Shown here in pieces: positions 1 through 64,000 of a stretch of 64,000 nt of DNA. Below the pieces are notes generated by a model, which did no database searches, was not told the DNA's origin, and saw only the letters and a list, made by a program, of their open reading frames with translations. A program made the position numbers and the translations under genes. Position 1 is the stretch's first letter. Each line of letters begins with the position of its first letter. Origin of the DNA: Mobula hypostoma (taxonomy: Eukaryota); assembly GCF_963921235.1 (NCBI RefSeq), contig NC_086108.1:61692001-61756000 (forward strand), in the 5' to 3' direction.

Positions 1-689
1 GACGCCTTATCATATTTAATGATTTTTTGCTGAATGCTTTTATTCTGAAAATGAAAAAAGAATTGTTATGCCAACTTGATTGGACTCTCCACAGATGTTC
101 AATGTTTCTAAGATTTTCTGTCTGTTTCAACTTGTACAAATTTGCTTTTATCCTCTTAAACAAATGTGTCTGATTAACAATCTCATATGCACGTCTCAGG
201 TTTAAAGGCAACATTTCTGGACAAACTTCTAAAATATAACATAAATGTGTTTGTGTTGGCATGTGTGTATGCATATATTTGCACGCATGCTTGCATACCT
301 ATACACACGTACCTGCTGATACATAGTGATTAGGTTCACATACGTTTGTTCATGTGGCAGGATATTAAAGGAATTATGTCCTAGAATATGTCAGTAGTAC
401 AAGAAAATTGGGGGATGGGAGTCATGGAATCTGCTGATCAGAAGACCATTTCAAAGAGCACCCTAAATTTATGAATCTCATTACGTCACACAAACTGTAA
501 AGATACAGCATGCACTTAAAGGCTGCAACATTACAAAAGTGCAGGGAATGGAACAGGGCTGAAATAACCCAAGTTTCCCTGAATTAGAAGCATGTATCCT
601 GAAATATTGCATAACCGGTGACGTGACCCAACTACAATATCTTTTGTCTTATATCCAGTAAAGAATAAATAGAAATTGCATCTCTCGGG

Positions 690-1095
690 CAGCCCCTCTT
701 AGTCAAGGATAAATTTCTTTCAGGTGAGTCTTATGTGGGGTTCACAGGCTGTGCCACAGGTGAGTCAGCAGGAGTTTAAAACGCAGGCATGTCGATAATT
801 CTGTTTATATTATTCCCCATGTGATTGTATCATACAATCCTGAGGCACTCAGAGCTTGCATGAATTCCCTTGTTCCAGTTTGTTTGATTTGGGTCTGGGA
901 CTCCCCCAAGTCACTGAAAACATTACCTTTAAGGATACCCTTGAAGATTTTTTTCTCTCTCTCTCTCTCGCTGTTCTCTGCCGTATTGGAATGGACTGCT
1001 TGTGAAAGGATTCAGGAATCAGGTTTCAGGCTTGCAGACAATACAACCAGAGCTGGTTGCATGTGATCAGAGTCTTGATTCCGGGGTGTTGGCCA
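690..1095 (-). mobile_element. Ancient RTE-clade LINE 3' remnant
   Basis: Minus strand gives decayed ANTP..ITCNQL and KIFKGILK segments matching the RTE C-terminus. 'ctcttagtcaaggat' resembles the RTE 3' end at ~10645. Confidence 0.5.
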
Positions 1096-1104
1096 AGAGG
1101 ACAC

Positions 1105-1400
1105 TGCCATCAACTTCTATAGACGCACTGTAGTAAGTAACCTAATGCTTGCATAATGACAATGCACAGAAATGAAAGAGGCTACAAAGTGTAGTGGACA
1201 TACCTGGTCCATCATGGACACAGCCTCCCACCCCCACCACTGAAAAGATCAACATGTGCAGTCCCTCAAGAAGATGGAGCCTATATCAAGTATCCTCTCC
1301 ACCTGGGCCGTGCTCTCTTCTTTGTGCTACCATCGGGCCGGAGATACGCAAGCATGAAGTTCCTCACAACCAGCTTCAGGAATGGCAATTTCCGACTACC
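1105..1400 (+). mobile_element. Rex1/Babar LINE 3' ORF fragment
   Basis: Decayed NFYRxTV..LQxVVD..ALFxxLPSGRRYxS motifs typical of the Rex1/Babar C-terminus. Confidence 0.7.
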
Positions 1401-1417
1401 AGTGAAACAATGTTCAT

Positions 1418-1782
1418 TAGAGGGATCTCATAGAAACATGTCGAACATTGAAAGGCCCTAGATAGAGTGGATATTTCCTTTAGAGCAGGAATCCAGGACC
1501 AGAGTGCACAGCCTCAGAATAGAGTGATGTCCCTTTAGAACAGATATGTGGAGGAATTTCTCATGGTGAATCTGTGGAATTTATTGCCAGGATGGCTCTA
1601 GAGAACAAGTCATTAGGTATATCTAAAACAGGGGGTTGCTAGGTTCCTGATTAGTAAAGGTGTCAAAGGTTATGGGGAGAAGATAGGATAATGAGGTTTA
1701 GAAGGATAATAAATCAGTCATGATGGAATGGTAGAATCGATGGGCCAAATGGCCTAATTCTGCTCCTATGTCTTATGGTCTA
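1418..1782 (+). mobile_element. CR1 LINE 3' fragment
   Basis: RGDLIET motif, GTGAATCTGTGGAAT and the CR1 3' end GGCCTAATTCTGCTCCTATGTCTTATGGTCT. Confidence 0.85.
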
Positions 1783-2879
1783 ATCAATCCTATCATAGTA
1801 ACAAAACAACACCTTGCACTACAATACACTTGTTTCTTGTGGAGTTTCTTTTTGCAATATTGTCTTGTTTTGCAGAATGTGATTTATGTATAATTTATGC
1901 TCTGTGCATTGTCTCAATCTAATGATTGTGATACTGCTGCAAGTAAGTTATTGTTTCAGTACCTCATTTCACTTGTGCATATTCCGATAACCTCAATAGC
2001 CACAAGAGTTCATGATACGTCTCCAGTACTTTGAGTTATCAACTACTGGTACTCCATGTTGCCATTACATACAGCGTAGTGGGCTTCACTAGTGCTCAAC
2101 AGATCATGGGTTTTATTTCAGGGCTCTTGGTCTTCAAAGATTATTTCTACAGATCGCCCAAGGCAGCACTGGTATTGGAGGCTGTGAAAAACTTCATTAT
2201 CGATGCCATGCATCACTTAGAAAATGGTCCCTAGGGATTCACATTTTCCAGAGTCTGGCAATGGATCTCGCTTATCGGTGAGGTGTATTATGCAAGAGGG
2301 ACAGGTTTGCAGCTGACCTTTGCCTTCTGGTTGCTTAGTGTACATTCATCTTATTGAGTGCTTCAATTAAGGAGTCAGTGAAGTGCAAAAATTGTCTGCA
2401 TACTACAATTTGATGACCGAGGTTAGGATAATCTTCATTCTGGAGTGAAGATGACAAAAAGTGAATAGTTTCCTGTTTGTCTAGTGGGCTGTTGCAATGA
2501 ACAGCTTTGGGAGGCGAGGTGTATCACTGCCATGTGAAAAACTGGGAGGAGGAATGGTGCATGACACGCTCCCGTGGTTAACGAGCTGGAAGTTTTTGTT
2601 GGGTCAATAATGCAGTGGTTGAGTCTGCTCCTGGACTTTTCTTGGGCTCATCATTTGGCGAGAAACATCTTCACTGAATCTTCTGAAAACCAGAATGTAT
2701 ATTATGACTCCAAGAGGAACTTTGACCACTGGAAGCAGGCAGCCAAAGTTAATTTTACAATAACCTTTTCTAAGGCAGACAGCCTGAGCCCCCTCTGTAA
2801 CTACTACAAACAAACTTATTTCCCAGAATATGATCACAACTATTGTATTTCTGAGATCCCTAGCAGATGAGGGGGATAA

Positions 2880-3235
2880 TTTATACAGTAGTTTCTGCCA
2901 TGATTTAGTTTTTCAGCTGGGATTTCATCCATTTTGGGGACTCAATGTTACTTGGCAGGCATTTTTAGTCAAAATCCAAGTTGGGGTAGACAGTGTGTTA
3001 TACAATGGAATCAAGAACATTTGACTCAAAGATAGAGTCAGGCTTAAAATATTTCCTAAGTCTTCCTTCAAGTAGGTATACAATTGCAAAAAAAAACAAT
3101 CCTCCACCATCACTCCGTCTCCTGTTTTGGATCCAGTTTGCCAACATGCCTTAGATCCCTCAGGTCCTAGCCTACTGAACCAGTCTCCCACATGGGACCA
3201 TGTCAAAGATTTTTCTAAAGTCAATGTAAATCACA
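2880..3235 (-). mobile_element. Decayed CR1-type reverse transcriptase (RT) fragment
   Basis: Minus strand DLEKSLTWSH / ttccattgtataacacact resemble the CR1 RT region; heavily decayed. Confidence 0.45.
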
Positions 3236-3247
3236 GCTATTGTCTTC

Positions 3248-3716
3248 AGAATCAGAATCATATCACTGGCATATGTCATGCAATCGGTTGTTTTGCACTG
3301 TACGTATTAGAGGGGCATGGTAGTATACTGGTTAGCACGACACTTTACAGTACTAGCAACTTGGGTTCTATTCCGGCTGCTGTCTGTGAGGACTGTGTGG
3401 GTTTCCTCCCACAGTCCACAGACTTACCAGTTGGTAGGTTAATTGATCAATGTAAATTGTCCTGTGATTAGCTTAGGGTTAAATCAGAGGTTGCTGGTCA
3501 GTACAGCTCGAAGGGCCTATTCCATGCTGTATCTCAATAAATAAATAAATACATTGATTGATTAATAAATTAATTAGTACAAAAAGAGAACAAAAATAGC
3601 AAGATAGTGTTTATGGATTCGTTCATTGTCCATTCAGAAATCTGATGGCAAAGGAGATGCTGCTGTTCCTAAAACATTGAGTGTGTGTCTTCGGGCTCCT
3701 ATACTTCCTCTCTGAT
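3248..3716 (-). mobile_element. Rex1/Babar 3' end interrupted by a V-SINE
   Basis: (CAGAAT)n tail and 'ccattcagaaatctgatggc..ggctcctatacttcctc' are shared with the copy at 37700-37960. Confidence 0.65.
3312..3550 (+). mobile_element. tRNA-derived V-SINE (HE1-like)
   Basis: A-box-like head, B-box-like GGTTCTATTCC, V-domain GGGTTTCCTCCCACAGTCC..AGGTTAATTG, (AAAT)n tail. Confidence 0.8.
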
Positions 3717-3904
3717 TTCTGTCCTCATCAATATCTCTTTACTGTTTTTTCAAGGAATGTAATCAATTTGGTCAAATAGGATCTGCTTTTGGCAGAACCA
3801 TGTTGGCTCGCGGATTGAGAGACGGTGACTCTCTCAGTAATTATTAATCTTCCCTCAGATTTGTTCTTCCCTATCTTACCACTGCTGGCAGGGCCCAACA
3901 TGTG

Positions 3905-4215
3905 AGTGCTGAAAGCTGAAGCATTCATGAGCACGTTCAGCCAGACGAGCCAAGTGGATGATCCTTCTCAACGGCTTCTTGAGGTCCCACAATCAAAGAA
4001 GCCAGACTCCAGAAAATTTGAATCATTCCATGAAATATCAAGAAATAGCCTCAGATACTGGATACAGCAAAAGCTTATGTCTCAGGCAACATCCCAACTG
4101 CAGTCGTGAAGACCTACGCTCCAGTACCAGCTACGTCTCTAGCCACACTGGCAACACCTAGATGGATGGAACATTTCCCAGGCATGTCCTGCCCACAAAA
4201 CGCAGGGCAAATTAG
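3905..4215 (+). mobile_element. CR1/L2-group LINE ORF2 remnant (upstream of the RT core)
   Basis: KAEAFMSTFSQ..VDDPS and NIPTAVVKTYAP motifs of the pre-RT region, frameshifted. Confidence 0.6.
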
Positions 4216-4535
4216 GGGCTGCATGGTGATGTATCTTGTAATCCACAGCGATATATTACCAGAGACTCAGGTTCAATCTTGCCCTTGAGTGCCACACATT
4301 CTCTGCACGCTGCCAGTTCCACTCTTGTCAATCAACAATGTTAATTTGAAGACACAATTTGGAGCAGAAACAAATCTTTTGGCAGAACTCATACAGGGTT
4401 TCGCCTGAAACATGGTCAATGCTTTTACCCCCTCAGATGGATCCTGATCTTCTGAATTTATCCAGCGCTTTATCTTTTGCACCATTTTTAAGCTCCAACC
4501 CCTCCCCTCCCCACCAACACCAAATCACCAGCATA

Positions 4536-4926
4536 TACAGCATTGTGCAGAAGTCTCAGGCACATGTAAAATAATTCTGTAAAGCCAAGATTCTTTCAAA
4601 AATAATGAAATGAAAAGCTTCTAAATATCAAAACAAAATACTATAAGCAGCAGTAAATGAAATCAATATTTGGTGTGCCTTTAAAACTGCATTAATTCTC
4701 TCAGGGACTGTCCTGCAGCTTTATAAGAAAATTTGCTAGTAGGTTGTTCTAAGCATCTGGAGAACTTGCCACAGTTCTTCTGCAGATTTTGGCTGTCTCA
4801 CTTTCTTCTGTCCCTTCAAGTAATCCCAGACAGCCTCGAAGATATTGAGATTAGGGTTCTGTGGAGGCCATACCATCAGAAACCATTTAAAAATCCAGGG
4901 TGTCTAAGACTGTACACAGTGCCATA
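4536..4926 (-). mobile_element. Internally deleted Tc1/mariner element
   Basis: Degenerate terminal inverted repeats (TIRs) TACAGCATTGTGCAGAAGTCTCAGGCAC and GTGTCTAAGACTGTACACAGTG. Minus strand encodes VWPPQNPNLNIFEAVWDYLK..KSAEELWQVLQ (Tc1 WPxxSPDLNxIE motif). Confidence 0.8.
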
Positions 4927-5145
4927 GCTTTTGCTACCAAGTTCTTAATTCAGAAATTCATTTGTTAGTGTCTCCAGCTCTATGCATCTCCCTCCTCCTT
5001 TACCACACCCTCTGTATCTTCGTTGTCCAAATAGCCTTTCCTAATGTCTCATCTAGAAACAATGTCAAATTTTGTTTGATAATACCCCTGTGAAGTTCTT
5101 TGGAATGCCTCCCTACTTTAGCAGTAGTGTTTAAATACAAGTTAC
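4927..5145 (+). mobile_element. L2 LINE 3' end remnant
   Basis: 'tgtcaaattttgtttgataatacccctgtgaagttctttgga..aaatacaagtt' resembles an L2 3' terminus. Confidence 0.5.
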
Positions 5146-5194
5146 TCATTTTCATAAATGCTCTTTGGTACTGTGGATTGCTAATTTCCAATTC

Positions 5195-8100
5195 CTTTTT
5201 TTGTAATTTAGTTTTTATTGAAGTTCATCATTAAACAAACATTTCCATAAGATGTATTTCAGATATTGTTCATATATATATCATATAATCATACTTGCAA
5301 CAAATCTCCACATAATATTTAACTGTGGTATACACCTATAGAAAAGAGAGGAAAGAAAGAACAAGCAAATGGAGAAAACTATGTACAAGTAGGGCGTGAT
5401 TTTCTTTACAACATATTCATTGATTTGTGAGAATAAAATCAGGCCTATGAGGTGTTATGTAGTTGAACCGTTTTTCCCAGTATGAATCAAATTGCTCTAA
5501 CTTATGATTTAAATGTCCATTGTAATTTCCATCCATGCGTTTAAAGTTGGGCTCTCCTGTGATAACCATTTCCTAGTAAGAGTCCCTTTACCAGCCACCA
5601 GCAGTATATTCAAAATATTTATCTCTTTTCAACCATTCTTAAGGTACATTCCCAAAATATATGGTCTTACTTTCCAAGGGTATCTCACATTTAAAAATAT
5701 CCTGTAGGGTATTTTGTATCCCACTCCAATTGTCTTTGATAACGGGGCAATCCCAGAAAATATGATAATAATTTGCATTTTGATTTCCACAATTTCTCCA
5801 GCAAACAGGGAGGTTACTATCATAATGGGATTTCTGAGAGGGTGTAATAAAATATCTTATCAAGTTTTTCCATCCAAATTCCCTCCATTTCTGTGAACTG
5901 GTACATTTCCATTGATACCTCCATATTATTGTCCATTCTTCCTTAGATATAATTATCTCTCCTTCCTTCTCCCATTTTGTTTTAATGTATGAAGTCGAAT
6001 GTGTTTTAAGATTTGACAAACCCTTATACACACTGAATTATATGTTTTACTAAATAGCTCTATCACACATGTATTTGCCTTGGTTACATCTTTAACCCTC
6101 CTATTAACATACTGTCGCATCTGCAGATACCGATAAACGTCTTGTTTTTCTAAGAAGTGTTTCTCTTTAAGCATTTCTAAACTGAACAGTGTTCCTTCTT
6201 TCATTATATTGCAACGAACTGTTATTCCTTTAGCTGTCCAGTCTTTAAATCTAGCATCCAGTTTATTCGGTATAAAATCCGAGTCATATGCACACCATTT
6301 AAGAATTGCAATATCTCCCTCTAGTTTATATTCTTTTATAATAGTTTTCCATATTTTAAGAGTCCATTTCACCCATGGATTATCAATAATATTTATGTAC
6401 CTTTGTAGGTTGTTATCAGCCAAAATTTCCTGTATGGGGATGGGAAGTATCCCCTCCTCAATGTTTTTCCATTGAGCGTCACATGATGGGTCGCACCAGC
6501 ATATCGCGGCTCTCAACTGTGCTGCAAAATAATAATCTCTAAGAGAAGGTAGGCCCCGTCCCCCCTTTTCCTTGGCTAATTGCAAAGTTTTGAGACGAAC
6601 TCTAGGCCTTTTACCTTGCCATTTATATCTTGATAACATTTTGTTCCATTCATTGAATTGATTCTGATTAATCTCTGTTGGTAGGGTCTGAAAGAGATAT
6701 AATAGTCTGGGCAATATATTTATTTTAATAGAATCAATCCTTGAACTGAGACTAAAAAAAGGAAGTAGGTTCCATCTTGTTATATCTTCCTTCTTTTTAT
6801 ATATAGGTTGATAATTGCATTCTGATAATTTTGACAATTTTTTTGGCATGATGATGCCCAAATATTTGAAAGACTCTGTTTGCCATGCCCAGGGATATCT
6901 ACTTTCAACTTCTCTTCGTGAGCTATAGCTATATGAAAGTAATTGGGTTTTATCTATGTTGATCTTGTATCCTGATAATTGACCATATTGTTCAAAGGAT
7001 TGCATCAATTTAGGTAAAGAGTATGTTGATTGCTCCAGATAGATCAAAATGTCATCCACCTAACAGGCCAATTTATGCTCTGTCCCTTTAATAGTAATTC
7101 CCCTGATATCTTCATTTTGTCTGATGTATTGAGCTAATGGTTCCAGATATAATGCGAAGAGTAACGGTGACCATGCACAACCCTGTCTCGTGCCCCTTTC
7201 TAGGATAAAACTATTTGATAAATATCCATTGATTTTAATCCTAGCAGTAGGGTTGTCAATATAGTGCCTGTATAGTTTTAATAATTGTGTCATGGAAACC
7301 AAATCTACATAAAAGTCTGTAAAGAAAATTCCAATTAACTGAATCAAATGCCTTTTCAGTGTCCACGCTTATCACTATTGCTTCGATTTTATTTTTTTGT
7401 ATATGATCCATAATGTGAAGTGTCCTTTGTATATTGTTGTGTTTGGCGTTGTTATATAAAACCTGTCTGATCCTTATGTATCAGTATGGGAAGAAACTCT
7501 TCTAATTGTTTGGCCATGATGGAGGTAAATAATCTATAAACAACAGTAAGAACGGATATTGGTCTAAATGACCCACGTTCCATTTTATCCTTGCCTTCTT
7601 TTGGTATAGCTGAGATTATCGCTTCCTTCCAGTTGGGTGGCATTTGTGCCTCTTTTAGAGCCCAGTTCAGTGTGGGAAGTAAGACAGGAATTAACTCTAG
7701 AGAATTCAGGAAAGTGTCAATTTGGATTATGCTTCCCCCTGGAACTTTGGAATATAGATTTTTGTAAAACACTTCAAAAGCTTCTTGAGTTTCACTTAGC
7801 TTATTTTTTTAACATTTTTGTTCTTGGATCCCTAATTCTATAAATTGTATTTTTTGCTATCTTTTTCTTCAGTTTCCATGCCAGTATTTTCATAGACTTA
7901 GATCCACTTTTATAATGTCTCTGTTTCAGAAACGTTAAATTTTTCCTGATGTCTTGCATAGCCAAACTATTACTTTCATTCCTAATTTTTTTAATTTCCT
8001 CTAATGTATCCTGTGCCAAATTCAATTTGTGTTTTTTTCTTGTTCCTTCAGCCTACTTTGTAATTCCTCTAATGCTTTATTCCTTATTTTTTTCTTATAT

Positions 8101-9484
8101 GAAGATATTGCTATAATTTTCCCTCTTAAGACAGCCTTCAGAGTATCCCATAGAATGGGAGGTGAAGCCTCTCCATTATCATTGAGTTCTAAGTAAAGAC
8201 CAATTTCTTTCTTAATTTCTTCCTTAGAGTAGGGATCATTGAGTAGACTTGAATTTAGGCTACGTCCACACTAGACCGGATAATTTTGAAAACGTCAGTT
8301 TTGCGTAAAAACGATAGGCATCCACACCAGGTGTTTTTAAAAATATCTCCGTCCACAGTAGAATAGATATTTGGGTGAATCTCCTCCTACTGGGCAGGTG
8401 CAGGACACACAGAAAACAAGCAAAGAGGAAACAGTATACTTGGTGAGCGTTTATCCAGCTACAGACTAGAAAAACTTAAAAGGAATTGCTGTTGGCTCTC
8501 GCGCAGGAGGACTTAAAACTAAAAAAAAACAAATACTGGAGCATATGGAGGCAACCGACAGGGAGTTCATGGACAGTATGACCCAGCTGATGACGAGCAT
8601 TGAAAAACTGATTAACTCTGTTGCATTGATAAAGCGCCTTGTTAAATGTACAAAACATGTCTGCATCAATGTTATCTTGTATTTCCATATAACGTTACAT
8701 TAGGCTATTACACATTATTGTCAGTGAAGTACATGCATAAATAGGTAAACCACTTTCATACAAGCAAGGACAGAAAACAGGGCAAAGTGAGTATACCTAT
8801 TTATTCAGTAAGCTATGGGTCAAAGTGTTTGGTGAGTGCATTTCTAACTCTTCTGGCTTCAGTCTCGTTGCCGTCCGTTCTGAAATTATTAGGTTGTGTG
8901 GAGGGTTGCGTTCAAGAAAACAATGAAATGCCGCGCTGTCGCCATCTGTTCCAGCACGTCATGACAGCGGTTTAAAATATCTGTTTACCCCGTCCACACT
9001 GCTCTGCACAATTGGCGTTTTCAAATTTACACACTCTGGAGGGCGTTTTAGAAAATATCCGTTTTTGGGGGAGGAAAACGCCAGTTCAGTGTGGTCAAAA
9101 TGAAGAGAAAAAGCTTTGGTTACAGATTTATCCAGTCTAATGTGGACATAGCCTTAGTTTCCAAATAATATTCTTTGGTTGTTGGTCAAAATCAACAGAT
9201 AAATATATAGGTGCATGGTCACTTACATCTGTTGTCCCAATTCCACAGATGTTTATCTTGTCTTTGTCTTTTCCAAATGTTATGAAATACTCTTCTTGGA
9301 TATACAGAGTGGGGTCAGAATAATGAGTGTAATCCCTTCTGTCGGGGAAAAGGTCCCTCCATATATCAATTAAACGAACATCTTCAAAAAGTGTTTTAAC
9401 TCTCTTATGTAAGGATTTTGTTTCATAATTTTTTCTATTGGAAGAGTCTAACTTTGGTTGGAATTGTAAATTTAAGTCTCCCCT
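5195..9484 (-). mobile_element. 5'-truncated L1-clade LINE (decayed endonuclease-RT-zinc finger ORF2)
   Basis: ORFs with [47 protein letters not shown] and CWRNC..HIFWDC. AATAAA plus poly(A) at ~5195-5220. 14-bp TSD CTAATTTCCAATTC at 5181-5194 and 9485-9498. Confidence 0.95.
8258..9153. mobile_element. Non-autonomous PIF/Harbinger DNA transposon nested in the L1
   Basis: TIRs GGCTACGTCCACACTAGACCGGATAA and TTATCCAGTCTAATGTGGACATAGCC; TTA TSD at 8255-8257 and 9154-9156. Removing it restores the L1 motif WKLNSSLL. Confidence 0.9.
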
Positions 9485-9775
9485 CTAATTTCCAATTCTA
9501 TAAAATATCTTTAATAGCTATTATAAAATCCTCTGAATTTTAATATGACTCATTATCCCTCGCTAATTGCATAATGCTGATCCATTATAGAATAAAAAAT
9601 AGGCCAAGATCCAACAAATCAAGGTGACCACTGTATGAGACACCTTGTTTAAAAGTGAAGAGGAATGGGGGTAAATATAGAATAATAACATCAACATTCC
9701 AAGCAAAGAACTCAGCACCAGGACTATGAAACAATGTACAATCCACCTTGAAGCAGATATGAACTGGATAATGAA

Positions 9776-10385
9776 CATTCAAATATTCAATATTCAATTC
9801 AAAAAACTTTATTGTCAATCTAACCATACATCAGCTCTGCAGGGCAGAATGAGACAGCATTCCTCAGAGACAGTGCAATCATAACATAACACGCTAAATA
9901 ATAAACATAACAATAAATAGTAAAACACAACAGCCACATGTCAGTTAAAATCAGTTATAAGTGTCCAGTGCAAGTTAAAAGTGTCCAAAGCAGAGTCAGG
10001 TGGAGCAGCTATTTAGCAGTCTGACTGCCTGTGGGAGGAAGCTGTTTAGTAGCCTTGTGGTTTTAGTTTTGATGCTCCTGTAACGTTTGCCTGATGGCAG
10101 AAGAACAAACAGTTCATGGGGAGGGTGTGAGGGTCTTTAATGATGTACCGTGTCTTCTGGAGGCATCGACTCTGAAAGAAGTCTTGGACAGAAGGTAAGG
10201 AGACCCCAGTAACCTTCTCTGCTCCCCTAACCACCCTCTGCAAGGCTTTTTTGTCGACAGCACTGCAGCTGGAGTACCAGGTTGTGATGCAAAAGGTCAG
10301 CACACTCCCAACCACGCCTCTGTAGAATGTAGTTAAGATGTTAGTGGGGAGTGATTCTTGTTTAAGCTTCCTCAGAAAGTGTAAT
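9776..10385 (-). mobile_element. Rex1/Babar LINE 3' fragment
   Basis: [38 protein letters not shown]..; AATAAA and an (ATTCAA)-like tail. Confidence 0.85.
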
Positions 10386-10632
10386 CTGAAACTCAAATAA
10401 GTCCAAATTGTAAACGCAGCAGTAAAAGTTAAAACGAGTTAATACTAGTCTGTTCTGATCCTTCCCACGGCCCTTGGCCGGCCTGAAATATTACTAAAAC
10501 AAGTGTTAACTGTCAACTAGGAACAACATACTGCCAATCCTTAAGAACTCTAATAAATCCTAACAATAGGTTTCAAAAGTGGTGAACATAGGTGCCTAAG
10601 AAGAACACAGGGAGGAGGGTGAGCACTGAGAT

Positions 10633-12347
10633 CGTCATGGCTATCCCTCGAGGTCAAGGATGATGGTCTTTGTTCTGTTGATCTACTTACGGGCTCTCAA
10701 GTGGCTTATGAGTCCAACCTTGGCTTTGAAAGTTCTTCCGCATTCAGGACAGGTAGTTCCAGATGGCAGATCGGGCTTTGGTTGTTGCTGCCTCTCTTTA
10801 CATTTTCTTCTCTTTTCTTCTAATTCTGCACACCTGTTGGCTTTGAAAGTTGCTGTTCCTTCTCGGATGATGGCTTGCCAGAGTTTCCTGTCCTTGGCAT
10901 TGGTTTCCCAGTTGTTGATGTCAATGTTACCTTTCTTCATGTTGGCTTTTAAGACGTCTTTGAATCTCTTCTGTTGTCTGCTCTTTTACGTTTGCCTTCT
11001 TTAAGCTGGGAGTAGAAGATTTATTTCGGCAGACATTTGTCTTTCATCCGAACAACATGACCGCTCCATCTTAGTTGGTTCTTGATGACGTAGGCTTCAA
11101 TGTTTGTTGTTTTTGCTTCATTCAGCACACTGACATTGGTTCTTCTATCTTCCCAGCTGATACTTAAGATGTTTTGAAGACAGCGTTGATAGAACTTTTC
11201 AAGTGTCTTCAGATGTTGTCGGTATGTTGTCCAGGTTTCTGATGCATACAGGAGGGTTGGGATTACCACTGCTTTCTACACTAACATTTTGGTATCTGGT
11301 CAGATGTCACGATCATGAAAGACTCTTGTTCGGAGACGTCCAAAAGCTGTTCCAGCGCATTTTAGACAATGTTGGATCTCGTCAGTAAGGTCGACATTGG
11401 AGGAGAGGTGACTTCCAGGATATGGGAAATGGTCCACGTTTTCCAGGGTTGTTTCACCAAGTTGAATTGATGGTTCTATCTGACTTGTTTCAATTGGTGA
11501 CGGTTGATAGATGATCTTGGAATTGATGGTAAGTCCAAGTTTCGCGTATGCACGGTTGAAGGCAGTCAGAATCTGTTGTAGGTGGATTTCTGAAAGAGCT
11601 GCAACACTGTTGTCATCTGCGTATTGGAACTCGATGAGGGAACTCGAGGATGTCTTCGTTTTGGAATGTGATTAACAACATACCAAAACAGCCCGTTGAC
11701 GACTCCCTAAGCAAAATACCAACACTTGAAGAAGTCAAGGAAGCCATCAAAACCTTGAAAAACAACAAGGCCGCTGGACTCGATGGAATACCAGCCGAGG
11801 TCTACATAATTGGAGGTAACCTGCTTCATTATCAACTGCATCAACTTCTCATCAAGATCTGGATAAATGAAGACGTACCAGCAGACTTTAGAGACTCAGC
11901 AATCGTTACCATCTACAAAAGGAAAGGTGATCGATCCAAATGCGGAAACTATCATGGAATTTCCCTGTTAGCAACAGCAGGAAAGATCCTCACCTGTATC
12001 ATGAACAACCGGCTCAAGCCTTTAGCTGAGAAGATCCTTCCGGAGACACAAGCTGGTTTTAGACCACATGTGGAGCAATCGACATGATCTTCACAATGTG
12101 ACAACTACAAGATAAGTATCGTGAACAACTTCAACCTTTGTACATGGCATTCATAAACCTCACCAAAGCCTTTGACTCGATATCAAGGGAACTCCTATGG
12201 GATGTCCTATCCACCTATGGATGCCCTGAAAAGTACATTCAAATCCTGAGCCTCCTCCACGATGGCATGTTTGCCACAGTCATGGTCAGCAACAGTAACT
12301 GTGAGCCTCTTCAAGTTAGATCAGGAGTAAAACAGGGATGCGCAATT
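10633..12347 (-). mobile_element. RTE-clade LINE with 5' inversion
   Basis: 10633-~11668 minus: EFQYADD, LLYASETWT, QLRWSGHVVRM, CPECGRTF zinc finger. ~11665-12347 plus: GLDGIPAE, NYHGISLL, QAGFRP, NLTKAFDS, GVKQGC. TSD GCACTGAGAT at 10623-10632 and 12348-12357. Confidence 0.9.
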
Positions 12348-12479
12348 GCACTGAGATAGGGGGCAGATTAAAGACTAACAGTGGAGAAAAAGAAAGCTAG
12401 GACTAAGCCCATGGAAACTGCAGTTTGGATCAGGAAGAAAGAGAGGGAATCAAGATCCCAGTAAAGTTTCACAATCAGG

Positions 12480-12765
12480 TTCCTCCAGGCTGATCAGCTC
12501 CTCCACCCACTAACACACCCCTCCACAGCCCACCCTCCACAACTACTTTATCATTATCTGTCAGTCACTTTATGCACAGATGCTCCTGTACCTAGCGTCA
12601 GTTTATGGAAATGCAATCAATATATCTAAGCTATCTTATATTATTATATTTATTGCATTTTTTATTATTGTGTATTTTTTGTGCTGCATCAGATCAGGAA
12701 TAACAATTATTTCATTCTCCTTAACAGTTGTGTCCTGGAAATGACATCAAACAATCTTGAATCTA
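12480..12765 (+). mobile_element. Rex1/Babar-type 3' UTR fragment
   Basis: Ends 'gaaatgacatcaaacaatcttgaatct', like other Rex1-type tails in this window. Confidence 0.5.
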
Positions 12766-13329
12766 ACTGTTGATGTTTATTCAAAAGAATCTTGGCCAAA
12801 AACTGGCAGTAATTCGTGAGTAGAAGTCCACCAGACTAATTCATATGATCTTAGCTGCAATCGGCTTTTGGCTGAATCAGGCTGTCAGAGCAAAGTTTTA
12901 TTAAAATCATTGGAAAGTGTCATGGAAACTCAATTTGTGCTGGACATAACCTGCTCTTGAAATTCTTCAACCTTTCGCTGTAGGGCTGATTATGAATGAA
13001 TTGTGCTGGAAATGCTGCAGTACAGCAGAAATTGTGGTGAAAGCATGGCAGAGAATTGTTACTGACAGGCATGATGGAAATAAACTAACTACAGAAGCAA
13101 AAGGAATGAATTGACAGGGAATTGCTGATTCCTATAGTGTGTGCAAAATGCAAAATATTTGTTGTTATTTGCTGTTTTGGGAGGCGAGGACATAATAGTG
13201 CTACAAATAGGGTTACTTTCAGTAAGCCGTACAGTGGATATTCCATGTAACCTTATATATGAATAAAATCATACTCAAGTAAAATTTAAATATAGGATAA
13301 ACCAGAATCTAGGTTGACATTTAAGGAAA

Positions 13330-13645
13330 TGCTGAATTAGTGCTTCTTTACTTTGAAGGAAACATTATCTCAAGGCCCCATCTGCTCTGTTGATGGGCAA
13401 TAAGGATCCAATACCACAATTTGAAGAAGAGCATGAGGTAACTCAATGGCCAAAATCTGTGCCTGACCCAGTGTTCCTAACTGAAACATCCCGACAATTA
13501 TCTCATTTCTGTTTGTGAGACCCTAGTCTATACAAATTGATTTTGACTGTGTTACAACAATGACTACTCTTCAAAGCTATCTAATTAAGGGTGAATTGCT
13601 TTGATATATCCTGAGAACATAATAAATCCAGGCTCTTTCTTCATA
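13330..13645 (+). mobile_element. Ancient Deu-domain SINE (SacSINE1/AmnSINE1-like)
   Basis: 'aaggccccatctgc..ggatccaataccacaatttgaagaagagca..attatctcatttctgtttgtgagacc..ttacaacaatgactactcttcaaag' matches the Deu domain, followed by an L2-type tail. Confidence 0.7.
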
Positions 13646-13699
13646 TTTTTATTAATTTTTTTTATCCTCTGCTTAAGGTAGCAGCTCTTGTTTGTACAC

Positions 13700-14040
13700 A
13701 CCACCCCTCAGGCACCTCAGTCATAATGCCTCCAAATTAGAATTCCCACGTGTGTTTAAATCTCTCCATAGCTTTGATCCTTGCTATCTCTGAAGCTTCC
13801 TCTATCCCAGCAGCCAAAATTCATTTCTCTGATAGTGTCTCTAGTCCCTTCACCATCACATTGGCAACACTGCTTTTGCCTGTTTGATCTCATGCTCTGG
13901 AACATCTTTCCTTAAACCTTTTACCTCTACGTCGTTTCTCTCTCCTCCTACAGGAACTTTCTCACAGTCTGCCTCTTTGCCTAAACCTTTGTTCACCTCT
14001 CCTAATAACAGTTTTTTTGGATTAAGGCTAATCTTTCAAA
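13700..14040 (+). mobile_element. L2 LINE 3' ORF remnant
   Basis: Decayed VFKSLH..PCYL and ..LWNxxPKP.. segments of the L2 C-terminus. Confidence 0.55.
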
Positions 14041-14859
14041 TTAGATTTCAAATATATTTTTAGACTTTTTATTGGTACAAAATATTTATAATTAAAGTGG
14101 CATTATTGGTGGTATTATCTCTTCACCAAGTCAATATATATTTTTAAGTTCCTCTCTGGAGAATAGATATTCCTCAGAATTACCACAGTGTTTCCCTTTT
14201 AATATTTCACAAAGATTATGGTTGTTTAATTGTATTTCTTTTTTAACTATTCATTCAAATTTTCTTAAAACATATTTATACTTCCACAGATTTGTCCACC
14301 TACACCTTCCCCACAGGGTTTGTCCCAGTTCTGTCGCTCTCTTTCTTCTGCTATTAGTCTCTGACCTGCTTCTGCTTTCCAATTTTAAGCTGTCCTAGTT
14401 CTTGTTCCTCACTGCTTCTCTCATTTTTTAGAACTCCAGCATGTATTCTGCCTTTGGCTTTGGCTCAGTTCCCCCACGTTCTGCTTCCTTTATCGTTTGG
14501 CTTCAGACCAGCTCCACTGAATTCATTTTCTTTTTTTTTCATTCCCTTGGCTGTTCCTCAGCTCAGTTATGCTCCCCTTTACTTCTCCCACCATAGACTC
14601 AATTTATCCCATTACTTAGCCCTCTCAGCTTGGCCTGCTGTTGTTTGAGTAATTGGATCTGCTTTATTTTACTTTACTTTTTAAACTACATAAAGCTATT
14701 GCAATAACCATATTTTTTTTAAAAAAGTGAAAAAATGTAGCAGAGGCATGAAACAGATGGATGAAAGAATGATTGATTATTAGGCAAATTAAATAAAAAA
14801 CTACACTCACAATAAAAGAATAGTTTTATAATGAAAGGAAGTCAATTGTACAAGAACTG

Positions 14860-15605
14860 CTACAGCTGGAAAAAGAGAGAAAATTACAGGGCAGTCAACC
14901 TGACATCAGTCATTGAGAAACTGTTTGAATCTGTTATTAAGGAAGTGGAAAGACTGCACTTAGAAAATTGTAAAAGGATTAAGTACAGTCAGTGTGGTTT
15001 TATGAAAGGGCAATCATGTTTGACAAATCTCAGGATGGAGTTTTAGAGAATGCAGCCAGCAGACTAAATAAAATAGCAAGTATTGAATGTAATGTGTCTA
15101 GATTTCCACATTTATAAGGTGCTGTACAGCACTCTATTACATAAAAGGTTTTGTTGGGATGCTGGTGTTATCTTACCATGGATAAATAATTGGTCAATAG
15201 ATAGAAAATGGTTTATTTCCAGGTTTCAAGGTGGAAAAGTAAACGCTGTTGATGATGATAACGCAAGCGATCTATGGAGATGTGTGTGCAGGTAGATGGG
15301 TTATAAGGTGCAGATTATTGACACTATTCAATGTGATAGGAAATTTGAATAAACAGAACTTTTTTAAACTCATAGGAAATTAACAATGGTATTCAGTAAG
15401 ATTTGGATGATTGTAAATAGAACTACAACAATCCATTAGGAAACCAGATGACATGTTTTCATTTAATACAAGAAGTTGAGTTGAAGATTAAGGAAGTCTG
15501 CATAAAGATCTACAGACCATACCCGGAGTACTATAAGTGGTTTTGAACCAGATACCCAAGGATAGATTTACTGTCTTGGAGGCAATGCAAGATTAGTTTA
15601 CCACC
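14860..15605 (+). mobile_element. Old CR1 RT remnant
   Basis: NYRAVNLTSV..QCGFMKGQSCLTNL..LDF motifs. Confidence 0.75.
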
Positions 15606-15970
15606 ACCAATTGAATTTAATTACTAAATGAAGTTTTTTAAAATGTTATTCAATTGAAAATTGATTCTTCCTGGAGTGAAACTCTGGCATGAGCTATGTC
15701 TGCAATCCCTGAACCATTTCCATACCACAATCCCTCAGGATGACTTCTATCATTATAAAACAACCTTTCTGCAAAATTGCAGGAAAACATGGAACACATG
15801 GGCCAGGGGCTACCATTCATTAGACACACACAGCATGACACCTGCCAACCTCAAAAAGAACACCTTACCTCATACCTCCAGCTTTCCTACCAACCTAACC
15901 TGTGCACTTTTCAGTCTCATAACATTTTTATGTTAAATACATGATTTATAGAGACCAGGGACTATAGATT

Positions 15971-16567
15971 TAGAAACATAGAAAATAGGTGCAGGAGTAG
16001 GCCATTCAGCCCTTCGAGCCTGCACCGCCGTTCAGTATGATCATGGCTGATCATCCAACTCAGAACCCTGTACCTGCCTTCTCTCCATACTCCTTGATCC
16101 CTTTAGCCACAAGGGCCATATCTAACTCCCTCTTAAATATAGCCGATGAACTGGCCTCAACTGTTTCCTGTGGCAGAGAATTCCACAGATTCACTACTCT
16201 CTGTGTGAAGAAGTTTTTCCTAATCTCGGTCCTAAAAGGCTTCCCCTTTATCCTCAAACTGTGACCCCTCGTTCTGGACTTCCCCAACATCGGGAACAAT
16301 CTTCCTGCATCTAGCCTGTCCAATCCCTTTAGGATTTTATACGTTTCAATCAGATCCCCCCTCAATCTTCTAAATTCCAACGAGTATAAGCCTAGTTCAT
16401 CCAGTCTTTCATCATATGAAAGTCCTGCCATCCCAAGAATCAATCTGGTGAACCTTCTTTGTACTCCCTCTATGGCAAGGATGTCTTTCCTCAGATTAGG
16501 AGACCAAAACTGCACACAATACTCCAGGTGTAGTCTCACCAAGGCCTTGTACAACTGCAGTACCACC
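15971..16567 (-). mobile_element. Young 5'-truncated CR1
   Basis: Uninterrupted 168-aa C-terminus [45 protein letters not shown]1 3' end with TTTCTATG-type repeat. Confidence 0.95.
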
Positions 16568-17289
16568 TCCAGGAAAGTTAGTCTGAGGTTTTTAAGCTCG
16601 ATGGTTGCAGAGAGCTGTTTTCTGCAGGGAAGTCGGGGTAAAATGTATTCCTCTTATAATTGACGCGAGGAGAAATTTCTTTTCTCACAGTTTATTGGAA
16701 CTTTGAATTTCTCTACTCCAAATATGCAAAGATGTGATTGATGGACTTTTGGGCATGGAATGAATCAAGAGATAAGGAGAACCCCAGGTGGGTTATGAAG
16801 TTTGTACTTGAGGATAAACCTCATGGTCTATTCTGCTTCTAACTCTCATATCATAATGAAACAAAGTTCATTTAAATTAAAATGCAAGCAACCAGAAAGT
16901 AGAAGTTTACAGTAGAAACAAGAGTCTTCAATTAAGCAACATGTTAACAAGGTATGTTATAACTATGTAAAATTTTTCAATATTTGTAGAGATATTACCT
17001 ATCATAAAATTAAATTACTTCCCAGGCACTTTTGCCAAACTTGGTCCAATTGTTATGGATATCTCCTTGGAGACCCAAGTTTGCTCACTACATCATTTGT
17101 AGAATTGTGTCTTGTACTGACTTAATTTTCTGCTTCAGGACAGCTGCAAACACATTTCAAATAAAAAAGCAGATGGTACTTAAATATTTAAGAACAGAAT
17201 TTATTTCTATATCTTTGCCAAACCAATTATACTTTTACAATTCACCTCAACTGCAAAAAAGTATATTTTTAAATACATAATATTATACA

Positions 17290-17540
17290 TTCACCCTCTG
17301 CCATCCGATTCCTAAATGGACATTGAACCCATGAACACTACATCACTTTCTTAATAGATATTATTTCTGTTTTTGCACGATTTTTAATCTATTCAATGTA
17401 CATATACTCTAATTGATTTACTTATTTATTTATTTTGACTTTTTTTTTCTTCTGTATTATGTATTGCATTGAACTGCTGCTGCTAAGTTAACAAATTTCA
17501 CAATACATGCTGGTGATTACAAACCTGATTCTGATTCTGA
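17290..17540 (+). mobile_element. Rex1/Babar-type 3' tail
   Basis: 'ccctctgccatccgattcctaaatggac..aaacctgattctgattctga'. Confidence 0.6.
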
Positions 17541-17574
17541 CATTATATACTATGGGACACACAGCAGTTTATGG

Positions 17575-17995
17575 GAGCAGCACTGTAATGTAGTGGTTAG
17601 TATAATGAATAATAGGTTCTTGGTTAGCCAGGGCATCAAAGGGAATGGGGTGAAAGCAGGGGAGTGGGAATGACTGGAAGAATTGGATCAGCCCATGATT
17701 GAATGGCGGAGCAGTCTCGATGGGCCGAATGGCCTACTTCTGCTCCTCTAGCTTATCGTCTTATAACAACATTACAGCACTAGCCACCTGGGTTCATTTA
17801 CTGCTGATGCCTGTAAGGACTTTGTACCTTCTCCCTTTGACTGCATGGGTTTCCTCAGGGTGCTCTGGTTTCCTCCCACATTCCAAAGACGGATGGGGCA
17901 GTAGGTTAATTGGTCACATGGGTGTAATTGGGTGGCACGGGCTCGATAGCTGAAAAGATCTGTCACTGTTGTGTATCTCTAAATAAAAATAAAAT
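17575..17995 (+). mobile_element. V-SINE (HE1-like) split by a ~150-bp CR1 3' end (~17615-17765)
   Basis: SINE head GTAGTGGTTAG, then a CR1 tail (GGCCTACTTCTGCTCC), then the rest of the SINE with GGTTTCCTCCCACA and an A-rich tail. Confidence 0.8.
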
Positions 17996-18047
17996 TTAAA
18001 AATCCTCAATTTTTGTTTGAATTACTTCGCTAAAACTCATGAATGAG

Positions 18048-21000
18048 CAGTAAGTACTGTATACCCCTTGGATACTCCTGGGGGTGGGGGGGGGGATGAC
18101 CTATTAAGGCACAGCAGCTGCAGCCAGGCTAGTGGCACTGTAGCCAGCTCTGAAGCTCAGTAGGGAAGGGTAAAGTCGGGCAGAGCAGTACTGATAGGAG
18201 ACTCCATAGTTAGGGGGACGGACAGGAGATTCTGTGACTGCAAAAGAGAAACCAGGATGGAGTGTTGCTTCCGAGGTACTGGGGTCCAGGATGTCTGAGA
18301 AGCTGCAGAAGATTCTCAAGCGGGAGGGTAAGCAGCTAGAAATCGTGGTGCATATTGGTACTAACGACATAGGCAGTGAGAATAGGGAGGTAGGGAAAAA
18401 GGCTGAAGAACAGGACCTCCAAGATGGTAATCTCTATATTATTACCAGTGCCACATGCTAGTCAGGGCAGGAATAGGATGGCAGTACAGATGAAAGAGTG
18501 GCTGAGGGAGTGGTGTAGGGGGCAGGGTTTCAGGTTCTTGAATCATTGGAATCTCTTCTGGGGAAGATTTGACCTGTACAAAAAGGACAGATTATATCTA
18601 AATCTGAGGTTGGACCACTATCACAGAGGGCAGGTTTGCTGCTGTTGGGGAGGGTTTAAACTAAGATGGCAGCAGATTGGGAAACTAAGTGATGGGACAG
18701 TTGATATACAAATCAATGCAGTGTGTAGGGAGACCATGAGGATGGACAGGAAGATGATAGGGCAAAATTACAGTCAGTGGGATCAGTTGGAGTGTAACTT
18801 GGGGGCAAAATTTAAAAGGGTGATTAATAGAGGGCTGAAGCTGTTATATTTGAATGCATCCAGTATAAGGAAAAAGGTAGGTTATCTTGTAGCACAATTA
18901 GAGATTGGCAGATGTGATGTTGAGGGCTTCACTGAGTCGTGGCTGAAAGAAGATCATAGTTGGGACCTTAAAGTACATAGATACACCTTGTATCAAAAGG
19001 ACTCGCAGGTAGGCAGAGGGGGTGGCTCTGTGGGTAAAAAATGAAATCAAATCTTAGAAAGAGGTGACATATGATCAGAAGATGCAGAATCCTTGTGGGT
19101 AGAGTTAAAGGTAAAAAGACCCTGATGGGAGTTATATACAGGCCTCCAAACAGTAGCCAGGATGTGGGATATAAATTTCAAAGAGAAATACAAAAGGCAT
19201 ATAATAAGGGCAATGTTACAATAGTCATTGGGGATTTTAATATGCAGGTAGATTGGGAAAATCAGATTGGTTCTGAATCACAAGAGAAAATATGTAGAAT
19301 GCCCATCAGATGGCTTTTTAGAGCAGCTTATGGTTGAGGCCACAAGGGGAAAGGCAATTCTGGGTTGGATGTTGTGTAATGAACAAGATTTGATTATGAA
19401 GTTTAATTTAAAGGAACCCTTATTACAAGGTGATCATAATATGATAGAATTCATGTTGCAGTTTGAGAGGGAAAAGGTAAGGTCAGGTCTATCAATATTA
19501 CAGTGGAGTAAAGGGAATTACAGAGGCATCAGGGAAGAGCTGGCCAAAGTTAATTGGAGGGGGTTACTAGGAAGGATGATGGCAGAACAGTATCGGCTGG
19601 AGTTTCAGGGGACAATTCAGAAGGCACAGGAAAAATACATCCCAAAGATGAAGAAGTATTCTAAAAAGAGAATGAAGCGACAGAGACTGACAAGGGAAAT
19701 CAAAACCACATAAAAGCAAACAGAGCATAAAATGAAGAAAAAAATAGTGGAAAGTTAAGAAGATTGAAAAGCTTTTAAAAACAAACAGAAGGAAACTTTA
19801 AAAAAAAATAAGGAGAGGAAAATGAAATATGAAGTTAAGCTAACCAAAATATCAAAAAGAATACCAAAAGATTTTTCAGGTATATAAAGAGTAAAAGAGA
19901 GGCAAGAGTGGATATTGGACCGCTACGAAATGAAGTTGGAGAAGTAGTACTGGGGGACAAAGAAATGGTGGATGAACTGAATAAGTATTTTGCATCAATC
20001 TTCACAGTATTTTCTTGGAAAATATCATCAGTATGCCAGAAATTCAAGAATGTCAGGGGCAGAAGTGTAGTTGCTGTTACGAAGAAGAAGGTATTTAGGA
20101 CGCTGAAAGGTCTGAAGGTAGATAAGTCACCTGGACCAGATAGACTGCATCCCAAGAATCTGAAAGAAGAAGCTGAAGAGATTGTGGAGGCATTAGTAAT
20201 GGTCTTTCAAGAATCACTAGATTCTGGAGGACTGGAAAATTGTAAATGTTACTCCACTCTTTAAGAAGGGAGAAAGGTAGAAGAAAGGAAATTATAGGCC
20301 AGTTAGCCTGACTTCAGTGATTGTGAAGATGTTGGAGTCCATTATTAAGGGTGAGATTTCAGGTAATTGGATACACATGATAAAATAGGCCAAAATCACC
20401 ACGGTTTTCTAAAGGGGAAACCTTGTCCGACAAATCTATTGGAATTCTTTGAGGAAAGAACAGCCAGGATAGACAAAGGAGAATCAGTGGATGATGTTTA
20501 TTTGGATTTTCAGAAGGCTTTTGACAAGGTGCCACACATGAGGCTGCTTAAGAAGGTAAGAGCCCATGGAATTACAGGAAAAAGACTAGCATGGGTAGAA
20601 GATTGCTGATTGGCAGGAGGAAAACAGTCAGAATAAAGGGCACCTATTCTGGTTGGCTGCTGGTAATTAGTGGTGTTCCGTAGGGGTCAGTGTTGGGCCC
20701 ACTTCTTTTCATATTATATGTCAATGATTTGGATGACAGAATTGATAGCTTTGTGGCCAGGTCTGCAGATGATACAAAGGTAGGTGGAGGGGTAGGCAGT
20801 GTTGAGGAAGCAGGGTATATGCAGAAGGACTTAGATAGACTTGGAGAATGGACAAAGTAGTGGCCAATTGAACATAGCGAAGGGAAGTGGATTGTCATGC
20901 ACTGTGGTAGAAGGAATAAAGGCATAGTCTATTTTCTAAACAGGGAGAAAATTCAACAATTAGAGATGCAAAAGGACTTGAGTTCTTGTGCAGGATTCCC

Positions 21001-21680
21001 TAAAGACTAACATGCAGTTTGAGTTGGTGGTAAGGAAGGCAAATACAATATTAGCATTCATTTTGAGAGGAGTAGAATATATTAGGAAGGGTGTGATGCT
21101 CAGGCTTTATAAGGTATTGGTCAGACTGCAATTTGAGTATTGTGAGCAGTTTTGGACCCTTTTTGAAGAAGAGATGTATTGGCATTGGAGAGAGTCCAGA
21201 GGTTGTCCATGGGTGTGATGACAGAAATAAAAGGGTTAATTTATGAGAAATTTTTGATGGCCCTGGTCCTGTGCTCAATGGAGTTTAGAAGAATGAGGGG
21301 GATCTCATTTAAACCTATTGAACACTGAAAGTCCTAGACAGATTGGATGTGGAGGGTATGTTTCCTATAATGTGTGAATCTCGGAATAGAAGGCATAGCC
21401 TCAGAATAGAGGGATGTCCATTTAGAGCAGAGATGAGAAGAAATTTATTTAGCCAGGGGGTGGTGAATCTGTGAAATTTATTGCCACTGGCAGCTGTGGA
21501 GGCCAAGTCATTGAGTATATTTAAAGCAGAGGTTAATAAGTAGTTGCTTAGTCAAGGGTTACAGGGAGAAGGCAGGAGAATGGGGTTGAGAGGGATAATA
21601 AATCAGCCATGATGGAATGTTGAAGCAGACTCGATAGGCCAAGTGATTTAATTCTGCTTCTAAGTCTTATGATCTTATGG
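18048..21680 (+). mobile_element. Near full-length decayed CR1 (ORF1 SGNH esterase; ORF2 endonuclease plus RT)
   Basis: IGDSIVRG and VVHIGTND (SGNH); LYLNASS, TESWL, YRPP, GDFN, DHN (APE endonuclease); SPGPD, LDFQKAFDKV, SADDTK (RT); CR1 3' tail. Many stops and frameshifts. Confidence 0.95.
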
Positions 21681-21821
21681 AACATTTTGTAACTTATTAA
21701 GAAATGTTACAAACTAATAAAATAAGGCAATGTATTTTATGTTAAGATTGCTTATATTCCAGAAATTGTTTATTGGAATAGATTCCTCTTTTTTAGCGTG
21801 TAAGTATGAACATCATTAGGA

Positions 21822-22468
21822 GACAACATAAGAGACTGCAGATGCTGGAATCTGCAGCAACAATCTGTCATGAACGCTCAGTGGGTCAAGCAATATCTGT
21901 GGCAGGAAATAAATTGTTGATATTTCAATTCAAAGCACTGCAGCAGGACTTAGGGTGAAGAGGGAAGATGGCCAGTACAAAGAGCAGAAGGTGAGTGGTG
22001 AGATAGAAGTCTGTGGACTGAGAAAAGGTGTAGGTTGTGCCAGGGAGGGGACAGAGCGAGGCTGGAGTTGGGAACCAGTGGCAGATGAATGCTAAACGGA
22101 GGCAGTGAAAGAGGGAGATAGAAAAAATTAAGAGGCAAATGGAGCAGCGTGGGAGAGAGGAGTGTGAAGGTTGGAGACAACTGCTGGAGGGGGACATGCA
22201 AGAACACAAAGAACTACCTGTGCTGGACTCTGAAGAATAAAGGGAACAATTAGGGGAGACGTGAATGGCCGAGGTGTCTTTTACTCTTAAACCCCTGCTC
22301 AGTCCGCGGATCATCTCGGAATCCTCTCTCACCACACTCCTCCGCCTCTATATACTGGCTATCTCACCTCTCCACTCTCAGTGTTCTTGCTAGTTTTGAC
22401 CCAAAACATTGACAATTCCTTTCCTTCCACTAAGCTGACTTCCCGCTGAGTTTCTCCAGCAGACTGTA
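21822..22468. mobile_element. Old Penelope-like element with inverted termini
   Basis: Left end 'ctgcagatgctggaatct..' (minus) and right end '..cccgctgagtttctccagca' (plus) resemble the younger Penelope termini at 23-24.5 kb. Confidence 0.6.
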
Positions 22469-23074
22469 ATGAACACTGTAAGGACTGCTGTGCAGGCAAT
22501 ACACCTAACCTGATTTCCACTAAATTGCCTGCTAATACTCAAGGGTAAATTTCCAAAGGCTACAGGTAATAAATAGTAGAAAAGAGGCATTGGGTGGAGA
22601 ATTGATTTAACCAGCCAATATTTTTTATCAAATTTTCATCACGAAGTGCCAGAATTGATCATTCATTTCCCAAATACAATATTCAAATGAAACAACAATG
22701 ACATTATGTGCATCCAGTTATGCAGTTGACAACAGAATAGCATCAAGTCACAGATGTGACCGTAAAAAATGTGTTTTTCAGGCTGCCAAGTGTTGTTTTA
22801 TATGTGAGTTTCAATTCAAAGAGATCTATTAGAATACACAAAAGGAGTTGTTTATCAAAATGTCAATACAAAGCTATTTTCAGTGGGACTTTCTAGGTGG
22901 GGACCCAATTCTACTGCGTAAGGGTAGTGCTGGAATTTATCTTGGGTAGAAGGACCTCGTCAATATAAATCCGCATTCACAATTAGATATTCAGAGATAA
23001 GTGAGTGAGTAACGGTAGCTTTATCCTCCCAGATATTTGTTAATTGAAGTCAGATGACACAACAAAGTTCAAAG

Positions 23075-23665
23075 TAACACACATAAAAGTTGTTGGTGAA
23101 CGCAGCAGGCCAGGCGGCATCTATAGGAAGAGGTGCAGTCGACGTTTCAGGCCGAGACCCTTCGTCAGGACTAACTGAAGGAAGAGCGAGTAAGGGATTT
23201 GAAAATTGGAGGGGGAGGGGGAGATCCAAAATGATAGGAGAAGACAGGAGGAGGAGGGATGGAGCCAAGAGCTGGACAGGTGATTGGCAAAAGGGGATAC
23301 GAGAGGATCATGGGACAGGAGGTCCGGAAAGAAAGACGGGGGGGCGAACCCAGAGGATGGGCAAGAGGTATAGTCAGAGGGACAGAGGGAGAAAAAGGAG
23401 AGTGAGAGAAAGAATGTGTGTATAAAAATAAGTAACAGATGGGGTACGAGGAGGAGGTGGGGCCTTAGTGGAAGTTAGAGAAGTCGATGTTCATGCCATC
23501 TGGTTGGAGGCTACCCAGACGGAATATAAGGTGTTGTTCCTCCAACCTGAGTGTGGCTTCATCTTTACAGTAGAGGAGGCCGTGGATAGACATGTCAGAA
23601 TGGGAATGGGATGTGGAATTAAAATGTGTGGCCACTGGGAGATCCTGCTTTCTCTGGCGGACAGA
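23075..23665 (-). mobile_element. Penelope-like element 3' part
   Basis: Minus strand encodes the GIY-YIG C-terminus ..RLEEQHLIFRLGSLQPDGMNIDFSNF, then a pyrimidine-rich UTR and a hammerhead motif. Confidence 0.9.
23136..23173 (-). ncRNA. Minimal type I hammerhead ribozyme (Penelope)
   Basis: UAGUC-CUGACGA-AGGGUCUCGGCCU-GAAAC-GUC-GACUG: intact core, stem I UAGUC/GACUG, palindromic ACGU stem III, GUC cleavage triplet. Confidence 0.75.
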
Positions 23666-23824
23666 ACAGAATTCCTGTTGTTAAAGTTCAATGTAAGTTT
23701 ACTATCAAAGTACATATATGTCTCCATAAACACAAGGAAACCTGCAGATGCTGGAAATTCAAGCAACACACATCAAAGTTGCTGGTGAATGCAGCAGGCC
23801 AGGCAGCATCTCTAGGAAGAGGTA

Positions 23825-23862
23825 CAGTCGACGTTTCAGGCCGAGACCCTTCATCAGGACTA
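23825..23862 (-). ncRNA. Minimal type I hammerhead ribozyme (Penelope)
   Basis: UAGUC-CUGAUGA-AGGGUCUCGGCCU-GAAAC-GUC-GACUG; canonical CUGAUGA core. Confidence 0.8.
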
Positions 23863-24442
23863 ACTGAAGGAAGAGATAGTAAGAGATTTGAAAGTGGGAG
23901 GGGGAGGGGGAGATCCAAAATGATAGCAGAAGACAGGAGAGGGAGGGATGAAGGATGAAGCTAAGAGCTGGAAAGTTGATTGGCAAAAGGGATACAAGGC
24001 TGGAGGCTACACCCCACCCCCCCGCCAGACGGAATATAAGGTGTTGTATAAGGTTGGAGAAACAACACCTTATATTCCGTCTGGGTAGCCTCCAACCTGA
24101 TGGCATGAAAATTGACTTCTCTAACTTCCGTTAATGCCCCTCCTCCCCTTCTTACCCCGTCCCTTATTTATTTATTTATTTATCTATTATTTTTTCCTTT
24201 TTTCTCTCTCTGTCCCTCTCACTATAACTCCTTGCCTGTTCTCCATCTTCCTCTGGTGCTCCCCTCCCCCTTTCTTTCTCCCTAGGCTTCCCGTCCCATG
24301 ATCCTCTCCCTCCTCCAGCCTTGTATCCCTTTTGCCAATCAACTTTCCAGCTCTTGGCTCCATCCCTCCCCCTCCTGTCTCCTCCTATCATTTCAAATAT
24401 CCCCCTCCCCCTCTCAAATCTCTTACTATCTCTTCTTTCAGT

Positions 24443-24480
24443 TAGTCCTGACGAAGGGTCTCGGCCCGAAACATCGACTG
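24443..24480 (+). ncRNA. Minimal hammerhead ribozyme variant (AUC triplet)
   Basis: UAGUC-CUGACGA-AGGGUCUCGGCCC-GAAAC-AUC-GACUG; the stem III palindrome is broken (ACGU to ACAU). Confidence 0.65.
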
Positions 24481-24648
24481 TACCTCTTCCTATAGATGCT
24501 GCCTGGCCTGCTGCATTCCACCAGTATTTTGTGTGTGTTGCTTATATGTCTCCATATACAACCCAGAGATTCATTTTCTTGCAGGCATACTCAATAAATC
24601 CATAAAAGAGTAATAACTGGAACAGTTATCCCCTTTTGGTTCAAGGTT

Positions 24649-25225
24649 CTGATGGCTGAGGGGTAATAACTGTTACCAAACCTGGTGGTGTGAGTCCTGA
24701 TGTCTGAGGGGTAATAACTGTTACTAAACCTGGTGGTGTGGGTCCTGATGGCTGAGGGGTAATAACTGTTACTAAACCTGGTGGTGTGGGTCCTGATGTC
24801 TGAGGGGTAATAACTGTTACTAAACCTGGTGGTGTGAGTCCTGATGGCTGAGGGGTAATAACTGTTACTAAACCTGGTGGTGTGGGTCCTGATGTCTGAG
24901 GGGTAATAACTGTTACTAAACCTGGTGGTGTGGGTCCTGATGTCTGAGGGGTAATAACTGTACTAAACCTGGTGGTGTGGGTCCTGATGTCTGAGGGGTA
25001 ATAACTGTACTAAACCTGGTGGTGTGGGTCCTGATGTCTGAGGGGTAATAACTGTACTAAACCTGGTGGTGTGGGTCCTGATGTCTGAGGGGTAATAACT
25101 GTTACTAAACCTGGTGGTGTGGGTCCTGATGTCTGAGGGGTAATAGCTGTTACTAAACCTGGTGGTGTGGGTCCTGATGGCTGAGGGGTAACAACTGTTA
25201 CTAAACTTGGTGGTGTGAGTCCTGA
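24649..25225. repeat. 48-bp minisatellite, ~12 units (three of 47 bp)
   Basis: Unit CTGAGGGGTAATAACTGTTACTAAACCTGGTGGTGTGGGTCCTGATGT starts at 24656, 24704, 24752, 24800, 24848, 24896, 24944, 24991, 25038, 25085, 25133 and 25181. Confidence 0.97.
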
Positions 25226-27152
25226 AGCTCCTGTACCTTCTTCCGGATGGCAGCACAAGAAGAGAGCATGTCCTGGGTGGTGGGTACCGCTGATAATTGA
25301 TGCTACTTCCCTGTGACAGCATTTTCTGTAGATGTGCTCAATGGTGGGGAGGGCTTGGCCTGTGATGGACTGGGCCTGTCCATTTTCCATTCAAGTATAT
25401 TGACTGGCTGCATCACAGATTGGTGTTTCCATACCAATCTGTGATGCAGCCAGTCAATACACTCTCCACTACACATCCATGGAAGTTTTTCAAGGTTTTA
25501 GATGTCATGACAAATCTTAGCAATCTCCTAAAGAAGTAGAGGTCCTGCTATGCTTTCTTCGTGATTGCAATTATGTCCTGAGCACAGGACTGGTCCTCCG
25601 AAATAATAACAGCTAGGAATATAAAGTTGCTAACCCTCTCCATCTCTGATCCACTAATGAGGACTGGCTCATAGACCTCTGGTTTCTTTCTCCTGAAGTC
25701 AATAATCAGCTCCTTGGTCTTGCTGACATAAAGTAAGAGGTGATTATTATGGCACCACTCTGCCAGATTTTAAATGTCCCTCCTGTATGCTGATTCATCA
25801 CCTCCTTTGATTTGAACTACAGCAGCAAACTTGATATGGAATTAGAGCTGTACTTAGCAACACAGTCATAAGCAGAGGGCAGGGGACTAAGCATACAGTT
25901 TTGTAGTGCACCTGTGCTGATGCATATCGTGGAGATGTTACTGCCAATCCAAACTGACTGGGGTCAGCAAGAGAGGAATTCAAGGATACAATTACACAAG
26001 GAGGTATTGAGGCCAAGGTCTTGAAACTTATTGATTAGTTTTGAGGGGATGATAGTATTGAATGCTGAGCTGTATTCAGCCAAGCGCATCCCGATGTATG
26101 CAATGTTCCTGTACGGATGTTCCAGGGTTGAGTGAAGAGCTAATGAGATGGCATCTGCTGTGGACCTGTCGCTCCAATCAGAATAGAGCGGATCAAAGTC
26201 ATTTCTCAGGCAGGAGTTAATGTTTCATCACCAACCTCTCAAAGCACTTCATCACTGTGGACGTAAGTGCGACTGGACGATGGTCACTGAGGCATTTTAT
26301 CACATTCTTCTTCAGTACTGGTATAATTGAAGCCTGCTTGAAGCGGGTGGGTACTTCAGATGACCAAAGCAAGAGGTTAAAGATTTCAGTGAACACTCCA
26401 GCCAGTTGATCAGTTGGTCTTTAGTACTTGACCAGGTACCCCGTCTGGGCTGGATGCTTTTTGTGGGTTCACTTTCCTGAAGGCTGTTCGCACATCGGCC
26501 TCAAGAGACCAAAATCACAGGATCATCGAGGAATGTGGGAGTTCATGGTGGTTCCTTCATATTTTGACGGCCAAAGCGAGCATCAACGGCATTGAGCTCA
26601 CCTGGAAGCAAAGCCCTATCATTGTCTATGTTATTTGATTTAACTTTATATGCGGTGATGGTATTCAAGACCTGCCATAACTGCTGAGCATCCTTCGTAA
26701 ATGCAAGTTTAGTCCGGAATTGCCACTTTACCTGTGAGATGGCTTTCTGGAGATTGTACCTGGACTTCTTGTAACTGTCTTGGTCACCAGACTTGAATGC
26801 CTCTGAACAGGCCCTCAGCAGATTGCAGATCTCATGGTTCATCCAGCGCTTCTGATTGGGGAAGACATTGTGGGGACACACTCGTCTACAACTCTTTTAA
26901 TAAAGTCTCTGACAACGTCAGCAGAGTTAACAAAAATTATGGCTGGCTTTTAAGCAGTGTCCTCTGAGTGTAATGTTCAGAGTGTAAATATCCACAAGGA
27001 AAGGGTGATGCTGATAGAGTTAAATAAATCAATCAAATTAAATAAATCACCTAACACAGGCACGGCAGAACATCCAGTACATTGCTGATCTAGTGAATAG
27101 GAGCTGATGAAAACCATTTCGGTTTATGCAACCACTAGTGTACTAAACCTCT

Positions 27153-27460
27153 GAGAGGCATCTGTTAGTCTAATGAGACCATGGATTTGTGCCTTGGAAG
27201 GTTTTCAGGGCGCAGGCCTGGGCAAGCTTGTATGGAAGACCAGCAGTTGCCCATGCTGCAAGTTTCTCCTCTCCATGCCACCAATGTTGTCCAAGGGAAG
27301 GGCACTAGGGCCAATACAGCTTGGCACCGGTGTCATCGCAGAGCAATGTGTGGTTAAGTGCCTTGCTCGAGGGCACAACACGCTGCCTCAGCTGAGGCTC
27401 GAACTAGTGACCTTCCGATCACTAGACTGACGCCTTAACCACCTGGCCATGCGCCAACAC
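27153..27460 (-). mobile_element. Full-length tRNA-derived CORE-type SINE
   Basis: A box TGGCCAGGTGG, B box AGTTCGAGCC, CORE-like TGTGCCCTCGAGCAAGGCACTTAAC. 11-bp TSD ACTAAACCTCT at 27142-27152 and 27461-27471. Confidence 0.85.
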
Positions 27461-27789
27461 ACTAAACCTCTACAGCTTGAGGAAATTAAGGGTTCCTAAT
27501 TGATGAAGTGAAGTCGTAAAATTTGAACTGCAAAGTTTCAGGGGAGTGATAACTTCCTGGGATACCATGACTCATGGTATGGTCATATCCTAAGGTTAAG
27601 TGTGACTGAATTGGTCTGTCAAGAGGGACAGAGGGATGAAAAGCAGGTGTGAGACCCAGAAGGTAGTGCACAGATACCTCACATTTCCTGAGAGTCTCCA
27701 AGAAGCACACAGACCTTGCGGGCGGTGTGATGACAGCTGGTCCTGCCGGGTGATGAGAAAACTGACCACAGCACCATGATGCAGGGTGC

Positions 27790-28701
27790 AAGAGTGAAGA
27801 GCAAGGTCGTGGTCAGAGGGGATACTGCAGTTAGGAGATGGGTATCGGTCCCTGCAGCCACCAGTGTAACTCTTGTTGCACTACATGGTACCAGGATTGT
27901 CCATCCTCTTGGAACTGAGGAAGAGCAAGGTGAATGCAGTTACGGATGAACATGTGAAAAGCAATGATAGGACAAAGAAAGGGGTTCTGCTGAAAGAATA
28001 ACAGCAGCTGGAGACCTGATTAAAAATCAGAACTACAAAAGGTAATAATCCTGAGGTGCTTGCAAATTGCCAAAAGGCAAATAAGATCAGAGAATTGAAT
28101 ATGTGGCTCAAAGATTAACGAGGAAGAAATAGGTTTGGAGCCATGGGTCATTGGCACCAGTAATGGGTAAAGAAGACATTGCTTCACAATTCAGTAAAGG
28201 AGAATCAAGGCATTGATAAGGAAAGTTAAAGCAGAATATAAAACAATAAGCAAGCAAGCAACTTAAAAATAGATTGAAGATTTCAAATGATATATAAAGA
28301 AGACTGGGACTATTAACACGTTCCTCGCTGAGACTGAGAAAGAAGAAGCTGTATTGTAGAATAAGAAAATGGCAGAGAAAATGCTTATCTTAACTAAAAA
28401 GATACAAAACCTTACAGAAACAGAGGACTCTGAGTAAAGAATACAGAAATTAATGTTAATGTAAATATTTTGGAAAAATTAACATTAACAGTGTATATGC
28501 TAAGGTTTTGAAGGTGCTGACTGTGGAGGTAGTGAATGTAGAGATTGACAGCTTCCAACATTTTATATATTCAAGGAAAATAGCAGAATAGGAAAGTATA
28601 CCTCAGGTAACCTTATTTTTACAAAGCTGTTAGAGTTTGTAACTAAAAAATTATAAGTAAATACATGAAGTGTATTTGGATTTTCAGAAGGCCTTTGATA
28701 A
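27790..28701 (+). mobile_element. Old, heavily deleted CR1
   Basis: Decayed SGNH-like ORF1 segment, then YLDFQKAFD at 28673-28700. Confidence 0.6.
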
Positions 28702-29051
28702 CGCCGGCCTTTTAGGTCGACCAGGAGGCAGTTGGCTCGTAGGAAATCTGCCCCTAGTAGTGGCTGTGACATCACTGCCAACGTGAAAGTCCAAGTGAAA
28801 TGGCTGAACCCGAAATGCAGTGAGATAGTTAGCGGGCCATACTTCCGAATACTGGTGCCATTTGCAGTGGTGAGTTCAGGGCCTGGGACCGCGTTACGAG
28901 TGTCCATGTTCGGGAGGGGGGGTAATACGCTGACTTCGGCCTTGGTGTCTACCAGGAAGCGCCGCCCAGAGTGTCGGTCCCAGAGGCACAGGAGGCTGTC
29001 TCGGTGGCCAGCTGTTGTAGCTAATAGCGATGGTTGGCCCCGGCGTTTCCC
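28702..29051 (-). pseudogene. Gypsy aspartic protease (start of pol, -1 frame)
   Basis: FLVDTKAEVSVLP (DTG changed to DTK)..ANGTSIRKYG..PLLGADFL; truncated before RT. Confidence 0.85.
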
Positions 29052-29719
29052 GGAAAAGCACATGGTGGACGGCAGCGGTGCACGCCTGAGCCCCATCTTT
29101 AGTGATAGAAACACCATTGTTCCGAACTTTCATCTATTTCCCCCGTGGGTCTCAACGGCTTCAGTTGCAGGGCCTGGGCTTTGGGGCGCGTGATCGTGGC
29201 TAGGCCAATGGAGGCTGCTCCACGTTGCTCACTCTGCCAAAGGACGTCTGCTTTAGCCGCGACCCTGCGTGGGTCGCTGAAATCCTCACTCGCGAGGAGG
29301 AGGCGAATGTCCTCTGGCATTTGCTCGAGGAAAAACTGTTCAAATAAAAGACACGGCTTATGGCCGTCCATGAGTGCCAGCATATCATTCATGAGCTCGG
29401 ATGGCATGCGGTCGCCCAGGCCGTTCGTGTGTAGGAGCCGCATGGCCCGTTCGCGGCGGGAGAGTCCGAAGGTACGGATCAGGAGCGCCTTAAGCTTAGT
29501 GTACTTGTCCTCCATTGGTGGTTGGCATAGGAAGTCGATGATCTGGCCTGCCGTCTCCTGGTCGAGCGTGCTGACTACATAGTAGCACCGCGTGGCGTCG
29601 ACTGTAATGTCTCTGATATTGAACTGGGCCTCAGCCTGCTCGATCCAAACGTGGGGCTGAGTGGCCCAGAAAGTCGGGAGCTTCAGAGAGACTGCGCTGT
29701 GTGCGTTGCTCAAACTCAT
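29020..29719 (-). pseudogene. Gypsy gag with Cys-His knuckle, one premature stop
   Basis: MSLSNAHSAVSLKLPTFW..WIEQAEAQF..LGDRMPSELM..WCFYH*RWGSGVHRCRPPCAFPGN. Confidence 0.85.
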
Positions 29720-29774
29720 GGCTGGTCGCTGAGTCGCCGGCTCCAGATGCCATCTGGAACGTCGGGGTCACCAA

Positions 29775-30010
29775 TGTAGTCGCGCACAAACACGCTACTA
29801 AAGAAACACATGGAGGCAGAGAGAGCTGTACTCAAAATGCCTTTGCTGATTCAAAATCACGCACTTAAATCTTCCCTCCCATGGGCCCCTGCGATCCGCA
29901 GGGTGAACGTGACGTCAGACTGTCCCCAGTAGGTAGTTCCAACCGCGCTACCGCGTGTCTGCCCATGGCTCCCAATGGCGGTTCAAGTCCCGTGTGTGCG
30001 GGCCGCCACA
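29775..30010 (-). repeat. 5' LTR of the Gypsy element (236 bp)
   Basis: TG..CA termini immediately upstream of the primer-binding site. Confidence 0.8.
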
Positions 30011-30199
30011 GTAGCACAATAAATCACATTGCTGGCTGTAACTGAGGCCAAAGGTCAAGTGAATCAACCCCTCAATCACATCTGTGTTAATTTCTCTCTG
30101 CCCACCAATTAACCAAGAAATTATCACACATATAATCTATGTGTGGCGAGTAAATTGTCTGTGCTGCTTACTCACCAATAGAAAGGATCTGGGTCCAAC

Positions 30200-30600
30200 T
30201 TCTACACAAGTCTTTTCAGAATGAAGAAAGTTCCATACAGGTCCCATTTTTTAAGTGGGAGGAAATTAATCCAAATTGGTTTCCTTCTGATTTGAAGATT
30301 ACAACTCCCAGCTCTGTATTCCTTGATAAGAGTAATGGTTCCTTTTGTCTCTGCTATTGGATCCTTTTAACATCTTTAACACTTCACTTAGTTCATCATT
30401 CTTTCTCAATGTTCATGGGAATACAAACCAGGTCAATAAAGCCTTAGTTAGTTCTATCAGCAGTGGTAATGAATCTATCCTCTTCCCCTACAAGCTGCAA
30501 TGACCAATGGTTAAAGAAAACTTTCTCCTAATCTCCTTGGCTAAAGATCAACTTCCCATTAGCCTTTTTAATCTATATTTGTGCCTGTTCATTGGCTTTT
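30200..30600 (-). mobile_element. Very old CR1 3' remnant
   Basis: Decayed similarity to the antisense CR1 C-terminus. Confidence 0.4.
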
Positions 30601-31279
30601 AGCCTTTTGATTTAATGATCCCATTGGGTATGTGTTTGATTGAATTTTCATGGTGATGAGGGAAGAGGAATAGTGCAGGATAGATGAAGTTAGATTAAAG
30701 CAACACTCAAGGGGCGTGCCTAATGTCATCGAAATATTGTTACAAGGAAAACAAATTGTCGCAAAAAAACACTGATCAAGGTACAAGTGAGTACTATCCA
30801 AACAAGGCAATTTTATACTTTCCTATTTTGTTCTTTAGACCTTTAACATCTGGCTTGTTTTAACTAGGTTATTAGTAGACTCTACAATTCATACTTATGG
30901 TTGAATAAAAAATTAAATAATATGGCCCTTTGATCTTTTTCCCTCTATCACAGAGTTGCTGGGAAAAAATTTAATATTTATTGATGAGATTATGATGCAT
31001 GGAAGGAGATACCCATACTGCCTGTGGTGGATATGTCTCAATGGACTCAGATATGGTTTTATGCTCAGGACTTTCTTCATCATCATTGGGACACACCTAC
31101 TTGCAAACCCATGGACATAAGATCTCCAAAGCTAGTTTAGCTACCATTTTCAAATATTCAACAGAATCTGTTTTTTTTTCAGGTTGCCACAAACAATTGT
31201 ATGGTAATGAAATGGTCAGTATTGAAAGAAAAGAGAGAGTTTTTGTCAAACAGAATCTTAAAAATCATTGTCCGTTTTG

Positions 31280-32770
31280 TAGAGTCACAGAGTTACACAG
31301 CACAGAAATAGGCTCCCTGGCCTAACTTGTCCACACCAACCAAGGTGACTACCTGAAGTAGTCCCGTCCCACTTGTATGTATTTTACACGTACCCCTCTG
31401 AGTCTTTACAATCCATGTACCTATCTAATGTTATCTAAATGTTATAAATGTATCTGCCTGTACCACTTTCTTTGGTAGCTCATTCCAGATAGGCATGTCC
31501 TCAGGTACCCCGTAATCTTCCCCCTCTCACATTACATCGATGACTTCTAGCTTTTGGTTCCCATAGACTGAGGAAAAAGACTGTGAGCATTCACGTTTCA
31601 ATATAGCACATGATTTTATATACTGCTATAAGGTCACCCAACAGCCTCCTATACTTTTCCAAAATCCATTTTCCTTTTTAATCCAATTCTAACAACATCC
31701 TTGCAATTTTTCTATATCCTTTCTAGCATTATTACATCTTTCCTATAATGAGGCAACCAGAACTGCATACAAACCTCCAAATATGGTCTCACAAACATCT
31801 TGTGCAACTGTAAGAAATATTTGATGCCCTTACCAATGAAGGCAAGAATGCCAAAAGCTTTCTTCACCACCCTAACTACCTGTATCAGCAATATCAGGGG
31901 AAATATGTACTCATTCCCCTGGAATTCCCCTGAAGGTTAATTTGCAGGTTGAGTCTATGGTGAGGAAGGCAAATGCAATGTTTGCATTCATTCCAAAAGG
32001 ACTAGAATATAAAAGCCAGGATTTAATTTTGAAACTTTATAAAACACTGGTGAAGCCTCACTGAGTATTGTGAGCAGGTTTGGGCCTCTTATCTTAGAAA
32101 GGATGTCCTTGAAACCAGAGAGGGTTCAAAGGAGCTTCACAAAAATGATTTCAGGATTTGTATGACTTGTTATATGAAAAACGTTCGATGGCTCTGGGCC
32201 TGTATTCACTGAAATTCAGAAGAATGAGGGGTGACTTAATTGAAACTTTTCGAATGGTGAAAGGCCTTGATAGAGTTGATGTGGGGAGGATGTTTCCTAC
32301 GGTGGGAGAATCTAAGACCAGAGGACATGACCTCAGAATAGAGGGACGCCCTTTTACAATGAAGAAGAGCAAAAATTTCTTTAGCCAGAGAGTGGTGAAT
32401 CTGTGGAATTTGTTTGCCACAGGCAACTGTGGAGGCCAAGACTGTATGTATATTTAAGGCAGAGGTTGATTGATTCTTTATTGGTCAGGGCATGAAAGGA
32501 GATGGAGAGAGGCAGGAGAATGGGGCTGAGAGGAAAATGGATCAGCCATGATGAAATAGTGGAGAAGATATGATGGGCCAAATGGCCTAATTCTGCTCCT
32601 ATATCTTATGATCTTATGGTTACTGCACAAGTCCTGTTCTGGTCTAACTTTCCAAAATACAACACTTTGGACTTGTCAAAGTTAAATTCCATCAGCCATT
32701 CTTTGGCACACTTTCCCAGCTGATCTAGATCCTATTGCAATCTCAGATGATCTTCTTCACTGTCCATATT
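31280..32770 (-). mobile_element. Old CR1 (minus) interrupted by a younger plus-strand CR1
   Basis: CR1 tail at ~31280; antisense ORF2 remnants to ~31920, resuming at ~32622. Confidence 0.7.
31925..32620 (+). mobile_element. 5'-truncated CR1
   Basis: LGLYSLKFRRMRGDLIETF..FFSQRVVNLWN; CR1 3' end. Confidence 0.9.
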
Positions 32771-33887
32771 TGGGGGCGATGTTTAACATTAAACCACATG
32801 GAGGAATTGGTGATGTTTAACGTTAAACCACATGGTAGGAATTGGTTGGCCAGTTAAGCTCATTTTATGGTTGTGAAACTTGGCAGAATGTGACAGTTCA
32901 GAATTTTAATGTTTTGCTGAACAAGTAAGAATTTTACCATCCCCAGCTAGTGAGCTCCTTGATTACTTGCCATGAATTCCCACTAGTGATCTTCACACAC
33001 ACATACCCACTGACCTCAGTTGTATGCAGGAGCCCATTTTTCTGGCCTTCTGTGTAAGAGTTGGGCTGTGAAATTTTGGGTAGTGCTGTGCAGAGACTGC
33101 ATCCCTAAAGGACATTAACACGAAGTGTAGAGTGGAGCTTTGCCTTTTGTTAAAGCTGTCAACCTGCAAATTCCACCTGGAATTTGATGCAGGAAGGGCA
33201 ACTTCCCCCTTTTGACCCAGTGAAGCTGTAGTGTACACAACATTAAAAACAAACAGAAAATGCCAAAAACACCCAGTAGGTCAGGCAGCATTTCTAGAAA
33301 GATAAACAAAGATAGTGTTTTAAATATGACCCTCTTTGTCAGAACCAGCTCAGTGTAGGAAAATTAGATAACCACAATTTTTCAGATTGAGAGCCAAAGG
33401 TATAATTTTTCACTGGCAGTTTCCAGAATTACAGCCACGAGGAAACCCTTTATTTTAACTCCATCATCAACTATCTGAAAACACTGTATAAGCACTGGAT
33501 ATTCAGACAACGAGATTCCTTCTGAACTGAAACATACAGCACCTTTTATAGTTTGAGAGTTTGCTATGAGCCATGGTTCCCTGATGGCAACTGTTTTAAA
33601 TTGAAGTCTAAATAGCAAAAGTGTGAAATGGTGAGAAATTCATTTGGGAACCTTGCTCAATTAACGTTACAAATTCCACCCCCATCACACACTTTACATT
33701 GATCTGCTTGAATAATGTCAGGGTCAGAACCACTACAGTCTTCCTCTTGGGCATTTTACAATAGCAGTTAATCTTATATTTTTTTCTCTGGAAAAAAAAA
33801 CAAAAAATCAGTCCGTCCTTATTTACTCATAACAGCTCAGTACTGATTTGGAGGACGTGGCCAATGGTATTAAGAAGAACCTCATTC

Positions 33888-33901
33888 GTTGCCATGGCAA
33901 C
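33888..33901. promoter_or_regulatory. Perfect palindromic RFX X-box GTTGCCATGGCAAC
   Basis: Exact 14-bp palindrome matching the RFX consensus, in non-repetitive sequence with neighbouring CCAAT and ETS-like motifs. Confidence 0.55.
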
Positions 33902-34831
33902 TTGCCTGAATAGTGAATATGCTCACTTCCTGCCAATTGTAGCAACGTTGAACTTTCCTCTTGTTTAAGAAGGATTACAGTCAACCATTGCCCATATAAT
34001 TTGAGGATATGTGTCATTCAAAGAGAATAAGTGTACAGAATGTTTGAATTGTTTAGATTGCTTTAATGGGCACTATACCGTTTCAACTACATCGAGCTAC
34101 CCTCAGAGGATAATTCTAGAAGACCATTATTCCTGCTTGACAAAATTTCACTCTGCAAACTGACCTTCCTCCTTACATTTCAAGCTGTAAATATATTATT
34201 GTTCAAGCATGTCCTCCACTGCTTACTATGTATTCCCAAAGGTCAGCGCAGGACCTATTTGTTAGGTAAGTACTGGCAAGGTTCAGAAAGTTAAACCTGC
34301 TCAAAAATGTGAGGTAAGGGGTAGTTTGGGCTTCACTCAAACCTCAGCAACAATGGGCAAGCGTAGAATTGCCAGGTCATCCCATTACAATTAATGGGGG
34401 ACGAGCGAGTAGTCACAGTAGGCATGGACTATACACAATGGGAAGAAGCACACATGCTAATTACATACACAAAGTGTTTTTCATGTTGAATGTCAATTAT
34501 AGAGCTTGTGCACTTGTGTCAGAACCCTGTTTCACAGCATCTCTCAGCACATGTTTCAATGGCTAATATAACATTAAAAAAATCACTAGGGCTTCCTCCT
34601 TTGAACACAGTCCTTTTTTTTGAAACAGTCACTTGTGATATGCATGCAAAACTCTATTACCACTTGACCAGCCTACAGTTTAAAAGTAGATTGGAGCTGC
34701 ATGTGGCACTTTAGAAGTTTATCATGTGGAAGTGAGTGTGGGAAGAGGTCCAGTGGATATCTTGGCATTCTGATAAGGGTTCAGTGGAGAAGGAAGGTTC
34801 TTCCTCTACTGGAGAGGATGATGAAGAAGCA

Positions 34832-35104
34832 TTTTTTTTAGGCATCCGTTAGTCTCGTGAGACCATGGCTTTGCACCTTGGAAGGTTTCCAGGGCTCAGG
34901 CCTAGGCAAGGCTGTATGGAAGACCGGCAGTTGCCCATGCTGCAAGTCTCCCCTCTCCACGCCACCAATGTTGTCCAAGGGAAGGGCACTAGGGCCGATA
35001 CAGCTTGGCACTGTTGTCGTTGCAGAGCAATGTGTGGTTAAGTGCCTTGTTTAGGGACACAACATGCTGCCTCAGCTGAGGCTCGAACTAGTGACCTTCA
35101 GATC
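34832..35104 (-). mobile_element. 5'-truncated copy of the CORE-type SINE at 27153-27460
   Basis: Highly similar sequence with a short poly(A) tail. Confidence 0.9.
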
Positions 35105-35800
35105 CTCCTCTTTGGTAGTCACCCTGGACATCTTACAATTTATATGCGGGTCTGATGGGTCTCGATGTACAAGCCTCCTGAGAATGGTGGCAAAACTATA
35201 CTCAACATTGACCTCGCCCTGGTGACCACCTTCATGTGTGGTTGTGTCAGAAGGTGTGTGGATGAAAAGTAAATGGACGCCAAGTGCCACTACATATTGA
35301 AGTTCTACCCGTCCCTGCTGTTATGGAAGATAAGCCTGCTCCCTCTGTTGCACAACATCCTTGCCAGCTGGACACTGCTGCACCTCCTATCCTTTGTGGT
35401 CAGCACAGAAGATACTGCAGATACTGCAGGATAGGGTCTCTATGGATTCTATGATTTTGTTCCCCAAGCAAACATTCTAAACTGTATGGCAGAATGCCTC
35501 ATCACCAGATCTGACGAATAAACTCCATGACTTCACCTGGCTGATGGTGAGAAGTACCCTCCCAATCAGACAACCTAATAGCCCAACGTATGCGGCCATT
35601 GCGGTGACTGTGGTGGGGAAAAACTGATCACCCACCTCTTTGCCAACCATGAATTTGCTAAGAGAGTGTGGAGATAGATGCAAAGGTCTGTGTCCCAGTT
35701 CAACCCCAGCAGATGTGTCACAGAGACTCTCTGATCTACAACCTGTTCCCAGGGACATCAAGTGCTATTAGAAGGTCATGTGCACTGACCTATTAGAAAG
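35105..35800 (+). mobile_element. Old Tx1/L1-clade ORF2 C-terminal remnant
   Basis: TVWQNASSPDLTNKLHDFTWLMVRSTLPIR..CGDCGG..ITHLFANHEFAKRVWR (zinc-finger-like region downstream of RT). Confidence 0.7.
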
Positions 35801-36199
35801 CACTGACTTCCTTCCTAATATCTAAAGCATGTTATTTGCAAGTTCCTCACAGAGATCTCATTGGGAACCATTGAGATCCATTTGTTGTTGAATTTGTTTG
35901 CTAAATATCATTTGGAATTTGCTTTTCAAGGGATTATGTCTGTGTTAAAAGATGAAACCCATTTTCTAGACATGTATAGTGATCAAACATATGCAGGAAA
36001 AACCAGGAAGTTGATTTTTTTTGAAATAACAAGGCCTGGAACACAAAGGAACAAAGATTTGCAGGCCATGTTCAAGAGCTTTGAGTGAAAGCAATGTCCT
36101 AACTGAAGTCACCACTGCAGCATGTCGAGCTCCAACCACAGCACACTGTTCACTACACACAGGATTAGCAGAACTGTAAACGCATTCATAAAGAAAGGT

Positions 36200-36340
36200 G
36201 AGACGCGAGGGACTGCAAATGCTGGACTGCAGACATTGACATTTTGGGATTCCTGATACAAGCATTTGACACAAAGTATCGACAATTGCATTCCTTGCAC
36301 AGGTTGACCTGCAGATTTCCTCCAGCAGATTGTTTGTTGT
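36200..36340. mobile_element. Small decayed Penelope terminal remnant
   Basis: 'ctgcaaatgctgga' and '..gatttcctccagcagattgtttgttg' with a decayed hammerhead region between them. Confidence 0.45.
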
Positions 36341-38509
36341 AAAAATAGATGTGTGATTAATTTTCACTGAATGCAGATGTTATCTTCAAGCAATCATTAT
36401 AATTTCACATTGACTTTTATCAAATACTGTGCTTGAACTTCTGTGCCCTCTTGGCATTTCAAATGATCCAAACTAATATCCACACTTGCTGTATCTTCAA
36501 AAATTGTGAAGTTTGAACATTTCCTGAAATCTCATAAGGAAACATTTTCATTACAGACACACATTGGGAACAAAACAGCTGCGACATTTAATACGGGGAT
36601 CTGGCATCACAATTAGGAAGCGCCATCTCCTGAGTAACAGCATGTATTGTGCTGTGTGGTTCCTGCCATCACCTACATACCACAATTCAAATGTTAGAAT
36701 TCCCATCCCGATGCATAAAGAGGAGCTCCATATGGTTGGGGTAATAATACAGCATCTAATCCTTAACACAAAGCCCATTTTAGTATAACCCAGCTTTAAT
36801 GTTTGAGTTTTGGAAAAGGAAGTAACAATAGGAACAAAGAATCTAGCACAAGCAAGAAAAGGTTACTTTTCGAATATTTTTGCTGCGAAATCGAATTTCG
36901 CCTTCATTATTTCCCCAGTGAGTGAACAGATCATATTTTTCCAAGTGAATATTTAGACGCCTAAACTGTCAGCATAAGGTGCAAAACTGTGCTTTTAATT
37001 AGACGGTGCCTTGCAAGAGAATTCTGTGCATGCATCACATGTTTGTGTGGCACTGCATATTAAATGTGCCCAACAAAACGACAACCTTCAACTAGTTACC
37101 AAAAGTAAGTCTAGTGAGAGATTAAAAATGAGATGAGATCAAAAACATGAACTGCAAAGTCTGAGCTCCTTCTCAGATACCTCAATCTAATCTCCCACCA
37201 GGAGACAGCATGATATCTTATCCCTGAGGAACGCTGTACATTTTCATGGCTCTCCTGGAATATGAATGCCACATGCACCACAATTCTGTTGCCATTTGGT
37301 GATAAAATTATATCTCGCCTTTCTTCTTTCCTCACGTTTTCATTTTCAGTTTGTACCCCTGGGAATCTGAGACATTTGTCATCTATGGAGTTCTGCCAGA
37401 TCAAGTCTTCTATTTAATCTGGAACCATCAACTAGATAACCTCAAATTCTTTAAGAAAAATAAAAGCACAGTAGCGTAGACATTGGATCCATTTCTGCAT
37501 AATATACACCTGCAAATCATGTGTGAAAAGTGATTTTACTTGAGTTGGATGACACTAGCGACCATTTCTAGGTGAAACCACGTCCTGGCACGTCACCAGT
37601 GCTCCCAACATTGTTCACAGCCTCTTTCTTCAGATCTGCTGAGCTGTACTATGCAGTCACAATCGACTTGACCAGCCCTACCACGGTGTGGGTGATGATC
37701 AGAATCAGAATTATCACTGACATATGTCGTGAAATTTGTAGTTTCACAGCAGTGATACAGTGTAGTACATAAAAAAATTACTATGTTACAATAAGAAATA
37801 TAAAAAAAATAAATAAGTAGTGCAAAAACAGAGCAGAAAATGAGGTTGTGCTGATGGTTCATGGTCCATTCAGAAATCTGACGGCGGAGGGTCAGAAGCT
37901 GTTCCTAAGACATTGAGAGTGTATCTTCGGGCTCCTATACTTCCTCCCTGAGAGTAGCGATGAGAAAAGAGCACGTCATGGGTGGTAAGGTTTCTTAATG
38001 GTGGATGCTGCCTTCTTGAGCCATTACCTATAGAATGTGTCCTTAACATTGGGGAGGCTGGTGCACATGATGGAGCTGACTATATTAATAACCCTCCACA
38101 GAATTTTCCAGTCCTGTGCATTGGCGCCTCCATACCAGTTAGCGACGGAACCAGTCATTTGCAATGTTTTCCATGGTACACCTGTAGAAATTTGCTGGAA
38201 AGATGGCCGTGTGCTGGGGTGCAACAGCCTCTCCGGGGTCAACCATTGGCCTTTTTATCTTTTTTAAATGTCTTATTTTAAGATCACAAGACACTGCTGG
38301 ATATTAAGAACTTCAAGTTCTGCAGGTCTGCCTCATCAACAAGTTACTTGTTAGCAGAGGAGATGGACTTGGTGCCGACGGTGTTGCTGCCTGTACAGAA
38401 AGATATCACAATCGGAACATGAGGGCAGTGTGCAGTTCAACAGCAAGAGCTTTTCTTGGATGCTTTTCTTGTGATCTCAGTGTTGGACATTGGTAACATA
38501 GAATACTGG

Positions 38510-39730
38510 ATTGAATTGAATTGAATCTTACATCCTTCACATACGTGAGGAGCAAAAATCTTTACGTTACATCTCCATCTAAATGTACAATGTGCAATCA
38601 TAGTAATTTATAATAAATAGAACAGTCAATGTAATATGGAGTACATTCAAATCAGCGTAAGTTTATCAGTCTGATGGCCCAGTGGAAGAAGCTGTCCCGG
38701 AGCCTGTTGGTCCTGGCTTTTATGCTGTGGTACTATTTCCAGGATGGTAGCAGCTGGAATAGATTATGGTTGCAGTGACTCAGGTCCCCAATGATCCTAC
38801 GGGCCCTTTTTACACACCTGTCCTGAATCATGGGAAGTTCACAACTACAGATGTGCTGGACTGTCCGCACCACTTTCTGCAGAGTCCAGCGATTAAGGGA
38901 GATATAGTTCAAATATCAGGCAGTGATGCAGCCAGTCAGGATGCTCTCAATTGTGCCCCTGTAGAAAGTTCTTAGGATTTGGGGGCCCATACCAAACTTC
39001 CTCAACTGTTTGAGATGAAAGAGGTGCTGTTGTGTCTTTTTCACCACGCAGCTAGCGTGTACAGACCACGTGAGGTCCTCAGTGAAGTGGATGCTGAGAA
39101 ACTTAAAGCTGTTTACTCTCTCAACCCCAGATCCATTGATGTCAATAGGGGTTAGCCCGTCTCCATTCCTCCTGTAATCCACAACCAGCTCCTTTGTTTT
39201 TGTGACATTGAGGGAGAGGTTGTTTTCTTGACACCACTGTGTCAGAGAGATGACTTCTTCCCTGTAGGCCACCCCGTTATTGTTTGAGATAAGGCCAATC
39301 AATATAGTGTCATCAGCAAATTTAATTAGCAGATTGGAGCTGTGGGTGGTGACTCAGTCATGGGTATACAGGGAGTAAAGGAGGGGACTCAGTACACAGT
39401 CCTAAGGGGCTCCTGTATTGAGAGTCAGAGGGGTGAAGGTGAGGGAGCCCACTCTTACAACCTGCTGGCGATCTGACAGGAAGTTCAGGATCCAGCTACA
39501 CAAGGCAGGGTCAAGGCCAAGGTCTCCTAGCTTCTTGTCGAGCCTGGATGGAACTATGGTGTTGAATGCTGAAGTGTAGTCCAAGAACAGCATTCTCACA
39601 TAAGCATCCTTCTTCTCCAGGTGTGTAAGGACAGTACGTAGAGCAGTGGCTACTGCGTCGTCTGTTGATCGGTTATGTTCCTAGGGGAATTGTAAAGGGT
39701 CCATTTTGGGTGGTAGCAAGCTGCAGATGT
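38510..39730 (-). mobile_element. Rex1/Babar LINE, RT plus 3' end
   Basis: MLFLDYTSAFNTI, TGAP, KFADDT, LNVTKTKEL, TFYRGTIESILTGCITA; (TTGAA)n tail. Confidence 0.9.
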
Positions 39731-40141
39731 CCTGCAGGTCTGGTTCACTGTTTTATTGAAAAGAGGCTGAGAGTGGGCGAGCTGTGTGGCCTCAGTTGTA
39801 AGGAGGAATCTGCCTCATGCCTCTGTGTCACCTGTTGCAGCTGCCAGGAGGGGAGACGACAAAGGCAGTGTGGCGCAGCGTCCACACTGGATTGGGGGTA
39901 GGCACTTCCTGTCGGTCCTGCACTCCAATGTTCACTTTGTGGAAGACAAGCTGCCCGTCTCATAATTACATCACTATGTTGGGTTAGAGCTTCACAGATG
40001 TTCATACCTAGGAACTTGAAAATGCTCACCCTTTCCACTGCGGAAGCTTCGATGAGGACACGTGTGTGCGTGCATGTGTAGGTCAGCTGAGGGCTTGTTC
40101 TTACCAACAACATTCGTGCTCCATCAATCTACACCACATGT

Positions 40142-40964
40142 GTAGACATCAGGAAGACACGGAGCGACCACTCTCCGCTGGACATCGTCGACTCCTCCAT
40201 AGAGATCGTTAAGAGCACCAAATTTCTTGGTGTTCACCTGGCGGAGAATCTCACCTGGTCCCTCAACACCAGCTCCATAGCAAAGAAAGCCCTGCAGCGT
40301 CTCTACTTTCTGCGAAGGCTGAGAAAAGTCCATCTCCCACCCCCCATCCTCACCACATTCTACAGAGGTTGTATCGAGAGCATCCTGAGCAGCTGCATCA
40401 CTGCCTGGTTCAGAAATTGCACCATCTCGGATTGCAAGACCCTGCAGCGGATAGTGACGTTAGCTGAGAAGATCATCGGGGTCTCTCATCCCGCCATCAC
40501 AGACATTTACACCACACGCTGCATCCGCAAAGCAAGCAGCATTATGAAGGACCCCACGCACCCCTCATACAAACTCTTCTCCCTCCTGCCATCTGGTAAA
40601 AGGCACTGAAGCATTTGGGCTCTCATGACTAGACTATGTAACAGTTTCTTCCCCCAAGCAATCAGACTCCTCAATACCCAGAGCCTGGACTGACACCAAC
40701 CTACTGCTCTCTACTGTGCCTACTGTCTTGTTTATTATTTATTATTATTTATTGTAGTGCCTGCACTGTTTTGTGCACTTTATGCAGTCCTGGATAGGTC
40801 TGTAGTCTAGTGTAGTTTTTGTGTTTTTTCTTACGTAGTTCAGTGTAGTTTTTGTATTGTTTCATGTAGCACCATGGTCCTGGAAAACATTGTCTCATTT
40901 TTACTATGTTCTGTACCAGTAGTTATGGTTGAAATGACAATAAAAAGTGACTTGACTTGACTTG
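40142..40964 (+). mobile_element. Young 5'-truncated Rex1/Babar
   Basis: [35 protein letters not shown] plus (GACTT)n tail; TSD ACATGT at 40136-40141 and 40965-40970. Confidence 0.9.
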
Positions 40965-41257
40965 ACATGTATCTTAGGGACTTGGGATATATTATTTTTG
41001 TGTGACCGTATGTTTCCTGCTATCTTATATGTGACTTGTGCTGTGTATGACTATTGGTAATGTGTTTTCTACCTTAGTCCCGAAGGAACACTGTTCAGTT
41101 TTGCTGTATTCATGAGCATTCATGTATGGTTCAATAGTAATTAAACTTGAACTTGAACTTGAAATTGAGTCTTCAGTGACATATCATATCTCCTCAAACT
41201 CCTAACAAAATATAGCTGCTGGCATGCTTTCCTCATAATTGCATCAATATGTTGGGC

Positions 41258-41741
41258 TGTTGTGACTGTTAACAAAAGCCACCAGAGACACGCGGCTGGT
41301 AGTATAAAACTCTCTATTCAGCACACACAAGCTGACAGCATTTGGAGTCATTTTGGAGAGAGGCTCACTGACCCAACATTACATCACATTTTTATATGCT
41401 AAAGATCATAGGTAAGAGCAGGACATTTTGATGTATCTATCTACAATGCTTCCTTTGAATTACATATAATTTTTAAACACCTAGATCTTCACACCCGCAC
41501 TCCAGACACCCAAAATAAATGTTAATCATTGCTGTCTCTGATCTGCATTCATGCAAATGCAGACACCTCAGGTCAATAGAGTGTTTCCTGGTTTGCAATC
41601 AACCCCAGTCTGCAGCTCCAAGAGGACCATTGCTCTGAGCAGCATTTTAAACTCAATCTACAATCAACATTCAGATCTGAAGACTGTTGCTGTTGAAATT
41701 ATCATTTGCTGTATCCAATAAGCCCAGAATACACCCTAACA
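41258..41741 (-). mobile_element. Solo LTR (484 bp)
   Basis: TGTT..AACA termini; 4-bp TSD GGGC at 41254-41257 and 41742-41745; interrupts a contiguous Rex1 sequence; TATA-like CATATAAAAA on the minus strand. Confidence 0.8.
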
Positions 41742-41899
41742 GGGCCCAGGATAGATCTTCACAGATGTTGATACCACGGAACTTGAAACTGCTCACCTTT
41801 CCACTGCTGAGGCCTCGAAGAGGACTGGTATGTGTTCTCCTGACTTCCCCTTCCTGAAGTCCACAATCAGTACCCTGTTCTTATTGATGTTGTTTTTTA

Positions 41900-44795
41900 T
41901 CCAGGCAGCATCCTGGTAAACCTCTTCTGCACCCTCTCCAAAGCCTCAACACCCTTCCTATATTGGGGTGATCAGAACTGTATGCACTACTACAGATGTG
42001 GCTTAACTGGAGTTTTATAAAGCTGCAACATAATTTCCTGGCTTTTGAACTTACTGTGCCTTGATTAATAAAGGCAAGCATGCTATATTCCTTGTTAACC
42101 AAACTATCAACATTTTCAGTCACTTTCAGAGAGTTATTAAATTGGATCCAAAGATCCCTCTGCTCACTAAAACTGTTAACACAGTCTTGCTCTTAACAGT
42201 GTACTGACTCTTTACATTTGACCTACCAAAGTGCAACACTTCACATTTGGCCAGCTTAAACTCCATTGGCTATTTCTCCGCCCATATCTGCAACTGCTCT
42301 AAATCTTGCTACATTCTTTGCCAGCCTTCTACATTATCCATAACACCACCAGTTTTCATCTGCAAACTTACTAACCAACCCATCTACATTTCCATCCAGG
42401 TCATTCATATGGAGTACCTGGAGGCACATGACAAGATAGGCTAAAGCCAGCATGGTTTCCTGAAGGGAAAATCCTGCCTGACAAACCTACTGCAATTCTT
42501 TGAGGAAATTACAAGCAGGGTAGACAAAGGAGATGCAGTAGATCTGCTGTACTTGGATTTTCAGAAAGCCTTTGACAGGGTGCCGCACAGGAGGCTGCTT
42601 AGCAAGATAAGAGCCAATGGAATTACAGGATAGTTCCTAGTGTGAGTGGAGCATTGGCTGGTCGGCAGAAAACAGGGAGTGGGAATAAAGGGATCCTATC
42701 CTAGCTGGCTGTCAGTTACCAGTGGAGTTCCACAGGGGTTGGTGTTGGGACTGCTGCTTTTTACAATGTATTTCAATGATTTGGACTACAGTATTAATGG
42801 ATTTGTGGCTAAATTTGCTGTTGATACAAAGGCAGGTGGAGGAGCAGGTAGCGTTGAGGAAACAGAGAGCCTACAGAGAGACTTAGATAGTTTAGGGGAA
42901 TGGGTAAAGAAGGTGCAAATGAAATACAATGTTGGAAAGTGTATAGTCATGCACTTTGGTGGGAGAAATAAACAGGCAGATTATTATTTAGATGGGGAGA
43001 GAATTCAAAATGCAGAGATGCAAAGGAACTTGGAAGTCCTTGTGCAAGATACCCTAAAGATTAACCTCCAGGTTGAGTCAGTTGTGAAGAAGGCGAATGC
43101 AATGTTGGCATTCATTTCTAGAAGTATAGAATATAAGAGCAGGGATGTGATGTTGAGGCTCTATAAGGAACTCATGATACCACACTTAGAGAATTGTGTG
43201 CAGTTTTGGGCTCCTTATTTTAGAAAGGATATACTGACATTGGAGAGGGTTCAGAGAAGATTCATGCGAATGTTTCCAGGAATGAACAATAGAAACATTC
43301 CGAATGTTAAAAGGCCTGAACAGATTAGATATGGCGAAGTTATTTCCCATGGTAGAGGATTCTAGGACAAGAGGGCACGACTTCAGGATCGAAGGACATC
43401 CTTTAAGAACTGAGATGTGGAGAAATTACTTTACTCAGAGGGTAGTGGAGCTGTGGAATTGTTGCCACGAGCAGCCATGGAAGCCAAGTCACTGGGTGTA
43501 TCTAAGGCAGAGATAGACAGGTTCTTGATTAGCCAGGGCATCAAAGGGTATGGGGTGGAAGCAAGGGAGTGGGAATGACTGGAAGAATTGGATCTGCCCA
43601 TGATTGAATGGTGGAGCAGACTCGATGGGCTGAATGGCCTACTTCTGCTCTTATGGTCTTATATACATCACAGACAGATGAGGTCCCAATACAGATCCCT
43701 GCAAAACACCACTCATCACAGACCTCCAGCTAGAATAAATCCCGACAACTACTACCCTCTGTCCTCCATGGGCAAACCAGTTCTGAATCTAAATGGTCAA
43801 TTCACATTGATCCCATGCATCTTAATCTTCTGAATGAGCCTCCCATGAGGGACCTTGTCAAACATCTTACTAAGATCCATGTAAACAACTTCCACAGCTC
43901 TAACTCCATCAATCACACTCATCATCTCAGCAAACAAATCAATCAAGTTGCCTAATTGCCTAACACAACCTGCCTAATTAGACTATGGGTTTCCAAAAGC
44001 TCTTAAATCCTATCCCTAAGAATTTTTCTCCAGTACCTTCCCTACCATTGGTGTGAGACTCACCAGACTTCCAGGATTATCCCTGGTTTCTTGGATTATC
44101 ACTGGTTTCCTTATTGAGTAATGGAACATCAACAGCCACTCTCCCATCCTCCAGGACATTGCCCGTGAGCATAGAGAACACAATATTGGTCTAGGCCCTA
44201 GCAGTTTCTTCTCTCAAAAACTGGGTTATATTCCATCAAGCTCTGAGGACTTATCCACCTTCGCAGTCTGTAAGAGACAATATCAACAAATGTTCTGTTA
44301 CCTTACCTTCCTTCTGACTGCAAATTACTTGTCCTGTACTATGTGCAGGTGGTCTTTAAACACCCTCCACATGTTGGTTGCAGATTTGCCCAAAAACATC
44401 TGTTCCTAATTAACTCTCCCTTGTCACTGCCTAATGCTCTTGCAATGTGGCGTGCTCCAATTTAACACTCTCCCGCAAAGTCCCGATTTATTATTATCTA
44501 TAGTTGCCTTAAAACTTAAGGTGTGGTTATTGTTTCCTAATTGCTCACCCACTGAAAGGTCAGTCACCTGGCCAGGATTATTACCTAACACCAGGTCCAG
44601 TACAGACCCTCATCTTGTGGACTATTTACATTTTGATTTAAGAAGCTTACTGGATGCACCAACAAACTGTGCCTCATCCAATCCTTTTGCACTAAGAAGG
44701 TCCCAATTCATGTTAGGGAAGTTGAAGATCCTCATGACAACAGCCTTATTGTTTTTAAACCTTTCTTTAATTTGCGTACATATCTGTTCCCCAAT
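41900..44795 (-). mobile_element. Old CR1 (minus) interrupted by a plus-strand CR1
   Basis: Antisense RT and endonuclease remnants at 41900-42405 and 43662-44795. Confidence 0.75.
42410..43660 (+). mobile_element. 5'-truncated CR1 (RT plus 3' end)
   Basis: QHGFLKGKSCLTNL, LDFQKAFD, SGVPQGLVLG, KFAVDTK; CR1 tail. Confidence 0.95.
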
Positions 44796-44804
44796 GTCCA
44801 AAGG

Positions 44805-46830
44805 TTTTGAATAAAGTAAGTGAAGAGATTGTGGCGAGGCGAACTTTCAAGAATCATTAGATTCTGGAATGGTTCCAGAGGATTGGAAATTCAGAAATGT
44901 CACCCCACACTATAAGAAGGGAAAGAAAAATAATAGGCCAGTTAGTCTGATTTTGTGGTTGGCAAGATGTTCGAGTTTATTACTAAGGTTTCAGGATAAT
45001 TGGAGGCACACAATAAAATAGGCTGAAGTCAGCATGGTTTCCTTAAGAGAAAATACTGCCCGACAATTCTGTTGGAATTCTTTGGGAAAATGCCCAGCAG
45101 AATAGGTAAAAAAGAGTCTGTAGATGTTGTTTGCTTGGATTATCTGAAGGCATTTGACAGTGTGCCACACATGAAGCTGCTAAACAAGATAAGAGCCCAT
45201 GGTATTCCAGGAAAGATATTGATATGAATGGAAGATGGCGGGAGGAGAAGATGGCAGCGCGCCTGCGCATGCGCAGCCCTCTGGTGAAAAATGATATCGT
45301 ATCTGTTAAATAGGGACCGTGGACAATTCTGATTTGATGGAGAATGGATGTGAAAGCACAGAGGAACATCTGGAGAAATTTCTGAAATGCCCGTTCACTG
45401 CTGTCGTTACTGTGTAGTCGTGAATCTTTTGGAGGGTAGGCCTCAAAATCCCCGGCCTTGCCTGCTTTTGGCGACCGAGAAGGAAGTCGAATTGTTTGTA
45501 CAGAGATGGCGCTCAGTACTCAGTGTCGGAGAGCTGATCCGAGCTCAAAGTTTTCAGATGACTCAGAGTCGGATCGTGGTCGGGCATGGCAGGAAGAGTT
45601 TTTCTTCCTTCTCCCGTCTGCGTGAGATGTGGGACATTTGAGAAACCTTGAACTTTACTGTGCTCATGGACTGCTTCAGCATATTATGGTATTGTTGCAC
45701 TGTGTAACTATATGTTATAATTATGTGGTTTTGTCAGTTTTTTTCAGTCTTGGTCTGTCCTGTGTTTTGTGATATCACACCGGAGGAAATAATGTATCAT
45801 TTCTTAATGCATGCATTACTAAATGACAATAAAAGAGGACTACATGTCTTCATAATCATAAAGATTGGCTAGCAGGCAGAGGGCAAAGATTGGGAATAAA
45901 AGGAGCCTTTTCTGGTTGGCTGCCAGCGACCCATGGTGTTCAGTAGGCATCTGAGATGGGTTCCCTACATTTTTGTTAATGATCTAGATAATGGAATTGA
46001 TGAATTTGTAGCCAAGTTTGTCAATGCTACAAGGATAGATAGAGGGGCAGGGAATGTGCAGAAGGACTTGGACAGATTAGGAGAATGGACAAAAAAATGG
46101 TAGATGGAATACAGTGTAGGGAAGAATGAATAAAGGTATAGACAATTTTCTAAAAGGGAATTGAATTCAGAGGTCAGAGATGCAAATGAACTTGAGAAGT
46201 TTCCCTGAAGGTTAACTTGTGAGTTGAATGGGTAGGAAGGAAGGCAAATGCAATGTTAGTATTCATTTTGAGAGGACTAGAATTAAAAGCAATAATGTAA
46301 TCTTAAGCCTTTATAAGGCTTTGGTCAGATCACCCCATATCTAAGAAAGAATGTACTGGCATTGGAAAGTATCCAAAGGAGGTTTACAAAAACTATCCTT
46401 GCAATGAAAGGATTAACATATAGGGAATGTTTGGTGGCTCTGGACCAATACTCCCAGGTGATTAGAAGAATGAAGAGAGATCTCATTGAAACCTACTGAA
46501 TATTGAAAGACCTAGATAGAATGGACGTGGAGAGGATGTTTCGAAGAGTGGGGGAGTCAAGAACAGAGAGCATAAGCTCAGAATAGAAGAACGTCCTTTC
46601 AGTACAGAGATATGGAGGAATTTCCTTTTAGGAGGAGGAGTTTCAAATTCACTACTACAAACAGCTGTGGAAGCTAAGTCATTGAGTATATTTACATTAG
46701 AGAATGATAGTTTTTTGATTAACATAGGAGTCAAATGGAGCTGAGATAGAAAAAAAATCAGGCGCAGTCAAATGGCAGAGCAGGCCTGATGTGCTGAATT
46801 GCCTAATTCTGTTCTTATGTCTTATAGTCT
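44805..46830 (+). mobile_element. Decayed CR1 interrupted at 45236-45860
   Basis: RT-region remnants on both sides of the insertion; CR1 3' tail at ~46820. Confidence 0.8.
45236..45860 (+). mobile_element. Non-autonomous ~620-bp retroelement, copy 1
   Basis: Homologous over its length to 61941-62558; no real ORF; ends AAATGACAATAAAA plus short repeats; possible TSD AAGAT. Confidence 0.8.
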
Positions 46831-49289
46831 CACTGCACAGAAGCATTGGGACATTCAGAGTACTAATCACTGCCGTGATTCTTTGTGGTTCCATGTCATG
46901 ATGGAAGTCATGTCATTGACAGCCTGCTTCAGCTTATTCCTTTAAAGTTACCATCTTACCCTTGTGGGGGCTCTCCACTGAAACCTGTAGCAACTACCTG
47001 CCTGTCAAGTACAATAATGAACCTTGTCCTTTCCACTCCCCCTGCCTGACTGTGATGCCTATAGCAGCTGGTCATATAAATCCTTCCACCGTCATGACCC
47101 TGCTCAACAATCCAGATCCTGATTTTGCTTTTCTGGGTCCCTCAACCTACATCACCCTCTCCACCATTAATCAAACTGTGCCTGTCTTCCTCACAGCCTG
47201 CAAATAGGATTGCAACCAAGTTGATAGCTTTCTCTTGCCCAATATCTTGGAGCTGGCAGGGGAAAAGCTTCTCAGCATATTAAGTGTAAATGGCCTTTTC
47301 AGTAGTACACCGCGCCCTGCACAATGTGCAATCTGAATTTTCATTGGGCTAGAGAAAAAACTCTCTAAAGCATACATCTGGAAAGTTATAAATAATTCTG
47401 TACATTGTTCACACCAATCCATATTTTGTCTTTCCAGGATTTTTCTCCAACCTGTTTTTTGAAATAAATTTGATCAAAGTTCCAAAAAATTATTTCACAA
47501 CAGAAGAGCATGCCGGCAAACGATGTAGGAATTTGAATTTCACTTTCCCTAATGGACAAAACAAGGAATAATTCACTCACTGAAGAACAAAAGCAATTTA
47601 ATGGTCTCCTACCTTGGAGCAAAATGCAAGAAAACATGTTCACTCAGTTGAAATTTGTGAACAGAAAGTATTTATGACACTACATTGCAGTCCTAGCACA
47701 ATTTCTACTCAAGGTATTGTAGCTCACATATAGAACAGAATTGCAAATCTATATAAAATGATCACTTGTGATTGTCAAGCTTTTTTCATAATTCTGTTAT
47801 GAAGAGAATGATAAAATGTGAACTGTGGCATTGATCAGCCATCTTTTGGCACCACGGTAAGAGGGGTCAACTGGCCTACTCCTACTACCTCTTATATTCC
47901 TGATAGAACCCTTTTAAAATGTTTTTTTATGCAGCCTCAGATTCAGAAAGTATGATGCCTCACATGTTTACCATAGGCACAACAACCAGGTGTATTCCTT
48001 CATATCTATTATTATTACTTCATTTGTAAGCTATTCTCTATATGTTTTCAGGTTCCCTACATTCTCACTTGAAATGATCTTCCCCAAAGATAACGTATAT
48101 GAAATAAATCTTAGTGTCACCCTTCAGAACAGCATTAATGCATATGTTTGGAGACATCCAGCCACTAAGATTGAAATTCCAAAACCCTCCACCAGTAGAC
48201 TGTTGCCCAGTGCACTGTTACTGCAAGACTCACCTTTGTAGATCAGCTTTGTTTCTGTAGAGGCAATTGTTGCTGTATTTATGAAGTACTGCTCACTGGA
48301 GCTTAAGACAAGATATCCAGTGTTATTAGGCGTGGATTAAAGGTTGCAATATTGAAGCTGCGCAAATCTCATCAGGCTCTCCTGACTCACCGTGCTGAGC
48401 AGAAGCTCATATGTGGATTTATGTGCTACCTATTTCGCTTGAACAGAAGCTATTAGATGCAGCCACGGGAGCACAAAAAGATGAGATCTGTTTCCAAATG
48501 TGGCCATAATATCTACAATAGACACACTGGAATTAAAAGTGAAACTGTAATTAACTAAAGATTTGTAAGCTATTTTGCTTCAGTCTGTTCCTCAAAACAT
48601 TGAATTTTCGCAATTCTAGCAGTTTTCTAACTGCAACTGAAAAAAAACATGACTCAGACTAATTCTGTAATTAAACTACGTACCATAGAGTTATAGATTG
48701 TTCAATATTAGATGACCAAAGGTTTATTACATTTTTACGTCAATGCACCTTTTTAAAACTTTGTCTTGAAAATGCCATCAGAAATATTTGATTTTAGAAT
48801 TTAATATTTTTCCTATTCTCTACACTAATGTCACTTAGTTATATGCAAGATGGTATTTCTTAAAGTGGGACTTTGGCCAAGAACATTGCTGAGTACATAA
48901 ATTTTAGCTGAATTAATAAAAACTGAGTCTCCTCCAGAATTTAATTGCAAAATTTATAAGAAGTTTAAAATCTATAAAGGACTGATTACTAGCTGACACC
49001 AGCTACTTAGAGCCTGATGTTCTATCCTATACAGATTATGACCAAAGTGTTGCATTCGAATGGTATTGTTAACCCAATTTTATGGAGCATCAAATCTAAT
49101 TGGAATGTTTGGAGCATATCTACACAAGGTGAATATAGCTTTCCAGGATCTTTGATATGGTTTTGAACTATTCTGAAAAGATAACATGTCAGTGATTTTC
49201 CACAAGTCAGATAAGACCTCTAATCCCAATCAAGTGCCTTGTCTCTCAATATGCAAATTTAAAATTGTGCTCCACTATTGACTACGTTT

Positions 49290-49730
49290 AAAGAGAATGC
49301 ATGGAGTGCTGCCACAAGAAAGCGGTGTCTATCGTCAAAGACAGCCTCCATCCAGGTCATATCTTCTTCTTGTTATTACCATTGGGCAGAAGGTACAGAA
49401 GCCTTAGGTCTCACATCATCAGATCAGGAACAGATATTACCCTACAACCATTAGGCTCCTGAACCAGCAAGGATAACTTCATTCACCACTAATCTGAACT
49501 ATGAACTACAGACTCACTTTCAAGGACTCTTTACAATTCATTATTTTTTATTTGTACAGTTTCTTTTCTTTTGCACATTGGTTGCTTGTCAGTCTTTGCC
49601 TGTTTAATTACAGTTTCTTTGTAAAATTCTATTGTATTTCTTTTTCCTGTAAATACCTGCTAGAAAATGAATCTCAAGGCAGCATGTGATAATGTATATG
49701 TACTTAGATAATAAATTAACTTTGACTTAT
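49290..49730 (+). mobile_element. Old Rex1/Babar 3' end
   Basis: HPGHIFFLLLPLGRRYRSL motif plus 3' UTR. Confidence 0.7.
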
Positions 49731-51004
49731 GCAAAGCTAACCCACTACGTTCCTTGCTAAGGCAGTCGGTGATACATAATCCTAATTAGATGTCAGAATG
49801 TTCCTTTCTGGTTTTTTTTGACCATTTTTCTACGGAGAATTTGGTTAAAGATTTATTTTCAGGGAATAGTCTGGGAACTTAGGGAGTCTTAATATTTGAT
49901 TTTGTGTCTCCTTCACTATGAAGTAAATAGTGGATGGTAGCAGGAACAGGACCTGGGGGACATTGGAGTGTACTGAGCTACTAAGAAGGTGCTGAGGAAC
50001 CACCTGCAAAAGAAGCAAGTTTCTTACTCTTCTCAACAGGCATGGCAAATGTTACTTTCTAGATTATGCTATTCCCCACTTAACAGAAAGTACAGGCATG
50101 AAATTAATGCAGTTTAAATTACTGAGAGCAGCAATGAGTATCACTTTCTGTGAGACAAATTCTTAATTTCATAACATAGATGATAAACTGTGATTACACA
50201 TCGAGGAAACAGAATATCAATATTATTGAGATCATATCATCATTACTAGGTTCTGTTACAACTTCTTGTTGTGAAACAAGGCAGAAGATCACGCTGAAAC
50301 AAGGAGGGCTCACTCTAAACCCTGGAAACTAAATAATCTGTACTTGGTCATCTCTGAAAATGACGGTTAATCAGATCTTTTATGCTGACTAAGCAAAATG
50401 GAAACATCTATAACTCAGCCTTGATGGGCTGGTTAACGATTTGGAATTCCTACACCCTCTGATGAGATTCAAACTGTGAATGATCTGATAAGCATCGCAT
50501 TGAAAAGGCGTGCCTAATGTCAGCTGAGTTGATTACAATGATGGTAGCAACTGGAAATTTATCAACTGATCTTGATTGAAATAACCACAAAATATGAGGT
50601 TAAATAATAACAAGCTTGGGAAGCTATCCAGCAAAGCTGATTTAATTTCATGATAAATTGTGTGCACACAGTATATTTTTTTGTTACAACTAACCGCCTC
50701 CAAATGGAGGAACAGCCTGTAAAAGAGTTTAGCAGTTTGTGTAAATGTATTCACTAATGTCTGGAGGTTATTAAGCAGAATTTATAATGTAAAACAAGAT
50801 TTAATTATTTGGTGTTAGAATTAAGACAGATTATGAATATAACCAAATAACACAATAGCTCAATTTAGTTTTAACATGTAGTTCTTAAGGGAAATGAGCA
50901 AAGACCCGCAATAAAGCAGATCAATAAAGCTGATCTCAAAAAGGGCCTAGCCTGTTTTCCAAATGCAATTCCTAATATTTATTTAGTGCTTATCTATATT
51001 TTTA

Positions 51005-52860
51005 TCATAGAATCATAGAAATGTACAGAACAGAGACAAAACTCTTCAGTCCACCTCATCCATACCAACCATGAAGCCTGTCTACATTAATCCCTATTTC
51101 CACATTGGACCCGTATCCGTAAGACCATAAGGCCGTAAGACATAGGAGCAAAACTAGGCCATTCAGCCCATCAAGTCTGCTCCACCTTTCCAGCATGGCT
51201 GGTCCTGATCCCACTCAACCCCATACACCTGCCTTCTTGCCGTATCCTTTGATGCCCTGATCGATCAGGAAATGATCAACTTCCACCTTAAATATACCCA
51301 CAGACTTGGCCTCCACTGCAGTCTGTGGCAGAACATTCTAGAGATCCACAACTCTCTGGCTAAAAAACATTCCTTCTTACCTCTGTTCTAAACAGTCATC
51401 TCCCAATTTTGAGGCTGTTCCCTCTAGCTCTAGATACCTCCACCAGAGGAAACATCCTCTCCACATCCACTCTATCTAGTCCTTTCAACATTCAGTAAGT
51501 TTCAATTGGATCCCCCCTGCCCCCCCTGGCATTCTTCAAAATTCCAGTGAGTACAGGCCCAAAACTGCCGAATGTTCCTCATATGTTAACTCCTTCAGTC
51601 CGGAATTATCCTCTTGAACCTCCTCTGGACTCTGTTCAATGAAAACACATCCTTTCTGAGATATGGGACCCAAAACTGTTGACGATACTCCGAATGTGGC
51701 CAAACTAATGTTTTATAAAGGCTCAGCATTATCTCCTTGTTTTTATATTCTATTATATTATTTATATTTATATTTATATTAGATGCTGCCTGGCCTGCTG
51801 CGTTCACCAGCAACTTTGATGTGTGTTCCTTATTTTTATATTCTATTCTCCTTGAAATAAATGCCAACATTGCATTTGCCTTCTTTACCACAGACTGAAC
51901 CTGTAAATTAACCTTCTGGGAGTCTTGCACGAGGACTCCCAAGTCCCTCTGCACCTCTGATATTTGAACCTTCTCTTCATTTAGATAATAGTCCACACTA
52001 TTGTTCCTTTTACCAAAATGTATTATCATACATTTTCAAACACTGTCTTCCATCTGCCACTTTTTTACCCATTCTTCCAATTTGTCTAAGTCCTGCTGCA
52101 ATCACATTGCTTCCTCAGCACTACCTACCTCTCCACTTATTTTCGTATCATGGGCAAACTTTGCCATAAATCCATCAATTCCGTTATCCAAATCATTGAC
52201 AAACAATGTGAAAAGTAGTGGTCCTGACTCCTGAGGAACACCACTAGTCATCAACAGCCAACCAAAAATGGCCCCTTTTATTCCCACTCACTGCTTGCTG
52301 CCTGTCAGACATTCTGCTATCCATTCAAGTATCTTTCCTACAACACCAAAAGGTTTTTATCTTATTAAGCAGCCTCATATGTAGCACCTTATGAAACACC
52401 TTCTGAAAATCCAAGTAAATGACATCCACTGCCTCTCTTTTGTCCATCCTGTTTGTTACTTGGTCGAAGATCTCTAACAGATTTATCAGGCAAGATATCC
52501 CTTTACAGAAACCAGGCTGACTTTGACTTATTTTATCTTTAATCTCCAAGTACCTCAAAACCTCATCCTTAATAATAGACTCCAACACTTTCCCAACTAC
52601 TGAGTTTAGGCTAACTGCCCTATAATTTCCTATACCTTCTCTCTACAAGAACATATTCAAATGCCTTTTACTTGGTGTAATTGTATCTACCTCCATTACC
52701 ACCTTTGGGCGCTGGTCCCAAATATTTACTGACTGTGTGAAAAACTTACATCTCAGAAATTCTATAAATATCGACATACCCTTTCATACCCCCATGGACC
52801 ACCTTAAACTTGTGTGCTCTATTTATAGACTCCCCTGGCTAGGGACAATCAGTCCTAGTC
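51005..52860 (-). mobile_element. CR1 (51120-52630) nested in an older CR1 3' end
   Basis: SQPGFCKG, YLDFQK, SGVPQ, KFAHDTK; (CCATAAGA)-type tail at 51120-51145. Confidence 0.85.
51755..51826 (+). mobile_element. Micro-insertion: AT filler plus 46-bp Penelope terminus
   Basis: AGATGCTGCCTGGCCTGCTGCGTTCACCAGCAACTTTGATGTGTGT matches the Penelope ends at 23.1, 23.8 and 24.5 kb; 21-bp TSD with one mismatch. Confidence 0.85.
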
Positions 52861-54009
52861 TTTCTGTCCATTTACTTCAGAGAAATTATGAAAATTTGTC
52901 TGAAGCATCTGTCTGAGATGTTGTCCACCATGCACCACCAGCTTGTCCTTTTTTAATTATGGAATCCTTCTATCAGTTTGTCACACGATAACATCTTCCG
53001 GAGTAAAATATCCTAGTTATATGCTCATACTTTTCCTGTAACTTATTTCAAATTACTGCTCGTCTGTGATTGTTTTTTTATTTCATAACTTTCTTAGACT
53101 TGTTTTTTTCTTGTGTGCTTTCTTCTTCACTCACACTATCAGAAATTATCTTGGTTAAGCTTATCAATTCATTTGGTAATCTTGGAAACTTTTAAAGAGG
53201 GAATAATGAATTCTCTAAACCTAGCTTTGTAACTCAGCATCTTAAGTAGTTAGTACTACCGACAGCTTTATTTTTGTCAAGAATAATGATGTCCTTCCTG
53301 TGGCTGATGATCTGGAAGAGTAGATTGCCCTCCAAATGGACCGTGCTCTCTATCTGAAACAGCAAAACCCTCTGTGGTTTATATTCGATCTTTCCATTTT
53401 ATAGCAAATGATGAAGCAGCTTAAATTGGATTTTCAACTCATTCATTATGCATAAAGGGAAATAACTCATTATGATGTGAAAATGGAAAGCAAATCTGAT
53501 AAATTAGAATGATACAGTCTTAAGCAACCCTTAAATTGTTGGTCATCTTTGAGAGCTTATTTAATGTTCAACTGAAGGGTTGGATTAAATGACTGCAATT
53601 GCAGAATTTCTGAAGCGCCGCCAAAACCTCCTCTAGGCTTACTCATGGCTGCCAAATGTGTCTCGTTTTTGCTTTAATTAAAGATTTTTTAACACGGTGG
53701 CTAACACCCTCAAGGCATGTTGGAGATATTAACTGTGACGTGAATCTATAATAAATATTCAGATTCTTTTTTCCATTTTATCTACTTTAGCTCCAATCCA
53801 AACTGGAGACTTTCAAAAATCATACATGGAATTACTTAACTTGAGGCTGCAGATTTACCTCGCGATTACCTTGTTCTCTTGGTGAAAAGTGAAATCCCAA
53901 CATGCAGCCATTGTGCTACACAACTCCAAGATCAAGTGATTCAATCACTTGCTTTCTTTCTGGGGAAATAGCACAGAGATTATCAGGACTATTAAAATGC
54001 AGGCAGATT

Positions 54010-54832
54010 GAATAGTGTGGGGAAGTGTATGGCCTTGCACTTTGGTAGAAGGAATGCAGGAATAAAGGCATAGACTATTTTCTAAATTGGGAATGAATAC
54101 AGAAATTGGAGGTGCAAAGGGATTTGGGAGTCGTAGTGCAGGATTCCCTAAAGGTTAGCTTGCAGGTTGAGTCAGTAGTAAGGGAGGTAAATTCAATGTT
54201 AGCGTTCATTTCAAGAAGACTAGAACATAAAAGCAAGGATGTAATGTGGAGATGTTATAAAGGTATTGGTCAGACTACCTTTGGAATATTGTGAGCAGTT
54301 TTTGGCCCCATATCTGAAAAAGGATATGCTGGCTTTTGAGAGGATCATTGCAAGAATTATCCTAGGAATAAAAGGGTTAATGTATCAGTATTGTTTTATG
54401 ACTCTGGGCCGACATTTGCTGGAGTCTACAAGAACTGGGGGTGGGGGGAGATCTAATTGAACTTAGCAAATATTGAAAGACCTAGATAGAGAGGACGTGG
54501 AGAGGATGTTGTCAATAGTAAGGAGAGTCAATGACTAGAGGGCTCAGCCCCAAAATAGAAAGATGTCCCTTCAGAACAGAGATCAGGAGGGATTTCTTTA
54601 GCAGAGCTGAATCTGTGGAATTCATTGCCACAGATGGCTGTGGAGGCCAAGTCACTGGGTATATTTAAAGTGGAGATTGATAGGTTCTTGCTTAATAAGG
54701 GTGTCAAAAATTATGGGAAGGAAGGAAGGAGAATGGGGTTGAGAACAAAAAAAAATCAGCCACCATTGTACAACAGAGCAGACGAAATGGGCCAAATGGA
54801 CAAATTCTGTTCCTATGACTTATTGTCTCATG
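54010..54832 (+). mobile_element. CR1 3' fragment
   Basis: VQRDLGVVVQDSLK..LEYCEQF; CR1 tail. Confidence 0.85.
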
Positions 54833-56744
54833 GAAATTTATCACAACTTCTGGAAGTAACGTATGTCATGAGCCCTGCTGACCTCTGTGGCGTGCCATAG
54901 AGCACTAGGCTTCTAGGTTTCTCAAGCACCTGTATTTACTAATTGTTGCCTTAACTAGAATTGTTATTCCTTGTGCTTTCTGTTTAATTTTGTCAAGTTA
55001 ATTGTGACTGGCATGGGTTTTCCACATCCTATGATTGTTTAAAGTGGACTCACATTTAGCACTCATTGCGGGATCCTAGGACTGAGAATAATTTGTCTTG
55101 CAATGTCACTTTGTCGTGCTACCAATGTTTTGTTGGAAGACCAATGTTAACTTTTGTTTTCGTCTCTTCATGAGAGTTTGGTATTCCTCCTCTCCTGAGT
55201 TCAGTCGTTGCCAGTGCTCACCGTGATAGCATATACCAAGCTAAAGATGGTACTGCAGCTTATTGTATTGATAATTTTCTGCTCTTCTGTAGGAAATGTT
55301 GCAGCCTTTAGCAACATAAAATGACCCCATCAAACTTCTAGTTTTTGAAAACTATTCTCAAAATTTCAAAAAATAAGATACTTTGGTGCATAATAAATAC
55401 CCATTTTAAATTAGATAAAGTCACCACTTTTTAAATTATGAAGCTTTTAAGGACTAAATTAATGTACAAAATGACACCACATTATGAAGGGTGGGTAGCA
55501 TGCATGGAATCCAATCCATATCACATTTTCCCAAAAAGCAAAGTCACGACATTTGCACATGCATCAAGAAATGCAAGTTGAAATAAGTTATAATGTGTAT
55601 GTATTTACTCCTTTCTGCATCAATGAATTTTAATCCACATCTTGAATGCTTGGGAAATAATTTGTTAATTCTGTGAAGGCGAATTTCTGTTACCCAAACT
55701 GCAGTAACATGGTGGTTGTACGCGAATTACCTCTCTCTCATATAATCAAAATGTCTTTTTTTAAATAATTATGTTTTCTAAAAGATTTCTTAATTTTATT
55801 TAATCTTTTATCTCAACATCATGTTTCATTGTATTATTCTTGTTTAGAGACATCCAAAAAATTGTCCTCAATTGGAAATTGGATATGTGGTGGTCTTATG
55901 TGTTTTTAGTGAATTCTTTATTGCGACTGGCAGTTCAGCAAGCTTGATTGCATCTGTTTCCAGATGCCAGAGATTCCCTACAACTGATGTCTGACAGCAA
56001 TGGTATCTGGGAGATGAAATCCAAGCCACACAGGTCCCTATACCTTTGTGGACAGCTTTCACTGAAGTGGATAATGAAGACCTTCTCTTCAATGCAGACT
56101 GCAAGATCTAGGCCAATGGCTATTATTGCAGAGGTTCTGGGGTCACAGAGTGTATTTAATGAAGTAATTAATTCTCTACAGTAATTTAACATTAATTTTC
56201 AGATAAGCCGATTAACCAAGATTATTTATTCATATATGGAATTTGATTATCTGTACAATTATCTCCAGAAACTGGTGAAAGTGGAAGTAACCAATTTAGA
56301 TTGCTACATTTATACTGAATGAGAGGCGTGAACTCTACATTTTTCCCAAACAAATTTTAGCATATGGTATTCAATAGATATGTATTCCTAAACATAAGCA
56401 GAATGAATTTTATCGTGAAGTGCCAGTGGTGGACCAGGAAGTGATGGGCTTTAGGCTTTCCTGTCAGGTTCGGCCTAGTGATGAAGTTCTGCATTGCTGG
56501 AAAGGAATCATTTGAACAATGTGATTCTATGCATCCTCCATAAATGTTCTTTAAATGTCACATTGTGAATTCCTGTAAAAAAAAAGCATGCTATCAAGAT
56601 CAGGAGTTGGCGTGGTTTGTTCTGTTACAGCTGTCACAATGCGGATCCTGCAGAGCCAAGACAAAACTAGAAGTGATCACAGCAAACCCCCAATCCCCCA
56701 GTTGATGTCAGTGTTAGTACCTTTAACTTCTGTGCATTGTGGAC

Positions 56745-57280
56745 CATAACAATATACGAACAAGATATAGGAGCAAGAGTAGGCCATCTGGCTCGTCAAG
56801 CCTGCTCAGCCATTCAATAAGATCATGGCTGATCTGACCATGGACTCATCTCCACCTACCTGCCTTTTCTTAAATATATTTACTGAGGTACCTTCCACTG
56901 TTCCATCGGGCAGAGAATTCCACAAATCCACTACTCTCTGAGAAAAGCTGTTCCTCCTCATCTCCATTCTAAATCTACTCCTCCAAATCTTGAAGCTATG
57001 TCCCCTAGTTCTAGTCTCACCTACCAGTGGAAACAACTTTCCTTCCTCTATCTTATCTATCCCTTTCATAATTTTATATGTTTCTATAAAATCTCCTCTC
57101 ATTCTTCTGAATTCTGGTGAGTACAGTCCCAGGTGACTCAATATTTCCTCAGTCTAAAACCCTCATCTCTGGAATCAACCTGGTGAACCTCCTTTGCACC
57201 ACCTCCAAAGCCAGTACATCCTTACTCAAGTAAGGAGACCAGAACTGCACGCAGTACTCCAGGTGCGGCCTCACCAGTAC
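56745..57280 (-). mobile_element. CR1 3' fragment
   Basis: LGLYSPEFRRMRGDFIETYKI..FSQRVVDLWNSLP. Confidence 0.9.
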
Positions 57281-59987
57281 GACTAACTACAGACTGAAAC
57301 CAGTCTTGACAGATCACCCACAGTAAAGACTTCAGGTATTGTGGGGTGGGCAGAAAACAAGTCGTGCAGAGTGGAAATCATGGAAACACTACCCGCACAG
57401 CAACATCTTTTGGCCTATGCTCCCACTAATTTCCAGGCTTCTGGCTCACCTGAAGGATCCTGCATTTTGCCCTTTATCAGTTCCCAGCTCATTGTGTACA
57501 GCCTTAACACACATAATTATGTTTATCCTCATACAATATTCCTCCCCTATCAGTAGTAACTTAGCTCAACACAAATAAATTTGCACTTAAATAACTGTGT
57601 AAATATAATTAGATCAGGACACTGAGAACAATTTATGCTGAGGATTCAAGAAAGTTTTAAAACAATGCAGGTCTAATCAAAACTAATATACATAGGAGAA
57701 AATGAAAACATCCATTCATAAAACAAAATCTATGTCAATGCACATTATATTAAAGTAGCTTGCAACTTTAAATCTCATGTTTATGCGGCTCATTGTTCTA
57801 TGAAATTTACGAGCTTAACAACAGCTTCTATGAGTTATTCCTCATTACTGACATCTCAGATCAGTCACTACAGACCCTGGACACGCATAGTGGGAGTTAT
57901 CAGCAACCATTTAATACCTTTCTAAGAAAATGATCAAGGCCATAGAGACCAATCAGGTGAAACTACAAATTTGCTGAGGCTGAATTTCCCTGTGATTGCC
58001 TGATGGAAAAATGTAACACTGGAAGTGTGATGTGACAAAAAGAAACATGTGCCTGTGTTGCGACATTCACTGCACTCAAATGGCACTGCTTATAATAAAT
58101 CTGCAAAAATGCTCTTTTATAGCCACAACTTTTTGCAATAGTACCAAGTGTATTATCACCACCCTCCATTCACTGAATACAACAAATTCACTATTCTAAT
58201 CGGGTATTCTGACATTTATGCTGCAGCTTGTTTAGAAGGACATCAAATAGAAACATAGAAAACCTACAGCACAATACAGGCCCTTTGGCCCACAAAGTTG
58301 TGCCGAACATGTCCCTACCTTAGAAATTACTAGACTTACCCATAGCCCTCTATGTTTTCTGAGCTCCATGTACCTATCCAAAAGTCTCCTAAAGGACCCC
58401 ATCGTATCCCCCTCCACACCATTGCCGGCAGCCCATTCCACACAACTACCACTTTCTGAGTAAAAAAATTTACCCCTGACATCTCCTCTGTACTTACTCT
58501 CCAGCACCTTAAACCTGTGCCCTCTTGTGGCAACTATTTCAGCCCTGGGAAAAAGCCTCTGACTATCCACATGATCAATGGTTGAGTGAAAAGGCCGAGT
58601 TCACTCAACCTGTTTTCATAAGGCATGCTCCACAATCCAGGCAACATCCCTGTAAATCTCCTCTGCACCTTTTCTATGGCTTCCACATCCTTCCTGTAGT
58701 GAGGCGACTAGAACTGAGTACAGTACTTCATGTGGGGTCTGACCAAGGTCCTATATAGCCGCAACATTACCTCTCAGCTCCTAAATTCAATTCCACAATT
58801 GATGAAGGCCAATACACCGTATGCCTTCTTAACCACAGACTCAACCTGCATAGCAGATTTGAGTGTCCTATGGACTCGGACCCCAAGATCCCTCTGATCT
58901 TCCACACTGCCAAGAGCCTTACCATTAATACTATATTCTGCCATTGTATTTGACCTACCAAAATGAACCACTTCACACTTATCTGGATTGAAGTCCATCT
59001 GCCACTTCTCAGCCTAGTTTTCCATCCTATCAATATCCTGCTGTAACCTCTGACAGCCCTCCACACTATCCACAACACTCCCAACCTTTGTGTCATCAGC
59101 AAACTTACTAACCCATCCCTCCACTTCCTCATCCAGGTCATTTATAAAAATCACGAAGAGTAAGGGCCCCAGAACAGATCCCTGAGGCACTCCACTGGTC
59201 ACCGACTTCCGTGCAGAAAATGACCCGTCTACAACCACTCTTTGCCTTCTGTGGGAAAGCCATTTCTAGACCTACAAAGCAATGTCCCCTTGGATCCCAT
59301 GCCTCCTTACTTTTTCAATAAGCCTTGCACGGGGTACCTTATCAAATACCTTGCTGAAATCCATATACACTACATCTACTGCTCTTTCTTCATCAGTGTG
59401 TTTAGTCCCATCCTCAAAAAATTTGATCAGTCTCGTAAGGCACAACCTGCCCTTGACAAAGCCATGCTGACTATTCCTAATCATATTATACCTCTCGAAA
59501 TGTTCATAAATCCTGCCTCTCAGGACCTTCTCCTTCAACTTACCAACCACTGAAGTAAGACTTATTGGTCTATAATTTCCTGGGCTATTTCTACTCTTTT
59601 TCTTGAATAAAGGAACAACTTCCGCAAACATCCAATCCTCCAGAATCTCTCCCGTCCCCATTGATGATGCAAAGATCATTGCCAGGGGTTCCGCAATCTC
59701 TTCCCTCGCCTCCCACAGTAGCTTGGGGTACATCTCATCTGGTCCCGGCAACTTATCCAACTGGATGCTTTCCAAAAGCTCCAGCACATCCTCTTTCTTA
59801 ATATCTACATGCTCAAGCTTTTCAGTCTGCTACAGGTCATCACTATAATCACCAAGATCCTTTTCCATAGTGAACACTGAAGTATTCATTAAGTACCTCT
59901 GCTATTTCCTCCGGTTCCATACACACTTTCCCACTGTCACACTTGACAGGTCCTATTCTTTCACGTCTTATCCTCATGCTCTTCACA

Positions 59988-61797
59988 AAGAAGAATCTCT
60001 TTGCCACCTACGACCGACTGAAGGAAAAGGAACTAGCTGAGAGGATTAGAGAGCTAGAAGCTGCTAATGAAGACATGCAGCATGGAGAAGCATGGAGTCT
60101 AGTCAGCGAGATCAGTAGACGGAAGAAGTCCCCATTAGGTCAAATAAGTGGTAAAACAGCAGATACCATGTCCTGACATGGTTTACCCACTTTAAGAACC
60201 TGCTGGGAAGCCCTCCAACGATCACGGAAGAAGAGGAGGACATACCCATGATACTAACGCAAGTCGACATCGATGATGGCCCATCCACCATTGAGAACTG
60301 AAGGCAGCCAAATATGCACTCAAACAGGGCAGAAGCACTGAACCAGATGGGATACCACCAGATGTCCTGAAGAACTGCGACCTGGACGACATCTTGCTGA
60401 ACATATGTAATACGGCACTGATGAAACCAGAACAGTGGTCACTCTCAAACATTATCCCAGTCCCCAAGTATGGATCTCTCACAAAGACAGATAACTACCG
60501 CGGTATCAGCTTGACCTGCATTTTAGCAAAGTTATACAATCGGATGATCCTGAACAGAATTCGCACTGCCATTGACCCTAAGCTAAGATTCAATCAGAAT
60601 GGTTTTCGGCAGAAGTGCACAACAGTAATGCAAATACTTGCTCTCTGTAGGATCATCGAGGAAGTCAAGAAGAACAACCTACCAGCTGTGCTTACTTTCA
60701 TCGATTTTCGCAAAGCTTTTGACTCCATTCACCGAATTAAAACGCTGAAGATCCTGAAAGCTTATGGAGTGCCAGACCATCTACTAAGAGCAATAGAGTC
60801 CAGCTATACCAAAACCATGGCGAAAGTTGTATCACCAGATGGAGAAACAGCAGTGTTTGAGCTCCTAGCTGGTGTGCTGCAAGGAGACACACTGGCACCC
60901 TACATCTTTATAATCGCCCTTGATTATGCTCTGCGTCAAGCTACCAAAGATCATGACAAGCTTGGTTTTACCATAAAACCAGGACGAACCAAAAGGGTCA
61001 GACCAGTTACACTCACAGATCTCGATTTTGCAGTTGACATAGTCCTGCTCTCTGACCAGATGGAGGAAGCACAGCAGCTACTGACAAAAGTGGAAATAGA
61101 ATGCAATAAAGTTGGACTTCACCTAAACGCTAAAAAAACAGAGTACATGGCGTTTAACTGTGATGAAGGTACTCTCAAAACCATAGAGAATGATACCATT
61201 AAGAAAGTCTTTGACTACAAGTACCTCGGGTCAAGAATGATGAGTTCGGAGAAGGACATAAAGATACGGAAGGCGCTGGCGTGGAGAGCTATGAACGACA
61301 TGAAGGAAATCAGGAAGTTGAGCCTGACCAGATGACTTAAAAAGAGGATTTTCATAGCAGTCATAGAGTCCATTCTCACGTACGGATGCAAGATGTGGAC
61401 ACTCACCAAGACTATGCGAAAGTCTCTAGGTGGTTGCTATACACGAATGCTCCGGATGGCTCTTGACGTGAGTTGGCAACAGCACATGATGAACGTCGAG
61501 CTCTATGACAACCTACCGATGCTCACCACTAAAATCGAGGCGAGAAGACTGCAACTAGCAGGGCACTGTCTACGCCACCCCGAGCTACCTGCCAGCCTAG
61601 TCATCATATGGGAGCCCAAGCATGGGAGGATGAACCCTGGGCACCCTCCCAAGACAATGGTCAACACACTCCTAGAAGACAGCGGTGCGGCTAATGTAGA
61701 TGAACTGAACACACTGATGAGGGAGAGGGAGAAGTGGAGAGTCCGTCATCGTGCCCGACGCCGGCCCCCTAGGCCTGAGTCGACGTAGTAGTAGTAG
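59988..61797 (+). mobile_element. Young 5'-truncated RTE-group (RTE-X-like) LINE
   Basis: 313-aa ORF with NYRGISL, QNGFR, FIDFRKAFDS, GVLQGDTLAP, DLDFAVD, YKYLG; LQLAGHCLRH; (TAG)n tail; TSD TCTTCACA at 59980-59987 and 61798-61805. Confidence 0.9.
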
Positions 61798-61940
61798 TCT
61801 TCACATACTTGTAGAATGCCTTGAGGTTTTCCTTAGTCCTGCCCGTCAAGGCCTTCTCATGGCCCCTTCTGGCTCTCCTAATTTCCTTCTTAAGCTTGTT
61901 CCTGTTTGCCTTATAATCTCCTAGATCTCTAACATCCTTA

Positions 61941-62558
61941 GAAGGCGGGAGGCAGCGTGCGCAGCTCTCTGGTGAAATGATATCGTATTTGTAAGTAGGA
62001 TGCCGTGCACAATTCTGATTTGATGGAGACAGACGTGAGAAGGCACAGAGGAACATCTGGAGAAATTTCTGAAATGCCCGGTTCGCTGCTACTGTTACTG
62101 TGCGATTGAGAATCTCTGGAGGGAAGGCCCCAAAATCCCCAGCTTTGCCTGCTGCTGGCGAGCGAGGCTGGGGTCGAAGCGTTCAGCAGAGATGGTGCTC
62201 GGTACTTGGTGTCGGAGGGCTGATCGGAGCTCAAAGTTTTCGGACGACTCAGAGTTGGACTGTGGTCGGGCATGGCAAGGAGAGTTTTCTTCCTTCTCTG
62301 GTCTGTGTGAGATGTGGGACTTTCGAGAGACTTTTACTCTTTTACTGTGCCCATGGCCTGTTCTTCATCAAGTTATGGTATTGTTGCACTGTTGTAACTA
62401 TATGTTATAATTATGTGGTTTTTGTTGGTTTTTCAGTCTTGGTCTGTCCTGTGTTTCTGTGATATCACACCGGAGAAATATTGTATCATTTCTTAATGCA
62501 TGCATTACTAAATGACAATAAAAGAGGACTGCATGTCCTCATAATCTAATCTAATCTA
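61941..62558 (+). mobile_element. Non-autonomous ~620-bp retroelement, copy 2
   Basis: Homologous to 45236-45860; (AATCT)n tail; interrupts a CR1. Confidence 0.8.
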
Positions 62559-64000
62559 AATTACCTAGCTCTCTGAACCTTTTGTAAGCTTTTCTTTTCT
62601 TCTTGACTAGATTTATTACAGCCTTTGTACACCACGGTTCCTGTACCCTACCATAACTTCCCTGTCTCATTGGAACGTAACTATGTAAAACTCCACACAA
62701 ATATCTCCTGAATATTTGCAACATTTCTTCTGTACTTTTCCCTGAGAACATCTGTTACCAATTTAAGCTTCCAATTTCCTGCCTCATAGCCTCATAATTC
62801 CCCTTACTCCAATTAAACACTTTTCTAACTTGTCAGTTCCTATCTCTCTCCAATGCTATTGTAAAGGAGATAGAATTATGATCATTATCTCCAAAACGCT
62901 CTCCCACTGTGAGATCTGACACCTGACCAGGTTCATTTCACAATACCAAATCAAGTACAGTCTCTCCTCTTGTAGGCTTATCTGTATATTGTGTCAAGAA
63001 ACCTTCCTCTACACACCTAACAAATTCCACCCCATCTAAACCTTGCTCTAGGGAGATGCCAATCGATATTTGCGAAATTAAAATCTCCGATCACGACAAC
63101 TCTGTTATTATTACACCTTCCCAGTATCTGTTTCCCTATCTGCTCCTCGATATCCCTGTTGCTATTGGGCAGCCTATAAAAAGCACCCAGTAAAGTTATT
63201 GACCCCTTCCTGTTCCTAACCTCCACCCACAGAGACTCCGTAGACAATCCCTCCATGGCATCCACCTTTTTTGCAGCTGTGACACTATCTCCGATCAACA
63301 GTGCCTTGCCCCCACCTCTTTCGCCTCCCTCCCTGTCCTTTCTGAAACATCTAAAACCCGGCACTTGAAGTAACCATTCCTGTCCCTGAGCCATCCAAGC
63401 CTCCGTAATGGCCACCACATCATGGCTCAAGAACTGATCCATGCTCTAAGCTCATCCACTTTGTTCACAACACTCCCTGCATTAAAATAAGCACATCTCA
63501 AACCATCGGTCTGAGCGCATCCCTTCTCTTTCACCTGCCTATCCTCCCTCTCACACTGTCTACAAGCTTTCTCTATTTGTGAGCCAACCACCTCTTCCCC
63601 AGTCTCTTCAGTTCAGTTCCCACCCCCAACAATTCTAGTTTAAACTCTCCCTGGTAACCTTAGCAAACCTACACCTCTGCTCTTTTTTCCATAAAAGGTT
63701 ATTCATCAGTGTTCTTCTCAATCCTGCTGTTCTTCCCAGTACAGCTGGAAACCTGGGATTCACTGATTCTGGCCTGCAAATATGCAGAGGATCATGTAGG
63801 TAGATATGGCAAGATTAACAGATCAACAGGGAGGTGGAGAGCCAAGCAACAAGGAGGCAGCAGAGCATACCAAAGGGACAGTGAGGAGGTGATGTCTGAA
63901 TGGCTGGAGTCATGGCATTTGTAATTTTTAAACCTATCAAAACCTGGCTATATATGATTAAAATAAAACGTTCACTCATGGGTGGCTCTTGGAAGTGGTT

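Follow-up and report, generated by a model that had tools for sequence, protein, structure and literature searches.

Minimal type I hammerhead ribozymes are a known class in Penelope-like elements (PLEs). As described by Cervera and de la Pena 2014 (PMC4209133), the hammerheads of PLE repeats have a stem I of 4-5 bp, one additional nucleotide following position 9, a conserved pair G10.1-C11.1 and a palindromic 15.2-16.2 segment. Thousands are reported there, mostly solo, with pairs lying 100-700 bp apart on opposite strands; the monomers are inactive and the dimers cleave poorly. The insertion units of PLEs are described as carrying an inverted 5'-truncated copy and a tail of 30-40 bp at one end only (Craig et al. 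2021, PMC8557442), as having palindromes where the inverted copies meet, and as inserting themselves into other retroelements (Arkhipova et al. 2013, PMC3846280). For Poseidon PAc of Anolis carolinensis, cutting and extension of both strands, two start sites of the reverse transcriptase (RT) and AT-rich targets are reported; in the same paper, the Anolis motif cleaved only with protein and was dispensable for insertion in vitro, and RNA-seq showed no read ends where it cuts (Frangieh et al. 2024, PMC11167929). Non-LTR retrozymes, whose type I hammerheads are of PLE origin, are reported in one chondrichthyan (bioRxiv 10.64898/2026.07.22.740005).

Here we describe three minimal hammerheads in a window of 64,000 nucleotides, the whole stretch of DNA analysed, from the ray Mobula hypostoma. 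These motifs are very probably passengers of a very high-copy PLE, carried at the 3' ends of two truncated insertions that arose separately, and are likely inactive relics at this locus. Lunse et al. 2016 is reportedly a further paper on minimal type I hammerheads of metazoan PLEs. Our literature search found no study dedicated to PLE hammerheads of cartilaginous fish; PMC4209133 and the 2026 preprint may include chondrichthyan motifs in their supplements.

Hammerhead motifs and their carrier element

A structural descriptor of the full minimal type I hammerhead (core, stem II, NUH triplet and stem I) matched the window exactly three times, at motifs A, B and C, and had 0 matches in all 200 windows simulated with a first-order Markov model. 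Position numbers follow the usual hammerhead convention, as in PMC4209133.

23136..23173, minus strand: hammerhead motif A, minimal type I, palindrome intact, U at 11.1, predicted cleavage after 23141
23825..23862, minus strand: hammerhead motif B, minimal type I, palindrome intact, U at 11.1, predicted cleavage after 23830
24443..24480, plus strand: hammerhead motif C, minimal type I, G10.1-C11.1 intact, palindrome broken at 16.2

Each motif is 38 nt long and consists of the 5' strand of stem I (UAGUC), CUGAyGA, one extra A between positions 9 and 10.1, a stem II of 4 bp with a 4-nt loop, GAAAC, an NUC triplet and the 3' strand of stem I (GACUG). Stem I has 5 bp in every motif, and the CUGANGA and GAAA core, the NUH triplet and the closing stem I are present in all three. 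The ACGU palindrome without a loop 3 is found in two of the three (A and B), motif C having ACAU and an AUC triplet. Conversely, position 10.1-11.1 is G-C in motif C alone and a G-U wobble in A and B. In total, 3 of the 38 positions vary among the motifs, namely N7, 11.1 (U in A and B) and 16.2 (A in C), and all three are C/T or G/A changes at CpG sites. There are two possibilities for the U at 11.1: decay of these copies or a trait of their subfamily. We looked for the family state of this position in mis-annotated proteins; none of 3 candidates matched, and one further match was uninformative.

A preliminary description had placed three minimal hammerheads at these coordinates and strands, each with the core, the NUH triplet, stem I and a short stem II and two of them with the palindromic ACGU, and all of this was borne out. 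The cleavage coordinates that it gave, 23830 and 23141, are the C17 positions in plus coordinates, and its spacing of ~690 nt corresponds to a piece of 689 nt between them. It had also proposed a check with hammerhead descriptors: the structural descriptor finds all three motifs, and Rfam returned no hammerhead, either in the whole window at gathering score or on 23000-24640 at E up to 10, where six unrelated weak matches appeared. The loose core pattern alone matched the window 14 times against 7.6 expected, which is not significant. Among the arms in the window, variation was lower in motif columns (3/38) than in flank columns (30/183), a difference that is not significant (Fisher p = 0.22). 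None of the contig differences listed (40 of 202 rows) falls within a hammerhead, a number too small to gauge conservation of core against flank.

The ray motifs resemble the minimal hammerheads described in PMC4209133 in their core, extra nucleotide, 5-bp stem I, lack of loop 3 and palindrome, as well as in their setting, a terminal repeat downstream of the endonuclease with opposite-strand pairs a few hundred bases apart. They differ from the Schistosoma families of that paper in stem II (4 bp against 7-8 bp), and from the class as defined there in the G-U at 10.1-11.1 of A and B and the lost palindrome of C. The host is a ray, whereas the paper names bony fishes, coelacanth, frog and reptiles.

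In each motif, stem I is preceded by 13 nt (23174-23187 and 23863-23875 on the minus strand, 24430-24442 on the plus strand) that are predicted, with a probability of 0.74-0.88, to base-pair with the CUGA core and the beginning of stem II. In this model the pairing is possibly an off-state hairpin or a by-product of the pyrimidine-rich UTR. Elsewhere, a hammerhead pattern scan found 0 loci in viral contigs and one in metagenome contigs (L001, positions 1-38, minus strand, at the contig end); this motif has a similar core, a G-C-rich stem II of 4 bp, a different palindrome and unrelated flanking sequence.

The carrier of the motifs was approached through an open frame next to motif A.

23471..23665, minus strand: open frame P0001, the last 65 aa of a GIY-YIG endonuclease domain, assigned by homology

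This 65-aa piece is 95% identical to the C-terminus of the Mobula hypostoma protein P0002 (E 3.6e-32). In the protein search, 19 of 22 candidates passed E 0.001, and the named ones are from rays and skates. A Pfam scan of the piece itself gave no match, and a GIY-YIG match was obtained for 5 of the 8 longer homologs scanned, every one below the curated cut-off. Five homologs (P0002-P0004, P0006 and P0008) have a C-X4-C-XX-C motif upstream of the GIY-YIG domain, and arm C of the second insertion (see below) opens with the last 27 aa of the same domain. On the strength of this homology, of the domain and linker motif in the homologs and of the 27 aa in arm C, sequence comparison puts motifs A-C in the 3' terminal module of an endonuclease-positive PLE of a ray. 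The assignment to Penelope termini with minimal, dimer-type hammerheads, made in the preliminary description, is thus supported by endonuclease homology and by the published class. In PMC8557442, a CX2-5CxxC motif within the linker that joins RT to endonuclease is the mark of the Neptune and Nematis clades, and by the linker of its homologs the ray element would be of Neptune/Nematis type, the corresponding part being missing from the window copies. RT in the same frame is likewise absent from these truncated copies; the longer homologs have RT-like motifs by eye but no RVT_1 Pfam match.

The endonuclease fragment also occurs in five ray and skate proteins that carry host annotations (P0004, P0007, P0010, P0015 and P0020: a kinase-domain protein, ATP synthase subunit C3, a neuromedin-U receptor, VKORC1L1 and ABHD14A). 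There it is either a gene-model artefact or an exonised PLE piece.

To describe the family at large, we compared the contigs of runs X1, X5 and X9 (DNA-type) and X15 (probable RNA) with 22900-24640 (1.7 kb). In X1, 295,146 of 27.6 million contigs match this interval, and summed contig depth, which is not a copy number, is 13.7 on the unique flank and reaches 3.4-7.8 million in the bins that hold the hammerheads. The PLE family is very high-copy. The family frame extends beyond 23665 in the loose ends of 264 contigs of X1. Loose ends also pile up, at the family level, at both borders of motif B: among the best 24 of 5959 rows, 1293, 1137, 1078 and 224 contigs end at 23824 in X1, X5, X9 and X15, respectively, and 908, 726, 751 and 157 at 23861. 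At 23824 the pile is coherent in consensus (agreement 0.66-0.68) and points to other subfamilies with the motif and a different next linker. The pile at 23861 is mixed (0.39-0.49) and may consist of copies truncated just upstream of the motif. Both piles fit selection on the motif in active elements and are uninformative on copies A, B and C.

Anatomy of two neighbouring insertions

The three motifs are distributed over the arms of two insertions in an older host repeat.

23078-23682: insertion 1, bounded by the 14-bp target-site duplication (TSD) 1
23064..23077 (left) and 23683-23696 (right): TSD 1, 13/14 identical
23078..23665, minus strand: long arm A of insertion 1, a 5'-truncated PLE copy with endonuclease C-terminus, pyrimidine-rich UTR and hammerhead, ending at the short 3' end
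23666..23682, plus strand: putative inverted mini-arm of insertion 1, about 16 nt that by sequence comparison resemble the extreme long tail of arm B
23729-24542: insertion 2, bounded by TSD 2
23715..23728 (left) and 24543-24556 (right): TSD 2, 14/14 identical
23729..24006, minus strand: arm B of insertion 2, 5'-truncated, with hammerhead and the long 3' end, including a 33-nt extra tail (23729-23761)
24007..24050: head-to-head junction of insertion 2, with a 23-bp perfect fold-back copy, G/C filler and short microhomology joining arm B
24051..24542, plus strand: arm C of insertion 2, 5'-truncated, with the last 27 endonuclease aa, UTR and hammerhead, ending at the short 3' end
23683..23728: older host repeat, a putative LINE relic, between the insertions, 46 bp including right TSD 1 and left TSD 2
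24543..25600, minus strand: continuation of the putative LINE relic, right limit approximate

Both insertions are head-to-head inverted pairs with their own 14-bp TSD, and they lie 32 bp apart. An inverted 5'-truncated arm, a tail at one end and a TSD were found in 2 of 2 insertions, and in each of them one arm stops at the short 3' end and the other at the long 3' end, 33-39 nt further. TSD-like matches were seen in 0 of about 600 random flank pairs. The fold-back copy in the junction of insertion 2 (24025-24047) is a copy of 24062-24084, giving a 23-bp palindrome. The targets have AT contents of 79% and 71%.

In X1 (0 differences) as in X5 (5 differences), a single contig spans the left junction of insertion 1, showing that this junction is not an assembly artefact. 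Run X5 represents a second organism, and therefore the locus has persisted for some time. Run X9 has a contig gap at 23055-23056, which is not evidence of absence.

We infer that the host repeat is a LINE relic because it is similar to window frames that match PF09004 and RT (RVT_1). A paralogue of the target at 49653-49725 is uninterrupted and collinear, with the same spacing. In X1, 767 contigs run host sequence straight into 24543, and contigs join 23718-23728 to 24566 in 5/5 such rows for X1, X5 and X9 and in 3/5 for X15; the contigs with these joints are most likely other copies of the host repeat and not an empty allele. No empty site, allelic or orthologous, came to light among the contigs compared. 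The relic also contains a 48-bp tandem array beside insertion 2 (24645-25225, 12.2 copies, 96% matches), which is without a hammerhead core, and a near-perfect inverted repeat of 31 bp with an 8-nt spacer (25394-25463).

Further pieces that resemble the element are scattered over the window. A fourth copy, a 51-bp micro-copy at 51780-51830 on the plus strand, comprises only the part downstream of the hammerhead and ends at the short 3' end; its surroundings are AT-rich, with a possible duplication of 17-21 bp. An older, decayed inverted pair at about 21826-21960 (minus strand) and 22380-22470 (plus strand) resembles the PLE terminal module, with destroyed cores, inverted arms at 21948-22011 and 22319-22382 and a profile match of E 0.059. 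Weak profile matches to the terminal module, with decayed cores, occur at 33272-33358 (minus strand, E 0.0011) and 4384-4471 (plus strand, E 0.014).

The two insertions share with the units described in PMC8557442 and PMC3846280 the 5' truncation, the inverted arm, the junction palindrome, the one-sided tail, the TSD and the retroelement target. They differ from them in that no RT part is left, in TSDs of 14 bp instead of the 8-10 bp of the rotifer cases, and in that two insertions lie 32 bp apart in one target. They also fit the in vitro behaviour of PAc (PMC11167929) in their two defined 3' ends, their AT-rich targets and the origin of their arms on either side of the cut; by linker motif the ray element would belong to a different clade.

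By analogy with these systems, the minimal hammerhead of the active parent probably cleaves only as a dimer formed via its 4-nt palindrome, weakly and likely with the aid of protein. The anatomy suggests that the GIY-YIG endonuclease likely cuts both strands of an AT-rich target 14 nt apart, that cDNA would be primed from both ends, at a long 3' start on one side and a short one on the other, separated by 33-39 nt, and that the two truncated cDNAs would be joined head-to-head by fold-back and microhomology. A second insertion would then have struck the same old LINE tail 32 bp away, which would explain why motifs A and B are co-oriented at 689 nt from each other.

That spacing could also be read as a unit. 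All three arms might form one compound insertion, a partial tandem with an inverted copy, or motifs A and B might bound the 689-nt monomer of a non-LTR retrozyme dimer. A partial tandem with an adjacent inverted copy is the typical PLE layout in PMC8557442, and 689 nt is within the consensus lengths of 51-972 bp given for retrozymes (bioRxiv 10.64898/2026.07.22.740005), whose type I hammerheads of PLE origin include, as here, two co-oriented ones a few hundred bases apart. In that preprint, however, retrozymes are tandem repeats of one unit, whereas the co-oriented ray motifs belong to separate insertions, without repetition of the unit. Of the 689 nt, the direct repeat takes up only about 240, and Tandem Repeats Finder reports no array there. 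Moreover, 46 bp of host LINE sequence separate A from B, each insertion has its own TSD, and the paralogue is collinear and uninterrupted. We consider this reading very unlikely and rejected both a retrozyme and a single compound insertion: the two TSDs contradict them, and there is no tandem of at least two units with complete hammerheads.

Given two separate insertions, the origin of the second must still be weighed, as arms B and C could stem from two successive insertions at one site and not from one two-ended event. Arms A, B and C differ pairwise at 19, 26 and 21 of 221 columns (8.6-11.8%), and B and C, which share one TSD, are no closer to each other (21/221, 9.5%) than A is to B (19/221). 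Arms B and C also carry different tail variants, both seemingly abundant (rows 23774, 24515 and 24525), and PLEs tend to insert beside earlier copies according to PMC6765202. Against this stand a single TSD that brackets B and C with none between them, a junction in which the start of C recurs as a fold-back copy, linked to B by microhomology, and the combination of one long-end and one short-end arm, as in insertion 1. Successive insertion is accordingly improbable, if less so than a compound unit, and we retain one two-ended event for each insertion.

The divergence within insertion 2 permits a further, speculative reading. Since B and C share a TSD yet diverge by 9.5% and end in distinct tail variants, both apparently abundant, each inverted insertion might arise from two different RNA molecules primed at the two ends of one cut, the palindrome serving to pair the RNAs within the integration complex and not mainly for cleavage. 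We regard this as doubtful; age alone, gene conversion or two successive insertions would also explain the divergence, and a literature search on two templates per PLE insertion found nothing showing them.

Dimer folding, excision and host context

In the preliminary description, motifs B and A of one minus-strand transcript were proposed to fold as a double hammerhead that releases the 689-nt RNA, possibly as a circle, or cuts a host pre-mRNA. The geometry of this proposal holds: the cores and palindromes of A and B are intact, the cis dimer is nested and all its pairs are standard. Dimer cleavage by tandem PLE hammerheads is also the published model (PMC6765202; PMC4209133). The excision that was to follow from it is unsupported and, as an explanation of the locus, highly improbable. 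Motifs A and B come from separate insertions, and read-through minus-strand RNA carries antisense C because C is the inverted partner of B; in RNA starting right of 24543, antisense C is transcribed first. It is predicted to sequester one partner of the dimer, pairing with a motif at -75.9 or -77.7 kcal/mol, compared with -11.5 kcal/mol for the active dimer. Over 119 nt, this pairing is predicted to reach -234.7 kcal/mol, and forcing the dimer would cost 302.7 kcal/mol in a 1501-nt RNA that includes antisense C. On the plus strand, motif C is likewise predicted to be paired with antisense B.

A transcript starting within arm B would escape antisense C. Even without C, the active dimer is predicted to be disfavoured by 22.6 and 29.3 kcal/mol in transcripts of 761 and 947 nt; we weight this penalty of 22-29 kcal/mol lightly, as it comes from a folding model without tertiary terms and without an active control. 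Local folds put the core into the upstream hairpin (probability 0.74-0.88), U occupies 11.1 in both A and B, and published dimers cleave poorly (PMC4209133). Among the joints listed (15 of 2769 rows), those that skip ~690 nt come from DNA-type runs X1 and X5, with none from the probable RNA run, and are most simply other family copies fitting A and B in turn.

For the host pre-mRNA variant, we scanned 73 of the 77 window frames of at least 100 aa (the 4 in the 48-bp array were omitted) and 217/217 of those of 62-99 aa. None of these 290 frames contained a host exon, a result that short or domain-free exons would escape, so that the locus may still be intronic. Domain matches in the 290 frames were to RT, endonuclease, PF09004 and DUF7041; three frame matches below cut-off were to a C2H2 finger (10686-10985), TT_ORF2-like and Pyr4-TMTC. 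The DUF7041 match (E 9.5e-21) is in the minus-strand frame 29102-29767, within a region at 28566-29767 that probably represents a gag-like fragment of an LTR element. Run X15, probably RNA and the one of six RNA-type runs compared, has zero contig depth on the unique flank 22900-23017, which is weak evidence. Cleavage of a host pre-mRNA thus found no support.

We therefore give very little credence to excision of the 689-nt piece in vivo. Some cleavage of A and B in vitro at high Mg2+ is conceivable, since both keep all core nucleotides and the palindrome and can form a nested cis dimer.

Meaning for Penelope-like elements in rays

The three motifs are ordinary relics: the ribozyme class is known, and so is the layout of the retroelement, and a function specific to this locus is unlikely. 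By itself the locus, one relic copy among very many, matters little. It illustrates PLE insertion anatomy cleanly in a cartilaginous fish, with two 3' ends, inverted arms and 14-bp TSDs. If two RNAs per insertion were indeed used, the number of templates would be directly countable for each insertion, given the very many such pairs in ray genomes. These genomes would then constitute a large natural data set on the unresolved mechanism of PLE integration, and the same data set would bear on the purpose of the weakly cleaving hammerhead.
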